64,000 nt of DNA, from positions 1,116,001 to 1,180,000 of the forward strand of contig NC_087246.1 of NCBI RefSeq assembly GCF_037042905.1. Direction: 5' to 3'. Within the stretch, counting starts at the first letter, position 1, and each line of letters begins with the position of its first letter. A program made the position numbers and the translations under genes. The notes under the pieces are model-generated. The model was not told the origin of the DNA and searched no databases. It saw nothing but the letters and a program-made list of their open reading frames with translations. This stretch comes from Lytechinus pictus. Lineage: Eukaryota. Below are positions 1 through 64,000 of the stretch, piece by piece.

Positions 1-3000
1 TTTTCCTCTTCCATGTCTTGTTCCCCATCTTCTCCTTGTTTCTTCTGCCTCTCCACCTCCTCATCTAACCAATTCTTCTCTCCGTAAGTCTTCATCATCT
101 CAAGGCGAAGTTTATTCAGGATCTTCCTATTAGGTTTAGCTCTGGGTGTGTTATGGGTCAGTCCTGTCACGCTCAATTCAGCTTCCTAGAATGAAGAATT
201 TCATTGATAATAACTTCCATCAATTCAAGTGAGATAAATATGGATCTACTGAGTGCCTTGCTTCCAGTTCAAGATAAACTAAGATGGCTTCACAGTCGCA
301 TAGAAATGTGTCCTGGACATACATTTGAATGTTTTGTGCATGTTATAACACATACATACATACTCATACCATTGAGGCATGGTATGTTATGGGCACAAAT
401 AAAGTTGATGCTGGAAATGAATTGTGATTACAGCTCAATTTTTCAATTCTTACAATAATGTTGCAAATTCAATGGTTATAATAACAGTCTATCTACATGG
501 TTGATATAGTATAATGTCGGTTTTCTGTATTCTTTAATTTTCGAGGTATTCATATGTATTTACAATGTGTGTTTTTTCCCAACCTTAAGTCCTTGTCTAT
601 ATTTCATTATTCAAATATATTCACCTTCTTCTCTCTATTGATCTCACTAGATCCCTTTCCATACATCTTGATGATAGCTCCCCAACTTCTTAGCTCAGGA
701 TGGAGTTGCTGAACAGATGCGAAAACAATCAATATTGATACATTATATAGAATATTTGCGGTCAATTTACAAATTAATGGGAAACCCTGGGAAGCAGCAT
801 TACTGTATTTTGATGTAAGGACATAACTGAGAAGGAGGGAGGGGGGGGGGGGTAATATTTCCACCTTAACACAGTTATAAAAAAAAATCTTAAATGAAAA
901 ACATGTTGAATAAATTAATAATATATTTTTTAATGGTATCTCTGTTGTCATATCTCGTATATGAGAAGATATTTCTTAAGAATTGCGGAGTAAAACCAAT
1001 GTAATTTTATCATGGCCAATTATTCTAAACAAAGAGGGGAGGGGCATTTCATCAACATTCATCATCCTTGGTTTTGATTGGCTAAGCATAGATTTCTCTC
1101 TGTTTCTATGGTAACTGGTAGATAATGACAACTTCTCTGTGCTTACGACTTTCATGAAACTGTCCCATAACCTAGTACATAATATATCAATAGTTAGGTA
1201 CTATATCTCATGATATATTGACTTACTTTTAATAGCTTCTGAGCTCCTTGTTGTTTTCCATTGGCTTTATTTTTGCACATTCCCTAGAGAGAAAGAAAAT
1301 CAGATAAGATTAGAGGTAAGGAAAAGAGGGAGAAACATGAGAGAAAACAAGAGTTGAGGAAGGGGAGAGGGGAAGGGAGAGAGATGGGAATGGAGGTAAT
1401 AGAGAGTGGGTGGGGGGGGGGGGGGACAAAGATAGAGCGCATAAAGAGAAAACACACGGCTCCTTAGAACCTAAGTTTATTGTTGTGCCAACACCATTCT
1501 AATGACATGAAATATTGCACTGTGATTCTAAACCTTCAAGTTTTTAATGTATTTTGGGGGGACATGTCGGTCAACAAACACATACTTTGCTTGCTGTTCT
1601 GTAAGAACCTGTATCACTCAAGAAACAAATTCAAGGGTCAAGATAATTTAATGTCATATAAAAAAATAAAAAAACTGTTTGGGAGCTATTAATTAATAAC
1701 AGAGTGAACAACACATATAAATATACACTGGTATAATATACATTTAAAAATTAAAACTACATTAACTGTAAGCGAAATGTGTTTTTTATTCACATACAGT
1801 CGACAAAATGTTCTGAAAAATCATCGTTTTTATTGTCATATACCATTTATTTACCATTTGTAAACATCTTCTACAATTCCCTTTTTGTATACAGAATGTA
1901 GAGTACCATACTAAGGTCATAATAACATACTCACCGTTACTTTATGTGGACCTAGAGTGAGAGTGTATTCACTACGTTGATGATCTTTGAGTTTTATATT
2001 CATACTGAACTTTGTATCTGCCATACCATGACTCCTACATTAGGAAAGTAAAATACACCTTTAATAAGACTTGCACAGTGATAAAAACTTGTATAGACAG
2101 AAGATAGATACTTATAGGAGAAACTGTGTATTGATAGATAATGGAAGTAACAATGCATGTTGAAGAGCTGGTAGTAACTGTATTGTTATAATAAAGCTGG
2201 TCTCTGTCTTACAAGAAACTTGATTATACCTGTTATATATTAATCATTGTTTTGATCGCATCTAAAAGTGGAAAAGATACAAGTTTTCATTAAAATTCAA
2301 ATGTAATTTTATAAAATATCAGATGATAGCAGAATCAGCTAGCTTTAACTAGAATTTCGTAAGTGAACTGGCCTGAATATGATAACATCTAAGGCCTAGA
2401 ATCTAGGTTTAATTAGAAAATGACAATTTTATTACAACAGTTTAAGATAGATCAAATGGTGTCTTTGTTTTAATTGCATTTTTACCTTTGTATATATTCT
2501 TGAAGAACCTGCCATGGAGTGAGTTGTCCTGCCTTCATACATAGATCATAGATCCTTATATCATCAATAGCTACATGGTCAAAATACTGGGGGAAACAAA
2601 GAATATAAATCATTACTTCTGCTTCATACATAGATCCTTACATCATAAATGGCAACACGGTCCAAATACTGAGGAAACAAAGAATATAAATCATCACTTC
2701 TACCGCTTCATACATAGATCCTTACATCATAAATGGTAACACGGTCCAAATACTGAGGAAACAAAGAATATAAATCATCACTTCTACCGCTTCATACATA
2801 GATCCTTACATCATAAATGGTAACACGGTCCAAATACTGAGGAAACAAAGAATATAAATCATTACTTCTACCGCTTCATACATAGATCCTTACATCATAA
2901 ATGGCAACATGGTCCAAATACTGGGGGAAACAAAGAATATATATCATTACTTCTACCGCTTCATACATAGATCCTTACATCATAAATGGTAACATGGTCC

Positions 3001-6000
3001 AAATACTGAGGAAACAAAGAATATAAATCATCACTTCTACCGCTTCATACATAGATCCTTACATCATAAATGGCAACACGGTCCAAATACTGAGGAAACA
3101 AAGAATATACTGTAGAAACAAAGTCATTGATGTTCGTACTTATCTTGCACCCGTTCACAAGTTCTTGTGGGTTCACAGATGGCTGACTAGACCAATCTTT
3201 ACCCCCCCAAAAAATCTAGTGCAGTGTGGACAAGTTAACACAGGCGGTGGGTTAGGTGCAGTAATGGCGTTTGCTCTGCCTTTCCAACACAGGGTTTTGT
3301 TCTTAATTGTCCACCTGAATCGACTTGTAGCCCGACACACCAGCCCTAACCACTGGTCAGGCAGAATGGTCCTGAGTTGATTCTTCCATGGTTTCTAAGA
3401 TGTATATATTTATATATATGCATGATGGTAAATTGATTCAAATGCAGCAAAAGTAATTCTAAAAAGACATTTGGGAAATCTGATGATAATAATCCTGAAA
3501 ACACCATTCTAAAAAAAAGATAAGAAATAATCTTACCTCTGTATCGGATGGTGCCTTTTCTTTGAAGTCTGAGATGAGTTCTGGTACTAAGATATCTAAA
3601 GTTTTCTTTGCTGAAATAAGAGAGAACAACAAAAATGATTTTAAAAATTGATTATAAATTATGAGCAATTAGGCATCGATGAAGTGATTATATTTTCATT
3701 ATCTGAAATGATATATAAGAACAATACTGAAGAAAGGCAGAGAAAATGGTAACTATGAACATGACCTTGAGAGGACATTGAGAAGGAATGGGAAAAGAGA
3801 ATTCTTTCTATCATCGGATATGATATAGTATTATATTGGAATGCTATACCGGAGAAGGTGGTAAGACTGTGGTTGTGTGTGATCATGACCTTGATAGAAC
3901 GGTTGAGCAAATGCCGTGTCACCGATAGAACATCATTGATTTAGAAAGAATGAGGAATGGGAAAACAAAAAGAGATAGAGAACAAGAGAGAGAGACCTGG
4001 AGCCTGTTGCAGAAAGAGTTGCGTTTAAACGCAAGTCAAAACATCAAGCGCAAGTCCCGAATGCCGGTGCTTTATTGGCTGAAAATCAAGTTGCGCAAGA
4101 TTTTTTGAGTTGCGTTTGATTGCAACTCTTTCTGCAACAGGCCCCAGGAGGGGTATTACTTACCTGCTTCAGCTTTAGCTAATCTTTTACTGGTCGCTTC
4201 TCCTCTACCATACTTCACACCTTTGATCTCAACTACAGCTTCAAATGGAGCACTAGCATTCCCTAAACAACAAAAGAAGTCATTTCATTCATTCAGTAAA
4301 TGATTCTTTTGCTTATTACAAACATACTATGTTTGTACAATGAAGCCCAACAGATACAGAGAAAATTTGCTCTATATTTCATCTATGAGAAAAATGTACA
4401 CAATGTCCTTCATACTTCAAGTTATTTCAGTCAGCAATAATCACTATCAGAAATAAACAGCAATTAAAATAATATACTTGTAGCATGATTGATACTTTTA
4501 TCACAACTTATCAAGCATTAAAATATTAACATAGGGATCAATCCAAGTGCTGATGAACAATCACTTAAAAACATATAGCTCTCAATAAATATATCAAGGT
4601 ATTGATGTAGCTCTTTTCAAAACATTTGCCATAATAAGCAATGGATATAAAGACTTACTGCTCTCCCCAAAGACATACTGAGGTTGAGTTCTCATGACTC
4701 TCTGTGCATACTCATGAAGAATACATACTGGGGTCTTATCCTGAGCATTGATAACAAATTCTACCAAAAGAGAGACAAAAAAAACCAGAAGAATATCAGT
4801 AACTTCATTAGTAATACAAAGGATACAACATACAGCTTTCAGAAAATCAATGAAGTTATGACTGGGTTATTTTAGCTAGTTTTCACGTTTTCTCTCCCCT
4901 CTCCCATCCACTACCGCCTCAACTTTTTCTCCATTCTCCTTCTTCAACCCCCTTCCATCATGTCCACCCATACTCCCTTTGCTCTCTCTCTCTCTCTACA
5001 TCCTTTTTCTAACCCTCCCCTGTCCCTCCCATCTCTGACATCATTCACCGTTCTTTTAACAAGCCCACTTATGAAAATAACCAGAAATATCGTGATTTGC
5101 GAGGGCACGCAACAGAATTGTATCAAAACTTCATTGTGAAATGACTGGGATGGAATAACATTTGTCATAAAAGCCTTGCACGTACACTTTAATGTTGACC
5201 TGAAAATGACCTTTGACCTTACCATGTGACCTCCGACTGCAGCATAACATGCAGGTCGCCTAAGTACATCTACCATCCAAGTTTTGTTGACAAGTGACTT
5301 CCGGTTGCGGAGTCAGGTGTCATAAGAGAGTCTTGCATGTAAACTTTAACGTTGACCTGAAAATGACCTTTGACCTTACCATGTTACCTCCGACTGCAGC
5401 ATAACATACAGGTCCCCCAAAGTCCATCTACCATCCAACTTTGGTTGAAAAGTGACTTACGGTTGCGGAGTTAGGTGTCATAAGAGTCTTGCATGTAAAC
5501 TTTAACGTTGACCTGAAAAAGTCCTTTGACCTTACCATGTGACCTCCGACTGCAGCATAAGATGCAAGTTCCCCAATTTCATCTACCATCCAAGTTTGGT
5601 TGAAAAGTGACTTATGGTTGCAGAGTTAGGTGTCATAAGAGAGTCTTGCATGTAAACTTTAACGTTGACCTGAAAATGACCTTTGACCTTACCATGTGAC
5701 CTCTGACTGCAGCATAACATGCAGGTCCCCCAAGTCCATCTACCATCCAAGTTTGGTTGAAAAGCGACTTACAGTTGTGACGGACGGATGACAGACGACG
5801 GACGACATTTGGATCCCTTAAGTCTCGCCTTCACCTCTGGTGGGCGAGACAAAAACCTCTCTCTTCTTACTCTTTCAAGAATCAAGTATCAGTGATCAAA
5901 GTCAGTATTGATCATAGAGCAAGAAAATAACTATAAGTAAAATGGGCTTTAAAGGGATGGTCCGGGCTGAAAATATTCATATCTAAATAGAGTAAAATTC

Positions 6001-9000
6001 ACAGAGCAAAATGCTGAAAATATCATCAAAATCGGATAACAAAGTTATTGAATTTTAAAGTTTCTCAATATTTTGTGAAAACAGTTATATACACATTGTC
6101 ATATGTTATTATCGTCTTATGTTATTACATGAAATCATAAATGTTTCATATTTTCATACATGTGTAAATGATGTGTCTCCATTATGATGAAATAAGCTGC
6201 GGCAATAAATAACTAATGCACTTAAACAGTTGTCAATCCAATTGTTATAGTTCTTGGTAGAAAAATTTTAAACAAACCTAATTTCATATAATAAAACACA
6301 AAAGAACAAGTGGGGATATGACATCATCAGCCCACCTAATGAATATTCATAAAGACATGCCTAGAACTGTTTCACCGGAATAATGCAAATCTTTAAAATT
6401 CAATAACTTTGTACTTATTTGTTTTCCGATTTTGATAAAATTTTCAGCATTTTGCTTTGTGAATTTTACTCTATTTTTTTTAGATATAAATATCTCCAGC
6501 CTGGACCATCCCTTTAAATCATTATCTATTCCATGGCCTGAAAATTGATCTGCCAGGTTTTGGCTGAAAGAAGGGCATCCAAAGGAGCATTTCATCAACA
6601 TTTGGTGTGTGACAAGTTGACAACTATCCTTGGTTTTGATTGGCTGAAAAGCACAGCTGACAGACTGTTAGTTACTATAGTAACTGTTGGATATATCAGA
6701 CTTTTTCAAATAAAAAATCTGATAAGTGCTTAAATGATATGATCTTCCTGAATTTATTCAAGAACAAAGACGCTTACCTCTGCCGGTATTTCCTTCCAGC
6801 TGACATCGTAACACCTTAGGACCTCCAGGCTATATCATCAAAACAGAACAAATATCAATTTATTTAATAGTTAATTTGCTTGATCAATAGTATATTATGA
6901 TATACATCTTCAATGCATTCAAGCATTCATTGATGCATTTTTGGCTATATTGTTATACCGAGGTTGTTTTATCTGACTGCTAAGAAAGCACGAATGCCTG
7001 TGAGCAAGCAACCAGGGGACCAACGGCTTAAGGTCCTCTCTGAGGGTCCTGGTAATGAGGATAAATGCCTTACCAAAGGGCACTAGCGCACCACTTGGGA
7101 ATCGAACCCGGGTCACCGGAATCCGAAACCCCCGCTCTACCGACTGAGCTATCGCGCCTCCCTTAAAGAATAAAGCTATAGAATAGAAAAACAACAATAA
7201 CACCACACATTTTGTCTTCTTCATAATTACACTGTGAAATGATCTATGTTGCTTTTAAAACAATTATTTCAACTCGTAAATCCATCCACAGGCTAACTGG
7301 CAAATGTGATAAATTTTCTCATAGAAAATTGCAACAAAATAATGGTGTAAAACTACAAACTAGTTTTGTGAGAAAAAAAACATTAAAAACAAAAAAAAAC
7401 ACTGAATTTACCTGACCATGTCTTTATAAAAAATAAAAGTGAAGAGACAGGGAAACAGATAAACAGAAACAGATAACAAACAAAGAATAGATTTAAAAGT
7501 AAACTTACAAATTGAGGTCGTTCTTTATTTTTCACTGCTTTGGTGTACTTTCTTCTTGATGCCCAAGATCTAAAAAAAAAAGAAAACAGTTACAGCATCT
7601 TGATTTACAGTCCGACCTCTCTTATCCGGCCTCCCCTTATCTGGATCTCTCTTTTATCCAGACGCACACTTGCCGAGATTTTTTTTTTTAAATCTATTAC
7701 GGGGGAAATGAGATTTCAATCTAAACTCAAAATTCCTACGCAAAATCACTTTGATTACATACATTTTCCAATATAGTCTACCTACAACCACATTATTTTT
7801 AATGAAAATATCTTACCCAAATCACAGAAAGAACTTAGACAGGATAATTTTCCAGTAAATCAGGGCGCAGCACAACCATTTTATCACATTCTCTTTTTTT
7901 TCCAGGAAAATCAACACATGTCTCACCAGCTAGCGCTAGCCCTCGATATGGACAGTGCCATCTATCATGTTTGATCCTATAGTCATAGCAATGGCTGACT
8001 TTGTGATGCTCGCCACAACGATCCAAATTTAAAACTTAGTTTCATTGAGTTATTCTCTTTCTTTCGAGGTATGCGCGATGTATATCTCAATTATTTCAGC
8101 AGGTAAATTATCCAAGCGTTTTGGTAACCAATCGATTTCATTTCTGTAAAAAAAAACGCCTATATTTTGCACTGACACTGCAGTGAATACTGTCTGCGTA
8201 CGCCCACTACAATACTACATGTAGCTACCATAGGGGAGGCAGATGCATGTACATGTATTTAATATTGGGTCTCCCAGATCTGGATAAATCCCTTATCCGG
8301 ACTGGTGCTGGTCCCAACATGTCCGGATAAGAGAGGTTGAACTGTATTAACAAATGATCTGAGACATATGTTTATACATCTAATGAGTCAGTAGAAAATA
8401 TCAAAATAATTTTATGTAAATAATCCTCTATTTCGGCTTCGGACATTTTAATAAAGATGACCTTATTTTACAGAACATTATTATGTATGATACTTTTCTG
8501 TGAGTACAGATAATAACACCTTAATGAAAAATAACAACATCACCTGGTCAACTAAATCTCACAGACAAAGGTGTATTCACATCATCTATTGTTGCATTCT
8601 TGGATGGCTACACGAAACTGTACTTGGTTTTCTAATAGTTTGATATTTAGTTTTTGTTAAAGAAGCATTGTTGTTATTTGTTGCCAATGAAAAAAATATA
8701 GAGTTTCTTTAACCCTAAAATGACTGGGGGGGGGGGGCCATGATGGGTTCGCGCAATATTTCCAAAACGCAAAAAGATGTGTGCATGAAATTCTTAGTTA
8801 AAACTGTTGAACTGTTAAAAAGTAAAAAAATAATATAAAATTTATGTACTCACTTGAATCTCTTGATGGCTATTTTTTCAAACTGGAATATTCTAGATAA
8901 GTACTCTTGAAGATCCTTAACATCTGTACAATAAATAAATTAGAAATATGAGCCATATAAAAATATGATTAATCAATATTCATACTTTAGAAAATGGTAC

Positions 9001-12000
9001 ATTAGGTAAAACATGTAATATCTCTTGATCACAAGATTTGTCTGTATTTTATCTCATCAAATATAATGGTAAAAAAAAGATAAATCAAGAAATTGAAGAT
9101 GGGGATGATACATAACATTGAAACAGTAAGCACAAAATACAGGTTAAATACAATATGTAATTTAGAATGGATAGAAGTGGGAAAAAGGGTTACTTACACA
9201 AAATCTTAATTTTCTCTGATGAATCACATCAATTCTGATGGAAACATCCTTTAAGTTCACAAAAGGCAAAATAGTAACACATAAGCCTAAAATACCACCA
9301 AGTGATGAACTTACCTACAGAATCATCTTCACATATATGAACACGATTCTTCTTAAACTTTGACACCTCTCCTTTAGACTCTTGTCCTTTCATCTCAGTA
9401 TCAGGATTGGTCTTATTATTTTCTCCTTTAGGACAGGTGGAATGCTGATCAGGTATATCTCCATTAGGAAGATCTGCATAATACACAAGGATACATGACA
9501 AATGAAAGAAATTGACTAAATTATAGCTAATGTCCTCCAACACATTACAATGAAAGAAACTCATCCGATCAAACCACCTGTACATAATCGCAAGGGAATT
9601 CAGTCTCCAGGAATATTTGTCAATTATAAAGTTGACCATATTTTCAAGGAACTTCCTTCCATCTGCTTGACATCCTCTCACTTGATACTTGCCAGATTTG
9701 GCATCAGTTTTACCTGCAAAAATGCCAAATCTCCAAAAAAAGGAGGAATTGAAACAAAAAAGATAGAGAGTAGGACAAAATAAATTGCCCCACAGTTTGA
9801 CCAAACAAATATCTTGAAGTAACTTTTCAAGTTGCTTAGACTAAGAGGAGTACCTGAAGGTATTGCCTTTATGTCTTTGGCATCTGATTCTCCCTTCTTC
9901 TCTTTCTCCAGGGCACGACTGTAATGCATACAGGGTATAGCAGCTACTGGAACACGGTGGCGCTATCAATGAAATAAACAGCAGAATCTCAGTAAAAGAT
10001 AACATGATCACAAAATGTTTATTCAATTGGCTTGAAAATTTAACAGCTGAGGTACAAAATGAAGCCCTTATTGATGTTTTAGGGGCAAGATCATTGCCAC
10101 TCCCCACCCAGGTGTATGTATTATGTATGACAACTGAAAAACATATAAAAGCAAATGCAAACACACCATAAAATTTCCTGGCTGTAAAGTATTACCTGTT
10201 AACCACTTGATAAGTTGGATGAACAACATAGTTACAAAAGTAATCTGACATGAAGCTGACATTTAAAAAAAAATATCTTCTAGAATCCCCACCAGAAGTA
10301 ATACCATACCGCCCTTTCACACGGTACCAAGATCGTAATTTGAATGATTCCAGTGAAAAATAATTCTATTGACGAATTTTTAGCACGTGTGAAACCAAAC
10401 TAGAATCACGAACGCCATTGACAATCAAGAATTCAAATTCTACTACGGAGGTGAATTCCAGTGAAGTTTCACTGAAATTACGGTACAAAGTTTACGTCTG
10501 AAACGGTTTACCTCCAAAACATCTTTTGAGGGGCGGTGCTTACGTGACCTTTCAAGCACTTCCATAGATAATACATTGTCATGCACTCATCGTAGTTTCT
10601 TTTTTGCGATGCAGTGCTTTGATTGGGTTTGATCGACAAGTCACCAAAGACACAATACCGCCTTCGCTCAGAAATTCAAATTCAAATCAGTTTTTCGAGT
10701 GAAAGTGTGAATGGTACAATGATTCTATTATTAAGACAAATAGCAATCATCATCACAATGATGATTGTGTGAAAAGGCCCATAATACCATGAGAACAAAG
10801 AACATCTTACAAGCAAGGTCAAAATCTTAACTGTAGAGGAAATTATCTTCTGTCTCTGAATACAATTAAAAATAAAACAGATGAGTCTATACAAATTTCC
10901 TGGCATTACATTCCTACAGATTCAAACAGGTTATCTAATACAGTATTAAACAGGTGTTTACAACTTACCCTAGCACTACCTGAGCCTAGAAGGTAAGGTC
11001 TAGACCAGGTACATACTCTTGAAGGTCGATGGAGATAAAGAGGCATCCCACATTGATGACTGATTCTCACCCAACCATCAGGTAAACCTTCTAAAGGCTC
11101 TTGACCTCGTCCTTAAAAATAACAGATGGCAAAAAAACATGGATATTTAACTTGATGGCTTACCAAGTATCAAAATATTAAACAGATAGCATATTGATTG
11201 TCCTCATGGAAGAAAAATGTAATTTGAAGTAAAACTTTTGGAAATATACAATTTTAGCCATTTTGTGTAGAGCAATTGGAATAGTCCCTACCTTAAATCT
11301 CTATGACATCAACAATACAGCCAATTTGAAGTCTCCATATACTATAGTGATCATAACTTTTACAACATTTAAAAATTCAAACTTTGTTATTGTTTTTCCG
11401 ATATTGTTCAAAGTTTCACCTATCTTCTTGAATGATTTTCTTTCTTTTCTAAGAAAACACTTATTTGGGTTGGACTCCCCTTTAATACTGCAATCCCATC
11501 GGCATCTTAATTAGCAGAACTTAATATGTAGTTATTTTTCTGTAGATTATAAATAAGGATGGATTCATTTTCAACTGTTGAAGAACAGAAAAGGGTGATT
11601 ATAAGAAATTGATAATTGTACTTTGACTGTCATTGGGGTGCTGTATGCTGTTAGGTCTTAGAATTCATTCAACCATTTGAAGATTTCCTTAAGATAATAC
11701 ACAGAACAAAATTGGAATAACATGGAATGAAAAAGATAATAAATTCAAGAAGACTCAAAGTATATTAAATCCCCCCCAAAAATAAATATTTTTTTCAAAC
11801 ATTTATAATTTTCACCTCTTTTCTGTTGTGAATTAAAGCTTGAAAACAAAAGTGCTTAGAAAACTTGGGGGCTACATTTTTAAATATTCATTAACTAAAC
11901 AAAATTATTAGTAAATGCAAAGATAACACAATAGTTATTCTATTACTTACTCTTAAGTACTGTTTTTTCCTTGACTCCTATAAGACCTTCAGGGAGAGCA

Positions 12001-13079
12001 CCTTGAGTAAGGACCTTCCTCCATGCCTCTCCAGCCTTCTTCCTTCCTTTCCCTTGTTGTGTACCATCACTTTTACTTTGTTTGTACTGCTCTGGTAATC
12101 CCTCATCTAGAAGAGCATCAAGATCACCTTCACTATCAGAATCCCACTCATCATCTATCATCTCTCCTTCCTCCTCCTCATCTACTTCCTCTTCTACATC
12201 ATCACCATCCTCACCATGAGTACCCTCTGTGATGCTTCCGCCTGCATCATTAGTAGTCTCTGGATTGTTTCTATGTGATAAACCACTAGTATTGTTTGTT
12301 ATGACGTTTTTGCGACTGCCATTATCACTTGTGGAATGTTTCAATTGTAAGAGTTCATCACCAATGTCATGGTTTTCCTCCTCCTCCTCTTCATTATCAC
12401 CATCTTCATCAAGAACTACCATTTCTTCATCACTCGCTCCATCATCCATCCATTCTTCATTATCTTCTTCTGGAATCACTCCATCATCCTCTATCTCTTC
12501 TAATCTTTCTTTTTTTCCTCTTTCTTCCTCCTCCTCTTCTTGTAATTCTTCTCTTCCCTCAAGATGAAATGGGTCTTCTGTTTCCTCCATCATAGAATCA
12601 TTGACTTCAATCTTGACACTGGATTCAAGATTCAATTCTTCTACTCTTTCTTCTTTTACTCTACATACTTCCTCTTCTTCATCTGGTGGTTCCTCTTTTA
12701 TTCTACCATCTGGTGATTCCTCTTTTATTCTACCATCTGGTGATTCCTCTTTTATTCTACTATCTGGTTGAAAGCATTCTCCAGTGTCCTCTATCATAGG
12801 AGAATCATCAACTTCAACCTTAACCACTACGTCTCGATATGTTGATCCAACTAATCGGTGGAAATGATCGTTGTCGTCTAAATCGATATCCAATCCGAGC
12901 AAGGCTGCTGCGCTGTCTGGCTTCGCTTCTTTTAAACTTGACTCAATGTCCCTAATGACATCGGGGAAGGCATCGGCAATATCCCATGCATCATGATCAA
13001 ATGTGATATTTGTTGGGGTGATGTCGACCGGCTGAGAAAGTCGTCGCTTAGGAGGTGAGGATTCATCTAAAGGTTCCAT
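1..13079 (-). CDS. DGCR8: Microprocessor subunit DGCR8/Pasha, multi-exon; 3' end lies beyond the window start
   Basis: Phase-consistent GT-AG exons: 13079-11951 (acidic N-terminus), 11111-10969 ([49 protein letters not shown]/Rhed), 9962-9854 (AIPCMHY, heme-ligand Cys), 9473-9315, 8923-8854, 7569-7509, 6829-6778, 4760-4659 and 4262-4164 (dsRBD1, [14 protein letters not shown]...[18 protein letters not shown]), 3610-3537, 2586-2486, 2034-1935, 1283-1227, 708-625 (dsRBD2), 185-1 ([14 protein letters not shown], Drosha-binding tail). These match vertebrate DGCR8 motifs as I recall them. Confidence 0.95.
2587..3108 (-). repeat. Six-copy ~84-bp tandem repeat derived from a DGCR8 intron/exon boundary
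   Basis: Units start at ~2621, 2705, 2789, 2873, 2958 and 3042. Each reproduces the polypyrimidine-CAG acceptor and the first ~45 nt of exon 2586-2486. Confidence 0.93.
3125..3395 (-). mobile_element. Degenerate 3' fragment of an RTE-type LINE
   Basis: The minus strand encodes an interrupted [26 protein letters not shown], resembling the C-terminal C2H2 motif of RTE ORFs. Confidence 0.6.
3997..4147. mobile_element. Short palindromic MITE (Harbinger-like)
   Basis: Inverted termini CCTGGAGCCTGTTGCAGAAAGAGTTGC ... GCAACTCTTTCTGCAACAGGCCCCAGG. Confidence 0.7.
5071..5855 (+). mobile_element. Non-autonomous Helentron-like (HINE/DINE-type) element with an internal ~118-bp tandem array
   Basis: About five units containing GACCTTTGACC, a GACG microsatellite, and a 3' hairpin GTCTCGCC...GGCGAGAC followed by an A-run. 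A second copy lies at ~16124-16560. Confidence 0.65.
5953..6513. mobile_element. Kolobok-like MITE with TTAA TSD
   Basis: ttaa|AGGGATGGTCCGGGCTG ... CAGCCTGGACCATCCCT|ttaa, with extended subterminal inverted repeats. Confidence 0.75.
6945..7162 (-). mobile_element. tRNA-derived SINE
   Basis: Head GGGAGGCGCGATAGCTCAGTCGGTAGAGCG...GGGTTCGATTCCC (A and B boxes) continues into a GTGCCCTTTGGTAAGGCATTT SINE core. There is no tRNA acceptor stem. Confidence 0.8.
7608..8344. mobile_element. Tc1/mariner-type MITE
   Basis: ta|CAGTCCGACCTCTCTTATCCGG ... CCGGATAAGAGAGGTTGAACTG|ta; TA TSD. Confidence 0.75.
10311..10779. mobile_element. Harbinger-like MITE
   Basis: Termini GCCCTTTCACAC ... GTGTGAAAAGGCC. 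Confidence 0.5.
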
Positions 13080-14948
13080 TGGGGGATAGAGGGAAAGCTC
13101 AACTTTACCTCATCTGCAACCAAAGATGATTTGTTAGGATCATGCAATGGCAAACAAATCCTCTGCAAAAAGTTAGAAAGGGAAAACACACATATCAATT
13201 ACAAGCACACTATGATAAAAACAATGGTAGTTAACATGCATCTATGAGTACAGCAATGTAACCAAAGAAGAAATTAAGGTTGAGGAGCATTTCATGATAC
13301 AAATAATGATTTTTCACATTCTGTTATAAGATACTAGAATTCTTACAATATGTGATCGACTCAGAACAAAATTTGTCTGTGAAAATCCCCGACTAGATGA
13401 TTCATGAAACACGCTCTTCATATATCATTTCTTTTGCCATTAAAAAATAAATAAATAAAACAACCCCCCCCCCAAAAAAAAAAAATTAACACTCAGTATA
13501 CTCAGGAAACTATATTTCACTTCAAATAAAATAATTAGTTTAACCTACAGTGTAACCAATAATTTTGTGAAAGACTTGAAAGCCACACTGTCACAAAGTA
13601 AATGATTTATCTCATGATGCACCAAAGCATGATACCTTGACAATTTCACTCTAGATCTCTAAACAGACTACTGTGCAAAAAGGCATTCCACACAATTATA
13701 CAAATAAAAGTGTAGTCTTTTGTACTTTTAATGGGCAATTTATAAAATATCACAAACAACTTATTTCCCTTCAATCTAAGAAACATGTTACCAACATTAA
13801 CAGCATGTGATGTCAAGTAAAGGTCATGTTTATCCATGATAACATAACATTTGGCACTATGTAATCTCATCTTATTTTTAATTTCATATCAGGAAAATGA
13901 TTTATAATATATTCTATATCGTTTATTATTTACAATTACAGGCCTTTCATGGATTCAAGGTATCTGTGAGCTTGATCTTTAACCTTGACATCACAAACTA
14001 TTGAGATCATTGACAATCTTTATTATTTTTACTTGTTTTAAATAAAAATAAATCAAGATGGAAATTTTGCCCTTTTTTAAACTCTGATTTCATTCAAACT
14101 CAGGTACAGCTATGGAAAACCTATAGATAGCCAACACAGATCTCTATCAGTACAGGTTACTGTACATTTATCAGTGCATTAGACATCATTCACAACTGCC
14201 TGTGAATAATGAAATAACTAGTGTACTCCGAAAAGAAAGCATGGGGAAGAGAAAACAAAAAACATAATAATCATACAATGTAAACAAAATTCTGACACTT
14301 TAAGCTTCTCATAACAAAGTTAGAACATGGTATAATTCAAACTAGTCTTCAGAACAAAGGCCTATAATATCATCAACATGTTATGTCCTCTCCAATAAGT
14401 TTGATGTGAGATAGTAGATGTTGAAGTCTGATAGATTGGGATGTTTACTCAGCTATACTGCAATTAACCCTAGTAAAGACAAAGCACACTGAAACACCTT
14501 ATAAAGGCTAGATCAGACCTTGTCTAAACCAGTGAGAAACCAGTACAGTTGAGTTACATTCATCATCTCATACTGGAGCCGGCTACTTTAATACCTAGTA
14601 GACTCCTTGTCCAGTCACTTTACACGAGCCAAGTCGTACATAAATAGGGTAGGAATAATAACTTCTTGTCCAACCCATGTTGACATCAATACTTCGGCTA
14701 CTGAAGAATTGTATCTAGAATAAGACATCTAAATGTATATTTACCAAATTTAATATTCGGGGAAGTAAGTGTATGTCACACACTTAATTTTATCATTTAT
14801 TTTTTTTTCAGTATCCTAAAACAAAAGACTATTTCTTCAATTATGATTATGAAACATCTCAGCAAAGAAGATTCCATGTTTTAACTAAATATTTTCCCCC
14901 TTTTTTCTGAATATAATTAATGATATGAGGATATCAACATGAACTTAA

Positions 14949-15531
14949 AGGAGAATGAAACCCTTGAAACCAGCTGAATCCATATCAAAGAGAAAAATCA
15001 AAGAAACATATTGTTGAAAGTTTGAGGAAGATTGAATGAATAATAAGAAAGTTATGAGCATTTGAATATTGAGATCACTAATGCCATGTAGATCCTCCTA
15101 TTGGCAATGCAACCAAGATCTGTGATGTCACACACGTACAACTCCCTCATTACTTTAGTACTTAAATCACTTATATTCTCACTTTTATAGAGTCTATTAC
15201 AAGGTGAGGTGTTCTCTTTATGAGAGGACAAGTACAGAGGTTTCACAACATTATATCATTGATGAATCATTTGTCATATGATTAGAATGAGCAAAAAGAG
15301 ATGTTTTGGGGTATATTTTCAGTGTCCAAAAGGGGAGAGTTGTTCATCTGTGACATCATAGATCTTGGTCGCATTGCCAATGGGAGGATATCCATAGCAT
15401 AGTGATCTTGACATTCAAATGCTCATAACTCTTCTATTGCTAGTCCTATTTTACTCAAACTTTTGTTGATCTTATTCTTTGATTTTTCTGCTGTCACAAA
15501 AGCTAACTTGCTCCAAGAGTTTCATTCTCCT
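14949..15531. mobile_element. Kolobok-like MITE with TTAA TSD and long subterminal inverted arms
   Basis: ttaa|AGGAGAATGAAAC ... GTTTCATTCTCCT|ttaa; ~85-bp inverted arms at ~15048-15133 and ~15349-15432. Confidence 0.75.
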
Positions 15532-16123
15532 TTAATACCTGGAAAAATCTTTGATTTGTTAAATGATCATGTTATAACTAGGACTAGTTATAACCACAAA
15601 TAAAATCACACAAACATGAAGGGTAGAAGAAATCACACATGTATAAAGTACAATAATGGGACACATGCTCAAAATCAGGCTAAATCAAACAACATCAATG
15701 AAATGAAAATAATAATGAAAATGATTTAGAATTGCATATTTTACTCTCTAAAGCTAGAGATATAATTCTTGTTGACTTGTCGTTGATCCCAGAGCTTGCA
15801 GGAGACTCTAAAGCTAAAGGATGTTTTACAATTTGAAACAAGAATCAATTTAAGGTGGTATCATGCAGAATCTATATTTGATTTTAAGGTCCCTCCCAAT
15901 GACCATGCCAACTCTTCAGAACTAATTACCACCAGGAGGTGGACATAGCGGAACTGATGATCCTGCCTCCAGAATTGAACCCCATGTAACCTTTATGTAA
16001 CTAGTAAATGACATAATAAAATATATAAAGAATTAATCAAGTTTGATTGTTTTGTGAACTATCTCATTTGCAGGATATAATAAAATACCAACAAATATAT
16101 CAGCAATACCCCCACAAATAATT

Positions 16124-16560
16124 ATGAAAATAACCAGAAATATCGTGATTGGCGAGGGCATGCAACAGAATTGTATCGAAACTTTATTGTGAAATGACTG
16201 GGATGGAATAACACTAGTCATAAGAGTCTTGCACGTAAACTTTAATGTTGACCTGAAAATTACCTTTCACTTTACCATGTGACCTCTGACTGCAGCATAA
16301 CAATACATGCAGGTCGCCTAAGTACATCTACCATCCAAGTTTGGTTGAAAAGTGACTTACGGTTACGGAGTTAGGTGTCATAAGAGTCTTGAATGTAAAC
16401 TTTAACGTTGACCTGAAAATGACCTTTGACCTTACCATGTGACCTTCGACTGCAGCATAACATGCAGTCCATCTACCATCCAAGTTTGGTTGAAAAAGTG
16501 ACTTACGGTTGTGGAGTTATGTGTCATAAGATTTGTGACGGACGACATTTGGATCCCTAA
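16124..16560 (+). mobile_element. Second copy of the Helentron-like tandem-array element
   Basis: Near-identical to 5071-5820 (ATGAAAATAACCAGAAATATCGTGATT...GACGACATTTGGATCCC). Confidence 0.7.
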
Positions 16561-17136
16561 AGGCTACCGCACACCTTACGACCCGACTGGTCTACGACTG
16601 GCTTGCGACTGAGTAGAGATGAATCGCAAGGCAGTCATATTAAAGCCTTGACACCGCACACCTTGCGATCCGACAACCATGCTGTCTGCGACTTATGCGC
16701 TTTTTGCTTTTTCCATAGTAACTGAGAAAATGGCGCTTACTACTGCGTATGCGCGTTGTATATCATATACTTGTCGCGTAACGTTGGGGAAGTACAATAA
16801 GAAACAAGATGGCAGCGTAAACATCGGGCAAGTCTCTTCCGTCTTTTCACAATATTTTTTCCTTTTTTTGATGAATTCTTGTTTAAAAATAACGAGAGCG
16901 TAGAAATGTCGGAAATTAAGTTTTATCCCATGTAGGCCTACATGATTTATGGCTAGATGTTTTAGAGGGAAAGTAGAAATCTCGGGGGCGAAAGTTTCAG
17001 GGTTTTTTGCCCTTGGGGTAGGTGAATAAGAAGGCAAGTGCCTACCATATAGGAAGGACTCCCTGGCTTCATTGAGAGTACGCCTACAAGAAGCAAACTT
17101 CTTGCCATTGACACCAATGGAAAAAACAGCATACGT

Positions 17137-19209
17137 GTGTGTAATAAGCTAGCAATCAACGGGAACCCTGGCCAAAGAACGAAACTCACAGTGTCTGTGC
17201 AGGTCGACAGTTGCTCTATTATAGCTACAGGATCCCTATGCCAAGACTTCATGAGATCGTACCTTCCTCAGATCTTAGATACTGTCAAGTCATGTGACCT
17301 CACAGTGCACTTGGAAGTAGAACTCCTGAGGCGAATCTGTGTAGAACATGACCAAAAAAACACAGTACCTCTTGACAAAACACAGCAAGGGAAAGGCCAC
17401 TCAAGTAATGATCAAACTTCCAGTCAGTGTCCTTGTTCATCATCAGATATGCTTCTTCTCTGTCCAGTATGCCAAACCCATTCATGTAATGGCACAATTT
17501 TCTGCTCCTCATGTAGTAGTTGGCTTCACTACTCATGTACGCCAATGAATGATGAAGAAATAGCTACCCACGAGGCTGATGAGTCCCAAACATACATTTG
17601 CCATCTATGTTCAGCTCTTCAATCTTTAAATTCCACAAATGAACCAGACGAAGCCCATTCAGACAAAGATAGCACTATATCACTCAATGACGATTGGCCC
17701 CCCAGCATCCCTTTTGCTGACTCCCCCCCATCTCCAACCAATACAATTCGTTCAGGAGGCATCCCTGGCGAATCCAGGATCAACATAGATGGGCCTGACG
17801 AAAGATCTGCAGATGAACTTCGTGAAACAATGCCCACTCACCAGGAAAGTACCAGCTCTTCACCAACTCCTGTTAAGATCGATAAAGAGTCACAAACTGC
17901 CATCGAATTGCCAAAGGGTGACTTAAGTAAACTTGAGAACACAGTCTCAAAACTGACAGCAGATCTACGTACTGCACGCTCTGTCAACAGAACTCTTGAA
18001 GGGGAAAATGAAGCCCTTCTTCGCGACCTTCAGGAGATGAAAGCTGCTGTAAACAAGGCCGAAGATGATTTACAGCATGTTCGAAGTCGACTGAGGCGCA
18101 CCAAAGAATCCTGTGACCATGCTGAACGGGAAAGGCAAAAGTTGGCAAACAAGAACAAAGAAATTCAATTTCAAAACGACAACCTCCTTGCGTTATGTCT
18201 TAGATATGACATAGAAGAAGCTTTGGCTGAACAAGACTGGAGACTTGTCCCAGATGGTAACAAGGCTCACCCTGCTTCATCACACATTCAAGGTACTGAG
18301 AGCCCCCAGAGTAACAGATTCACTGTTCTCAGAGACGAGCATACCCAAAATGATGTTACCGAAGTTACTGAGCCCTCATCTAGCAATGGGAGGTGGACCA
18401 AAGAAGGGGCGAAGCCTAAACTGCCAAATCAAACCGTAAAGCGAGATCAGGTCAAAACGCTGGCCAGCAAGCAAGCAATACACTCTGACCAAAGACACCG
18501 TAAAGATCTTAACTCAGGGCCAAGCCCTTCACAACCCTTTAATGGACATAAGATTGGCCTGGCCCACTCCCCAAGGAAAGACAGACGCCATTCTATAGAC
18601 AACGGACCTAGCGCAATGGCAGAAGACCCCACACTTAATGCCCATCCTGTCGAGGCGCTAGATGCAGAAAGAAAAGGTGAAATCAACATCCCCTCAAAAA
18701 TGGACTTCGAGACAACTGTGACCGAAGATGATGATGCAGTTCTTCTTGACTCGCCCACCTCTACACCAACCACCACCAGCAGACTGAACCATACATATGC
18801 TAATATAGTAAAAACTAATATGCCTGATTCTGTAGGACAAAATATTTCTGCTTCACCAAGAGCGACAGACAATAGTGGACCTCGTACCCAGAATATCCCC
18901 AATCCTGCATCTGCACCTTTACCTGATGCTGACAGTGCAGAAAAACGACAAGACCAGGTTTTTCGGCATGGCAGAGCATCCCACGCCACTTACCTAAACA
19001 TTATGGCAGTCATAACCAGGGCAGCAATGGCATCATTGGCGGTGTTACAAACCCCCAACATATGGAATCAGACAGGGACACAGTTTCTCATGCAAGCACA
19101 CCTCCACAACATCTCTTATCACATAAGGCTGCTGAACCTTCACAAACAGCACCTGCTCCCAGCCACCGATCCTCAGTCAAGCTATGCTCCTTCAATGTAC
19201 GTGGAATAG
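17137..19209 (+). CDS. LINE ORF1 (PHD finger plus coiled coil), probably N-terminally truncated
   Basis: CPVC...CSSCSSWLHYSC...YICHLC (C4HC3 PHD) and a heptad-rich segment (LSKLENTVSKLTADLRTARS...). The frame is open back through the insertion junction with no ATG there. Confidence 0.85.
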   Translation: MCNKLAINGNPGQRTKLTVSVQVDSCSIIATGSLCQDFMRSYLPQILDTVKSCDLTVHLEVELLRRICVEHDQKNTVPLDKTQQGKGHSSNDQTSSQCPCSSSDMLLLCPVCQTHSCNGTIFCSSCSSWLHYSCTPMNDEEIATHEADESQTYICHLCSALQSLNSTNEPDEAHSDKDSTISLNDDWPPSIPFADSPPSPTNTIRSGGIPGESRINIDGPDERSADELRETMPTHQESTSSSPTPVKIDKESQTAIELPKGDLSKLENTVSKLTADLRTARSVNRTLEGENEALLRDLQEMKAAVNKAEDDLQHVRSRLRRTKESCDHAERERQKLANKNKEIQFQNDNLLALCLRYDIEEALAEQDWRLVPDGNKAHPASSHIQGTESPQSNRFTVLRDEHTQNDVTEVTEPSSSNGRWTKEGAKPKLPNQTVKRDQVKTLASKQAIHSDQRHRKDLNSGPSPSQPFNGHKIGLAHSPRKDRRHSIDNGPSAMAEDPTLNAHPVEALDAERKGEINIPSKMDFETTVTEDDDAVLLDSPTSTPTTTSRLNHTYANIVKTNMPDSVGQNISASPRATDNSGPRTQNIPNPASAPLPDADSAEKRQDQVFRHGRASHATYLNIMAVITRAAMASLAVLQTPNIWNQTGTQFLMQAHLHNISYHIRLLNLHKQHLLPATDPQSSYAPSMYVE

Positions 19210-22200
19210 CTTCGTCTCAGTTCTACTTATATGATCTTCTTTGTACTTGTGACATTATCTGCATACAAGAACACTGGCTACATGAACTCTCTCTTGGTAG
19301 GTTAACAGAAATTAGTCAGAATCATTTGGTATTAAGTAAGTCCTCTTGTCGTCCTGCAGAGACTGTAGTCTCTCGCCGTGGCCATGGTGGTCTTGCGATT
19401 TTCTATAGCAAGAATTTAGAGCCATATACCTCCATTATTCCAACTACCTCTGAAAGACTTATTGGAATGAAGTTGAAATCTCATGGAAGCCTCAAGGATC
19501 TAGTCATCATGAGCGTATACATGCCTACTGGCAACTCCACAGACATGACCACAGAATACATATCTGTACTAGACGAACTGACTCACATCCTACAGTCTTT
19601 GAATCCGAAAACAGAGGTCGTCATACTTGGAGATTTTAATGTAGATCTCCTCCGCCCTGCTAAGCATCACAGACTACCAGCCAAGGCCCTAAAAGAGTTC
19701 ATGGAAGAGCATAACTTCAGTTGTCTGAACACCCTGCTTCATATTCCTGGAGTCTACACTTATTCCAGTGATGATGGATGCACGAAGTCTAACCTCGATC
19801 TTGTCTTGGTCAAAACTCCTAGTGAACACTGTTTCAAAGAGTTTCACATCTGCAACGAGGAACCAAAAAACACATCAGATCACCTCCCTGTTGGAGTGAC
19901 CTACTTTCACACTTGCAGCGACCCCAGCTTAGTAACCCCTCGACATGAGCCCAGTGAAATGCCCTATGGCAAGAAACTGTCGAAACTCAGAGTACATTGG
20001 GATAAATTAGATTCTACAAGTACCGAAAGACTTTACACACAACCTCTGGAGGCTCAGTGTAGGAAAATCTGGGCGCAACACAAAGACAAAGCCAGAATTC
20101 TACAGCCAGATACTGCAGAACGGCTCCTTGATACAATCTGTAGTGTCATGGTACAGACGTCTACTTCAAACCTACCTCACTCCCTCTCTAGTACTCCAAG
20201 GAACAGGAAACCAGAATGGAACAAAGATGTTGACAAGTCGTATGTAAAAATGAAGGTCAATTGGAAGAGTTGGAAAGATCAGGGTCGCCCTCGGAGTAAG
20301 GAAAATACGGCTTGGATTTCCTACAAAAAATCAAAGAATATGTTCAGACGGTCACTCCGGCAAAGCAGGCAACAAAGTCGTAACGAGATTATAAAAGAAG
20401 TGGAATCTTCAAAGGATGACAACCCCCTTCTCTTCAGCAAACTTGTTAAGCAGCACAGATCCCCCAGCAACATCAGGACAGAAACAGACTCTCTTATTGT
20501 CTCCGATAAGAAGCATACAGGACAACAACTCCTTGAAGGATGGGAGCAATACTTCCGTGCTCTTTCCAACCCTGATCCCTGCCCTCCCTGCCAGGTGGAT
20601 GAGGAAGTAACTCAGGCAGAAGTTTTACTCGAAGGAACTCAACTGCATGTCACATCTTCGCAGCTGAACATCGCCATTGCCCAGCTAAAATCCGGCAAAG
20701 CAGGAGGCATAGACCAGATCTCCCCTGAACATGTAAAGTTTTCCGGACCAATCACTCGTCTTGTTCTTGTGCAGATTTACAACTCAATCCTATTCCACTG
20801 TCACATACCGTCCAACTTCAAGACCAGCTTAATCCTTCCAATTCATAAAGGAAAGGGGAAATCTCCCACTGATCCTTCGAACTACAGGGGTATATCTCTC
20901 ACTACTGTGTTCTGCAAGATCTTAGAACTCCTCATTAAGCCAGAATTAGAAGAGGCTCTTCATAAGTCAAACATACCTCATGAGCTTCAAAGTGGATTCC
21001 AGGAAGGTCACTCATGTCTACTGGTAGCGGCTACATTGAATCTCATCATCGAAAGCAACAAGAAGCAAACATTCATTGCATATCTGGACGCCGCCAAAGC
21101 TTTCGATACAGTTTGGCACAATGGTCTTCTCCTCAAGCTATACAAGGCTGGTGTTCGGGGCAATCTCTGGCTTGTTATAAGGAGATTGTATGAAGATCTT
21201 AGCTCTGCTGTGTGGTGGAAAGGCAGAATAAGTGAAAGCTTTCCTGTGAAGCAAGGTGTAAGACAAGGAGGAATTCTTTCCCCCCTACTCTATTTGGCCT
21301 TCATCGATGGTCTGATCAACAGCCTCCAGTCGTCGGGCCTCGGAGCTTTCACCCAGTCTATATACACAGGCATTCTTGTACTCGCAGATGACGTTGCACT
21401 AGTGGCTACCTCCGCAAAAGAACTGAACAGTATGCTTCAACTTGTCTTCGACTATTCCTGCAGGTGGCGCTATACCATCAATCCGTCTAAGAGTGCCGTC
21501 ATCATCACTGGTTCTGGTCCCCAGACCTCAGAGGCATGGCAATTTGGTTCTTGTACCATACCTCTCGTAGACAAGCACCCTCATCTGGGTATCACCCGTT
21601 CCTCACACAAACTTGATGCTACTTCCAAGATGATATCTACCGGCAACAAGACTCTCTATGCTCTTACTGGTGTGGGAGCATTCCGTATGGGACTCACCCC
21701 CGCAGTCATGGCATCACTCTGGGAGAGATATTGCATACCTAGGATGCTGTATGGTTCAGAGGTCATCCACCTGACGAAGGCAGCCCTAGATCGCCTAGAT
21801 AGGGCCCAAATATCCCTATTTAAAACCCTACTAGGTCTTCCTCGCTCTACTGCCAATGAATCAGTCCATATCCTCACTGGCCTCCCGGCGGTATCTGATA
21901 TCGTAGCCATCCAACGCCTCAGACTTCTGGGGAAGCTGGTGAACCTCGACCCCTGCAGGCTAGAGTATCGTCTTCTTCTTCATGTTATGTGCCAGCACCC
22001 CAGCTCCAAGACTGTCCAAATGTTCCAATCCCTCATCAACAAGTACGACCTACCCTCCTTCAATGATCTTCTCAACTCCCCTATACAGTACAAACAATGG
22101 AAGAGACTCATCTCTACAGCCGTTCTTGACTACAGGGAGGAAGAAACCCAAGCGGCTCTAGCAGCCAAATCCTCACTTCAGCTGCTTAGTCACCTAGACT

Positions 22201-22634
22201 GCGCCCAGAGGACAACTCTGCTCCCGTCAAAGCTAAACTCTCATAGTCATCGCCAAGCCTTATCCCTGAAGAGTCAACTTCTTTGTGGTGTCTATGCTAC
22301 CAACACACGTCTCACCAAGATTGGAAGGCGTCATGATAGCACATGCTATTGCAATATCAAGGATGAGACTGTAACCCACCTTATAGGAGAATGCACCCTC
22401 TATACGGATGAAAGGAAAAGGTTCCTCACCAACCTTCCTCCCTACCTCCAACATGATCTTGCCATAACTCCTGTGTCACAAGTCGCAGCAGCTGTTACGA
22501 ACGTTGTACTTCTTGGATTGGACACTAATGGAACTAGTATATCTGTTGCCTCAGCTCCCCAACTTCATTACTACTCTCTTAATTTCTTGCATGAGCTTCA
22601 TGTTAAACGTTCTCTGTTGGTGAACAACAACTAG
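19062..22634 (+). CDS. LINE ORF2: APE endonuclease, reverse transcriptase, C-terminal CCHC knuckle (1190 aa, intact)
   Basis: Endonuclease: SFNVRG, CIQEHW, LGDFN, SDHLP. RT: NYRGISL, LDAAKAFDTV, GVRQGGILSP, LADD. Knuckle: CYC...ETVTHLIGEC. Confidence 0.95.
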   Translation: MESDRDTVSHASTPPQHLLSHKAAEPSQTAPAPSHRSSVKLCSFNVRGIASSQFYLYDLLCTCDIICIQEHWLHELSLGRLTEISQNHLVLSKSSCRPAETVVSRRGHGGLAIFYSKNLEPYTSIIPTTSERLIGMKLKSHGSLKDLVIMSVYMPTGNSTDMTTEYISVLDELTHILQSLNPKTEVVILGDFNVDLLRPAKHHRLPAKALKEFMEEHNFSCLNTLLHIPGVYTYSSDDGCTKSNLDLVLVKTPSEHCFKEFHICNEEPKNTSDHLPVGVTYFHTCSDPSLVTPRHEPSEMPYGKKLSKLRVHWDKLDSTSTERLYTQPLEAQCRKIWAQHKDKARILQPDTAERLLDTICSVMVQTSTSNLPHSLSSTPRNRKPEWNKDVDKSYVKMKVNWKSWKDQGRPRSKENTAWISYKKSKNMFRRSLRQSRQQSRNEIIKEVESSKDDNPLLFSKLVKQHRSPSNIRTETDSLIVSDKKHTGQQLLEGWEQYFRALSNPDPCPPCQVDEEVTQAEVLLEGTQLHVTSSQLNIAIAQLKSGKAGGIDQISPEHVKFSGPITRLVLVQIYNSILFHCHIPSNFKTSLILPIHKGKGKSPTDPSNYRGISLTTVFCKILELLIKPELEEALHKSNIPHELQSGFQEGHSCLLVAATLNLIIESNKKQTFIAYLDAAKAFDTVWHNGLLLKLYKAGVRGNLWLVIRRLYEDLSSAVWWKGRISESFPVKQGVRQGGILSPLLYLAFIDGLINSLQSSGLGAFTQSIYTGILVLADDVALVATSAKELNSMLQLVFDYSCRWRYTINPSKSAVIITGSGPQTSEAWQFGSCTIPLVDKHPHLGITRSSHKLDATSKMISTGNKTLYALTGVGAFRMGLTPAVMASLWERYCIPRMLYGSEVIHLTKAALDRLDRAQISLFKTLLGLPRSTANESVHILTGLPAVSDIVAIQRLRLLGKLVNLDPCRLEYRLLLHVMCQHPSSKTVQMFQSLINKYDLPSFNDLLNSPIQYKQWKRLISTAVLDYREEETQAALAAKSSLQLLSHLDCAQRTTLLPSKLNSHSHRQALSLKSQLLCGVYATNTRLTKIGRRHDSTCYCNIKDETVTHLIGECTLYTDERKRFLTNLPPYLQHDLAITPVSQVAAAVTNVVLLGLDTNGTSISVASAPQLHYYSLNFLHELHVKRSLLVNNN

Positions 22635-22999
22635 ACAGTCTGGTGATACACTTTATTCCAATCTCCTCCTGAGCCTTGCTCTTTTGTTTCTATATGTATT
22701 TATCAAACCACTTTTTCTGCGTATCCACTGGATCTCGCAGTTCTCCAGGACTGGAGGAAATCAACAGAAGAAGAAGAAGAAGAAGGTACCGGTACGTTGT
22801 CGTTAGTAATTTACTCTCATTCTCAAGAAGCCGCCTGGCTATACCCACTAGTGTCCTTACTTTGTTTAGTTTAGAGCACGAACACGAGAAGAGCATTGAA
22901 AAATATCACAATTAAGTCATTCATATAACTCCTATATAGAAAAAAGAATCACATGATTAAATATTATGGTTTATACTTCACGAAATAATTGAAATTTTA

Positions 23000-23126
23000 C
23001 CAAATATTTCAGCAGATCCCCAAACGTAAGCTGGCAAACAAACAAGACCCGACCTCCGATCGGCGATCAGTTACCGGGTACGTACGTAGGTACCCGTAGA
23101 TGGCAGTGTTCAAGACCCCGTTCAAA
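23000..23126. promoter_or_regulatory. Putative bidirectional promoter DGCR8/MRPL50, with a candidate DGCR8 non-coding first exon
   Basis: CpG-rich patch. MRPL50 ATG at 23127 lies within AAAATGGCG (YY1-like). A minus-strand donor TTG|GTAAAA occurs at ~23000. Confidence 0.5.
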
Positions 23127-26100
23127 ATGGCGCTGTCCTTGCAGAAAAAAATTCTGTCGTCGATTTACGTATGCCGTAAATCAGTAGGTTTTTGTGGACT
23201 GAAAATCAAACACGAATGCAAGACTGGTGTTTCAGTGCCGAACAGTCAATCAGTAAGTATTCAAATGGTTTAGAATTACGTTTCCACATATGATAGTGTG
23301 TCCCAAATTCCAGTGAGAAAAAAAAATGGTAATGTCAGGTCCCACTTATACAAATTTGTGTTGGTCATGTTGGTGCCCAGTCAGTACCGATTAACGCGCC
23401 CGGAATTCGACATGTGCCTCCATTCGACTAGCCAGGAGGCTCCTCATCATCATCTGGTACGGGATGAAGGCGCGAGCCTGTAACTCCCGGTCGCTTCTTG
23501 TAGAATTGATTAAGCATTAGAATTGATCACTGAAAACTACTAGGCCTACTTCATCATTTTTCATGAGCTTGCGTGAGGAGTCATTGAGATTGAACTTTGA
23601 AGCTCAAAGCCAAAGGTACTCATTCCATGAACAAGGGGCCGATTGCACGAAAGGGTCTTTCCAAGGACCATCTTTCGTGTCGCCCATATTTTATGATGCG
23701 CTGTATGCGGGATTTTTCTAAAATATATGATAAACTTTTTAATCGATTTGTATACAATTTTCTGATATATCACATCATTTTATAAACAAAGATTTTGTTT
23801 ACTTAACAGATGAATAAAATATGTTTGCAGGCACTCACACAACATGCGAGGTTAGTTGTAATAACCTCGCACAACGCATGTCATTTCATAATGAATTTTG
23901 ACGTTTTCATTCATCACACGAATGTGAGAGAATGACACATGCCAAAATCTTCACAATATACTAAATTTATTCATCTTAATCTTATTATTGAATGCAATTT
24001 AAAAAATATGCTAAAAAGTATTTATAAAAAGTGATTTTAAATGCTTACCTCCAAATCTCAGCCAAGATAATAGTGAAAGATGATTATAATAACTACAACA
24101 ACTAAAACAGCAGGAAAAGATCCTAATACTGCGGTGGAAATTACGCAAACAACAATCGAAATGCGAATTTTTCCTATCGAACAGTCTAGATTCAAGTCGC
24201 CGGCGCATAATAGGAAATTGTACCAAAAATCAACAGGTTGCATGTCACGTATAATCGCTGATGGCGCTACATCATAAAATAACGCTGAACAGCGAAAAAA
24301 ATGTGGAGCGCCTAGAACGCAACCAGCAATACAGCTGATCTGACGTAAACGACGTAAACAAGCAAGTTTATTAAATATTATCGCGCGCCCTCTCTGTGCG
24401 TATAGAGAGAACCAGTGAATCGGCGCCATGCCTGCTTTGACATCAAGAAAAATCATCGATATAAAGTACCAGAAAGACAGAGAGGAATTGAAATTGGCTC
24501 CATATCGTTTTGTAAGTTTCCTATCGAAAGCTTATCTGATCTTAAATCCATATATATTGCTAATTTAAAAGATATAGCCCGAAAGGCATTGCAAGTGCCG
24601 TGCAAGTGGTTATCCTGTGGACGGCGGCGGTAATGTACCCATGGGTGGTTTGCAGGTAGTTATCTTTGTGCTATGTTATGTTAAGCATTACACACATATC
24701 AGTCCGGCATGGGTATTCAAATTTTTCCCAATACCCGTCTTTATTTCTTTTACTGTATCTTGCCTGGCGTTACGTACATACTTTTTAAAATAATGTTTGT
24801 CAATGTGTTTTATTTGAATTTTAATAATGTGCAATTTTATATATTGAATGTGCAATATTCTCTCAACGGTTTTTCCATGAGGGCTCGCATGCCTCTGGGC
24901 AATAGTACTGAATTTTGCTTTTGCGAGCCCTGGCCCATGGAAAAAACGTTTTTTTTACTCTTTTCTTCTTCTCTCTCATTTCTACCTTATCTATATATAA
25001 TTATTCAATTTCAAATTGTATTTATGTAATTACATTGTACAATTTTTGTATGTTTTTTATGGCCAAATAAATAATAATAATAATAATTTATTTAAAATGT
25101 GTTTCACATGGCGCATCATAATAAATGGGCGACACGAAAGACGGTCCTTGGAAAAACCCTTTCGTGCAATCGGCCCAAGGTTATGATATGATATAACCTT
25201 GTTCTCAGTTACATCTCCATGTGTGGCAAAATAAGGTTGACAATGTTTGGCTTATTTTCTTTTTCTTTTGGACAAATGCTTGATTTTTTTTACACTGTCA
25301 GTTTCCATTACAGCTTTTCATTATATAACTTGGCTCTTAAAGGACAAGTCTACCCCAACAAAAAGTTGATTTGAACAAATAGAGGAAAATCCAAAAAGCA
25401 GAAAATTTCATCAAAATCGGATGTAAGATAGGAAAGTTATGACATTTTAAAGTTTTGCTAAATTTCACAAAACAGTTATATGCACATCCTGGCTGGTATG
25501 CAAATGAGGGGACTGATGACGTCACTCACTCACTATTTCTTTTGTATTCTATTATGTGAAATTTGAAATATCTTCATTTTCTCCTCCTTGGAAGGTGAAA
25601 AAAAAATTCTTCCTCCATGAACATGGGGATCTTACAATTGTTTTAACATTTTATGGTTCAGTAAAACTGGTCCTTATTGTCAAATCTGTAAAAATGGAAA
25701 TATTGTATAATTCAAACAATAAAAAACAAAAGAAATAGTGAGTGGAGGACATCATCGACTCTCTCATTTGCGTGTTGCCGAGTTGTGCATATTACTGTTT
25801 TGTGAAAAATATGCGAAAATTTAAAATGTCATAACTTTCTTATTTTACATCTGATCTTGATGAAATTTTCAACGTTATTCTCGTTTGATTTTTCTCTATT
25901 GATTCAAATCAACATTTTTCTTGGGTGGACTTGACCTTTAAGTAAATTTGATTCTTTAAATTATTTTTTTTTTATTAAAAATAGAGCTTGAAAAATGAAA
26001 ATTTTCTTACCATATTACTTTCCACCAATAGAGGGCGTACACAAAAATATGCCCAAAATTCAAGTTTTTGGGTGCTCTGGTCAATACAAAAATTATTCTA

Positions 26101-29100
26101 AGTTACTAATGAAAATTGAATTGCAACTGTATGGAAATTCATAATTTTGGTCACAAAAGTGATATTTTAATGATTTTTAAAGTGTGTGCTCTATACAGCA
26201 TTGGCATACCATAGTCCTACCTGTAGATTCACCACAGGCAAGATGGTAGCAGTGAGCCAGTGCTCAAAGTGCTTATTTTGCCAAAATATATCAATATTTC
26301 TTTTAAATTTGTCTGTTGGATTTGTATTAGGTCTTTAGGAAGACTATTCCAGCCATTGATTACTCTTCTACTGAAAGACTTATTTCTCACATCCAGTTTG
26401 CTATGGGATTTCAATAATTTCATTGAGTGACCTCTTGTAGAGTTACTACCAGACTTGGAGAAGAAGTGGTCTGGAGAAATGAGTACCGTAGTAAAAATCA
26501 TTTACTAACGTATGCTTACTCTCCATGGAGCCAGGAATTGCATCCCATTCATGTGTGTGTACCTCTCATTCAATGAACAAGGTTATGATATAACCTTGTT
26601 CTCAGTTATATCTCCATGTGTGGCAAAATAAGGATGGCAATGTTTGGCTTATTTTCTCTTTTTCTTTGGGACAAATGCTTGATTTTTTTACACTGACAGT
26701 TTCCATTACACCTTTTCATCATACAACTTGGCCCTTAAGTAAATTTGATTTCTTAATTAAAAATAGAGATAAAAAAATGAAAATTTTCTTGCCATATTAT
26801 TTTCCACCAATATAGGGCGTACACCAAAATATGCCCAAAATTCAAGTTTTTGAGCGCTCTAGTAAATACAAAATTATTCCCAAGTTACTTATGAAAAATA
26901 AATTGCAACTGTATGGAAATTAGTAATTTTGGTCACAAAAATGATATTTTAATGATTTTTTAAAGTGTGTGCTCTGTACAGCATTGTCATGCCATAGTCC
27001 TACCTGTAGATTCCCCACAGGCAGGGTGGTTGCAGTGAACAAGTGGTGTGTACCACAAAAAAAACAGAAACTTTCGCCCCCGAGAATCGAGATTTCTACT
27101 TTCCTTCTAACTTAACAAAAGTAAAAGATCTAGATCTAAGCCCTAAAATCATGTAAAAATGGGATACAACTTCATTTCCTACATTTCTACGATATTGTCT
27201 GATTTCATTTTTTAACGAAAATTCATTAAAGAACGAAAAATACTATGAAAAGTTGGGGAAACTTGCGCGTTGTCAGTTTACGTCGCCATCTTGTTTCTTT
27301 TTGTTCTTCGCCAACGTTAATACAGACGCATATCCTCGATATTCATCTAAAAAGAGTGCAATCGAAATTCTAGTTGACAAAATGGATGGGTGTGTTTAAA
27401 TAGACAATAATCTTTACATTTCTTTTTTTTTAAAGAGGGATGTCAAACATGCCATATTCAATGTAAGAATGGTGAATGAACATTCTATTGAGTTGTGTTA
27501 GAGTGGATGTATCATCAGCCACATGCACATTCCCCTCTATTGGAAAAAGCCCTATTTTAGCTTTGAACATTGCTCAGTCACACATGCCAGTCCCAGAAAT
27601 CCACTTAGTGGAAAATGTATGGCGTGGGGCCCTTAGTCCTTGTATAGTGTGATTCCAATTGTTATAAAATATACACAACCACCACAGAGTAAGTACTCAT
27701 TGACCAAGCAATGTATTATCTTATTTAATGCAGATCTGTAGCAGTAGTATACGGTATGATGAATCAAGTTTGAAGAGTAACTCTGAGATATCCTGGGTGA
27801 GAAGGATCCTTCAAGGTAGTGGACCCAGTGCTGATGTAGATGAGACTACACTAGATGATGAGGTGGTAGCGGTAGAACCAAGATATATGGAGATACTACA
27901 AGAAAAACAGACTAACTTCATCTCTAGGTATGTGTGTTGTGTATTTTCAATGTGCAGAAGAAATTGTTTGTATTGACCAGTGAAGCATTGAGAATGGAAC
28001 TGTTGCTGCGCTAGCGCCATGAGCGTCTCTGGATGGTGTGTGCGCTCAATAAGATATCACTATTGTAATTTTATTATTCATAAAAAAAACTCATATTATA
28101 AAGAGTATACATGTACATTTAAAACAATAAATTGTCCCCCTGAAATAATAAAATAATGAAGATGGGGGAAAAAACACATATTCAATATTTATTATTCATT
28201 CAAAAAGAAAGTTTGCTCCTTAATAATTCTATTCATATAAATATAATAAAAAGAAAATAACAAAATTCTGATTTAAGTGGATAAGCATTGTGAACGAACC
28301 TGGGGAGCGTTTCATGAAAGGACTTGTGTGACGTTTACCATAGTAACAGTACCTCTCAGTCAATCATATCCAAGGAAAGTTGTTAGACAAAAAATATTGA
28401 TGAAACGTTCCATTGGTCTGGAAAACAGTCAGTTTACATCACGGCATTCATTCCTCAACTATTGGTTACAAAAAGTTCGGTCAGTCTGTAAGTAGGGTTC
28501 TAAAGGCACAGAACCTAATTTAAATTTGAATAAACTTTAGGGTTGGAAAGTGGTCTAGAAAAAGTGCAGACTATCTGTGTCAATATTTTGGACTTAGATT
28601 TTTTAGAAGCTACACTTTGTAGCCCCAACTCTCTAACATTCACACCACTATTGACAAACTGGAGTGGGGTCTTTGCTGCTAACTACTGCAAGTGGACTGA
28701 GGTGGGTTTAAGGTAGGTTTGCATATATCTATGGGTAGGTCAGGTCAATAGTTGGCCACCCGAGTCCACTTTGAGACTATCTCTGGTGGTGGTTTTGGGT
28801 AGGTTCACTAAAAGGTCCCGAGGTTGGTTTGATGTGTTTACATCTAATTTCTTTTTGCTTGAGGTAGGCCCTAGGCCAGGTACATGTAAGTGATCTTCTA
28901 GATGTAACAGGGGTCTCAAATTCATTTTCCCCTCACATATCTCCCTTTTATTTGAAGTTTTTGGAAGCATAGTTGAAGTTTGATATCTCCATCTTTTCTC
29001 TGTCTTTCATCCTTCCAGACCAGAGACGAGGAGAAAAAATTATTCTCCACCTCTTGATGTTGAAGATAGTCTTGAAGAAATGACCCTTCAGCTTACGACT

Positions 29101-31289
29101 GAGACTGATCCAGTCAACTGGAAGGAGGTCACCCTTGATGATAATCTCCTCAAATTTCAGGTAAGGAAATATTTGATCCAATGGGTTATTATGCCTCCGC
29201 TCTCAGAAGGTGTATGATGGAGACATAATGTTTTGGGGTTGTCCGTCCTGTTTGTGTTCTATTACTAACTAAGGAACTATTTGATGACTCCTCCTCAAGC
29301 TTGGATCATGAATTACAGTAATCTAATTAGATTTTTGGATTACAATGTCAAAGGTCAATGTCACATAGCTCATGAAAATGTCTTTTTGTGATTAATACAA
29401 CAATTGGATCAATTCAAACTTTGCACAAGTAAGCATATGGGGGCAGAAGTGATTTGAGAGTCATGAATTAAGATGTCATTGTTGACATGAACATGGCTTG
29501 TTTTTGCAATGAATAAAGAACCATTTGACAAATTAACTTCAGACTTGGCTCATAATGGGAGTGACAATAATCTGATCTGATTTAGGGGTCATGACGCAAA
29601 AGGTCATAAAGGTCATGGTTCATGTTCTCAATAACATAGATCAAATTGATAAATCAAAAATTGAACGTAGGGAGTGGCAGTCTGATCAAATTATGAATTC
29701 TTAAAAAATTTTAGAAGTTAAGAGCACTACATTAAATTAAATCAGGCAATGGGGGAGTATGACTTTTGACTGTTGAGAGTTGAGAATCCATCTGGTCTTC
29801 CTCTGCTCTCAGTTATTAGCCCATTCTCATCTATGAAATAGGTTTTCATGCAACTTAGTGGTATGGAAATACAGTGCGTTCCACAAAAAACGAAACCAAG
29901 ATTTAGCGTTGATTTATCATAACTTAATCACGAATACAATAGACAAATGACCTACCATTGTACAGCATAGAATCTCTTCTTTCAGCTGGTATAAAATACA
30001 AGATTTCTCATCCATGCATGAGTGAATAAAAACAATTAGAAAAAAGGATATCAAAAAGTTATTCGGCGGGGGTATCAACATTTCAAAAAGAAAATCACAT
30101 GCCTAAAAAGTTATCTGCCATTTACTTTGATAGCTAAATCACAGAAAATGATAAAGAAATAACAAAGTCATGTTTCTTCAAAACTTTGCTTGTATTTCCA
30201 TAATTTCATGAAACAAACATGTTTTCACCGGTTTCCCTCCCAAGCTATCGCACGATTAACAAAAGTCTTTATGCATGGCTGATTGTCAACAAACAGGGTG
30301 TTGAGTAAGTCTGAAAGCTATCCTGTAAAACCTCTTCATTTTATTTCATATAAAAACAGAACTTTATTTCTTGACCATTTTCTGTATTACTGTATTGAGG
30401 TATCAAATTAAAGAGCAAATATTGAACTTTTTAAAAATGTGATTTTCTTTTTTAAACTTAGATACCGCCTGCCAAGTGACTTTTAGGTTTCCTTTCTTCA
30501 AATTGCTTTTGCCCATTCATGCATGAATGAGGAAAAATCTAAGTTATTTCAAATGAAAGAGGAGACTCTAAACTTTACAATGATAGGTAATTTGTCTATT
30601 GTATTAGCGATTAAGGCATGATAAATCATCGATAAATCTTGGTTTTGTTTTTTGTGGGGCGCACTGTATAATTTATTGATGTTTTTTTAATATTTAACAT
30701 TCTTGTATGTATAGCGTAATATAACTAAAAGCTTTCATGGTACTCCTCAATGAAATAATAAGATAAACAGAAATATAATATACCAGTACATAGGACTCAT
30801 TTGTGCCCCCCCCCCCTCCAAAAACAGGGGGGAAAACACACACAAATGCTCCTTCTTGTATGTGTAGAATTACCAATCTTATTTAAGACATCACTAGACC
30901 CAGGTGAGGTAAAAGGGTACATGAGATGATAATAATCATAATAATGATAAATAATTATTTGTTAAAACTATCTTTGGTCTAATTATCTTGTTTATATTAC
31001 TCACATATTGCAGCTTCTTTCCAAATGTGGCCAGACGTTCCAACATTCAATCCCTAACTACCAATTAAAGAAGATGAAGACTGTTGAGGATGTTCTCACC
31101 TTCTACCAGACTTCGTTAAAGGATACTTCTGTCTTTGATGAACTGAGTACCAAAGAACTCCCAGCAAATCTACGAATACAATGGGACTACAATGATTCCA
31201 AACTGGAGGTTTATGAAGAATATTTAGAATATGTAAAGAAGAAGAAACCAAGAAAGCCTTCTGATTGGCCTTACAGACCATCACATTGA
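23127..31289 (+). CDS. MRPL50: Mitochondrial ribosomal protein L50, 4 exons
   Basis: Exons 23127-23252 (basic, presequence-like MALSLQKKILSS...), 27734-27927, 29019-29160 (YSPPLDVEDSL...NWKEVTLDDNLLKFQ) and 31014-31289 (HSIPNYQLKKMKTVEDVLTFY...FDELSTKELPANLRIQW). Phases are consistent and motifs match mL50. Confidence 0.9.
23636..25176. mobile_element. 1.54-kb non-autonomous PIF/Harbinger-like DNA transposon
   Basis: ~65-bp TIRs starting GGGCCGATTGCACGAAAGGG. The 3-bp TSD AAG is confirmed by an empty paralogous site at ~26573 (ATGAACAAGGTTATGATA). Confidence 0.85.
25341..25937. mobile_element. Kolobok-like MITE with TTAA TSD
   Basis: ttaa|AGGACAAGTCTACCC ... GGGTGGACTTGACCT|ttaa. An empty site with a single TTAA is visible in the paralogous repeat at ~26735. 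Confidence 0.8.
26290..26485 (-). mobile_element. CR1-type LINE 3' fragment
   Basis: TRGHSMKL...DVRNKSFSRRVINGWNSLP, a typical CR1 ORF2 C-terminus. Confidence 0.75.
26490..27330. mobile_element. Copy of the 60115-60598 MITE family with a nested insertion at ~26564-27045
   Basis: Shares GTAAAAATCATTTACTAACGTATGC, GAAACTTTCGCCCCCGAGA and CGCCATCTTGTTTC. The nested insert is flanked by a GTGTGTACC direct repeat. Confidence 0.6.
29872..30666. mobile_element. Tc1/mariner-type MITE
   Basis: ta|CAGTGCGTTCCACAAAAAACGAAACC ... GGTTTTGTTTTTTGTGGGGCGCACTG|ta, with long imperfect inverted arms. Confidence 0.75.
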
Positions 31290-31836
31290 TTGATCGATTC
31301 GCTGGGACTCCATTTTTTGACAAAGAGAAGTGTGTGGACTTGGTAAATGATACAAGATTCTTGGATGATATTTGATGTATAGAACTTCTATTATACAGTC
31401 ACTCCAAAATATAAGTTCAAAGGAAACAGAAATCAAAGCCTAGTACATGCATGGATGTGTATCTGGTTTACTTTCCAGTAGATGATTGATGCTGGATGCA
31501 TGTCATTGAATATACCCAAAGATGTTATGGTATACTGTCAGAAAAACTCAACTCTTAAATCCTAGTGTGAAATAAATGACAATTTATCATTAAAAAGAAA
31601 TGAATGCCTTTGTAAACTTGAATATATTCAAAACCTGTATTATAAAGTGGTATTATTTTAGATACAAACATCCAGTAAGCAGAATACTTAATCATATTGT
31701 AAAGTATTAAGGTATTTTGTGTAATGATTTTAATTTTATGTCTATGTCTCCACCCACTGTAGGTGGTTGTTGGAGGCATTGTTTGTTTCATGCTGTCCAT
31801 CTATCAGGTTTTCCTTCAAACTAAAGAACTGTATTT

Positions 31837-32277
31837 GATGATGATGATGATGCACAGCATTTGTATAGCGCCATATATCTGTCAAAGACATTCAAAGGTG
31901 CATTTTCAGAGGAGCCAGCCAATCTGGGTCGCCAAGAAGGGCACGCAAACAGAACTGTGACCCGCAGGTCTCTCCCGATATAACTGATTGGGGGAATGCA
32001 GGTGGACTACTACACTGGGGTTTCCCCCTACTCTTATTTGAATAGTGCAGTGGGTTCTTAATGTGCAAAGGTGGGGACTCTCCTCTTCACGGGGCCTCCA
32101 TTAAACATCCTATCCAAGGGAAGAAGTGTTTTCCACTATAACAGAGCCTGCATCTATGAAACAGGGGAGAGACGTTTATATACAACGCACTGGCTTCAGT
32201 CATCCGCCAGGGTTGGACTCGAACCCACAATCTTTTGTTCGACAGGCAGACACTTTACCGACTGAGCCAACTTCACT
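31837..32277 (-). mobile_element. tRNA-derived SINE
   Basis: Head TTGGCTCAGTCGGTAAAG...GGGTTCGAGTCC; tail GGCGCTATACAAATGC plus (CAT)n. Confidence 0.75.
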
Positions 32278-33249
32278 CTCGATCTATTTATAGATCGACT
32301 TCAAATTTGGTTTGTGATGCATAACAGAACCAACATGGTCTGACGAAATTTGGGGTCAAATGTCATAGAGGTCATGATTCAGTGTAATAATATTTAGGTC
32401 CAATATTTAAATCAATTAAATAGAACTTGGCTAATGAATGGGGGTGACAATCTGATCAGATCAGGAATATTTTTGAAACATCAAGGATAATTGTGCAATG
32501 TATTTCAGATCTGACAATAGCAGAGGCATATGCACTAGGTTCTCTTTTCCTTTCATTCTTCACTTTCTTTTTTTTTTTCAAATAAACCACCATTTAATAA
32601 CTTTCAAATTCACTCTCATTTAAAGGGGGAGTGAACTATTTGTGGTCTCTCATTGACTGTATGTTATGAATACATAGTCTTAAAATATTACATTTTCAGA
32701 TGTCTACTAATAATACAGAGAATAAATTGACATATATTTGTATTTGTATTCAGAAACTAAAATGTTTTGAGAGGAAAAGTAATTGTTTTGCTACTTAGTA
32801 ACATAATTATTGCGGAATAAATGTATTGAGTAGTTAATTGGCATGTTATCATTCAAGTGGGTCTATATTGCTAGACTACACTAGCATTATGGGTCAGGAA
32901 ATGTGCCCAGGATGAGTAGTTGAGGACTCAAGATGGCGCTATTAGTTCGTTTCTGCTTTAACATAATTCCTCCAATTCATCTGGAGATGATTGAACATTT
33001 CAAATGCCTGAAGTTTTCCCTTGCGCAGATCAATTCGATGTAGTAAATTTGTTTATGACTTTTTGTATCGATATATGAATGGTTCTAGCCATAAAAATAA
33101 ATGCACATGCATCAATTCATAAATGTAGGTGCCTGTTTTGTGACTCTCTGAATGATATAAAAATTAAAATTAAGGGTAGGAGATGAAGGAGCACTTGAAG
33201 AAAAGAGAAAAAAAGGGGGAGTTTTGTAAAGCTTTTGCTACTACAGTGA

Positions 33250-33810
33250 TAATGATAGTGGTGATGGGTGATGATGATAATGGTGCTGGGGAAGGAGTGG
33301 TGAAGATGATATTGGTGGCGACGGCGATGGTGTTGGTGGTGGGGATGATGATATTGGTGGTGATGGTGTTGGTGGGGATCATGATGATGTTATTGGTGGC
33401 GATGGTGTTGGTGGTGGGGATGATGATGATATTGGTAGGGATGATGATGATGTCGATGGTGTTGGGGATGATGATGATATTGGTGGCGATGGTGTTGGTG
33501 GGGATGATGATGTTGGTGGTCGCAATGGTGTTGGTGGGGCTGATGATGATGTCGATGTTGGTATTGGTGGGGATGATGATATTGGTGGCGATGGTGTTGG
33601 TGGGGATGATGATGATGTTATTGGTGGCGATGGTGTTGGTGGGGCTGATGATGATGTCGATGTTGGTATTGGTGGTGATGGTGTTGGTGGTGGGGATGAT
33701 GATGATATTGGTAGGGATGATGATGTCGATGTTGGTATTGGTGGCGATGGTGTTGGTGGGGCTGATGTTATTGGTGGCGATGGTGTTGGTGGATGTTGTG
33801 GGGATGATGC
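33250..33810. repeat. Low-complexity (GAT/GGT/GTT) compound repeat
   Basis: Reiterated GGTGGCGATGGTGTTGGTGGGGATGATGATATT. It produces spurious ORFs on both strands. Confidence 0.9.
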
Positions 33811-34287
33811 TGCGTAACAGGAAAAATGATGAAAAATGATAATGGTGATAAAAAGTGTAGTACAGAAATATCACTCCACTCACCAAGTCAAATTTTCCAA
33901 GAGAAACAATATTTTCAACAATGTACAAAACATCAGACATTCCTATATAATAGAAAGATTTGATCTTTATTTCAACATAATAATAATATTCATCATGGCT
34001 CCTCATACCATGATTTTGCTTTTTGTAGCTTACAACACAGTGGAGAAAATCTGGGGAAGCATAGCTGACGAGCCACTGAAATCAAGGCTTCTGATTGGCT
34101 GAAAGGAACAATGACAATGAAAATTACCAATAAGATGTATCATGAAGGGCTTCAAAAGTGTCCAGAATGCAAATGAAAAAAAAAAAAAATAAACAGAGAA
34201 GTCATTGAATGTCTTTAAATAGTGATTGGCTATATTATAAGCCTTGTAGTTGAAAAACATCTGTATGGTAGATCTTGGTAATATAAT

Positions 34288-35260
34288 AACTAACACATCA
34301 ATGATGTGGAGCTCATCCGGCATCTCGCAACGAAATTTTACACAATTTTAATTTCAGCCCAGTTGACACTGTAGTGAATTATATTGGTGACATAAATTGA
34401 GGATATAGAATTGAAATTGATGAAGAAATGACATAAAAGCATTTTTTGTGATCTATGAATAAATTTCATATAAATTAAGCATAAACCATTTTCTCGTCAA
34501 AATTTCTTAACTCTGTGTAGTACCTTGGTGAACCTCATGTAGCTCTCAGATGGAACAAAAATAATCAAAATCAATCAACAAATAATTAAGTATTTTTTGT
34601 GAGTTTTGAAAATATATGAATGAATTAGCATATTTAATGAGTTTCAAAATTCTGTGTTGAAATTTTGTATCACCACCTCGAGCTATCATATAAAGCAAAC
34701 AAAATTGAAATTGATCAACAATGAAGAAAAAACATTTTTTGTGATTTATGAATAAATTTTGCAAATTAGCATAAATAACTTTCTAGACAAAATTTCTAAA
34801 TTTTGTGTACAAGTTTGGTGAACTTCATGCAGCTCTACCAGATTGAAGAAAAAAAAATCAAAATCGGTCAACAAATAAAGAAGAGGCATTTTCTGTGATT
34901 TATGATTAAATTTCGCATAAATTAGCATATATAATTTTCTACTGAAAATTTCAAAATTCTGTGTAGAAGTTTGGTGAACCTCATGAAGTTCTACCAGATG
35001 GAAGAAAAAAAATCAAAATCGGTAAACAATTAAAAAAGAAGCATTTTATGTGAATTTTTACAAATACGCATAAATTAGCATATTTAATGAGTTTCAAAAT
35101 TCTGTGTAGAAGTTTTGAATCCCCCACCTAGTGCTATCATATAAAGCAAACAGAATTGAAATCGGACTTGAAATGGCGAAGAAGCATTTTGAAATTGTGG
35201 ACAGACGACGGACACCAAGCCACAAGCTCATCTGGCCCTTCGGGCGGGATGAGCTAATAA
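34288..35260 (+). mobile_element. Helentron-like non-autonomous element with an internal array
   Basis: 5' GAGCTCATCCGGC sub-TIR, GACG tract, and 3' AGCTCATC...GATGAGCT hairpin. Related copies lie at ~50353-51939 and ~62979-63082 (reverse). Confidence 0.6.
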
Positions 35261-35296
35261 ATAGAAGTTTTCATATAGTACAGTATCTATATAAAA

Positions 35297-36440
35297 CAAG
35301 ATGAATGCCTCTGGCCGTCTCACCTGCATCACGCGATTCAATATAGCAGCAGTGCTGATTTTGAAAACTACTATAACTCGCACAAGATGTTCAGTGATAC
35401 TTGGTTACTCTTATTTCTACGTTTTATGAACTAGACCCATACACTTATAGAGATATGATGGTAATTCAACAAATACCCCCAACGTGGCCAAAGTTCATTG
35501 ACCTTACATGACCTTTGACCTTGATCATGTGACCTGAAACTCGTACAGGATGTTCAGTGATACTTGATTACTCTTATGTCCAAGTTTCAAGAGAAAGATC
35601 CATCAACTTTCCAAGTTATGATGGTAATTCAACAGATACCCCCATTAAGCCAAAGTTCATTGACCTTTGACCTTGGTCATGTGACCTAAAATGCGCAAAG
35701 GATGTTCAGTGATACTTGATTACTCTTATGTCCAAGTTTTATGAACTAGACCAACACACTTTCAAAGTTATGGCGGTAATTCAACAAATACCCCAATTTG
35801 ACCAAAGTTCATTGACCCTAAATGACCTTTGACCTTGATCATGTGACCTGAAACTTGCACAGGATGTTCAGTAATACTTGATTACTATTATGTCCAAGTT
35901 TCATGAATCAGATCCATAAACTTTTAAAGTTATGATGGTAAATCTACAGATACCCCCAATTCGGCCAAAGTTCATTGACCCTAAATGACCATTGACCTTG
36001 GTCATGTGACGTGAAACTCATGCAGGATGTTCAGTGATACTTGATTAAACTTATGTATAAGTTTCATGAACTAGGTCCATATATTTTCTAAGTTATGATG
36101 ACATTTCAAAAACTTAACCTTAGGTTAAGATTTTGATGTTGATTCCCCCAACATGGTCTAAGTTCATTGACCCTAAATGACCATTGACCTTGGTCATGTG
36201 ACGTGAAACTCATGCAGGATGTTCAGTAATACTTGATTAACCTTATGGCCAAGTTTCATGAACTAGGTCCATATACATATTAAGTTATGCTGTCATTTCA
36301 AAAACTTAACCTCAGGTTAAGATTTGGTGTTGACGCCGCCGCCGCCGCCGCCGTCGCCGCCGCCGCCGCCGCCGTCGCCGCCGCCGCCGTCGGAAAAGCG
36401 GCGCCTATAGTCTCACTCTGCTATGCAGGTGAGACAAAAA
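35297..36440 (+). mobile_element. Helentron-like (HINE) element with a ~125-bp tandem array and (GCC)n
   Basis: 13-bp sub-TIR GTCTCACCTGCAT / ATGCAGGTGAGAC, internal GACCTTTGACC units, and a 3' A-run. Confidence 0.7.
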
Positions 36441-37294
36441 GCAACACAACTTTCATTATTAATGGTGAATAATCGTTAAACTAATGAAATTCATATCACT
36501 TTAAACTTGAATTATTACAGCATATCAATGGAACCTGAATTCTGTTTCAAGGACTGCACCAATGAACACATTTCCTTTTAAAAAAAGTAATGTATTTGCT
36601 TGATTAACATTGCTTAAAAAAACGTTATTTTATGCATTTGAAATGTCTTTAAGAAGTTTGAAGCAAATAGTTTATTAAACACAAACACAAATAAAGTTTT
36701 TCTGTTCTTATTCTATTCATATCTCACTGTGTATTGAATCTAATATTATGTTAAGCATGCATAACAATGGTGGTCATTAATGAGTGTTAGTTAACCTGAA
36801 ATTTTCCACAAAATCAAGGTTGAATTTAACTGCGAATGAGATTTACTTTTAGGATATTATGATTTTTATAGGCAAAGATTTAATCATTTTCTCAAGAAAA
36901 GATATAAAAGAAACATTGGTTTCATTTTGCTAATAAACCCAGTATTGCATATGGTACCCTTGAGAAGGTCTCAACGCATTTAAAGAAATGAAAAAAGAAT
37001 GAACAATGAAAGAATAGAGCAACTGGAAATATTACAGATCAATGTCTAATCACTAGTAATATTATAATTTTCAATAAACCTTTGAATTGCCAAACTGGAT
37101 CAATTTGTCTCAATCCAAGACCCATGTTTACCATAAAGTTTTGTCTTGCATTACATAAGTAAACTATTTACATTAAATAAGTCCTTCTGCACTGACCAAA
37201 GATTTTTCATAGATTCACATAGTAACTCTGAGAGATGAGATGGAGCCAGGTCAAGAAAACATTGAAATGAGATTTAAAAGATCTTAAACTCAGT

Positions 37295-37587
37295 GACTCG
37301 TATTCTGAAGTCAGGTTTAATTTAAACTGTGGTTTAAACTTGTGGTTTAACTATGGATAGCCAACTGTAAAATAAATCTGTAACAAATCTGATTTATCAG
37401 CTCATCTATTACTCAGATCATTCATAACTGTCTGGGAAAAAAGTTGAATTTGTTTCCATTGCCATTAAAGTATAATGAAAGAGCACTGAAAATAGAATAA
37501 ATATAGAATGCAAACAAAATTTTGACATTTTTGGCTTCCCATAATGAGACCATGGTTTAAGTTAAACCTGACTTCAGAATACGGGCC
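37295..37587. mobile_element. Short MITE
   Basis: TIRs CGTATTCTGAAGTCAGGTTTAA ... TTAAACCTGACTTCAGAATACG. Confidence 0.7.
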
Positions 37588-38373
37588 AATGTGTTTTCTG
37601 AGTGATAAGAAAGATGTCAAATTATAGGAAATGAACTACATAACTGCATTTAAATGTTAAACATTTTAATGAAACGGTGGAGATGGCCTGTGCCCTGTAT
37701 GCTAATTACAAGATACAAGATATTTTATTTTGTCTTCTCAAAATAAAATTAAGGCTGTATGGAAATTGTGAATATTTAAACCACATTTGTGGAAGACTGG
37801 TAAGACTTGAAAAGAAACAAAGTAAAAGGTTACTTTAATTATGAAAATGAAGTCATTTATCAAGTGCTAAATGTATATTCCTACCAGGTACACAATCATT
37901 ACACATAGTCAGCTTCAGCACAATTCGGATGAATTTATTGCTAAAGAAAATTAGTAATATAATTTCTAAAATATGCCTCTGATGTCTTCACTCTAAGACC
38001 AATGCATATCAGTTTTTATATCCATTACTTAAGATTGTTGTATTGAGAGTGTACACAAGGAGAAAAAGAATAGTTTGATTACGAAAAACGTTTGCCATGA
38101 AATAGTTCATTTTCCTTGCTGACATCACGCATAGTCCATTTTTTCTCTAGGGAAAGAGTGAACTATACGTTTTTTTTTACCCCCCCTGCCTCGCGATTCG
38201 CGAGCAGAGCGCTGCTTAGCCAAACGGTACTCTCCACTGCATGCCACGGGAAACAGACGATCCATACGGCAAGACTTTAATATTATTTTCTCAACTTCTC
38301 AACGATTGTTCTATATCGACTTATTAAAAATTGTTTCGCTGTAAAATGGTATGAGTGGAAGGGATATAAAACA

Positions 38374-38536
38374 AATATACAATGACCCATTCTCGGAACA
38401 GGCTAAAACTATTCGCACTCAGGAACATCAGATAGTAGTATTTTCCCTCGGGCCGATGGCCCTCGGGAGAATAGTACTATGTGATGTTCCTTCGATGTGA
38501 ATAGTTTTAGCCAGATCCTCGAGTGCCATTGTATAT
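38374..38536. repeat. ~160-bp imperfect palindrome
   Basis: Arms ATATACAATG..GCTAAAACTATTC..AGGAACATCA..GGGCC and their reverse complements surround a GAT loop. Confidence 0.8.
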
Positions 38537-38793
38537 TTGTATATTATGACCACTGAATTAAAAATGAGGAAGTACTTGTCTCAGCAAGATATTCAAGATT
38601 TAATGTTATTATATGCTGTGACCATGGCAACATAGTACCCAACATATTAAAAGATTATGTCATGCACATCTTCACTTCGAGACAAATGTGTGCGCCATGT
38701 CTCATGAGCATTGGGCAGAAACTAAGAAGGTAGTTTGATCTCTAAGATTTGCAAGTTGCAGAAGCCACCCATCCATATGCTTATTCTTAAAGT

Positions 38794-39147
38794 ACCCCCT
38801 TCAAAATTTCTTTGGCGGAGGTATAATTCATTCCATTGTTGGGATTCCAAACCCTGTCCCTCTGCTTTAAAGATGTAAGAACTATCAGACCATAATAAAC
38901 ATATAATAATAATAATGTCCAACATTTATATAGCGCTTAATACAATGTTCCTAAGCACTGCAAACTATTACCCCTTCAAAATTTCTTTGGCGGAGGTATA
39001 ATTCATTCCATTGTTGGGATTCCAAACCCTGTCCCTCTGCTTTAAAGGTGTAAGAACTATCAGACCACAATAAACATATAATAATAATAATGTCCAACAT
39101 TTATATAGCGCTTAATACAATGTTCCTAAGCGCTGCAAACTATTACC
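38794..39147. repeat. ~175-bp direct tandem duplication including a SINE-like tail
   Basis: CCCCTTCAAAATTTCTTTGGCGGAGG...GCAAACTATTACCC occurs twice. Confidence 0.8.
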
Positions 39148-39671
39148 CTGGCTTTAGCAGGGCTACCCTGATCTGGCGCTTGAGCATTCAAGAAATTTCT
39201 TGCTACCGGGTTTACTACACCTGGGTGTAGTAATGTAGATGATTCAATATCACTACAGAGAAATATTTCATTTAAAATGAATAGTCAGAGTGGAGACACA
39301 CAAAGTACTAAACACAATGTCTAGTTGACTCCAGTACTATACATGTAGATATAAGTTGATGATTTTACAGGAGTATGTGATAAGCTGGTAATGTAATAAA
39401 CAAATCCGTAGCCTCCTGACAGATTGTTCAATCTGATATTGTGGCAATCTATCATCTATGGAAGCAGTACTCCTTCTCCTTGATATAGAATGATTTCAGT
39501 ACTCATGAGGAGTCATTGACCAGAGTTCATTACCAGACAATGTAAGAATGCCCAAGTCTGTGAAGAGTAATGAATGCCATTTTGCATCATAAATATACTT
39601 TGACTGGTTCATTACTGGTACCAGACCATGTTTGAGTCTTTGAAGAGTAATGTAATGAATGCCATCTTGAA

Positions 39672-42600
39672 TCATAAATATAGTTTGATCAGTTCATCAC
39701 TTATACCGGAAGGTGTAAGAACGCCTAAGTCTGTAAAGAGTAACGTGATGAATGCAGGAGGAGTGTAGTCAATGAGAGGATGTTCATGATTTAGATCAGC
39801 ATTGAGCTTCATTTTAGAGGCCGGGTACTGCAGGGTATAAAAGAAATTAAGAGAAAGGAAAATTACAAAGAGGGAAGAAAGATAGAGGAAATATAAAATT
39901 GGGGAAGGAGAGGCACAACAAAACTGTAGGCATCATAATTCACTGATAGACAAAACAACCAGCATCTTATTATTTTATAAGTGTACAGTCCTCACGCAAT
40001 CAAAATTTCCTTGTTTATGACACAGATTTGTTACGTTGGGTTTCAGTAACAAGTTTAAAATACATATTAGTAAAATCTGTCAGAGATATGTCTTTTTATA
40101 ATGACTGCTGTTTTTAACTACTACTATTATTATTTAACTATTATTAATGTACATTTCCAACAAGAGTTATGATATTCATTTTTTTTCCAGTTTTATTTAA
40201 TCAGGGTGGCCTCATCAGTTGCACAAACTGCTGTCCTTGAGGGCCCTGAGAATATGATGTTCCAAACAACACAGGTTATAATGTTATGATACCTCATTAT
40301 CTGCCTAAAATTATACGAACTAATGTTGTTCAATGAGAATTTTAGGATATTTATTCTTCCATTACATAATTCATTTTCACAATACAAGCGAAAGTTTGCT
40401 CAACTGCTTTTTTAATTATTATGGAAATGAATAAAGAGCATAAGCAAGTGGATATTCAAACAACTTAAAAAATGCAATTCAAAAGAAAGAATCACAATGC
40501 TACTAAATGATAAAAGGATAAAATTTCTTTGCAAATGATGTTTCTGAAGAAAACATCTTTGTATGCTCATGGACACAAGTCACACAATATACATTCTCTA
40601 AATGTAGATAGGTCATCATGAAGCAACTTGATATATTATCTTGTAAATTAAACATCTTTAAATTGACTAATAAATATACTCTTCAGAGTTGCTTCATTTT
40701 AAAAGAGAAAGAAAAGAAAGTTTACCTTATATTCATCAGGGACATCTTGTTGGTTTAATGGGTAGATCATTCTAACAAACTTGAAACTCTCTGCTACAAC
40801 ATAGACTGGTTTATTAGCCACTTTAGCACAGCTTGCTATCTGATAAGTCCCTATCTGCAATGAAACAAAATAAAACAATGATCTTAAAACTCTATTCTAG
40901 GATGTAGACTGGTTTATGAGCCACCTTGGCACAAGTTCCAATTTCTATAAAAGTATAAGAGCTTCAGCAAATTTATGCTTTTCAAAGCTCTTTTTATTTG
41001 CAGTCACTCGAAACCCTTTAAGTACTGAAGTCAAATAGAGAAACAGTTTTTTTTTAACCTAGCACAGGAATTGTAAATTTTAATCTCCAACTGTACAATT
41101 GGATAAAAAACTCCTGCCAATAGCACACTGTAGGTCACTATGATTTATAATTATTACTTCTAGTTTGCTTATTTGTTTGTTTATTTCCCCTATGTTAGCC
41201 CATTGTTTCTTGTTATTTGTTGTTCACTCTTTATGTATGTACTATATTAATTTGTATTTGATTGTACCATGGTGGTGCCACACTCACAAGTTTTTTTAAA
41301 TGAAAACTTCTAGGGGCTCCCAATCCCATGTTTTTTACCTAACTTGTATATACCTGTATTTTTATGATTTATTGATTAAAATAAATTTTGAATTGAATTT
41401 AGGTATAGCATACAAAACAAAAAATAAGGATTCTTTAAGAATGACATCTTTGTATTTAATAGACATGTGTTTTATATTTTGATTTAGGAATTCAAACATT
41501 TGTCTGGAAGTGGCATACAAGGCAGGTGATAGTTGGACAAATTCAATCCCCTCTGCTTATGATTGTAAATCATGAGAAAATACCTGATGGCTGAGGTGAT
41601 GCTGTTTCCAATCGATAAGTGTGGAAAGTTTTACTTGATGAATCTCCTGGAAGACACTAACCTTATTAATGATACCTCCACTTTCAACGATCCCTTCTGC
41701 TCCCATGATCACCATGTCAATCCGCTCCATCAAGTATCTACACATACAGAACACAATATATGAAGGAGTAAACAGCTGCAATTTACATAAAGGATTTAGA
41801 TTTGAGACCATGTTTGACAAATATTCCATGAATTTAATGAATAATCTCAGGGAGGTTCAACGATGAAGAACAGGGTGCTCAATTTTTATAAATTGTTTAA
41901 AAGTATTGCTTTGGTCTAGGTCTCGATCTAGAAATTAGTCTTAATCTTATTTACAGTTAGCCATGTGGAATTGGAAACTTACCTGACTTTGCAAAGCAGC
42001 TTCCATTCTCTATTTTGGAAACTCTAAAGATTTTAACTTCCTGAACACACCTGTACCTTGCCAAGTATATACACTCCTATATTACAAAGTAAACATGATT
42101 TTAGATGTTTAAAGACCCTGACCGGTGTAAAAACAATCATATATCAACATAAAGATAATGATTCATACAATACGAATATACCAAAAATATTACATATATC
42201 TCCTTCCAATAGTTAAAAATATTAAATAAAAATCAAAGAAACTGCTCCTCCAAAGTACGCTTCGATTGAGCACCCCCACGTCGCCTGGAAATGATGACGT
42301 CACGTTGTGTCAGGAGGGTTGTGATTCCATAGGTTTGTGTACAAAAGCATTGGGTATTTTCTTCCATTTCCATGTTATGAATCCATTTTTTTTTTCGTTT
42401 TCGGATGAAAATGGCACTCAAAATTATTCACTGTTCAAATTGTTGTAAACCTACAACTATTCACTACCTTTTTTGTGATTTCTTTGTTTGGCTCTTATTG
42501 GGCCTAAATTGCTATGTCAGGAAAAGTTGTTATACATAATCTAAATGCAGATAGAATTGAAATCTGCGCCAAATAAGCAGGAAATAAAATATGGCAAAAA

Positions 42601-45600
42601 CTAGTTCAAAACTGCAGATTTCATAAATTCAAGCTTGTGGGTAAAAATATATGTGATATCCCTCTGTGTTTGAAGTGAAGAGAATGAAATGCGTTATCTG
42701 GAAAGCAAAAAAATTACCCAGTTTTTCTGTGTACAAACCTATGGAATCACGACGCTTCTTACACAACGTGACGTCACGGTCTCGAGGCAGGTGAAAAGCA
42801 CAATAAAGCCTATTTTCTAAGCGGGGTTCGAAACCCGATAATTGGAATATTCTTAAGCAAAATACTCAGCTGGGAAGCGGTGAAAATGCATAAAGCATAC
42901 CTTGGTGTATTTAGTAGCTTAAAAGCTTTCGATTGGTATATAATTTATCAATTTCATTTTCGGGTCCGGTCTGGATCTTTAAGTACTTACCCTGCAGCTG
43001 AGTCAAGGATGATGACGGTTGGTATCCCATTGTCTTCTAACTCCTTGGCCATCTTCAATCTAGGAAATCAAAAAAATCACATTGAAAAGATGATACATAG
43101 AAATAAGAATGAACTGAAATTAAAATCTCCTAATTAGGTACAATGAAACATGTACAGAAAGATCACCAAAAGGGAGAAAAAACTGCAGTCTTATCAGGTG
43201 GTTTTTATTGATAGAGTAGTAAGAGTACATGGTTGGATGTAGAAAATTTGGAAAGAAATTGAACTCTGTTTAGACAGGTGATCTTTCTATTCAAGTAATC
43301 ACTGAAGTCAGTTCTACTGTATTAACATCCTATTTCCAGGATAGTATAGGAGTCATTTATGAAAATCATTGAACGTCATATCATTTTACAAATGCATCAA
43401 ATTAATAAGACACAGGAGTAATTGGTGTTATATATAAATTCAAACATTTCACAACAATGTTGAGAATAAATGAGTCTGTGGAAACCTACATTTAGGTCCA
43501 TTGAAACTACCTACAATGAAATGGGTTGATGCAATAAAAAGTTTTGCTTAACCATGCATTTGAAAATGCATTTTAAAATTGTTTTAAACATTTCAAAACA
43601 TTTAAAAAAGGGTAAGGCATATTGATTATATCTGGAACTTTAATAATTTCCTGTAGTGGGGTGCCTGTAAATCATCTACACTGAAAAGACGTGATAGCTC
43701 AGTCAGTTGAGAGTTGGCCTCCAATCCAGCAAACTGTGTTGATTCTAAGTAGGTGCGCTAGTGCTGTATGAAAAGCCATTTATCTTACATGCCACAGCTC
43801 TCTTGCATAAAAGCTACTATTATGAAAATCCATATTTTATTGTTCAAAATAGACATGAAATACTCCGAAAATTTGCTCTGTCCAATTGATCATAGGCCCA
43901 ACAGCCGCTGTGCAGCGCCAGATCGACGAGGCTCTTTCCCTTAAATGTTAAACGCCAAAAAGGTTAGCAGCAACTCCCATCTTTTAACATCTTTTAGTCT
44001 GACGCGGCCGGGCTTTGAACTCCTGACCTCCCGGTTGTGAGACAGATGCTCTACCAACTGAGCCAACACACCAGTATGTTATGGTAACTACCATGGTAAC
44101 AATGCTAAGCAGCCAATGAGAATCAAGTATTTCAGGAAAGTTACGATTTGTGCAACAAGGCCTGGGTCAATCAGGGAGGAAACTAAGCCCATGGTCTCCT
44201 GGATGCATTAATACTAACAAGCATTCCTACTTTGTTAGCAGTCATGTACAAACAAATACCACCACTTCTCACTGGACTAGATTCTCAAACAAATTGAATT
44301 ATTTCTTGGGCTTTATAACACAAAGCATATCAACTGATTGCACATCTATTATTAACTATTGATTACATAAACCATTACGTGTGATCGATTGTACAATCAG
44401 CTTTTCCAATTGATTATTGAGCTTTGTGTTACAGGCTACTACCTCTCACCCTGATTTATCTGGACAAGATTCAGTAACAAACACATTGAATCGTTTCTTA
44501 GCTTTGGATGCCTCTATGAGAACCTTCATAACAACCCGAGAATAGGAGTGGGTCAGAACATTCTAAAAAGAAAAACAAGAGATACATATGTTATTTATTT
44601 TTATTAAAGCAATCACAATATGTCTCTTTGCTGCATTTTAAACTTGATTTTTTTGTAAGTAAATTTATGTGTAAAAATGGTATTCACATTTAAAATGGCA
44701 CACATAATCTCATAATAATAGTATACATGTAATACCCAATATTAATAAAGTGCTTTTCCCAAATGGCCAAAAGCGCTCTCAGTTTCAACTTAACAGACTG
44801 ACCTCTTTTAAACTAAGCAGGATTTTTTTTTTTTCAGGAGCTACTTTTCACAACCTCCTGTCTAAATCTGCTATACTGTATTGTACAAACTTTGAACAAC
44901 ATTGCAGGGAATGGGGATTTTCCAGGGATCTTTTTTTTTCAAGGCTCTTTTGGTTATTTGGGGTCAAAATCACCCCTGTGCAATTTTTCCCTGCTACTAA
45001 AAAATCCTTGACAAGAGATTCTGCTTTAAACTTACATTTTTGGCATGAATACAGATACCAATCAACGCTGAAAGCCAAGAAATATTAACAAATTACTAAG
45101 AAACATCCCCAAAGTCGGAACATTCTTAAATTTCCTATAGAATACTACAGACAAATTTTCACAAAAATTGAACAAGAGTGTCGCTAAGGCGAGCACATAA
45201 TACACCCGTCTGTATGTTCACGGAAACTGGAGTATTGGTCAAGCAAGAAAAGTGGAAGATGGCGACTTCACCTTTGACCTTCTGACCTCAAAATCAATAG
45301 AATTGCTAGGATCTATGCTAGTATCATACACACCAAACTATATGAGCCTAGGTTAAGTTCAACTAAAGTTATCGCGTTAACAAGGACTTCAGAAGGGTAA
45401 GATGAAAACGTGTCACTGTGATCTTGACCTTTGACCTTTTGACCTCGAAATCGATAGGCTTGCTGGGATCCATGCTAGTATCATACACACCAAATTATAT
45501 GAGCCTAGGTTGAGTTAAACTGAAGTTATCAAGTTTACAAGGACTGCAGAAGGGTAAGATGAAAACATGTCACTGTGAGCTTGACCTTTGACCTTTTGAC

Positions 45601-48600
45601 CTCAAAATCTATAAGCTTCCTGGGATCCATGCTAGTATCATACACACCAAATTATATGAGCCTAGGTTAAGTTAAACTGAAGTTATCGCGTTTACAACGA
45701 CTGCAGAAGGGTACGATAAAAATACGTCACTGTGACCTCAAAATCAATAGGCTTCCTGGGATCCATGCTAGTATCATACATACCAAATCATATGAGCCTA
45801 GGTAAAGTTAAACCGAAATTATCGTGTTTACAAGGAAAAGTTAACGGACGGACGGACACCGAGCGTGATACCATATGTCCCGTCGAGATGGGCGTATAAA
45901 AACACTGGTTAAAATGGCAATTTTCTTTTCCCCAAAATATGTATATTCTGATCAAATACAATCTTTGGTAGGTATGTGACAATGAAGGATTTCAATGCTG
46001 CCATGGCTTTAAACAGCTCAAGAAATCTCAACTAATTCTTTTCTTTCTTGGATAATTTCACATGAACAAGGAATGGTATTCCATTGGACTCCTTACCAGC
46101 ATGCTTCATGCCAATACCACAATACAATTAACAGTCTAATTTTCCTCCATGTGGGGAGCATTTCATCATCAATGATTTTCCCTGACAACTGTTATAAGCT
46201 ACTGAAATCCTTGCATTTGATTGGCTCATAACAAATTAGGCAGTGAAAATCTTCCCAGAACTTACTGCTCCATCGGTGATGAATGGATGACCAAGCTTAG
46301 CAATCTTATCTCTTGACCCGGCTACAGTGTCTAGGTACATATTACCTCGGTTTACTAAGATCTTCTTGCATTCATTAAAATTCTGAAATGAAAATAAAAG
46401 ATGATGGAAAGAGGAATAAACATAATGAATAAAAGACTTAAGAAAAGGACACAAAGCACATTTTTCAAGACTTGAGAGACTGCAGATCAAACAAACAAAG
46501 AAGACACATAAAATGGAAAGAATGAATCTAAAAAAATTTTGGTTTCCTCTGTAAGTTATAGATTAATTCAACACTGTAGACCATTCTTTACTTAAACCAC
46601 AAATATAAATGACTACAAAAAATCAATAGGCTATCATTGAATAAGTCAGTACATTGGCATTACCAGGCAACCCCCAAAATACCCCCCCCCCATAAAAAAA
46701 AAAAAAAATGGCTGCTTCAGTGATACATTTTGAGAAAGCATATATGAGGCCTAAACAAAACAAAGAAACTATGATTCACAAGACAAAATGAAATAATACA
46801 CCTTGTGATCTAAGGCTGCAAGAGTGATAAATCTTAGGAACAGCTCGCATCCTGATGATATAGCTGTTACTGAACTATCTGTTTCCATCAACCATCTGAT
46901 ACATTCCTTCAGCCCATCTCGAAGACCAGCTAATGTCTCAGCTGTATACATACATGTACAAACATAAACAAAACATATATTTAGTGGAAATACACCTTAC
47001 TGATGTGACGTTTTGCCAATTTTTAATTGGTTTCTTCAGGCGAATGACAAACTCACTGAAGGGGAGACCCTTACAATGTTTGAGAATGAACCCATCCCCT
47101 TAGTGGGTTTGTCACTTTTTCTCTTGATCAAGTAGATAAAGTCTTATTTGTTCTTGTTCTGACTACAGATATTCTTTTTATATTTTATTCATCAAATGCC
47201 TTGGCCCAAAATTAAATTGAATTCTAAACTTTTTTTCCTAACAAAATAAAGTCTGTGCCTTTGTGGGCTACTTATAATTACTTTCAATCAACAGAGGGTC
47301 ACAAAAATACATGCTAAATATTACAGTTTTTTAACACTCTGGTGAATAAAACAAACAATCTCTAAGATTATAAAGAAAACAAATGATCATAAATGAATGG
47401 ATTTAGTATCATTTGTTATGAAAGTAATATTTCAGAGACTTTTTGGAGTGTGTGTTTTATGTTGCATAGACTCAACACAGGCACAGTGGTTGCAGACTGC
47501 AAGTACCAAGCACTCCTGATTAACATTTGTTTGTATACCTTTTAAAAAAAAATTAGTAAATAGTATAGGTAGTAGCACCTTGACTTAATTTCAGGTATTC
47601 AATCAGAGTGTTGATAGCAGCCACTGCAGCAGAGATGTCCTGGTTTGTAGACATGTACTCAGTGAAATACAGAATAGCATCTGCAAATGAGAAGAAAGAG
47701 TCAATATCAATGTCTTATATTTACCAACAAATTATGTTCCTGGTATTACTAGTAGTATTACATTTAATTTGCTTTGATTTTTTTTCTTAATGTTAATGCT
47801 GAAAATGATGGTCTTAACTACATGGCTCATTAGACACATGTACATCGCACTTGGTTTGTTAACTTACAATGTAGTATGTTCAATCTAACTCTAAAGAACC
47901 AGGCTTGATCACCGAGATGACAGAGAATCTCAACCAGCCTATACTCTTGCCTAAAGACACCAACTCCTAAAACTTATATCCTACTTTAAAGTTGTTGAGG
48001 CACTGGTTCCTGGTTTTTATGTTATCGGAAACTTTTACCCATTTCTCTATTAGAATATTTTAACCTGAATTGCAATATACATTCTTATCCTACGAGAAAT
48101 GCAAATAATTTTCATCTTCCTAAAATAAGAACGTCACTGTCTCAACAATCCATCATTTATCAAGGTCCTGTAGTTTGGAATTCACTAACAGATGAAATAC
48201 GCAATGCAAAAACACTTAATTTATTCAAAACACAGTTCAAAAGATACCTTCTTGAGAAATACAGTGGCTGAATGATGTATAGTTTATGTATAGCACTTGT
48301 ATTATTATAATTATTGTAATATTATGTTAGGGCATGGCACTTTTTGATGTCTTGGTTCATTGTTTATGTGTATTTTTAAGTTATTTTGTTTGTTTTTAGA
48401 AATGTTTTTGCTATATCCCTGTTATTGCATTTTCTATGTCACCTTTTCGTTTTAATAATGGGTCGGCCTAATTATAAGGATTTTTTTCCTTTTTGGCTGC
48501 CACCCCTCAGTATGATTCTGAATCATAATGCAATTTTTAGACTGTCTTTTACACTGATTTGTAATACATGTATTTTAACTTTGTATTATATTTGTTTTTT

Positions 48601-51600
48601 ATGTAAAGGTTTTACTGAGAGAATAAAACAATTTGAATTTGAATTTGAATTTGAATACCCTTCCTGTTGATAATTTTTTGACAATGACTAAAGCAAGGCT
48701 ACTACTAGACTGATAAATCCAATGTTTTGGAGGAGTTTTTTTCAAAATTTTCTGAATTTTTTTGTCCTCCTCCTACACAGACAGATGATGGCCATTGCGC
48801 TCATAATGCAGCCTTCTACCATAGTCCATTTCCTTCAGGGTTGGTACTAGTTTGGTTGCTCGTCGCTGGACTTTCTCAACAGCCTTCAAGTCAGGAGCAT
48901 ATCGTAGGTACCATATTCCGTTCGCGTATTCCAGAATTGATGTCACAAGTGACCTGTACAACCTCTTGATGTTTTCTTTGTCTCTATGCAAGAAAGTGCG
49001 TCGAATCATAGCGAGCACACAATTTGCTTTCAAGACTGTGAATGATATGAATCAAATTTTCGCTAATATTCCTCAAATACTACTTAAGCGCTGATTTTTC
49101 TTCTCGTTGACGAACTATGGAGTTTAGATGTTGTTTGAAGGTTTCCATGGTGGCATGTACAATCGCTGATGTGGTTTACGGTACACCATGTGGAGTATTA
49201 TAGAAACAGTGGATAGAAGAAGAAAAAGAAAAAGAAAACAGAAATGGATAGGCGAGAAAGTGGAAATTTGAGAGTAGAGTAATCTTTCTTGAATGTAGTC
49301 CTGAAAAGGACTGTAAACCAGAAGAGATTGATGAGTTGAAACAGCTTGACTAGTAGGATGGATGAGGTGCTGGCTTGAGTCGGCGAGTAGAGATGATGAG
49401 CAGAAGCAGTAGAGAGACTCGACGTTTCGGGCAGGTTGACTGTCCGTCTTCAGTTTACTCGCCGTTTCCCAATTTTTCGTCTCAAGAGGGTGCGCAATTC
49501 ATATTCATATCAAAGACACTACAAGGGAAAGACTAGGCACCAAAATCATTTTACACTTAAATCGATGCAAAGCATTACGCGGAGTCTGCAAAGTGTCCAA
49601 TCTTTCATTATAGAGCTGAATTAAGGTTGTGAATTGTATTAGCGCCACCATCGAGCTTCCTTTTATTTCCATGGTAGAGACATGTGAAGCCACTTTCCAG
49701 GCCGAGGTAGGCGAATTTGCTTGTTTAAGTCGTTTTATGTGCTTTTTATAGAAAAAAATAATAAAACAATTAAAAACGGATAGCCACTAACTCCAGTAAC
49801 TGGAAAGAGCCCCAGTGAGTAGCGGAATGAGTTTCCGCCAACATTATTCCTGTTATGCAGCGATGTTAACCGACTACTAAAAAAAAAAAAAATTGTGTAA
49901 TCACGTTTGTAACGCAAAGTTGATATAACATACTAATCTCGCAATAGATGTGAGTGGGCTACTACTATTAGTATTAGGCCAAATCCTTTTTAATTCTCTT
50001 TATTCAATCCTTCCTTTAATTTCTTTCTTTTTCTTTTCTTTTGATCTTTTTAATTGTTATCTCCATCTTTCCTTTATTTTGTTTCAAGATTGTGATCTGA
50101 GCTGAATTAGTCAGATCACTAAAATGGCCTTCTCTCCAACCATGAAGAAAGGACAGCAGACTAACCTTATTCTACAAATCTCACCATAAAAGGAAGCCGC
50201 TGTAAACATCCCTGAATATGTGTTGGAAGCACCAAGATCAGTAAGAGCCAACAACAGCCGATTGGTACCACTTCAATGTGGAACAAAAGCCTACCTCAAT
50301 AGTTTTATACCAAATACAATAAAAGACTGAAACAATCTCCCACCAGAAATAAACTAGCACATCACTGATGTGGAGCTCATCCGGCATCTCGCAGCAAAAT
50401 TTAACACAATTTTTAACTTCAGCCCAGTTGACACTGTAGTGAACTATATTGGTGACATGAATTGAGGAAACAGAATTGAAATTGGTGAACCTCATGAGGC
50501 TCTCAGATGGAACCAAAAAATCAAAATCTGTCAACAAATAAATAAGCATTTTTGTAAGTTTTGAAAAATATGCATAAATTAACATATCTAATGAGTTTCT
50601 AAGTTCTGTGTAGAAACTTAGTATGACCACCTAGAGCTGACATATATTTAAGCAAACAAATTTGAAATTGATCAACAAATGAAGGAGAAAAGGTATTTTT
50701 TGTGATTTATGAATAAATTTTGCATAAATTAGCATAAATAATCTTCTAGCCAAAATTTCAAAATTCTGTGTGGAAACTTGGTTACCCTCATGTAGCTCTA
50801 CCAAATGGATGAAAAAAAAAATCAAAATTGGTCAACAATTAAAGAGGCATTTTCTATGATTTATGAATAAATTTCCAATAAATTAGCATGAATAATTTTA
50901 TACTCGAAATTTTAAAATTCTGTTAAAAAGTTTGGTGAACCCCATGAAGCTCTACAAGATGGAAGAAAATAAAATAAAATAATAGACAGTTCTTGTATAG
51001 CGCATAACACATAATGAATAACATCTCTATGCGCTTCCAAAGGACTTGGATTATTACCCCAGCTGTAGCTCAAGCAGCTTTCATGCACTCGGCATTTCAA
51101 GGAATAAATTCCTGCCAGGTACCCATTCACCTCACCTGGGTTGAGTGCAGCACAATGTGGATTAATTTCTTGATGAAGGAAACCACGCCATGGCTGGGAT
51201 TTGAAAAAAAATTCAAAATCGATAAACAAAGAAGAAGCATTTTATGTGAAGTTTTAAAAATACATTGTATGCATAAATTAGCATTAAAAAATTTTTTAGT
51301 CAAAATTTTAAAATTCTGTGTAGAAGTTTGGTGAAACTCATGAAGCTCTACCAGAAGAAAGCAAAAAATCAAAATCAGTCAACAAATAAAGAAGGAGGAG
51401 CATTTTTGTGAATTTTGAAAATTGTGCAAAATTTAGCATATATAATGAGTTTCAAAATTTTGTGTAGTAGTTTTGAATCCCCACCTAGTGCTATCATATA
51501 TAGCAAACAGAATTGAAATTGGACTTGAAATGACGAAGAAGTATTTTGAAATTCGGTCAACAAATAAATAAGAGGCATTCTCTATGATTTATGAATAAAT

Positions 51601-54600
51601 TTCGCAAAAAATGAGCATGAATACTTTTCTACTCGAAATTTCAAAATTCTGATCAGAAGTTTGGTGCACCTCATTCAGCTCTACAAGATGGAAGAAAAAA
51701 AAATCGGTCAACAAATAAAGAAGCATATTTTAATATGACATTTTAAAATATACATAAATTAATTTCGCATAAATTAGCATAAAAATATTTCTAGTCAAAA
51801 TTTCGAAATTCTGTGTAAAAGCTTGGTGAACCTCATGAAGCTCTACCAGTCCAGATGGAAGCAAAAAAGATGTACCTCTCCTTCTTTCAAAATTCATAAC
51901 AAAATGGCCGATCGAGACTGGGTTAGGAGAGGTATCGCGTGTGGTAAAATGTACCACAGTCTGGGGCACGCGCGACTGCTCCCTACATACATGTAGTACT
52001 GTGGGATGGGTTGGAGCAACTGCCTCCTTGGTTGGAGCATAGAATACACATGTACTATGGGCTAGAGGCTGTGTTGTGTGCACACAACAATAGACCCAAA
52101 CCCCCAAGCCCTGTGCATTCATCCATGCTTGGGTGCACAACTCAGGTCTCAGCATAGCTGCATAGTCAGGCCAGCCAAGGGATCTGATCATCACTTGGAG
52201 AGTCGACCGGTGCGAGACAAGGACGTCTGTGTTTACACTTACTATACCTTCTGCTTCGCCCGTTCGCCCTTCGGGTTTCATCTAGTTGCGGCAATTATAC
52301 ATCACATCGGCAATTATACATCTACACCAAGAATACGTCACACCAGCAATATCCACAAGTTATTTAGGCCTGCTTTTTGGTTACCGTATCTTTATTTCAA
52401 CGTGCCTTGCACCAACTTCCTACTGGTGAGTATATCTGTGAACCTTCCTCCTGTTAACCCCACTTTCCACTCTTTCCCTCACAGGATATATATACTAATA
52501 CCCCAAAAATTACCACAGTGGCGCTTGCGAACCTTACTTTGCGCGAATTGGTATCCCATTGGATTTCAATTCATTTTCATTTTGATTTATTTTGAGTGTG
52601 TTTTGGGAGTGTTCTTCTTCCTTCATAAATTTTTGGAAGGGGGTAGATATTGGATATATTTAGAGTGTTTAAAAGATCAAAAATACATTGTGCTTTTGAT
52701 TTTGTATTGCTTGTGATATGATAGTGATATTCTGATTAAATTTCTGAATGCTTGTTGTGTTGCATGGGAGTGAGACTCCACAAATAAATTTGTATTTTTG
52801 ACATTTTGCAAAGCATTATTTTTACATTGGCTTTGAACGTGGTGTCTTGTGTTGAGTTAGATGGTCAGTCCATCTTCCTTTTACAGCATTTGTACAACAC
52901 GTCCCAAGTCAATCCTTGTCTTTTATACGCAATTTGTTTGTTTTTTATTCAAAACTTGAATTAATTTTACTGTCAAACTTTAGTGGGATAATTATATCAA
53001 ATTTGTTTCAAGATTATCACAGCTATCAATCTTGTAATATTTCCCAAATTGCGCAAAATTGTGATTTTTAGAATAGATTTTCTAGTCTCTTTCCCATGTT
53101 TTGTTTGTGTCATTTTTGAGTGACTCTGAGTGCTGAATTTTCATGCTCTTTGCTGTGTTTTGTTTTTGAATTTTTGCCTCGGGCGTGGCTCAGTTAGTGA
53201 ATGGACCAAGCTGAATTGTGCTTGTTTTCTTTCACTTGTTAATAGCTGAGCATTAATTCAATAGTTTGGTGATTGTTATATTTTATGTATAGTCACCACA
53301 TTTTCCAATTTGAAATAATTCTGTTTTCTGGATTAAAATAAAATACCCGGTAGGTGGATACAATATTTTCAACCATTTTTCAAGGAAGTTCCTTGTTTAA
53401 AACAAAGATATAACTGTTTGGATACTTTGCTTGATTTTAGGAATTGAAACTGGATAGAGTCATAGACTATATTTGATTTTCTTGCTATTGAATCTCAAGG
53501 TGGGATTAGGAATTTAATTTTCCGCTTTGAATTTTATATTATTCCACGTACAATTTCAAATTGTTCTGTGCTGAATGCAATTTCATAATAGGAAGGCATT
53601 TTCTACCTAGAATTTTATATTCTGGTATATATTTCTTGCTTTTCACTGTGAGCGGTTTGAGTTTTAGAACCAAGCAATTTTGCAAAGAATTTTCTGTTAG
53701 GTCAAATTGGGTTTCATGTTTTTGAAATACTTTTGATCAAACTGTGGAGGATACCACATGTTTTATAGAAGTCGATGGCAGACCTCTTCCACTTGGTGTA
53801 CTAAAGATAAAGTTTCTGTTTTAGACAAACCAAGTTATGATGGCATTAATGGAAGTTGGGAAGTTTTTCTTCAACAATTTTCTCGGTATGCCGATAAGGC
53901 AGGTTGGACCGCCAGGCAGAGAATCAATAATTTATATTTGTGTTTGCAGGGGCAAGCAGCTGAATTTTGTGCAGCTATATTTGAAAGCAACCCCAAAATT
54001 GATTTCTTTGATTTAGTTTTTGAATTGGGAAATAGGTTTGGACATGATCCACCTAATACATTCCCTCAAAATGTTCAAACCCATCAAAGATGGCATAGTT
54101 CTTTTGTAAGCCCGTTTACTTATTTTCCCAGCCCAAGAACACAATCTCCAGTTCAGGTTACCCCTAATATTTTGGAGGATTCTACCCCAAAGTCATGTAG
54201 CTATTCAAGGGACTCTGATGGAGTTGGAAAGTCTCAATGGAAAACTGAGATGGCCTCTATTAATAACAAGTTAGACAATCTCATTAGTACGCTTTCTGAA
54301 CTTTCCAAATCTAATAACCACCCAAACTGGGAAGGGTTGAAGATAGAGGCCGACCTTCAACCTTAAAAACAGAAGGCCAGGGTTCCATATTAAGCAAAAA
54401 GAATTTGGATCCACCCAAATCTGGTAGTCTGATCTCTGGCAATGGGGAGGGCTTTGACCCAACAGTTGAAATAAATGTGGCTTTGACCACAGCTCTTGAA
54501 ACTGAGGGCTCCCAATCCAGTGGGGAGGGTTTTGACCCGAAAGTCGAATCAGATGTGGCTTTGACCACATCTCTTGAAACTAAGGGCTTTGACCCTAAAG

Positions 54601-57600
54601 TTGAATCAGATGTGGCTTTGACCACGTCTCTTGAAACTGAGGGCTCCCAATCCATACCTGACCAGGGATTGACTTCAACCGTAAGGGTGAAGCTTGATCT
54701 GAGCAACAAAATAGATGAAGGTGTTTCCTCATTTTCTAGTGAGGGTCCATGCTTAATTGTTAATGCACCTATTATTTCTGAATCTGCAAATGAGCAGTGC
54801 AAAGATCTTATTTCTGATCCTTTATTTTTAAGTCCTAAAGTGGTAGAAAGAGAAGCCACTCCAGCCAAAACAGAATTGCCAGCTGATGTAAATAAAATGA
54901 CTGTCAATTCTAACATTTCTGATAGTTCAGAAATTACCATTCAATCTAAGCCGAATTTGTATTATGTAAATATGTGTAAGATTGGGTTGAATTTGTTAGG
55001 ATTTAATCCTAACCCACATAAGCATGCAGTGTACTGGGATAGCGCTGTAGCTTTTCAGCTGCATCAAAGTCACGGGTGGAGTGACCCACTACTGTATTTT
55101 GGCATTGAGCGTGATCACCGTTGCTATCCTTTTAGGTTGTACGGTACCACCTTGGTACCACCGTGGAATTGCATAGATGATTTATTTTGCCCGCATACAT
55201 TCAAGAAAATGTACTTTGGCATTGATCATTTTATGTTGCTATAATTTGATAATTATTGATAAGGGATATGAGTGCTGGAGGAAATTCTCATAACATTCCT
55301 TTTGCAGTTATTACTTAGAGACAAATTGTCTGGTATTCATTGATCAATTTTTTTACTAAGGAATTTACACCATTGCTTGATATTCATATTTTGTACCAAG
55401 ATTGATTTAAATTTAAAAGCATGGTGTTCTAAATATTCACACCTGAAGATTGACTTCCAGTTGTGATTAGGAATCAAGAGCTGAGAAGCAGAGAAAGTAT
55501 TTCTTTTGCTCAATGACTCTAACCCTAATCATGATTTGATTTTAACTTTATAAAAAGATTTCAAGAGAAAAATATCCTGAAGTGTTTTACTTTTTTTTTT
55601 GCATCTAGAATGACCATTCAATCTTTTTATGGAGCACTAAAGCAAGTGAGTGAAAACAATTGCTCTGATATTTTATTATTCACAACATATTTTTCCTGGG
55701 GATATTACCCCTGAATCCTCAAAAATAAAAAGGAGGGGGTAGGGGATAATGAAAATTTCATTAAATATTATTCAGTAAGTTCATTCAGTTCATTAAAGTA
55801 AACCTGTCTGTGAACATTGTTACTTTATCCCTTTAAAGTTTAAATAATTATATTGAGGAATGCTTTTAAAGTTAAGTTTATTCTATCCAAGCTTAACATG
55901 CGCATATAACATACAGCCCACCATTTAGGTTTTATCAAAAGGGGTAAAATGCTTTTGAATTCAAAATGATTCAAAGTTATTTCCATTGATAATGTTTGTA
56001 AGCAGATTCCTCATGTTATTGTGTTCAAAGCTTTTATACAAAACTACTCCCCTTTTAATTAGGCAGATGCTTTAGATAATTTCATTCAGTGCTTTCTATA
56101 GAAAGTTATTTCCATTGATTAACAGGTTCTTCAATCAATTGGAAGATCTGCAGAAAGCATCCGAAAATAAGCTATTGATCAATTTCCATCAAATAATACA
56201 AACAAATGTATTTCTTTTGTTCAAAGTTTCTTAAGCAGACCCTCTGAATATTTGAGAGCAGACTTGAGAAACATCCAAATTTATTGTCTCCAACCCTGGG
56301 ATTTCTTCCATTTAATTGCAGAACATAAATAATAGATTGGAATTGCTATTGTATATAGAAAGGTAGGGCAATCTAATTGTTTAAGGGTGACCCCAACTTT
56401 TCAGACTAAAGGTGAAAGCATTGTAAATGGCTCACCTTTGGTGCAATTCCTCTTCCAGGGCAATGAGTTATGTAATTTGCATTCTTTTCTTTAAGAATCT
56501 TGCAGGGGCTACAGTAGATACAATAGTTCATAGGAAGCCAAGTCTATCCGAATTAATCTTAATTGTTAATCAGGGGTGTTACCAGGGAGTTCCAATTGAG
56601 TTGGTTTATTCAGTACATATTTATTTTGAGAGTACTTGTTATTTCCCATGTGCTTGTCCATGGTCAAAATACATGTAGTTACCTCGGAATATTTTTTGTG
56701 CTGATGAACTAATAATGTCTTTGTTAGAGTAGCTGCAAAATTGACATTCATTTTCTAAAATCTGACATTTTACTATCACTCAGAATGTCATTGACATCAT
56801 TGAATACAATTCTTCTTTAACATTGACATAAGTCACTTATCATAATGGGACACATTTTTAATGATTATGCTATAAATCATTAAATAACCTGAAAAGCTGA
56901 CACTGTCTTAACATTGATATTGTAATTAGAGACAAGAGTTACATGAATGTAAACACTTGTCAATATATCTTTTTGATAGATGGGGTTTTTATTTGTGGTC
57001 TTTTATTGAATTAGTTAATGAATAGAACTTATACCTTGAGCAAATGAGTTTCCAGTCCATTGCTTCCAAAATGTTTGAGTAATTTACAAATATTATGCTA
57101 TATTTGGGCGCAATATTCCTGGGATTATTTAATGTAGGTTAGTGTGTATAAGGTCTTGAATTTTATGACTTCAGACTTCATCATTTTGCAGGGTTATTCA
57201 TTTTTAAACTTCACGACCAGAATGTCTTTTTCTTTATTCTGGTTATAGCCTCCTTGGGAATCTGTTAACTTATGGATTTCTGCAAGGAAGATATAAGAAT
57301 CGTTGAAAATAAAGCAAATTGATAGAGTTCAATGAGGTCCTCTTTTTACTGGATAGATGACAAATATTAACAGATTCTCCTAAATCTGATTGTTCGTCTC
57401 TTGGCAATGAGGGCGGAGATCCATCGAAGGACTCCAGACCCAATCCTGGCCGAGGACAAGCCCCAGAAGTTGGGATTTGTATTTATTCAGTAATATTAAT
57501 CAAGCCCCAAATCTAAATGTCTAAGAATTTATCTTTATGGAAGGGATTAAGACTAAAACAAATTTTATAGAAATTTTGTCAGACCTTTGGGTCAACTATT

Positions 57601-60600
57601 TTGCTGGCTGCTGCAAGCATGCGTTCATATGTACATTACAAATTGTAGACATTCCAGTATTCCTGGGATGAGGTTAAGCTTGTCAAGTGAAGTGTTTAAC
57701 AATCAAAGGATCCTTTCATAAATTCACATTGATGAGCTACCCCATTAACTGTCTGCTCAGAAAGCTTAAACTTTTTCACAAGAATTATTTTTCTGGTTTA
57801 AAATTAAATGTACACATCGGCTTTTGTAAACAATTGTTAGGGTGTCTTTCCCTTACAGGAGTAAAGATTTCTAGATCTTGACTTGTGTAGGGTGATAGTA
57901 CGCCAACAAAGTCATTCTCCCTAGATTTCTTATTTACATTGGTCAACTTCTTTACAATTGACCACGTTTTCATCTTATGAATATGAGATATCATTCCTGG
58001 GATTTCCTCTTGGAAGTCAAGTTCCAATAATGATGGGATTAAGACTTGCAACAATTGTTGTAGCAAATCCAGTCGTTTGGCTAGAACTTGCAGTGAAAGT
58101 TGAGTCTAGAACCTGCAGACAAACTCGTGGTCTAGAACTTGCAGGGAAAGTCAGGTCTAGAACTTGCAGAGAAACTTGTGGTCTAGAACTTGCAGGGAAG
58201 TCAAGTCTAGCAGTACAATCGGTTGCAGACAATCTAGTACAGAACTAGAGTCAAGACACAGCTATGACTTGTGCTAGACTTCAAATCTCGTACTACATTG
58301 TGTTTTTTTAAAACTGGTCAGTTTCTGACCTGTCGCAATACTTCGGCAGCAACATCTGTATTTGACGCAATTGCGTGGAAGCATTAAGTAAGTCTTCCCA
58401 AGCATTTTAGAAAATATGCATTTCATGTATTCTTTATATCCCTTGCGGGCGAAAGGCTTGACCTTCGCTCTTCTTGCAGTCCATTTTGATATTAATATTT
58501 TTGCAAAACTTTAGAAACTCCCTTGTAGTCTCGGTATTAGCATCAAGCTTATCATGTGGCAGCGTATGTTTGATTAAAATACTTGTATTAAAAAGTCACA
58601 TTGATAAGTCTCCCCTTGACCTTTTACCTGAGAAGTTGGATAGTTCTTTTATTTAAAATAAATTTGGGCATATAAATATACTGACTTAATGGCATGTTCA
58701 TCCTCTGACCCTTGCGACTCCAGACAGTTTCTTACAAACATCTGAGAGCGGCAGTGGATTAACATTTATCGTTCCCTCCTTTCACTGAGGACTGCTTAGA
58801 TCCACATGTGTACATATGACATATGGCCGGACAGTCCAAAAATAGAGGAAGTAACGATGTCCTAAAGTCGGGGGGAGTGTGGTAAAATGTACCACAGTCT
58901 GGGGCACGCGCGACTGCTCCCTACATACATGTAGTACTGTGGGATGGGTTGGAGCAACTGCCTCCTTGGTTGGAGCATAGAATACACATGTACTATGGGC
59001 TAGAGGCTGTGTTGTGTGCACACAACAATAGACCCAAACCCCCAAGCCCTGTGCATTCATCCATGCTTGGGTGCACAACTCAGGTCTCAGCATAGCTGCA
59101 TAGTCAGGCCAGCCAAGGGATCTGATCATCACTTGGAGAGTCGACCGGTGCGAGACAAGGACGTCTGTGTTTACACTTACTATACCTTCTGCTTCGCCCG
59201 TTCGCCCTTCGGGTTTCATCTAGTTGCGGCAATTATACATCACATCGGCAATTATACATCTACACCAAGAATACGTCACACCAGCAATATCCACAAGTTA
59301 TTTAGGCCTGCTTTTTGGTTACCGTATCTTTATTTCAACGTGCCTTGCACCAACTTCCTACTGGTGAGTATATCTGTGAACCTTCCTCCTGTTAACCCCA
59401 CTTTCCACTCTTTCCCTCACAGGATATATATACTTATTACACCTAATTTTACTACACGCGACAGAACTTTTCGTTTTTTTGAGGTTCCAGTCTGTGCCTC
59501 GATGTCAGGATGCTGTCACACGATAGACCTTCATCCATATAATCGTGGTAAGTGCATAATTTCACATTTTTAAAGTAAGTTATTGAGACCCCAATCTACC
59601 CCAGTCCCGTGTCTATGTCTAAATGCACGGTGGACTCCTGGGCTCTGGCCCGCTCCCTGGGTTAATTTTACCCATATGTTTTCTACACAGCAACGTGCGA
59701 TGGTTTACGTACTCAACGCTAGTGGATGTCCTTCCCCATGAGCATTTATCAAGTGTTTCAAAAAAATCGCTGAAGTGTCCGATCTTCCCCTTGTAGTATC
59801 TTTGACGTAAGCGACATCACATCTAGAATTCTAGATACTAAGATAGTGCTTCTGAGTGATGTCTGAATTACCCCTTTCTCAGTTTCTGATTGAGATTCAG
59901 CCGAGAAGAGATTCTTGTGATTAAAATATTAAATAATTAAACTGCAGACAAAAAGGTGCATTTTGATTGGACATTATCCCCCCCAAAAAAAATTGTTGAA
60001 GATGAGTAATGGGTGGTCCTGGCTTAGTTTTAGGCCCTACAATACAAAGATAAGATCGTGTTTCAAGTACGATGATAATGATACACCAACCTGGTGGACT
60101 GTACAGTACTTTAACGTAGCCAGGCGGCTTCTTGAGAGTAAAAATCATTTACTCACGTAGGCTTAGTCTCAATGAAGCCAGGGAGTCCCCCAAAACCTGA
60201 AACTTTCACCCCCGAGATTTCTACTTTCCTTCTAAAAGATCTAGCTATAGCTATAAATCATGTACACGCGAGCGTCGCGTAACGTTGGGGAAGTACAATA
60301 AGAAACAAGATGGCGGCGTAAACATCGGGCAAGTCTCTTCCGTCTTTTCACAATATTTTTTCATTTTTTTGATGAATTCTTATTTAAAAATAACGAGAGC
60401 GTAGAAATGTCGGAAATGAAATTTTATCCCATGATGTACATGATTTATGGCTAGAATAGATGTAAGTAGAAATCTCGGGGGCGAAAGTTTCAGGGGTTTT
60501 TGCGGTACACGCACATGAATAGGAAGGACTCCCTGGCTTCATTGAGAGTAAGCCTACGTTATTAAATGATTTTTACTATCAAGAAGCTGCCTGGCTACTT

Positions 60601-60864
60601 AAGTAACGGATGATGATGATGTTTCCGAATACCACCCCTGGACCCTGGTCCTATATATGACTGGGACTGTACAATTAAACTACAAATACAATAACATATT
60701 TACACAAATTTTAATCTAAGCCAGACTTCACTGTCACAGTCACACATTCATTGACAGACATGACACTGACAGAACAAACAATCAATGGAACGTTCATCTG
60801 CCAATAAGTAAATACTACAGTAATTTTTTTCTCAGGAAAACAACTAATTACCTTCCTTATTCAT
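39672..60864 (-). CDS. EIF2B1: Translation initiation factor eIF2B subunit alpha, 9 exons
   Basis: Exons 60864-60852 (MNKE), 47680-47579, 46941-46802 ([13 protein letters not shown]), 46382-46266, 44562-44450 ([10 protein letters not shown]), 43059-42991, 41737-41662 ([14 protein letters not shown]), 40854-40726 (IGTYQ...AESFKFVR) and 39827-39672 (HPLIDYTPP...[21 protein letters not shown]). All are GT-AG and phase-consistent. Confidence 0.96.
42113..42978. mobile_element. Kolobok-like MITE with TTAA TSD, inserted just past an EIF2B1 splice donor
   Basis: ttaa|AGACCCTGACCGG ... CCGGTCTGGATCT|ttaa; internal inverted GTGATTCCATAGGTTTGT / ACAAACCTATGGAATCAC. Confidence 0.6.
43900..44075 (-). 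mobile_element. tRNA-derived SINE 5' fragment
   Basis: GGTGTGTTGGCTCAGTTGGTAGAGCAT...GGAGTTCAAAGCCC head continues into a non-tRNA body. Confidence 0.65.
45172..45903 (+). mobile_element. Helentron-like element with a ~154-bp array
   Basis: ATACACCCGTCT / AGATGGGCGTAT sub-TIR, GACG tract, GACCTTTGACC units. Confidence 0.65.
48025..48656 (+). mobile_element. L2/CR1-group LINE 3' fragment with a (TTTGAA)n tail
   Basis: [42 protein letters not shown], then AATAAA and (TTTGAA)4. Confidence 0.7.
48773..49035 (-). mobile_element. CR1 LINE RT C-terminal fragment
   Basis: [13 protein letters not shown]...[12 protein letters not shown]...[13 protein letters not shown]. Confidence 0.8.
49270..49464 (-). 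mobile_element. Penelope-like terminal-repeat fragment with a type I hammerhead core
   Basis: Minus strand reads CTGAAGA-CGGACAGTCAACCTGCCC-GAAAC-GTCGA-GTC, then CAGTCCTTTTCAGGACTAC. Confidence 0.6.
53758..54366 (+). CDS. Truncated Gypsy gag/capsid-like ORF (202 aa)
   Basis: [42 protein letters not shown]...[10 protein letters not shown] resembles the N-terminal capsid domain of Ty3/Gypsy Gag. There is no zinc knuckle. Confidence 0.7.
   Translation: MFYRSRWQTSSTWCTKDKVSVLDKPSYDGINGSWEVFLQQFSRYADKAGWTARQRINNLYLCLQGQAAEFCAAIFESNPKIDFFDLVFELGNRFGHDPPNTFPQNVQTHQRWHSSFVSPFTYFPSPRTQSPVQVTPNILEDSTPKSCSYSRDSDGVGKSQWKTEMASINNKLDNLISTLSELSKSNNHPNWEGLKIEADLQP
54405..55244 (+). other. Open frame of unknown status with three GFDP(K/T)VE..VALTT(S/A)LET repeats
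   Basis: Follows gag directly, has a TTG start and contains no recognisable protease or RT motif. Confidence 0.3.
60115..60598. mobile_element. Kolobok-like MITE carrying a YY1 consensus
   Basis: TIR GTAGCCAGGCGGCTTCTTGAGAGTAAAAATCATTT / AAATGATTTTTACTATCAAGAAGCTGCCTGGCTAC, TTAA on both flanks, CAAGATGGCGGC at 60306. Confidence 0.75.
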
Positions 60865-60879
60865 TACTATTGCAGAGAG

Positions 60880-61060
60880 TTCCTCTAATTTATCCCAGCT
60901 CAGTCAGACTCAAGAAGAGTCAGAGTCGAGTCATTGGTCACAACCACCATACCACGCGCCAGTACAAGTACACCTGGCCGGCCAGCCGGGCCCCGCAATT
61001 CGCAAATGGCGGTACCGTAATTGCCTTGTGAGTCGAGACCTCGCCCTCGGCCTCGGAAAG
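60880..61060. promoter_or_regulatory. Putative bidirectional promoter EIF2B1 / zinc-finger gene
   Basis: GC/CpG-rich patch directly upstream of EIF2B1 exon 1, with CAAATGGCGG at ~61003. Confidence 0.55.
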
Positions 61061-62322
61061 ACGTCACCTTTAAGTTTTCAGAAAATGGGAAAATATCAAC
61101 TTGGAAGTTGGAATCATGCAGCGTGGTTTCATATCATGAGAAAGCGGATTGCGGTAAGAATATGGTGAAAGTTTTGATTGAAATGTTGGCACTTTTGACG
61201 ACCAGAGATCAGCGCGAGGAAGCGTAGTTTGACCAAATGACATTACTGTCAGCTGGCCGGTTTGTGTTCGTGTTGTGTATGCCCCACATACTAATTTTCG
61301 TGTCAGAAGAGAAGTCGCAGTGCCTGAGCTGTGCTGTGCATGTGGCTGTGTCTTTGATTTGAATTTAAATAGATCTAGTCTAGTCTAGATCTACTCATCA
61401 TTCTTGTCTTTCTGTTAATGCACACAGTCATTGTATTGATGATTCAATGAATGAACAGTCAATATGATTACCTTTTTCTCTGTTACTATACTAATAGTAA
61501 TACTATTCTAAATCCCGGCATATGAAATAAAGACAAAAGTTGCCAATGTTTGGCTTATTATTTTCTCCTGTTCTTTTTTACACTGTCTTGCCTCTTGGGT
61601 AGCAAGGAGGCACCTAGAGAGTAAAAATCATTTACTAACGTATGCTTACCCTCCACGGAGCCAGGGATTGCGTCCCATTCATGTGCGTGTACCGCGATAA
61701 AAACTGTAAATCCCGTCTTTTCATAATATTTTTTTTTTTTTTTTTAATGAATTCTTGTGTAAAAATGAAATCAGTATCATAGAAATGTCGGAATGAAGTT
61801 TTATCCCATTTATTTGCATGATTTAGGGCTAGATCTTTAACTGGGGGGGGGGGGACGAAAGTGAACTTATTTGGGAAAATGTTTGAACTCAGTTCACACA
61901 TGAAGGTAAATGGTCACATGATTATCTCGCTGTTTGGTATTTTTTTCTGAAATATAAAAGCTCCGATCTTTGCTATTTTAGCTCTCAACCCAGACCGGCT
62001 TGGCCCGGGGAAATCCCCCCAACTCGCCGGTCTCCCAGTTCCAGCTCCCAGCATAAGTTGCAATTTACAAGTGCTTTGAAATGAGTTTGAACAGATAGTG
62101 TGGGCTGGGGTAGATAAATGAAATGGAGATAAATCCATAGCATCTATTTGGTACTTGTTTGGGTTATCTTGAGGGCAAGAGTTCCATGTGTTTACCCCCA
62201 GTATGCCTAGTAAAATTGACATGAACTTATACCTTCAATTCAATTTTCACGGTTCCTTTGCTCTTTTTTTTTACAGGAAGATCTCTGGGCTCTACTTAGT
62301 CTGCTCAACTCAAGATGTCAAA

Positions 62323-64000
62323 ATGATGGGGATTGAGCAGGGAAATGATACAAACGTGATCAGGATTGAACAAGAAGAGGATACAAATATGAGCAGGATG
62401 TTACAAAATGATGATACAAACATCAAGATTGAACAAGTATATGATACAAACATGAGCAGGATTGAGCAGGGAGATGAGACAAATTTGATCAAGATTAAGC
62501 AAGAAGATGATACCAACATAATCAGGATCAAACAAGAAGATGATACAAATATGGTCAGGATTAAACAAGAAGATAATACAAATATGGTCAGGATTACACA
62601 AGAAGATGATACGATTAGGATTGAGCAAGGAGATACTACACATGTTATCAGGATCAAGCAAGAGGAGAAAGAGAAGGACACAATCCGCAATGCTTTAGCA
62701 GATGAAGTATGGATGAAAGAGAAAGTAGAGGAGGTGAAAGAAAAAAAGTCTGTCAGTTCTGCTGGTAGAGGTCGGATGTCTGTTGATGAAGGTACAAATA
62801 TTTTCATTGATATGATTTTTGATAAACTGGGAAATATTCTAATTCTTTTTCTCCCATCTGGGAAAACAATGTTGAAACATTTTGTCAAAAAGAGCAAGAG
62901 TATTACACTCAAAGTCAATACCAAACTAGACACATAAGAATGTTATGAAGTACATAGTTGGTCATGTTTTTTTTTTATGTCACCAATATAATTCACTACA
63001 GTGTCAACTGGGCTGAAATTAAAAATTGCGTTAACTTTCGTTTCACCATGCCGGATAAGCTCTACATCATTGATGTGCTAGTAAAGTACTTCAGACCTTA
63101 AAGGGCTGCAGTTTTTGTCGGAAATACACTGTAGAAATAGAATAATGATAATATAACAGCATAGGCATGTTTTGTTATTAATTTTTTCATGATGGTACAT
63201 GATGCTTTCATTTACATAAATGTAAAATATAATTCATTTAGAAATTTTGCTAATACAAAGAGAAATGCTTTCAAGTTGTATAATATATCAAAGCTAAACT
63301 GTTGATGACATTTGTTTATATCTTTCACTTCCAGGAGATTCGGCTACAGAAACACAATATTTGAAAGAAAAAGGTACGTCAATCAACAGTGGTGATGAGT
63401 TTCATCTTAAGATACAGTTTGGAGAAAAGTTAGTTCAGAGGAATGTTCCAGAATCAAGTAGAGAAGAAGATAAATGTTTAAACTGTAAAAAAGAATTTCC
63501 TTGTAAATGTGATGGTCAAAATCATGTGGAGGAAAGGCCACATGGGTGTTCTTACTGTTACAAAAGATTTTCTTTTAAAAGCAGGCTGAACGATCATATC
63601 AGGACACACACAGGAGAAAAGCCATACCAATGTTCATTATGCAAGAAAAGATTTTCTGCAAAATTCTCCATGGACAGGCATCTGAGAATACACACAGGAG
63701 AAGCCCCATACCAATGTTCAGTTTGTGACAAAAGATTTTCTCAAAAATCTGCTCTGAACTATCATCTCAAGACACACACAGGAGTAAAGTCATTTAATTG
63801 TTCATTATGTCAGAAAAGTTTTTTTCATAAGGGTGGTTTAACCTTCCATCTCAGAATACACATAGGAGAAAAGCCCTACAAATGTCTATTATGTGAGAAA
63901 AGATATTCTCAAAATGGTGATTTGAACCGTCATATCAGGACACACAGAGGAGAAAAGCCCTACAAATGTTCATTGTGTGAGAAAAGATTTTCTGAAAAGA
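62323..64000 (+). CDS. C2H2 (Kruppel-type) multi-zinc-finger protein with an N-terminal I(K/E)QE repeat array; runs off the window
   Basis: Exon 62277-62791 (ATG at 62323) splices in phase 1 to an exon starting at 63335. That exon has at least 5 complete CxxC-x12-H-x3-H fingers with TGEKPY-type linkers. Confidence 0.88.

What the first reader, a model, noticed from the sequence alone, without database searches (positions are those of the whole stretch)
51940..59456. LTRs identical for ~557 bp but with different terminal ~22 nt, which canonical LTR reverse transcription does not predict
Seen: by eye, 51940-52496 equals 58878-59434. The 5' LTR then ends AATACCCCAAAAATTACCACA and the 3' LTR ends TATTACACCTAATTTTACTACA (~7 differences in 22 nt). 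Both keep an ACA terminus, and the TSD CGCG is intact. Established: in Ty3/Gypsy replication both U5 ends derive from one minus strong-stop DNA and are identical at insertion. Ageing would scatter changes along the LTR. Inference: the two ends may be inherited separately. For example, the 3' att end could be copied from an RNA running to the end of the 3' LTR, while the PBS-adjacent end is copied from the intact 5' RNA. That would be a non-canonical priming/strand-transfer route. Alternatives are template switching with a co-packaged helper RNA, or gene conversion homogenising the LTR bodies.
Basis: partly seen in the sequence, partly recalled or inferred. Interest (0 to 1): 0.8.

Follow-up and report, generated by a model that had tools for sequence, protein, structure and literature searches.

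The report
Born-asymmetric LTRs from helper co-packaging
A young, non-autonomous LTR retrotransposon has two LTRs that match perfectly except for their last 22 bases: the 3' end looks like the candidate helper element's and the 5' end looks like the element's own. This pattern recurs across the family, suggests reverse transcription from two co-packaged RNAs can make LTRs unequal at birth, and would make LTR-based dating unreliable.

Summary
The 5' LTR (51940-52517) and 3' LTR (58878-59456) are identical for 557 bp. They then differ at 7 of the last 22 positions. The CGCG target-site duplication (TSD) is intact.

- **What the element is:** a 7.5-kb non-autonomous LTR retrotransposon with a gag-like ORF and no pol. 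About 19 copies exist in an 812-Mb eukaryotic genome.
- **Not a fixed asymmetry, not a one-off:** of 13 copies compared, 7 have equal LTRs. Six, all with intact 4-bp TSDs, have identical left parts (U3, with pair-private variants) and right parts that differ from a breakpoint to the very end. The breakpoints lie at about position 250-260 (four copies), 532 and 557.
- **The breakpoint fits a U3/R border:** position ~249 is also where similarity begins to the LTRs of 10-12 kb elements. These share the PBS, the leader and a gag relative, and are the candidate helper.
- **The two tails have different sources:** the 3' tail ends ACTACA on an "alpha" R-U5. That is the state next to the PBS in four helper-type elements. 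The 5' tail ends ACCACA, as in 19 of 20 non-autonomous 5' LTRs.

[quoted passage not shown] The PBS-proximal U5 of the 5' LTR was copied from the non-autonomous RNA.

Main rival: gene conversion after insertion. Raw DNA reads could not be checked.

The parts
51936..51939 (+). Upstream copy of the 4-bp target-site duplication, CGCG
   Evidence: The same CGCG lies at 59457-59460. Reads from paralogous flank repeats join the two flanks.
51940..52517 (+). 5' LTR, 578 bp, TGTGG...ACCACA
51940..52187 (+). Left part of the LTR (positions 1-248), nearly invariant across the family. Inferred to be U3.
   Evidence: Variability profile. Similarity to helper-type LTRs starts at position 249. Pair-private variants are shared by both LTRs of the asymmetric copies.
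52188..52496 (+). Right part of the LTR up to the breakpoint, inferred to be R and most of U5. It is 'alpha' type, 95-96% identical to both LTRs of helper-type elements.
52497..52517 (+). 5' tail, AATACCCCAAAAATTACCACA. Non-autonomous-type U5 end (ACCACA).
   Evidence: This exact form occurs only here, and both LTRs of the C2:5805515/5812531 copy differ from it by one base. ACCACA sits next to the PBS in 19 non-autonomous 5' LTRs. Run X1's contig covers it unchanged.
52518..52533 (+). G spacer plus primer-binding site, TGGCGCTTGCGA.... About 11 nt are complementary to the 3' end of tRNA-Ser(CGA), with a 1-nt bulge.
   Evidence: The tRNA-Ser(CGA) gene was found at G000:C15:12435132-12435213, and its 3' 18 nt (with CCA) are the exact complement of the 18-mer TGGCGCTGCGAGCAGGGT seen at aberrant junctions in other copies.
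53758..54366 (+). ORF1, 202 aa, gag-like
   Evidence: No Pfam match. It is 47-48% identical over about 90 aa to 547-549 aa ORFs of the 10-12 kb helper-type elements. It also has weaker matches to many 500-2165 aa ORFs in the genome.
54405..55244 (+). ORF2, 279 aa (308 aa stop to stop). Conserved in the family, contains tandem repeats, function unknown.
58870..58877 (+). Polypurine tract, GGGGGGAG, directly before the 3' LTR
   Evidence: The same flank (agtcggggggag) precedes all sampled 3' LTRs.
58878..59456 (+). 3' LTR, 579 bp, TGTGG...ACTACA
59435..59456 (+). 3' tail, TATTACACCTAATTTTACTACA. Helper-type U5 end (ACTACA).
   Evidence: The exact 23-mer occurs only here and in the 3' LTR at C9:15915064. 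ACTACA lies next to the PBS in helper-type elements C4:29626059, C5:30437336, C16:7190224 and C5:48125654.
59457..59460 (+). Downstream copy of the TSD, CGCG

Best explanation
The element is a recently inserted non-autonomous LTR retrotransposon whose two LTRs were unequal from the moment of insertion.

Proposed steps, all inferred:
1. Its RNA (B) was packaged together with an RNA (A) that carried a helper-type 5' end.
2. Minus-strand strong-stop DNA was primed by tRNA-Ser on A. It therefore carried A's R-U5, of alpha type and ending ACTACA.
3. That DNA jumped to the 3' R of B and copied B's U3 and interior. This gives the 3' LTR: U3 of B plus R-U5 of A.
4. At B's 5' end the minus strand did not stop at the PBS. 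It ran on into B's own, still intact U5. Here it ran about 22 nt. In one sister copy it ran about 52 nt. In four others it ran through the whole R-U5, up to the RNA's 5' end at about LTR position 250-258.
5. Plus-strand strong-stop DNA (U3 of B plus R-U5 of A plus an 18-nt tRNA copy) then paired with this longer minus-strand end.
6. The PBS-proximal stretch was inherited from the minus strand, just as the family's imperfect PBS is always inherited from the RNA and not from the tRNA.

The result is a 5' LTR with the same U3 (and here the same alpha body) as the 3' LTR, but with B's own ACCACA tail.

What is shown:
- the anatomy of the element;
- the recurrence of the pattern in the family;
- the shared private U3 variants;
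- the helper-type state of the 3' ends and the own-type state of the 5' ends;
- the pervasive mosaicism of the copies;
- fossil junctions that hold tRNA-copied 18-mers.

What is inferred:
- co-packaging;
- read-through of the PBS;
- how the mismatched stretch was resolved.

A close variant also fits: a template switch of the growing plus-strand strong-stop DNA onto a second, untransferred minus-strand strong-stop DNA.
For: 1. **Six of 13 copies are asymmetric.** All six have matching 4-bp TSDs. Their LTRs are identical on the left and differ from a breakpoint to the last base. The reverse pattern is never seen.
2. **Both U3s came from one template.** In three asymmetric pairs the left parts share a variant seen in no other sampled LTR (A at position 196 in one pair, A at 209 in another, T at 164 in the third). 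One pair has 0 differences left of column 257 and 66 to the right, p about 3e-17 under uniform scatter. Age therefore does not explain the divergence.
3. **The breakpoints fit a U3/R border.** Four breakpoints fall in position intervals 251-258, 259-261, 165-258 and 210-276. Similarity to helper-type LTRs starts at position 249.
4. **The alpha R-U5 matches helper-type LTRs.** The alpha R-U5 of this element is 95-96% identical to both LTRs of helper-type elements C16:7179894/7190284 and C5:30437073/30447534. Non-alpha family copies reach only 78-85%. These elements carry a 547-549 aa gag relative and share the PBS, leader and PPT.
5. **The two end states sort by element type.** ACTACA next to the PBS occurs in 4 of 6 helper-type 5' junctions but in 1 of 20 non-autonomous ones, Fisher p = 0.005. 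Within the non-autonomous family ACTACA sits in the 3' LTR of all four alpha elements.
6. **Alpha elements are asymmetric more often.** Four of 4 alpha elements are asymmetric, against 2 of 9 non-alpha elements, p = 0.02. A fifth alpha copy (C9:9874392) has a rearranged 5' LTR.
7. **The element is a recent mosaic.** It consists of blocks 100% identical to different extant copies. Templates from different copies were therefore combined often and recently.
8. **Fossil intermediates exist.** In copy C8:3186, the order is outer LTR, then the exact 18-nt complement of the tRNA-Ser 3' end, then an inner partial LTR (positions 91-578) of a different R-U5 type, then the PBS and leader. The whole is flanked by one TSD. 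In three other copies the same 18-mer is followed by three other sequences.
9. **The LTR end is the most shuffled part.** Haplotype richness is highest in the last 50 nt of the LTR, with 18-20 types among 25 sequences. That fits frequent exchange next to the PBS.
10. **There is a precedent in retroviruses.** Asymmetric LTRs arising from two-genome reverse transcription have been reported or proposed for HIV-1 (PMC9278108, PMC5651808).
Against: - No intermediate was observed. The RNA runs gave almost no reads on the element, so the TSS, the poly(A) site and co-expression with the helper are unknown.
- The helper sequences could not be fetched. Their tails are only 88-91% like either tail of this element. 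No 5' LTR in the assembly carries the exact 3' tail, so the actual donor is not identified.
- The helper's pol was not verified.
- One asymmetric copy (C21:1338) has ACTACA at both LTR ends although the rest of its R-U5 differs. Simple read-through predicts an own-type end there, unless its template already had ACTACA.
- LTR positions 1-250 are nearly invariant in the family. The left limits of four breakpoints therefore rest on few informative sites.
- The last 50 nt are A/T-rich and contain a TA repeat, so part of their diversity may be mutational.
- The sample is small (13 elements).
- The canonical literature describes identical LTRs after recombinogenic reverse transcription (PMC6894440).
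Confidence: 0.6

Rival explanations
1. Gene conversion after insertion, from another genomic copy or from free cDNA. The element inserted with two equal, helper-type (alpha, ACTACA) LTRs made by ordinary helper-primed reverse transcription. A conversion tract later entered the 5' LTR at position 557, continued into the leader, and replaced the tail with an own-type one.
For: A tract that crosses the 5' LTR-interior border naturally leaves the left part equal and changes everything up to the LTR end. The copies are mosaics, and conversion could also produce that. Copy C21:1338 keeps ACTACA at both ends while the interior of its R-U5 differs, which looks like a patch with both ends inside the LTR. 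cDNA-mediated conversion of resident elements is known for yeast Ty1 (from my own knowledge, not checked here).
Against: All asymmetric copies are very young, with 0 differences in the shared parts. Conversion would have had to hit 4 of 4 alpha elements but only 2 of 9 others (p = 0.02). No symmetric alpha/alpha non-autonomous copy survives in the sample. No copy shows the mirror pattern (a 3' LTR changed from the interior side with the tail kept) and none shows an internal patch among the seven symmetric copies. The ACTACA base lies 4 nt from the 3' LTR boundary, so conversion cannot have placed it. Reverse transcription from helper-type templates is therefore needed in any case. The complex single-TSD insertions with tRNA-copied 18-mers point to events during reverse transcription.
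Confidence: 0.25
2. Assembly or polishing artefact. One tail was miscorrected with reads from another family copy, or two diverged LTRs were collapsed.
For: The family has about 19 near-identical copies. No raw DNA reads of the assembled individual were available. The 3' tail-flank junction was not checked.
Against: A contig of an independent run reproduces the LTR end, 5' tail, PBS and leader without any change in the tail. The 5' tail is unique in the genome rather than the family majority, so miscorrection toward other copies does not explain it. The exact 3' tail recurs at another locus in the same position. Five other copies on other contigs show the same kind of asymmetry.
Confidence: 0.05
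3. A single RNA runs through the whole 3' LTR, so the 3' end descends from the parent's 3' LTR and the PBS-side end from its 5' LTR. This would be a fixed non-canonical priming route.
For: ACTACA is commoner in 3' LTRs (4 of 13) than in 5' LTRs (1 of 20) of the family, p = 0.07. The 3' interior and U3 are nearly identical among many copies.
Against: Seven of 13 copies are symmetric, and no constant pair of tails exists. The ACTACA/alpha state lies next to the PBS in helper-type elements, which is an ordinary source for U5. No known step copies the 3' U5 of an RNA into DNA. No read-through RNA was seen, although coverage was nearly nil.
Confidence: 0.05
4. Local mutation. Error-prone initiation of reverse transcription, or slippage in the A/T-rich end, changed one tail.
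For: The last 50 nt are the most haplotype-rich part of the LTR and hold a TA repeat and A/T runs. The U5/PBS border is a reported mutation hot spot in Ty1 (from my own knowledge).
Against: Both tails are combinations of variants that pre-exist in other copies. The 3' tail is identical at C9:15915064, and the 5' tail is one base from that of the C2:5805515/5812531 copy. Errors made in minus-strand strong-stop DNA would be copied into both LTRs. Seven changes in 22 nt against none in 557 nt is far beyond known error rates.
Confidence: 0.04

Closest known systems
[quoted passage not shown] 2022, PMC9278108; Cappy et al. 2017, PMC5651808)
   Same: The two LTRs of one integrated copy differ at birth because two templates in one particle contributed to the ends.
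   Different: In HIV-1 the asymmetry is mostly large deletions in the 3' LTR, or whole LTRs of different origin. Here U3 is the same in both LTRs, down to private variants, and only R-U5 or its last 22-52 nt differ. That argues against a simple intermolecular plus-strand transfer. It argues for copying of the acceptor RNA's own U5 (and R).
Recombination during reverse transcription between members of one LTR retrotransposon family (ONSEN and Ty1; Sanchez et al. 2017, PMC5668417; review by Drost and Sanchez 2019, PMC6894440)
   Same: New copies are mosaics of co-expressed, co-packaged parents. The first strand transfer joins the U5-R of one RNA to the U3 of another.
   Different: Those models and data end in two identical LTRs. 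Here almost half of the sampled copies have unequal LTRs.
Autonomous/non-autonomous partnership with exchange of LTR parts ('LTR swapping', soybean SARE/SNRE; Du et al. 2010, Plant Cell; known only from the reference list of PMC6894440 and from memory, text not available)
   Same: A non-autonomous family shares R-U5, PBS, leader and PPT with a longer gag-bearing family, but has its own U3.
   Different: That paper could not be read here, so I cannot say whether it reports unequal LTRs within single elements. The host here is a different, undisclosed eukaryote.
Complex LTR insertions made by template switching (Sabot and Schulman 2007, PMC1950507)
   Same: Sister copies hold three LTRs or partial tandem LTRs inside one TSD.
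   Different: Here the junctions carry the exact 18-nt tRNA-Ser copy. [quoted passage not shown]

Membership tests
LTR retrotransposon (structural definition) | Two direct long terminal repeats with TG...CA ends and short terminal inverted repeats | tested here: met
   LTRs of 578 and 579 bp, TGTGGTAA...TTACCACA / ...ACTACA.
LTR retrotransposon (structural definition) | Target-site duplication flanking the element | tested here: met
   CGCG on both sides. 4-bp TSDs match in 12 of 13 family copies.
LTR retrotransposon (structural definition) | PBS complementary to a tRNA 3' end next to the 5' LTR, and a polypurine tract next to the 3' LTR | tested here: met
   The PBS matches about 11 nt of the tRNA-Ser(CGA) 3' end, and the gene was found at C15:12435132. 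GGGGGGAG precedes the 3' LTR.
Autonomous LTR retrotransposon | Encodes pol (protease, reverse transcriptase, RNase H, integrase) | tested here: not met
   The longest frames are 308 and 209 aa in this copy and no more than 326 aa in 11 other copies. No Pfam domain was found. The element is therefore non-autonomous (LARD-like).
Ty3/Gypsy (Metaviridae) | Pol domain order RT-RNase H-integrase, and reverse transcriptase phylogeny | not testable with these tools
   The element has no pol. The candidate helper could not be fetched. A 4-bp TSD and a tRNA-Ser PBS are compatible with insect gypsy-group elements (from memory), but they do not define the family.
Canonical LTR replication product | Both LTRs identical at insertion (U3 from the RNA's 3' end, R-U5 from one minus-strand strong-stop DNA) | tested here: not met
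   Six of 13 copies with intact TSDs have identical U3 but different R-U5 or U5 ends, with no sign of age in the shared parts.
Autonomous/non-autonomous partnership | Shared cis-acting sequences (R-U5, PBS, leader, PPT) with a longer coding element | tested here: met
   LTR positions 249-578 (94-96%), the first ~130 nt of the leader (85-89%), the PPT, and a gag relative in 10-12 kb elements. The helper's pol was not verified.
Ectopic (unequal) recombination between two insertions | Flanking TSDs differ | tested here: not met
   TSDs match in all six asymmetric copies. The chance of this is about 4e-15.

The most novel reading that the evidence does not exclude
In this family the second strand transfer regularly uses U5 (and R) homology rather than PBS homology. 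[quoted passage not shown]

On this reading the minus strand routinely reads through the PBS into the acceptor RNA's own U5. The PBS-proximal part of the 5' LTR is then inherited from the genomic RNA. The 3' LTR keeps the U5 of whichever RNA primed synthesis.

That would be a distinct replication route. It would make LTRs unequal at birth whenever helper and passenger RNAs are co-packaged.
Probability: 0.3. Interest if true: 0.75.

Novelty: new variant of a known kind. Interest (0 to 1): 0.6.

Why it matters
- **LTR dating.** Dating by LTR divergence assumes equal LTRs at insertion. Four sister copies here would be dated as old (9-11% LTR divergence), although their U3 halves are identical and their TSDs are perfect.
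- **Filtering of elements.** Rules that discard elements with unequal LTRs, or call them recombinants between two insertions, would misclassify such copies.
- **Mechanism.** The family offers natural markers for which RNA supplies which LTR part. These are the helper-type and own-type U5 ends, the private U3 variants, and the tRNA-copied 18-mers. The question has been studied mostly with engineered retroviral vectors.
- **Helper and passenger exchange.** The data show how a non-autonomous element and its helper keep exchanging cis-acting ends.

Tried and rejected
- **RNA mapping of TSS, poly(A) site and splicing.** Two rRNA-depleted RNA runs gave almost no reads on the element, so nothing can be said.
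- **Raw DNA reads of the assembled individual.** None were offered.
- **Fetching the helper-type elements and six further family copies.** I did not try to read those stretches by other means.
- **Do helper tails equal the 3' tail?** They do not. The 78-nt LTR ends of helper-type copies are 88-91% like either tail.
- **A 5' LTR carrying the exact 3' tail.** None exists in the assembly. The nearest is the C2:4895 copy, with ACCACA at both LTRs.
- **Pfam on four ORFs.** No hits.
- **Earlier notes of this scan.** None were found near the place or by words.
- **Simple intermolecular plus-strand transfer.** Considered and set aside, because both LTRs share private U3 variants.
- **Unequal crossing-over between two insertions.** Rejected on the matching TSDs.
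- **Ageing.** Rejected on the clustering of differences.
- **The 'breakpoint at ~250'.** At first it looked like a pure artefact of the invariant left half. Private variants and the start of helper homology at position 249 restored part of its meaning, but the left limits remain loose.
- **The Plant Cell 2010 paper on LTR swapping.** Not held in the library.

Full report
**1. The observation**

- The 5' LTR is 51940-52517 (578 bp) and the 3' LTR is 58878-59456 (579 bp).
- They are identical over 51940-52496 = 58878-59434. The remaining 21 and 22 nt differ by six substitutions and one indel.
- Both LTRs begin TGTGG and end ACA.
- CGCG flanks both sides.
- G plus TGGCGCTTGCGA (the PBS) follows the 5' LTR. 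GGGGGGAG (the PPT) precedes the 3' LTR.
- Seven differences in one 23-column window of 579 columns has a chance of about 1e-7 under uniform scatter.

**2. What the element is**

The 6.4-kb interior has no long frame. There are two conserved ORFs (202 and 279 aa here, 200-326 aa in eleven other copies) and no pol. Pfam finds nothing.

ORF1 is gag-like. It is 47-48% identical over about 90 aa to 547-549 aa ORFs that lie in 10-12 kb elements. It also matches more weakly many 500-2165 aa frames in the genome.

The element is therefore a non-autonomous LTR retrotransposon. About 19 full copies exist in the 812-Mb genome. The 'Ty3/Gypsy' label is unverified.

**3.

I compared the two LTRs of 13 copies.

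*Symmetric copies.* Seven copies have 0-2 differences between their LTRs.

*Asymmetric copies.* Six copies are asymmetric, and all six have matching 4-bp TSDs.
- This copy: breakpoint at position 557.
- C4:13103766/13110694: identical for 531 columns, then 11 differences in the last 52.
- Four copies (C21:1338, C9:1590, C13:1829, C21:1391): 52-66 differences each, all to the right of about position 250-260.

In no copy is the left part unequal while the right part is equal.

*Caution on the left limit.* LTR positions 1-250 are almost invariant in the whole family, so the left limit of a breakpoint is only loosely defined. Even so:
- Three of the four pairs share a variant in the left part that no other sampled LTR has (positions 196, 209 and 164). 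Both U3 copies of each pair therefore came from one template.
- The four breakpoint intervals are positions 251-258, 259-261, 165-258 and 210-276. All are compatible with a single site.

*Conclusion.* There is no fixed 5'-versus-3' tail sequence, but the asymmetry recurs. It is not ageing: one pair has 0 differences on the left and 66 on the right, p about 3e-17. It is not crossing-over between two insertions, because the TSDs match.

**4. The candidate helper and the origin of the two tails**

A second family shares the cis-acting sequences.
- Members include C16:7179842-7190525, C5:30437073-30447767, C4:29613851-29626352 and C5:41557214-41567979, plus shorter relatives.
- It shares the PPT, the first ~130 nt of the leader, the PBS, and LTR positions 249-578 with this family. 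It does not share positions 1-248.
- This places the likely U3/R border at about position 249, where the four breakpoints lie.

The right part of this element's LTRs (the 'alpha' type) matches some of those elements closely.
- It is 95-96% identical to both LTRs of helper-type C16 and C5:304.
- Non-alpha copies of the non-autonomous family reach only 78-85%.

Exact-pattern searches separate the two end states.
- LTR end ACTACA next to the PBS occurs in four helper-type elements (C4:296, C5:304, C16:719, C5:481) and in one non-autonomous 5' LTR.
- ACCACA next to the PBS occurs in 19 non-autonomous 5' LTRs and in two helper-type elements.
- Fisher p = 0.005.

Within the non-autonomous family, the alpha type ending ACTACA sits in the 3' LTR of four elements, including this one. 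Their 5' LTRs are own-type from position ~258 (two copies), from 532, or from 557. Alpha elements are asymmetric 4 of 4, the others 2 of 9 (p = 0.02). A fifth alpha copy has a rearranged 5' LTR.

So the 3' tail of this element is the helper-type U5 end, and the 5' tail is the family's own.

The exact 3' tail occurs only here and in the 3' LTR at C9:15915064. The 5' tail is unique, one base from both LTRs of the C2:5805515/5812531 copy.

**5. Signs of two-template reverse transcription in the family**

*Mosaic structure.* This element is a patchwork of blocks that are 100% identical to different extant copies. The 3' interior and U3 are nearly the same in many copies. The 5' part is diverse, with ORF1 at 68-100% amino-acid identity.

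*tRNA-copied 18-mers at aberrant junctions.* Four copies carry the 18-mer TGGCGCTGCGAGCAGGGT (with one or two variant bases in two of the copies) directly after an LTR end.
- It is the exact complement of the last 18 nt (with CCA) of a tRNA-Ser(CGA), whose gene lies at C15:12435132-12435213.
- It is followed by four different sequences: LTR position 91, LTR position 506 (twice in tandem), a shortened interior, and a leader that lacks its first ~140 nt.

*A fossil intermediate.* In the C8 copy, the outer LTRs are of one R-U5 type. The inner partial LTR (positions 91-578, next to the normal PBS and leader) is alpha from 258 to 445. All of this lies inside one TSD. This shows a cDNA in which the minus strand had copied the PBS, U5, R and part of U3 of its template, and in which a different R-U5 came with the strong-stop DNA.

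*PBS inheritance.* The normal family PBS matches the tRNA over only about 11 nt. It is never replaced by the 18-mer in regular copies. The minus-strand (RNA-templated) information at the U5/PBS junction is therefore what gets inherited.

*A recombination hot spot.* Haplotype richness peaks in the last 50 nt of the LTR.

**6. Most likely mechanism (confidence about 0.6)**

- Strong-stop DNA was primed on a helper-type RNA and jumped to the non-autonomous RNA.
- The minus strand later read past that RNA's PBS into its own U5. It ran 22 nt here, up to the whole R-U5 in other copies.
- Plus-strand strong-stop DNA paired over this longer homology.
- The PBS-side stretch was fixed from the minus strand.

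A switch of the growing plus-strand strong-stop DNA onto a second strong-stop minus DNA would give the same product. A plain intermolecular plus-strand transfer, as proposed for HIV-1 (PMC9278108, PMC5651808), fits less well. It would bring the helper's U3 into the 5' LTR, and the shared private U3 variants speak against that.

**7. Rivals**

*Gene conversion after insertion (0.25).* It can produce 'left equal, right changed to the end' at a 5' LTR. It would also explain the C21:1338 copy, which has ACTACA at both ends. Against it:
- It would have to hit all alpha elements while they are still free of any point difference.
- It would have to leave no symmetric alpha copy in the sample.
- It leaves no mirror-image or patch pattern elsewhere.
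- It cannot place the ACTACA base 4 nt from the 3' LTR boundary.

*Assembly error (0.05).* It is unlikely. An independent contig covers 52430-52702 with the 5' tail unchanged. The 5' tail is unique in the genome. The pattern recurs at five other loci. The 3' junction, however, was not checked.

**8. Known or new**

- Recombination during reverse transcription, helper/passenger exchange of LTR parts, and complex insertions are all known (PMC5668417, PMC6894440, PMC1950507).
- Asymmetric LTRs have been described for HIV-1 proviruses (PMC9278108).
- I did not find described a retrotransposon family in which nearly half the young copies have an identical U3 but a different R-U5 or U5 end, with the 3' end helper-type and the 5' end own-type.
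- I rate it a new variant of a known kind.
- Practical consequence: LTR divergence would misdate such copies badly.

**9. Limits**

- Only 13 elements were compared.
- Helper sequences were not read and pol was not verified.
- There is no RNA or cDNA evidence and no raw DNA reads.
- The organism was not disclosed.

Noticed in passing
window 50691-51935 and 59461-59600: The element sits inside a high-copy repeat with units of about 154-163 bp (repeat finder families D2, D4 and D6; TRF period 154). In contigs of run X1 the word depth on 51800-51850 is about 1780, against 8-100 on the element. RNA reads from paralogous units join the two flanks without the element.
   Followed up: partly
window 52426-52484 (and 59364-59422): The LTR holds an intron-like 59-nt stretch, GTGAGT...pyrimidine-rich...CACAG, just upstream of the variable tail. 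The two late breakpoints (positions 532 and 557) lie at or just after its 3' end. No RNA reads were available to test for splicing.
   Followed up: no
L017 (C8:31865877-31869372, minus strand) and L030 (C3:74056538-74060107): Single-TSD complex insertions. In one, the order is LTR, 18-nt tRNA-Ser copy, partial LTR (91-578) of another R-U5 type, then PBS. In the other, an LTR is followed by two tandem units of the last ~73 nt of U5, each preceded by the 18-mer. They look like fossil plus-strand strong-stop ends joined at the wrong place.
   Followed up: partly
L013/L031 (C11:28598483-28607358): A three-LTR insertion inside one TSD (CTGG): LTR, 805-bp shortened interior that starts with the tRNA-Ser 18-mer, LTR, full interior, LTR. 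All three LTRs are identical.
   Followed up: partly
G000:C15:12435132-12435213: An 82-nt tRNA-Ser(CGA) gene whose 3' end (with CCA) is the exact complement of the 18-mer. It is the likely primer for this family and its helper.
   Followed up: yes
G000:C9:9881429-9882307: The 5' LTR of another alpha copy (3' LTR at C9:9874392) is rearranged. It holds inverted non-alpha pieces (LTR positions 251-397 and 484-579 on the opposite strand) between its LTR parts. The sequence could not be fetched.
   Followed up: no
LTR tails of all copies: Two common tail alleles, TAAAATTA and TAATTTTA, are reverse complements of each other. This could be a small inversion by strand switching, or just two A/T transversions.
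   Followed up: no
window 54443-54645 and 58081-58210: Tandem repeats inside the element. Units of 78 and 57 nt lie within ORF2 and encode a repeated peptide. [quoted passage not shown]
   Followed up: no
family copies: The 3' half of the element (the last ~2 kb of the interior plus U3) is 98-100% identical among most copies. The 5' half (R-U5, leader, ORF1) falls into deep lineages, with ORF1 at 68-100% amino-acid identity. It looks as if one 3' end has recently spread over diverse 5' parts.
   Followed up: partly
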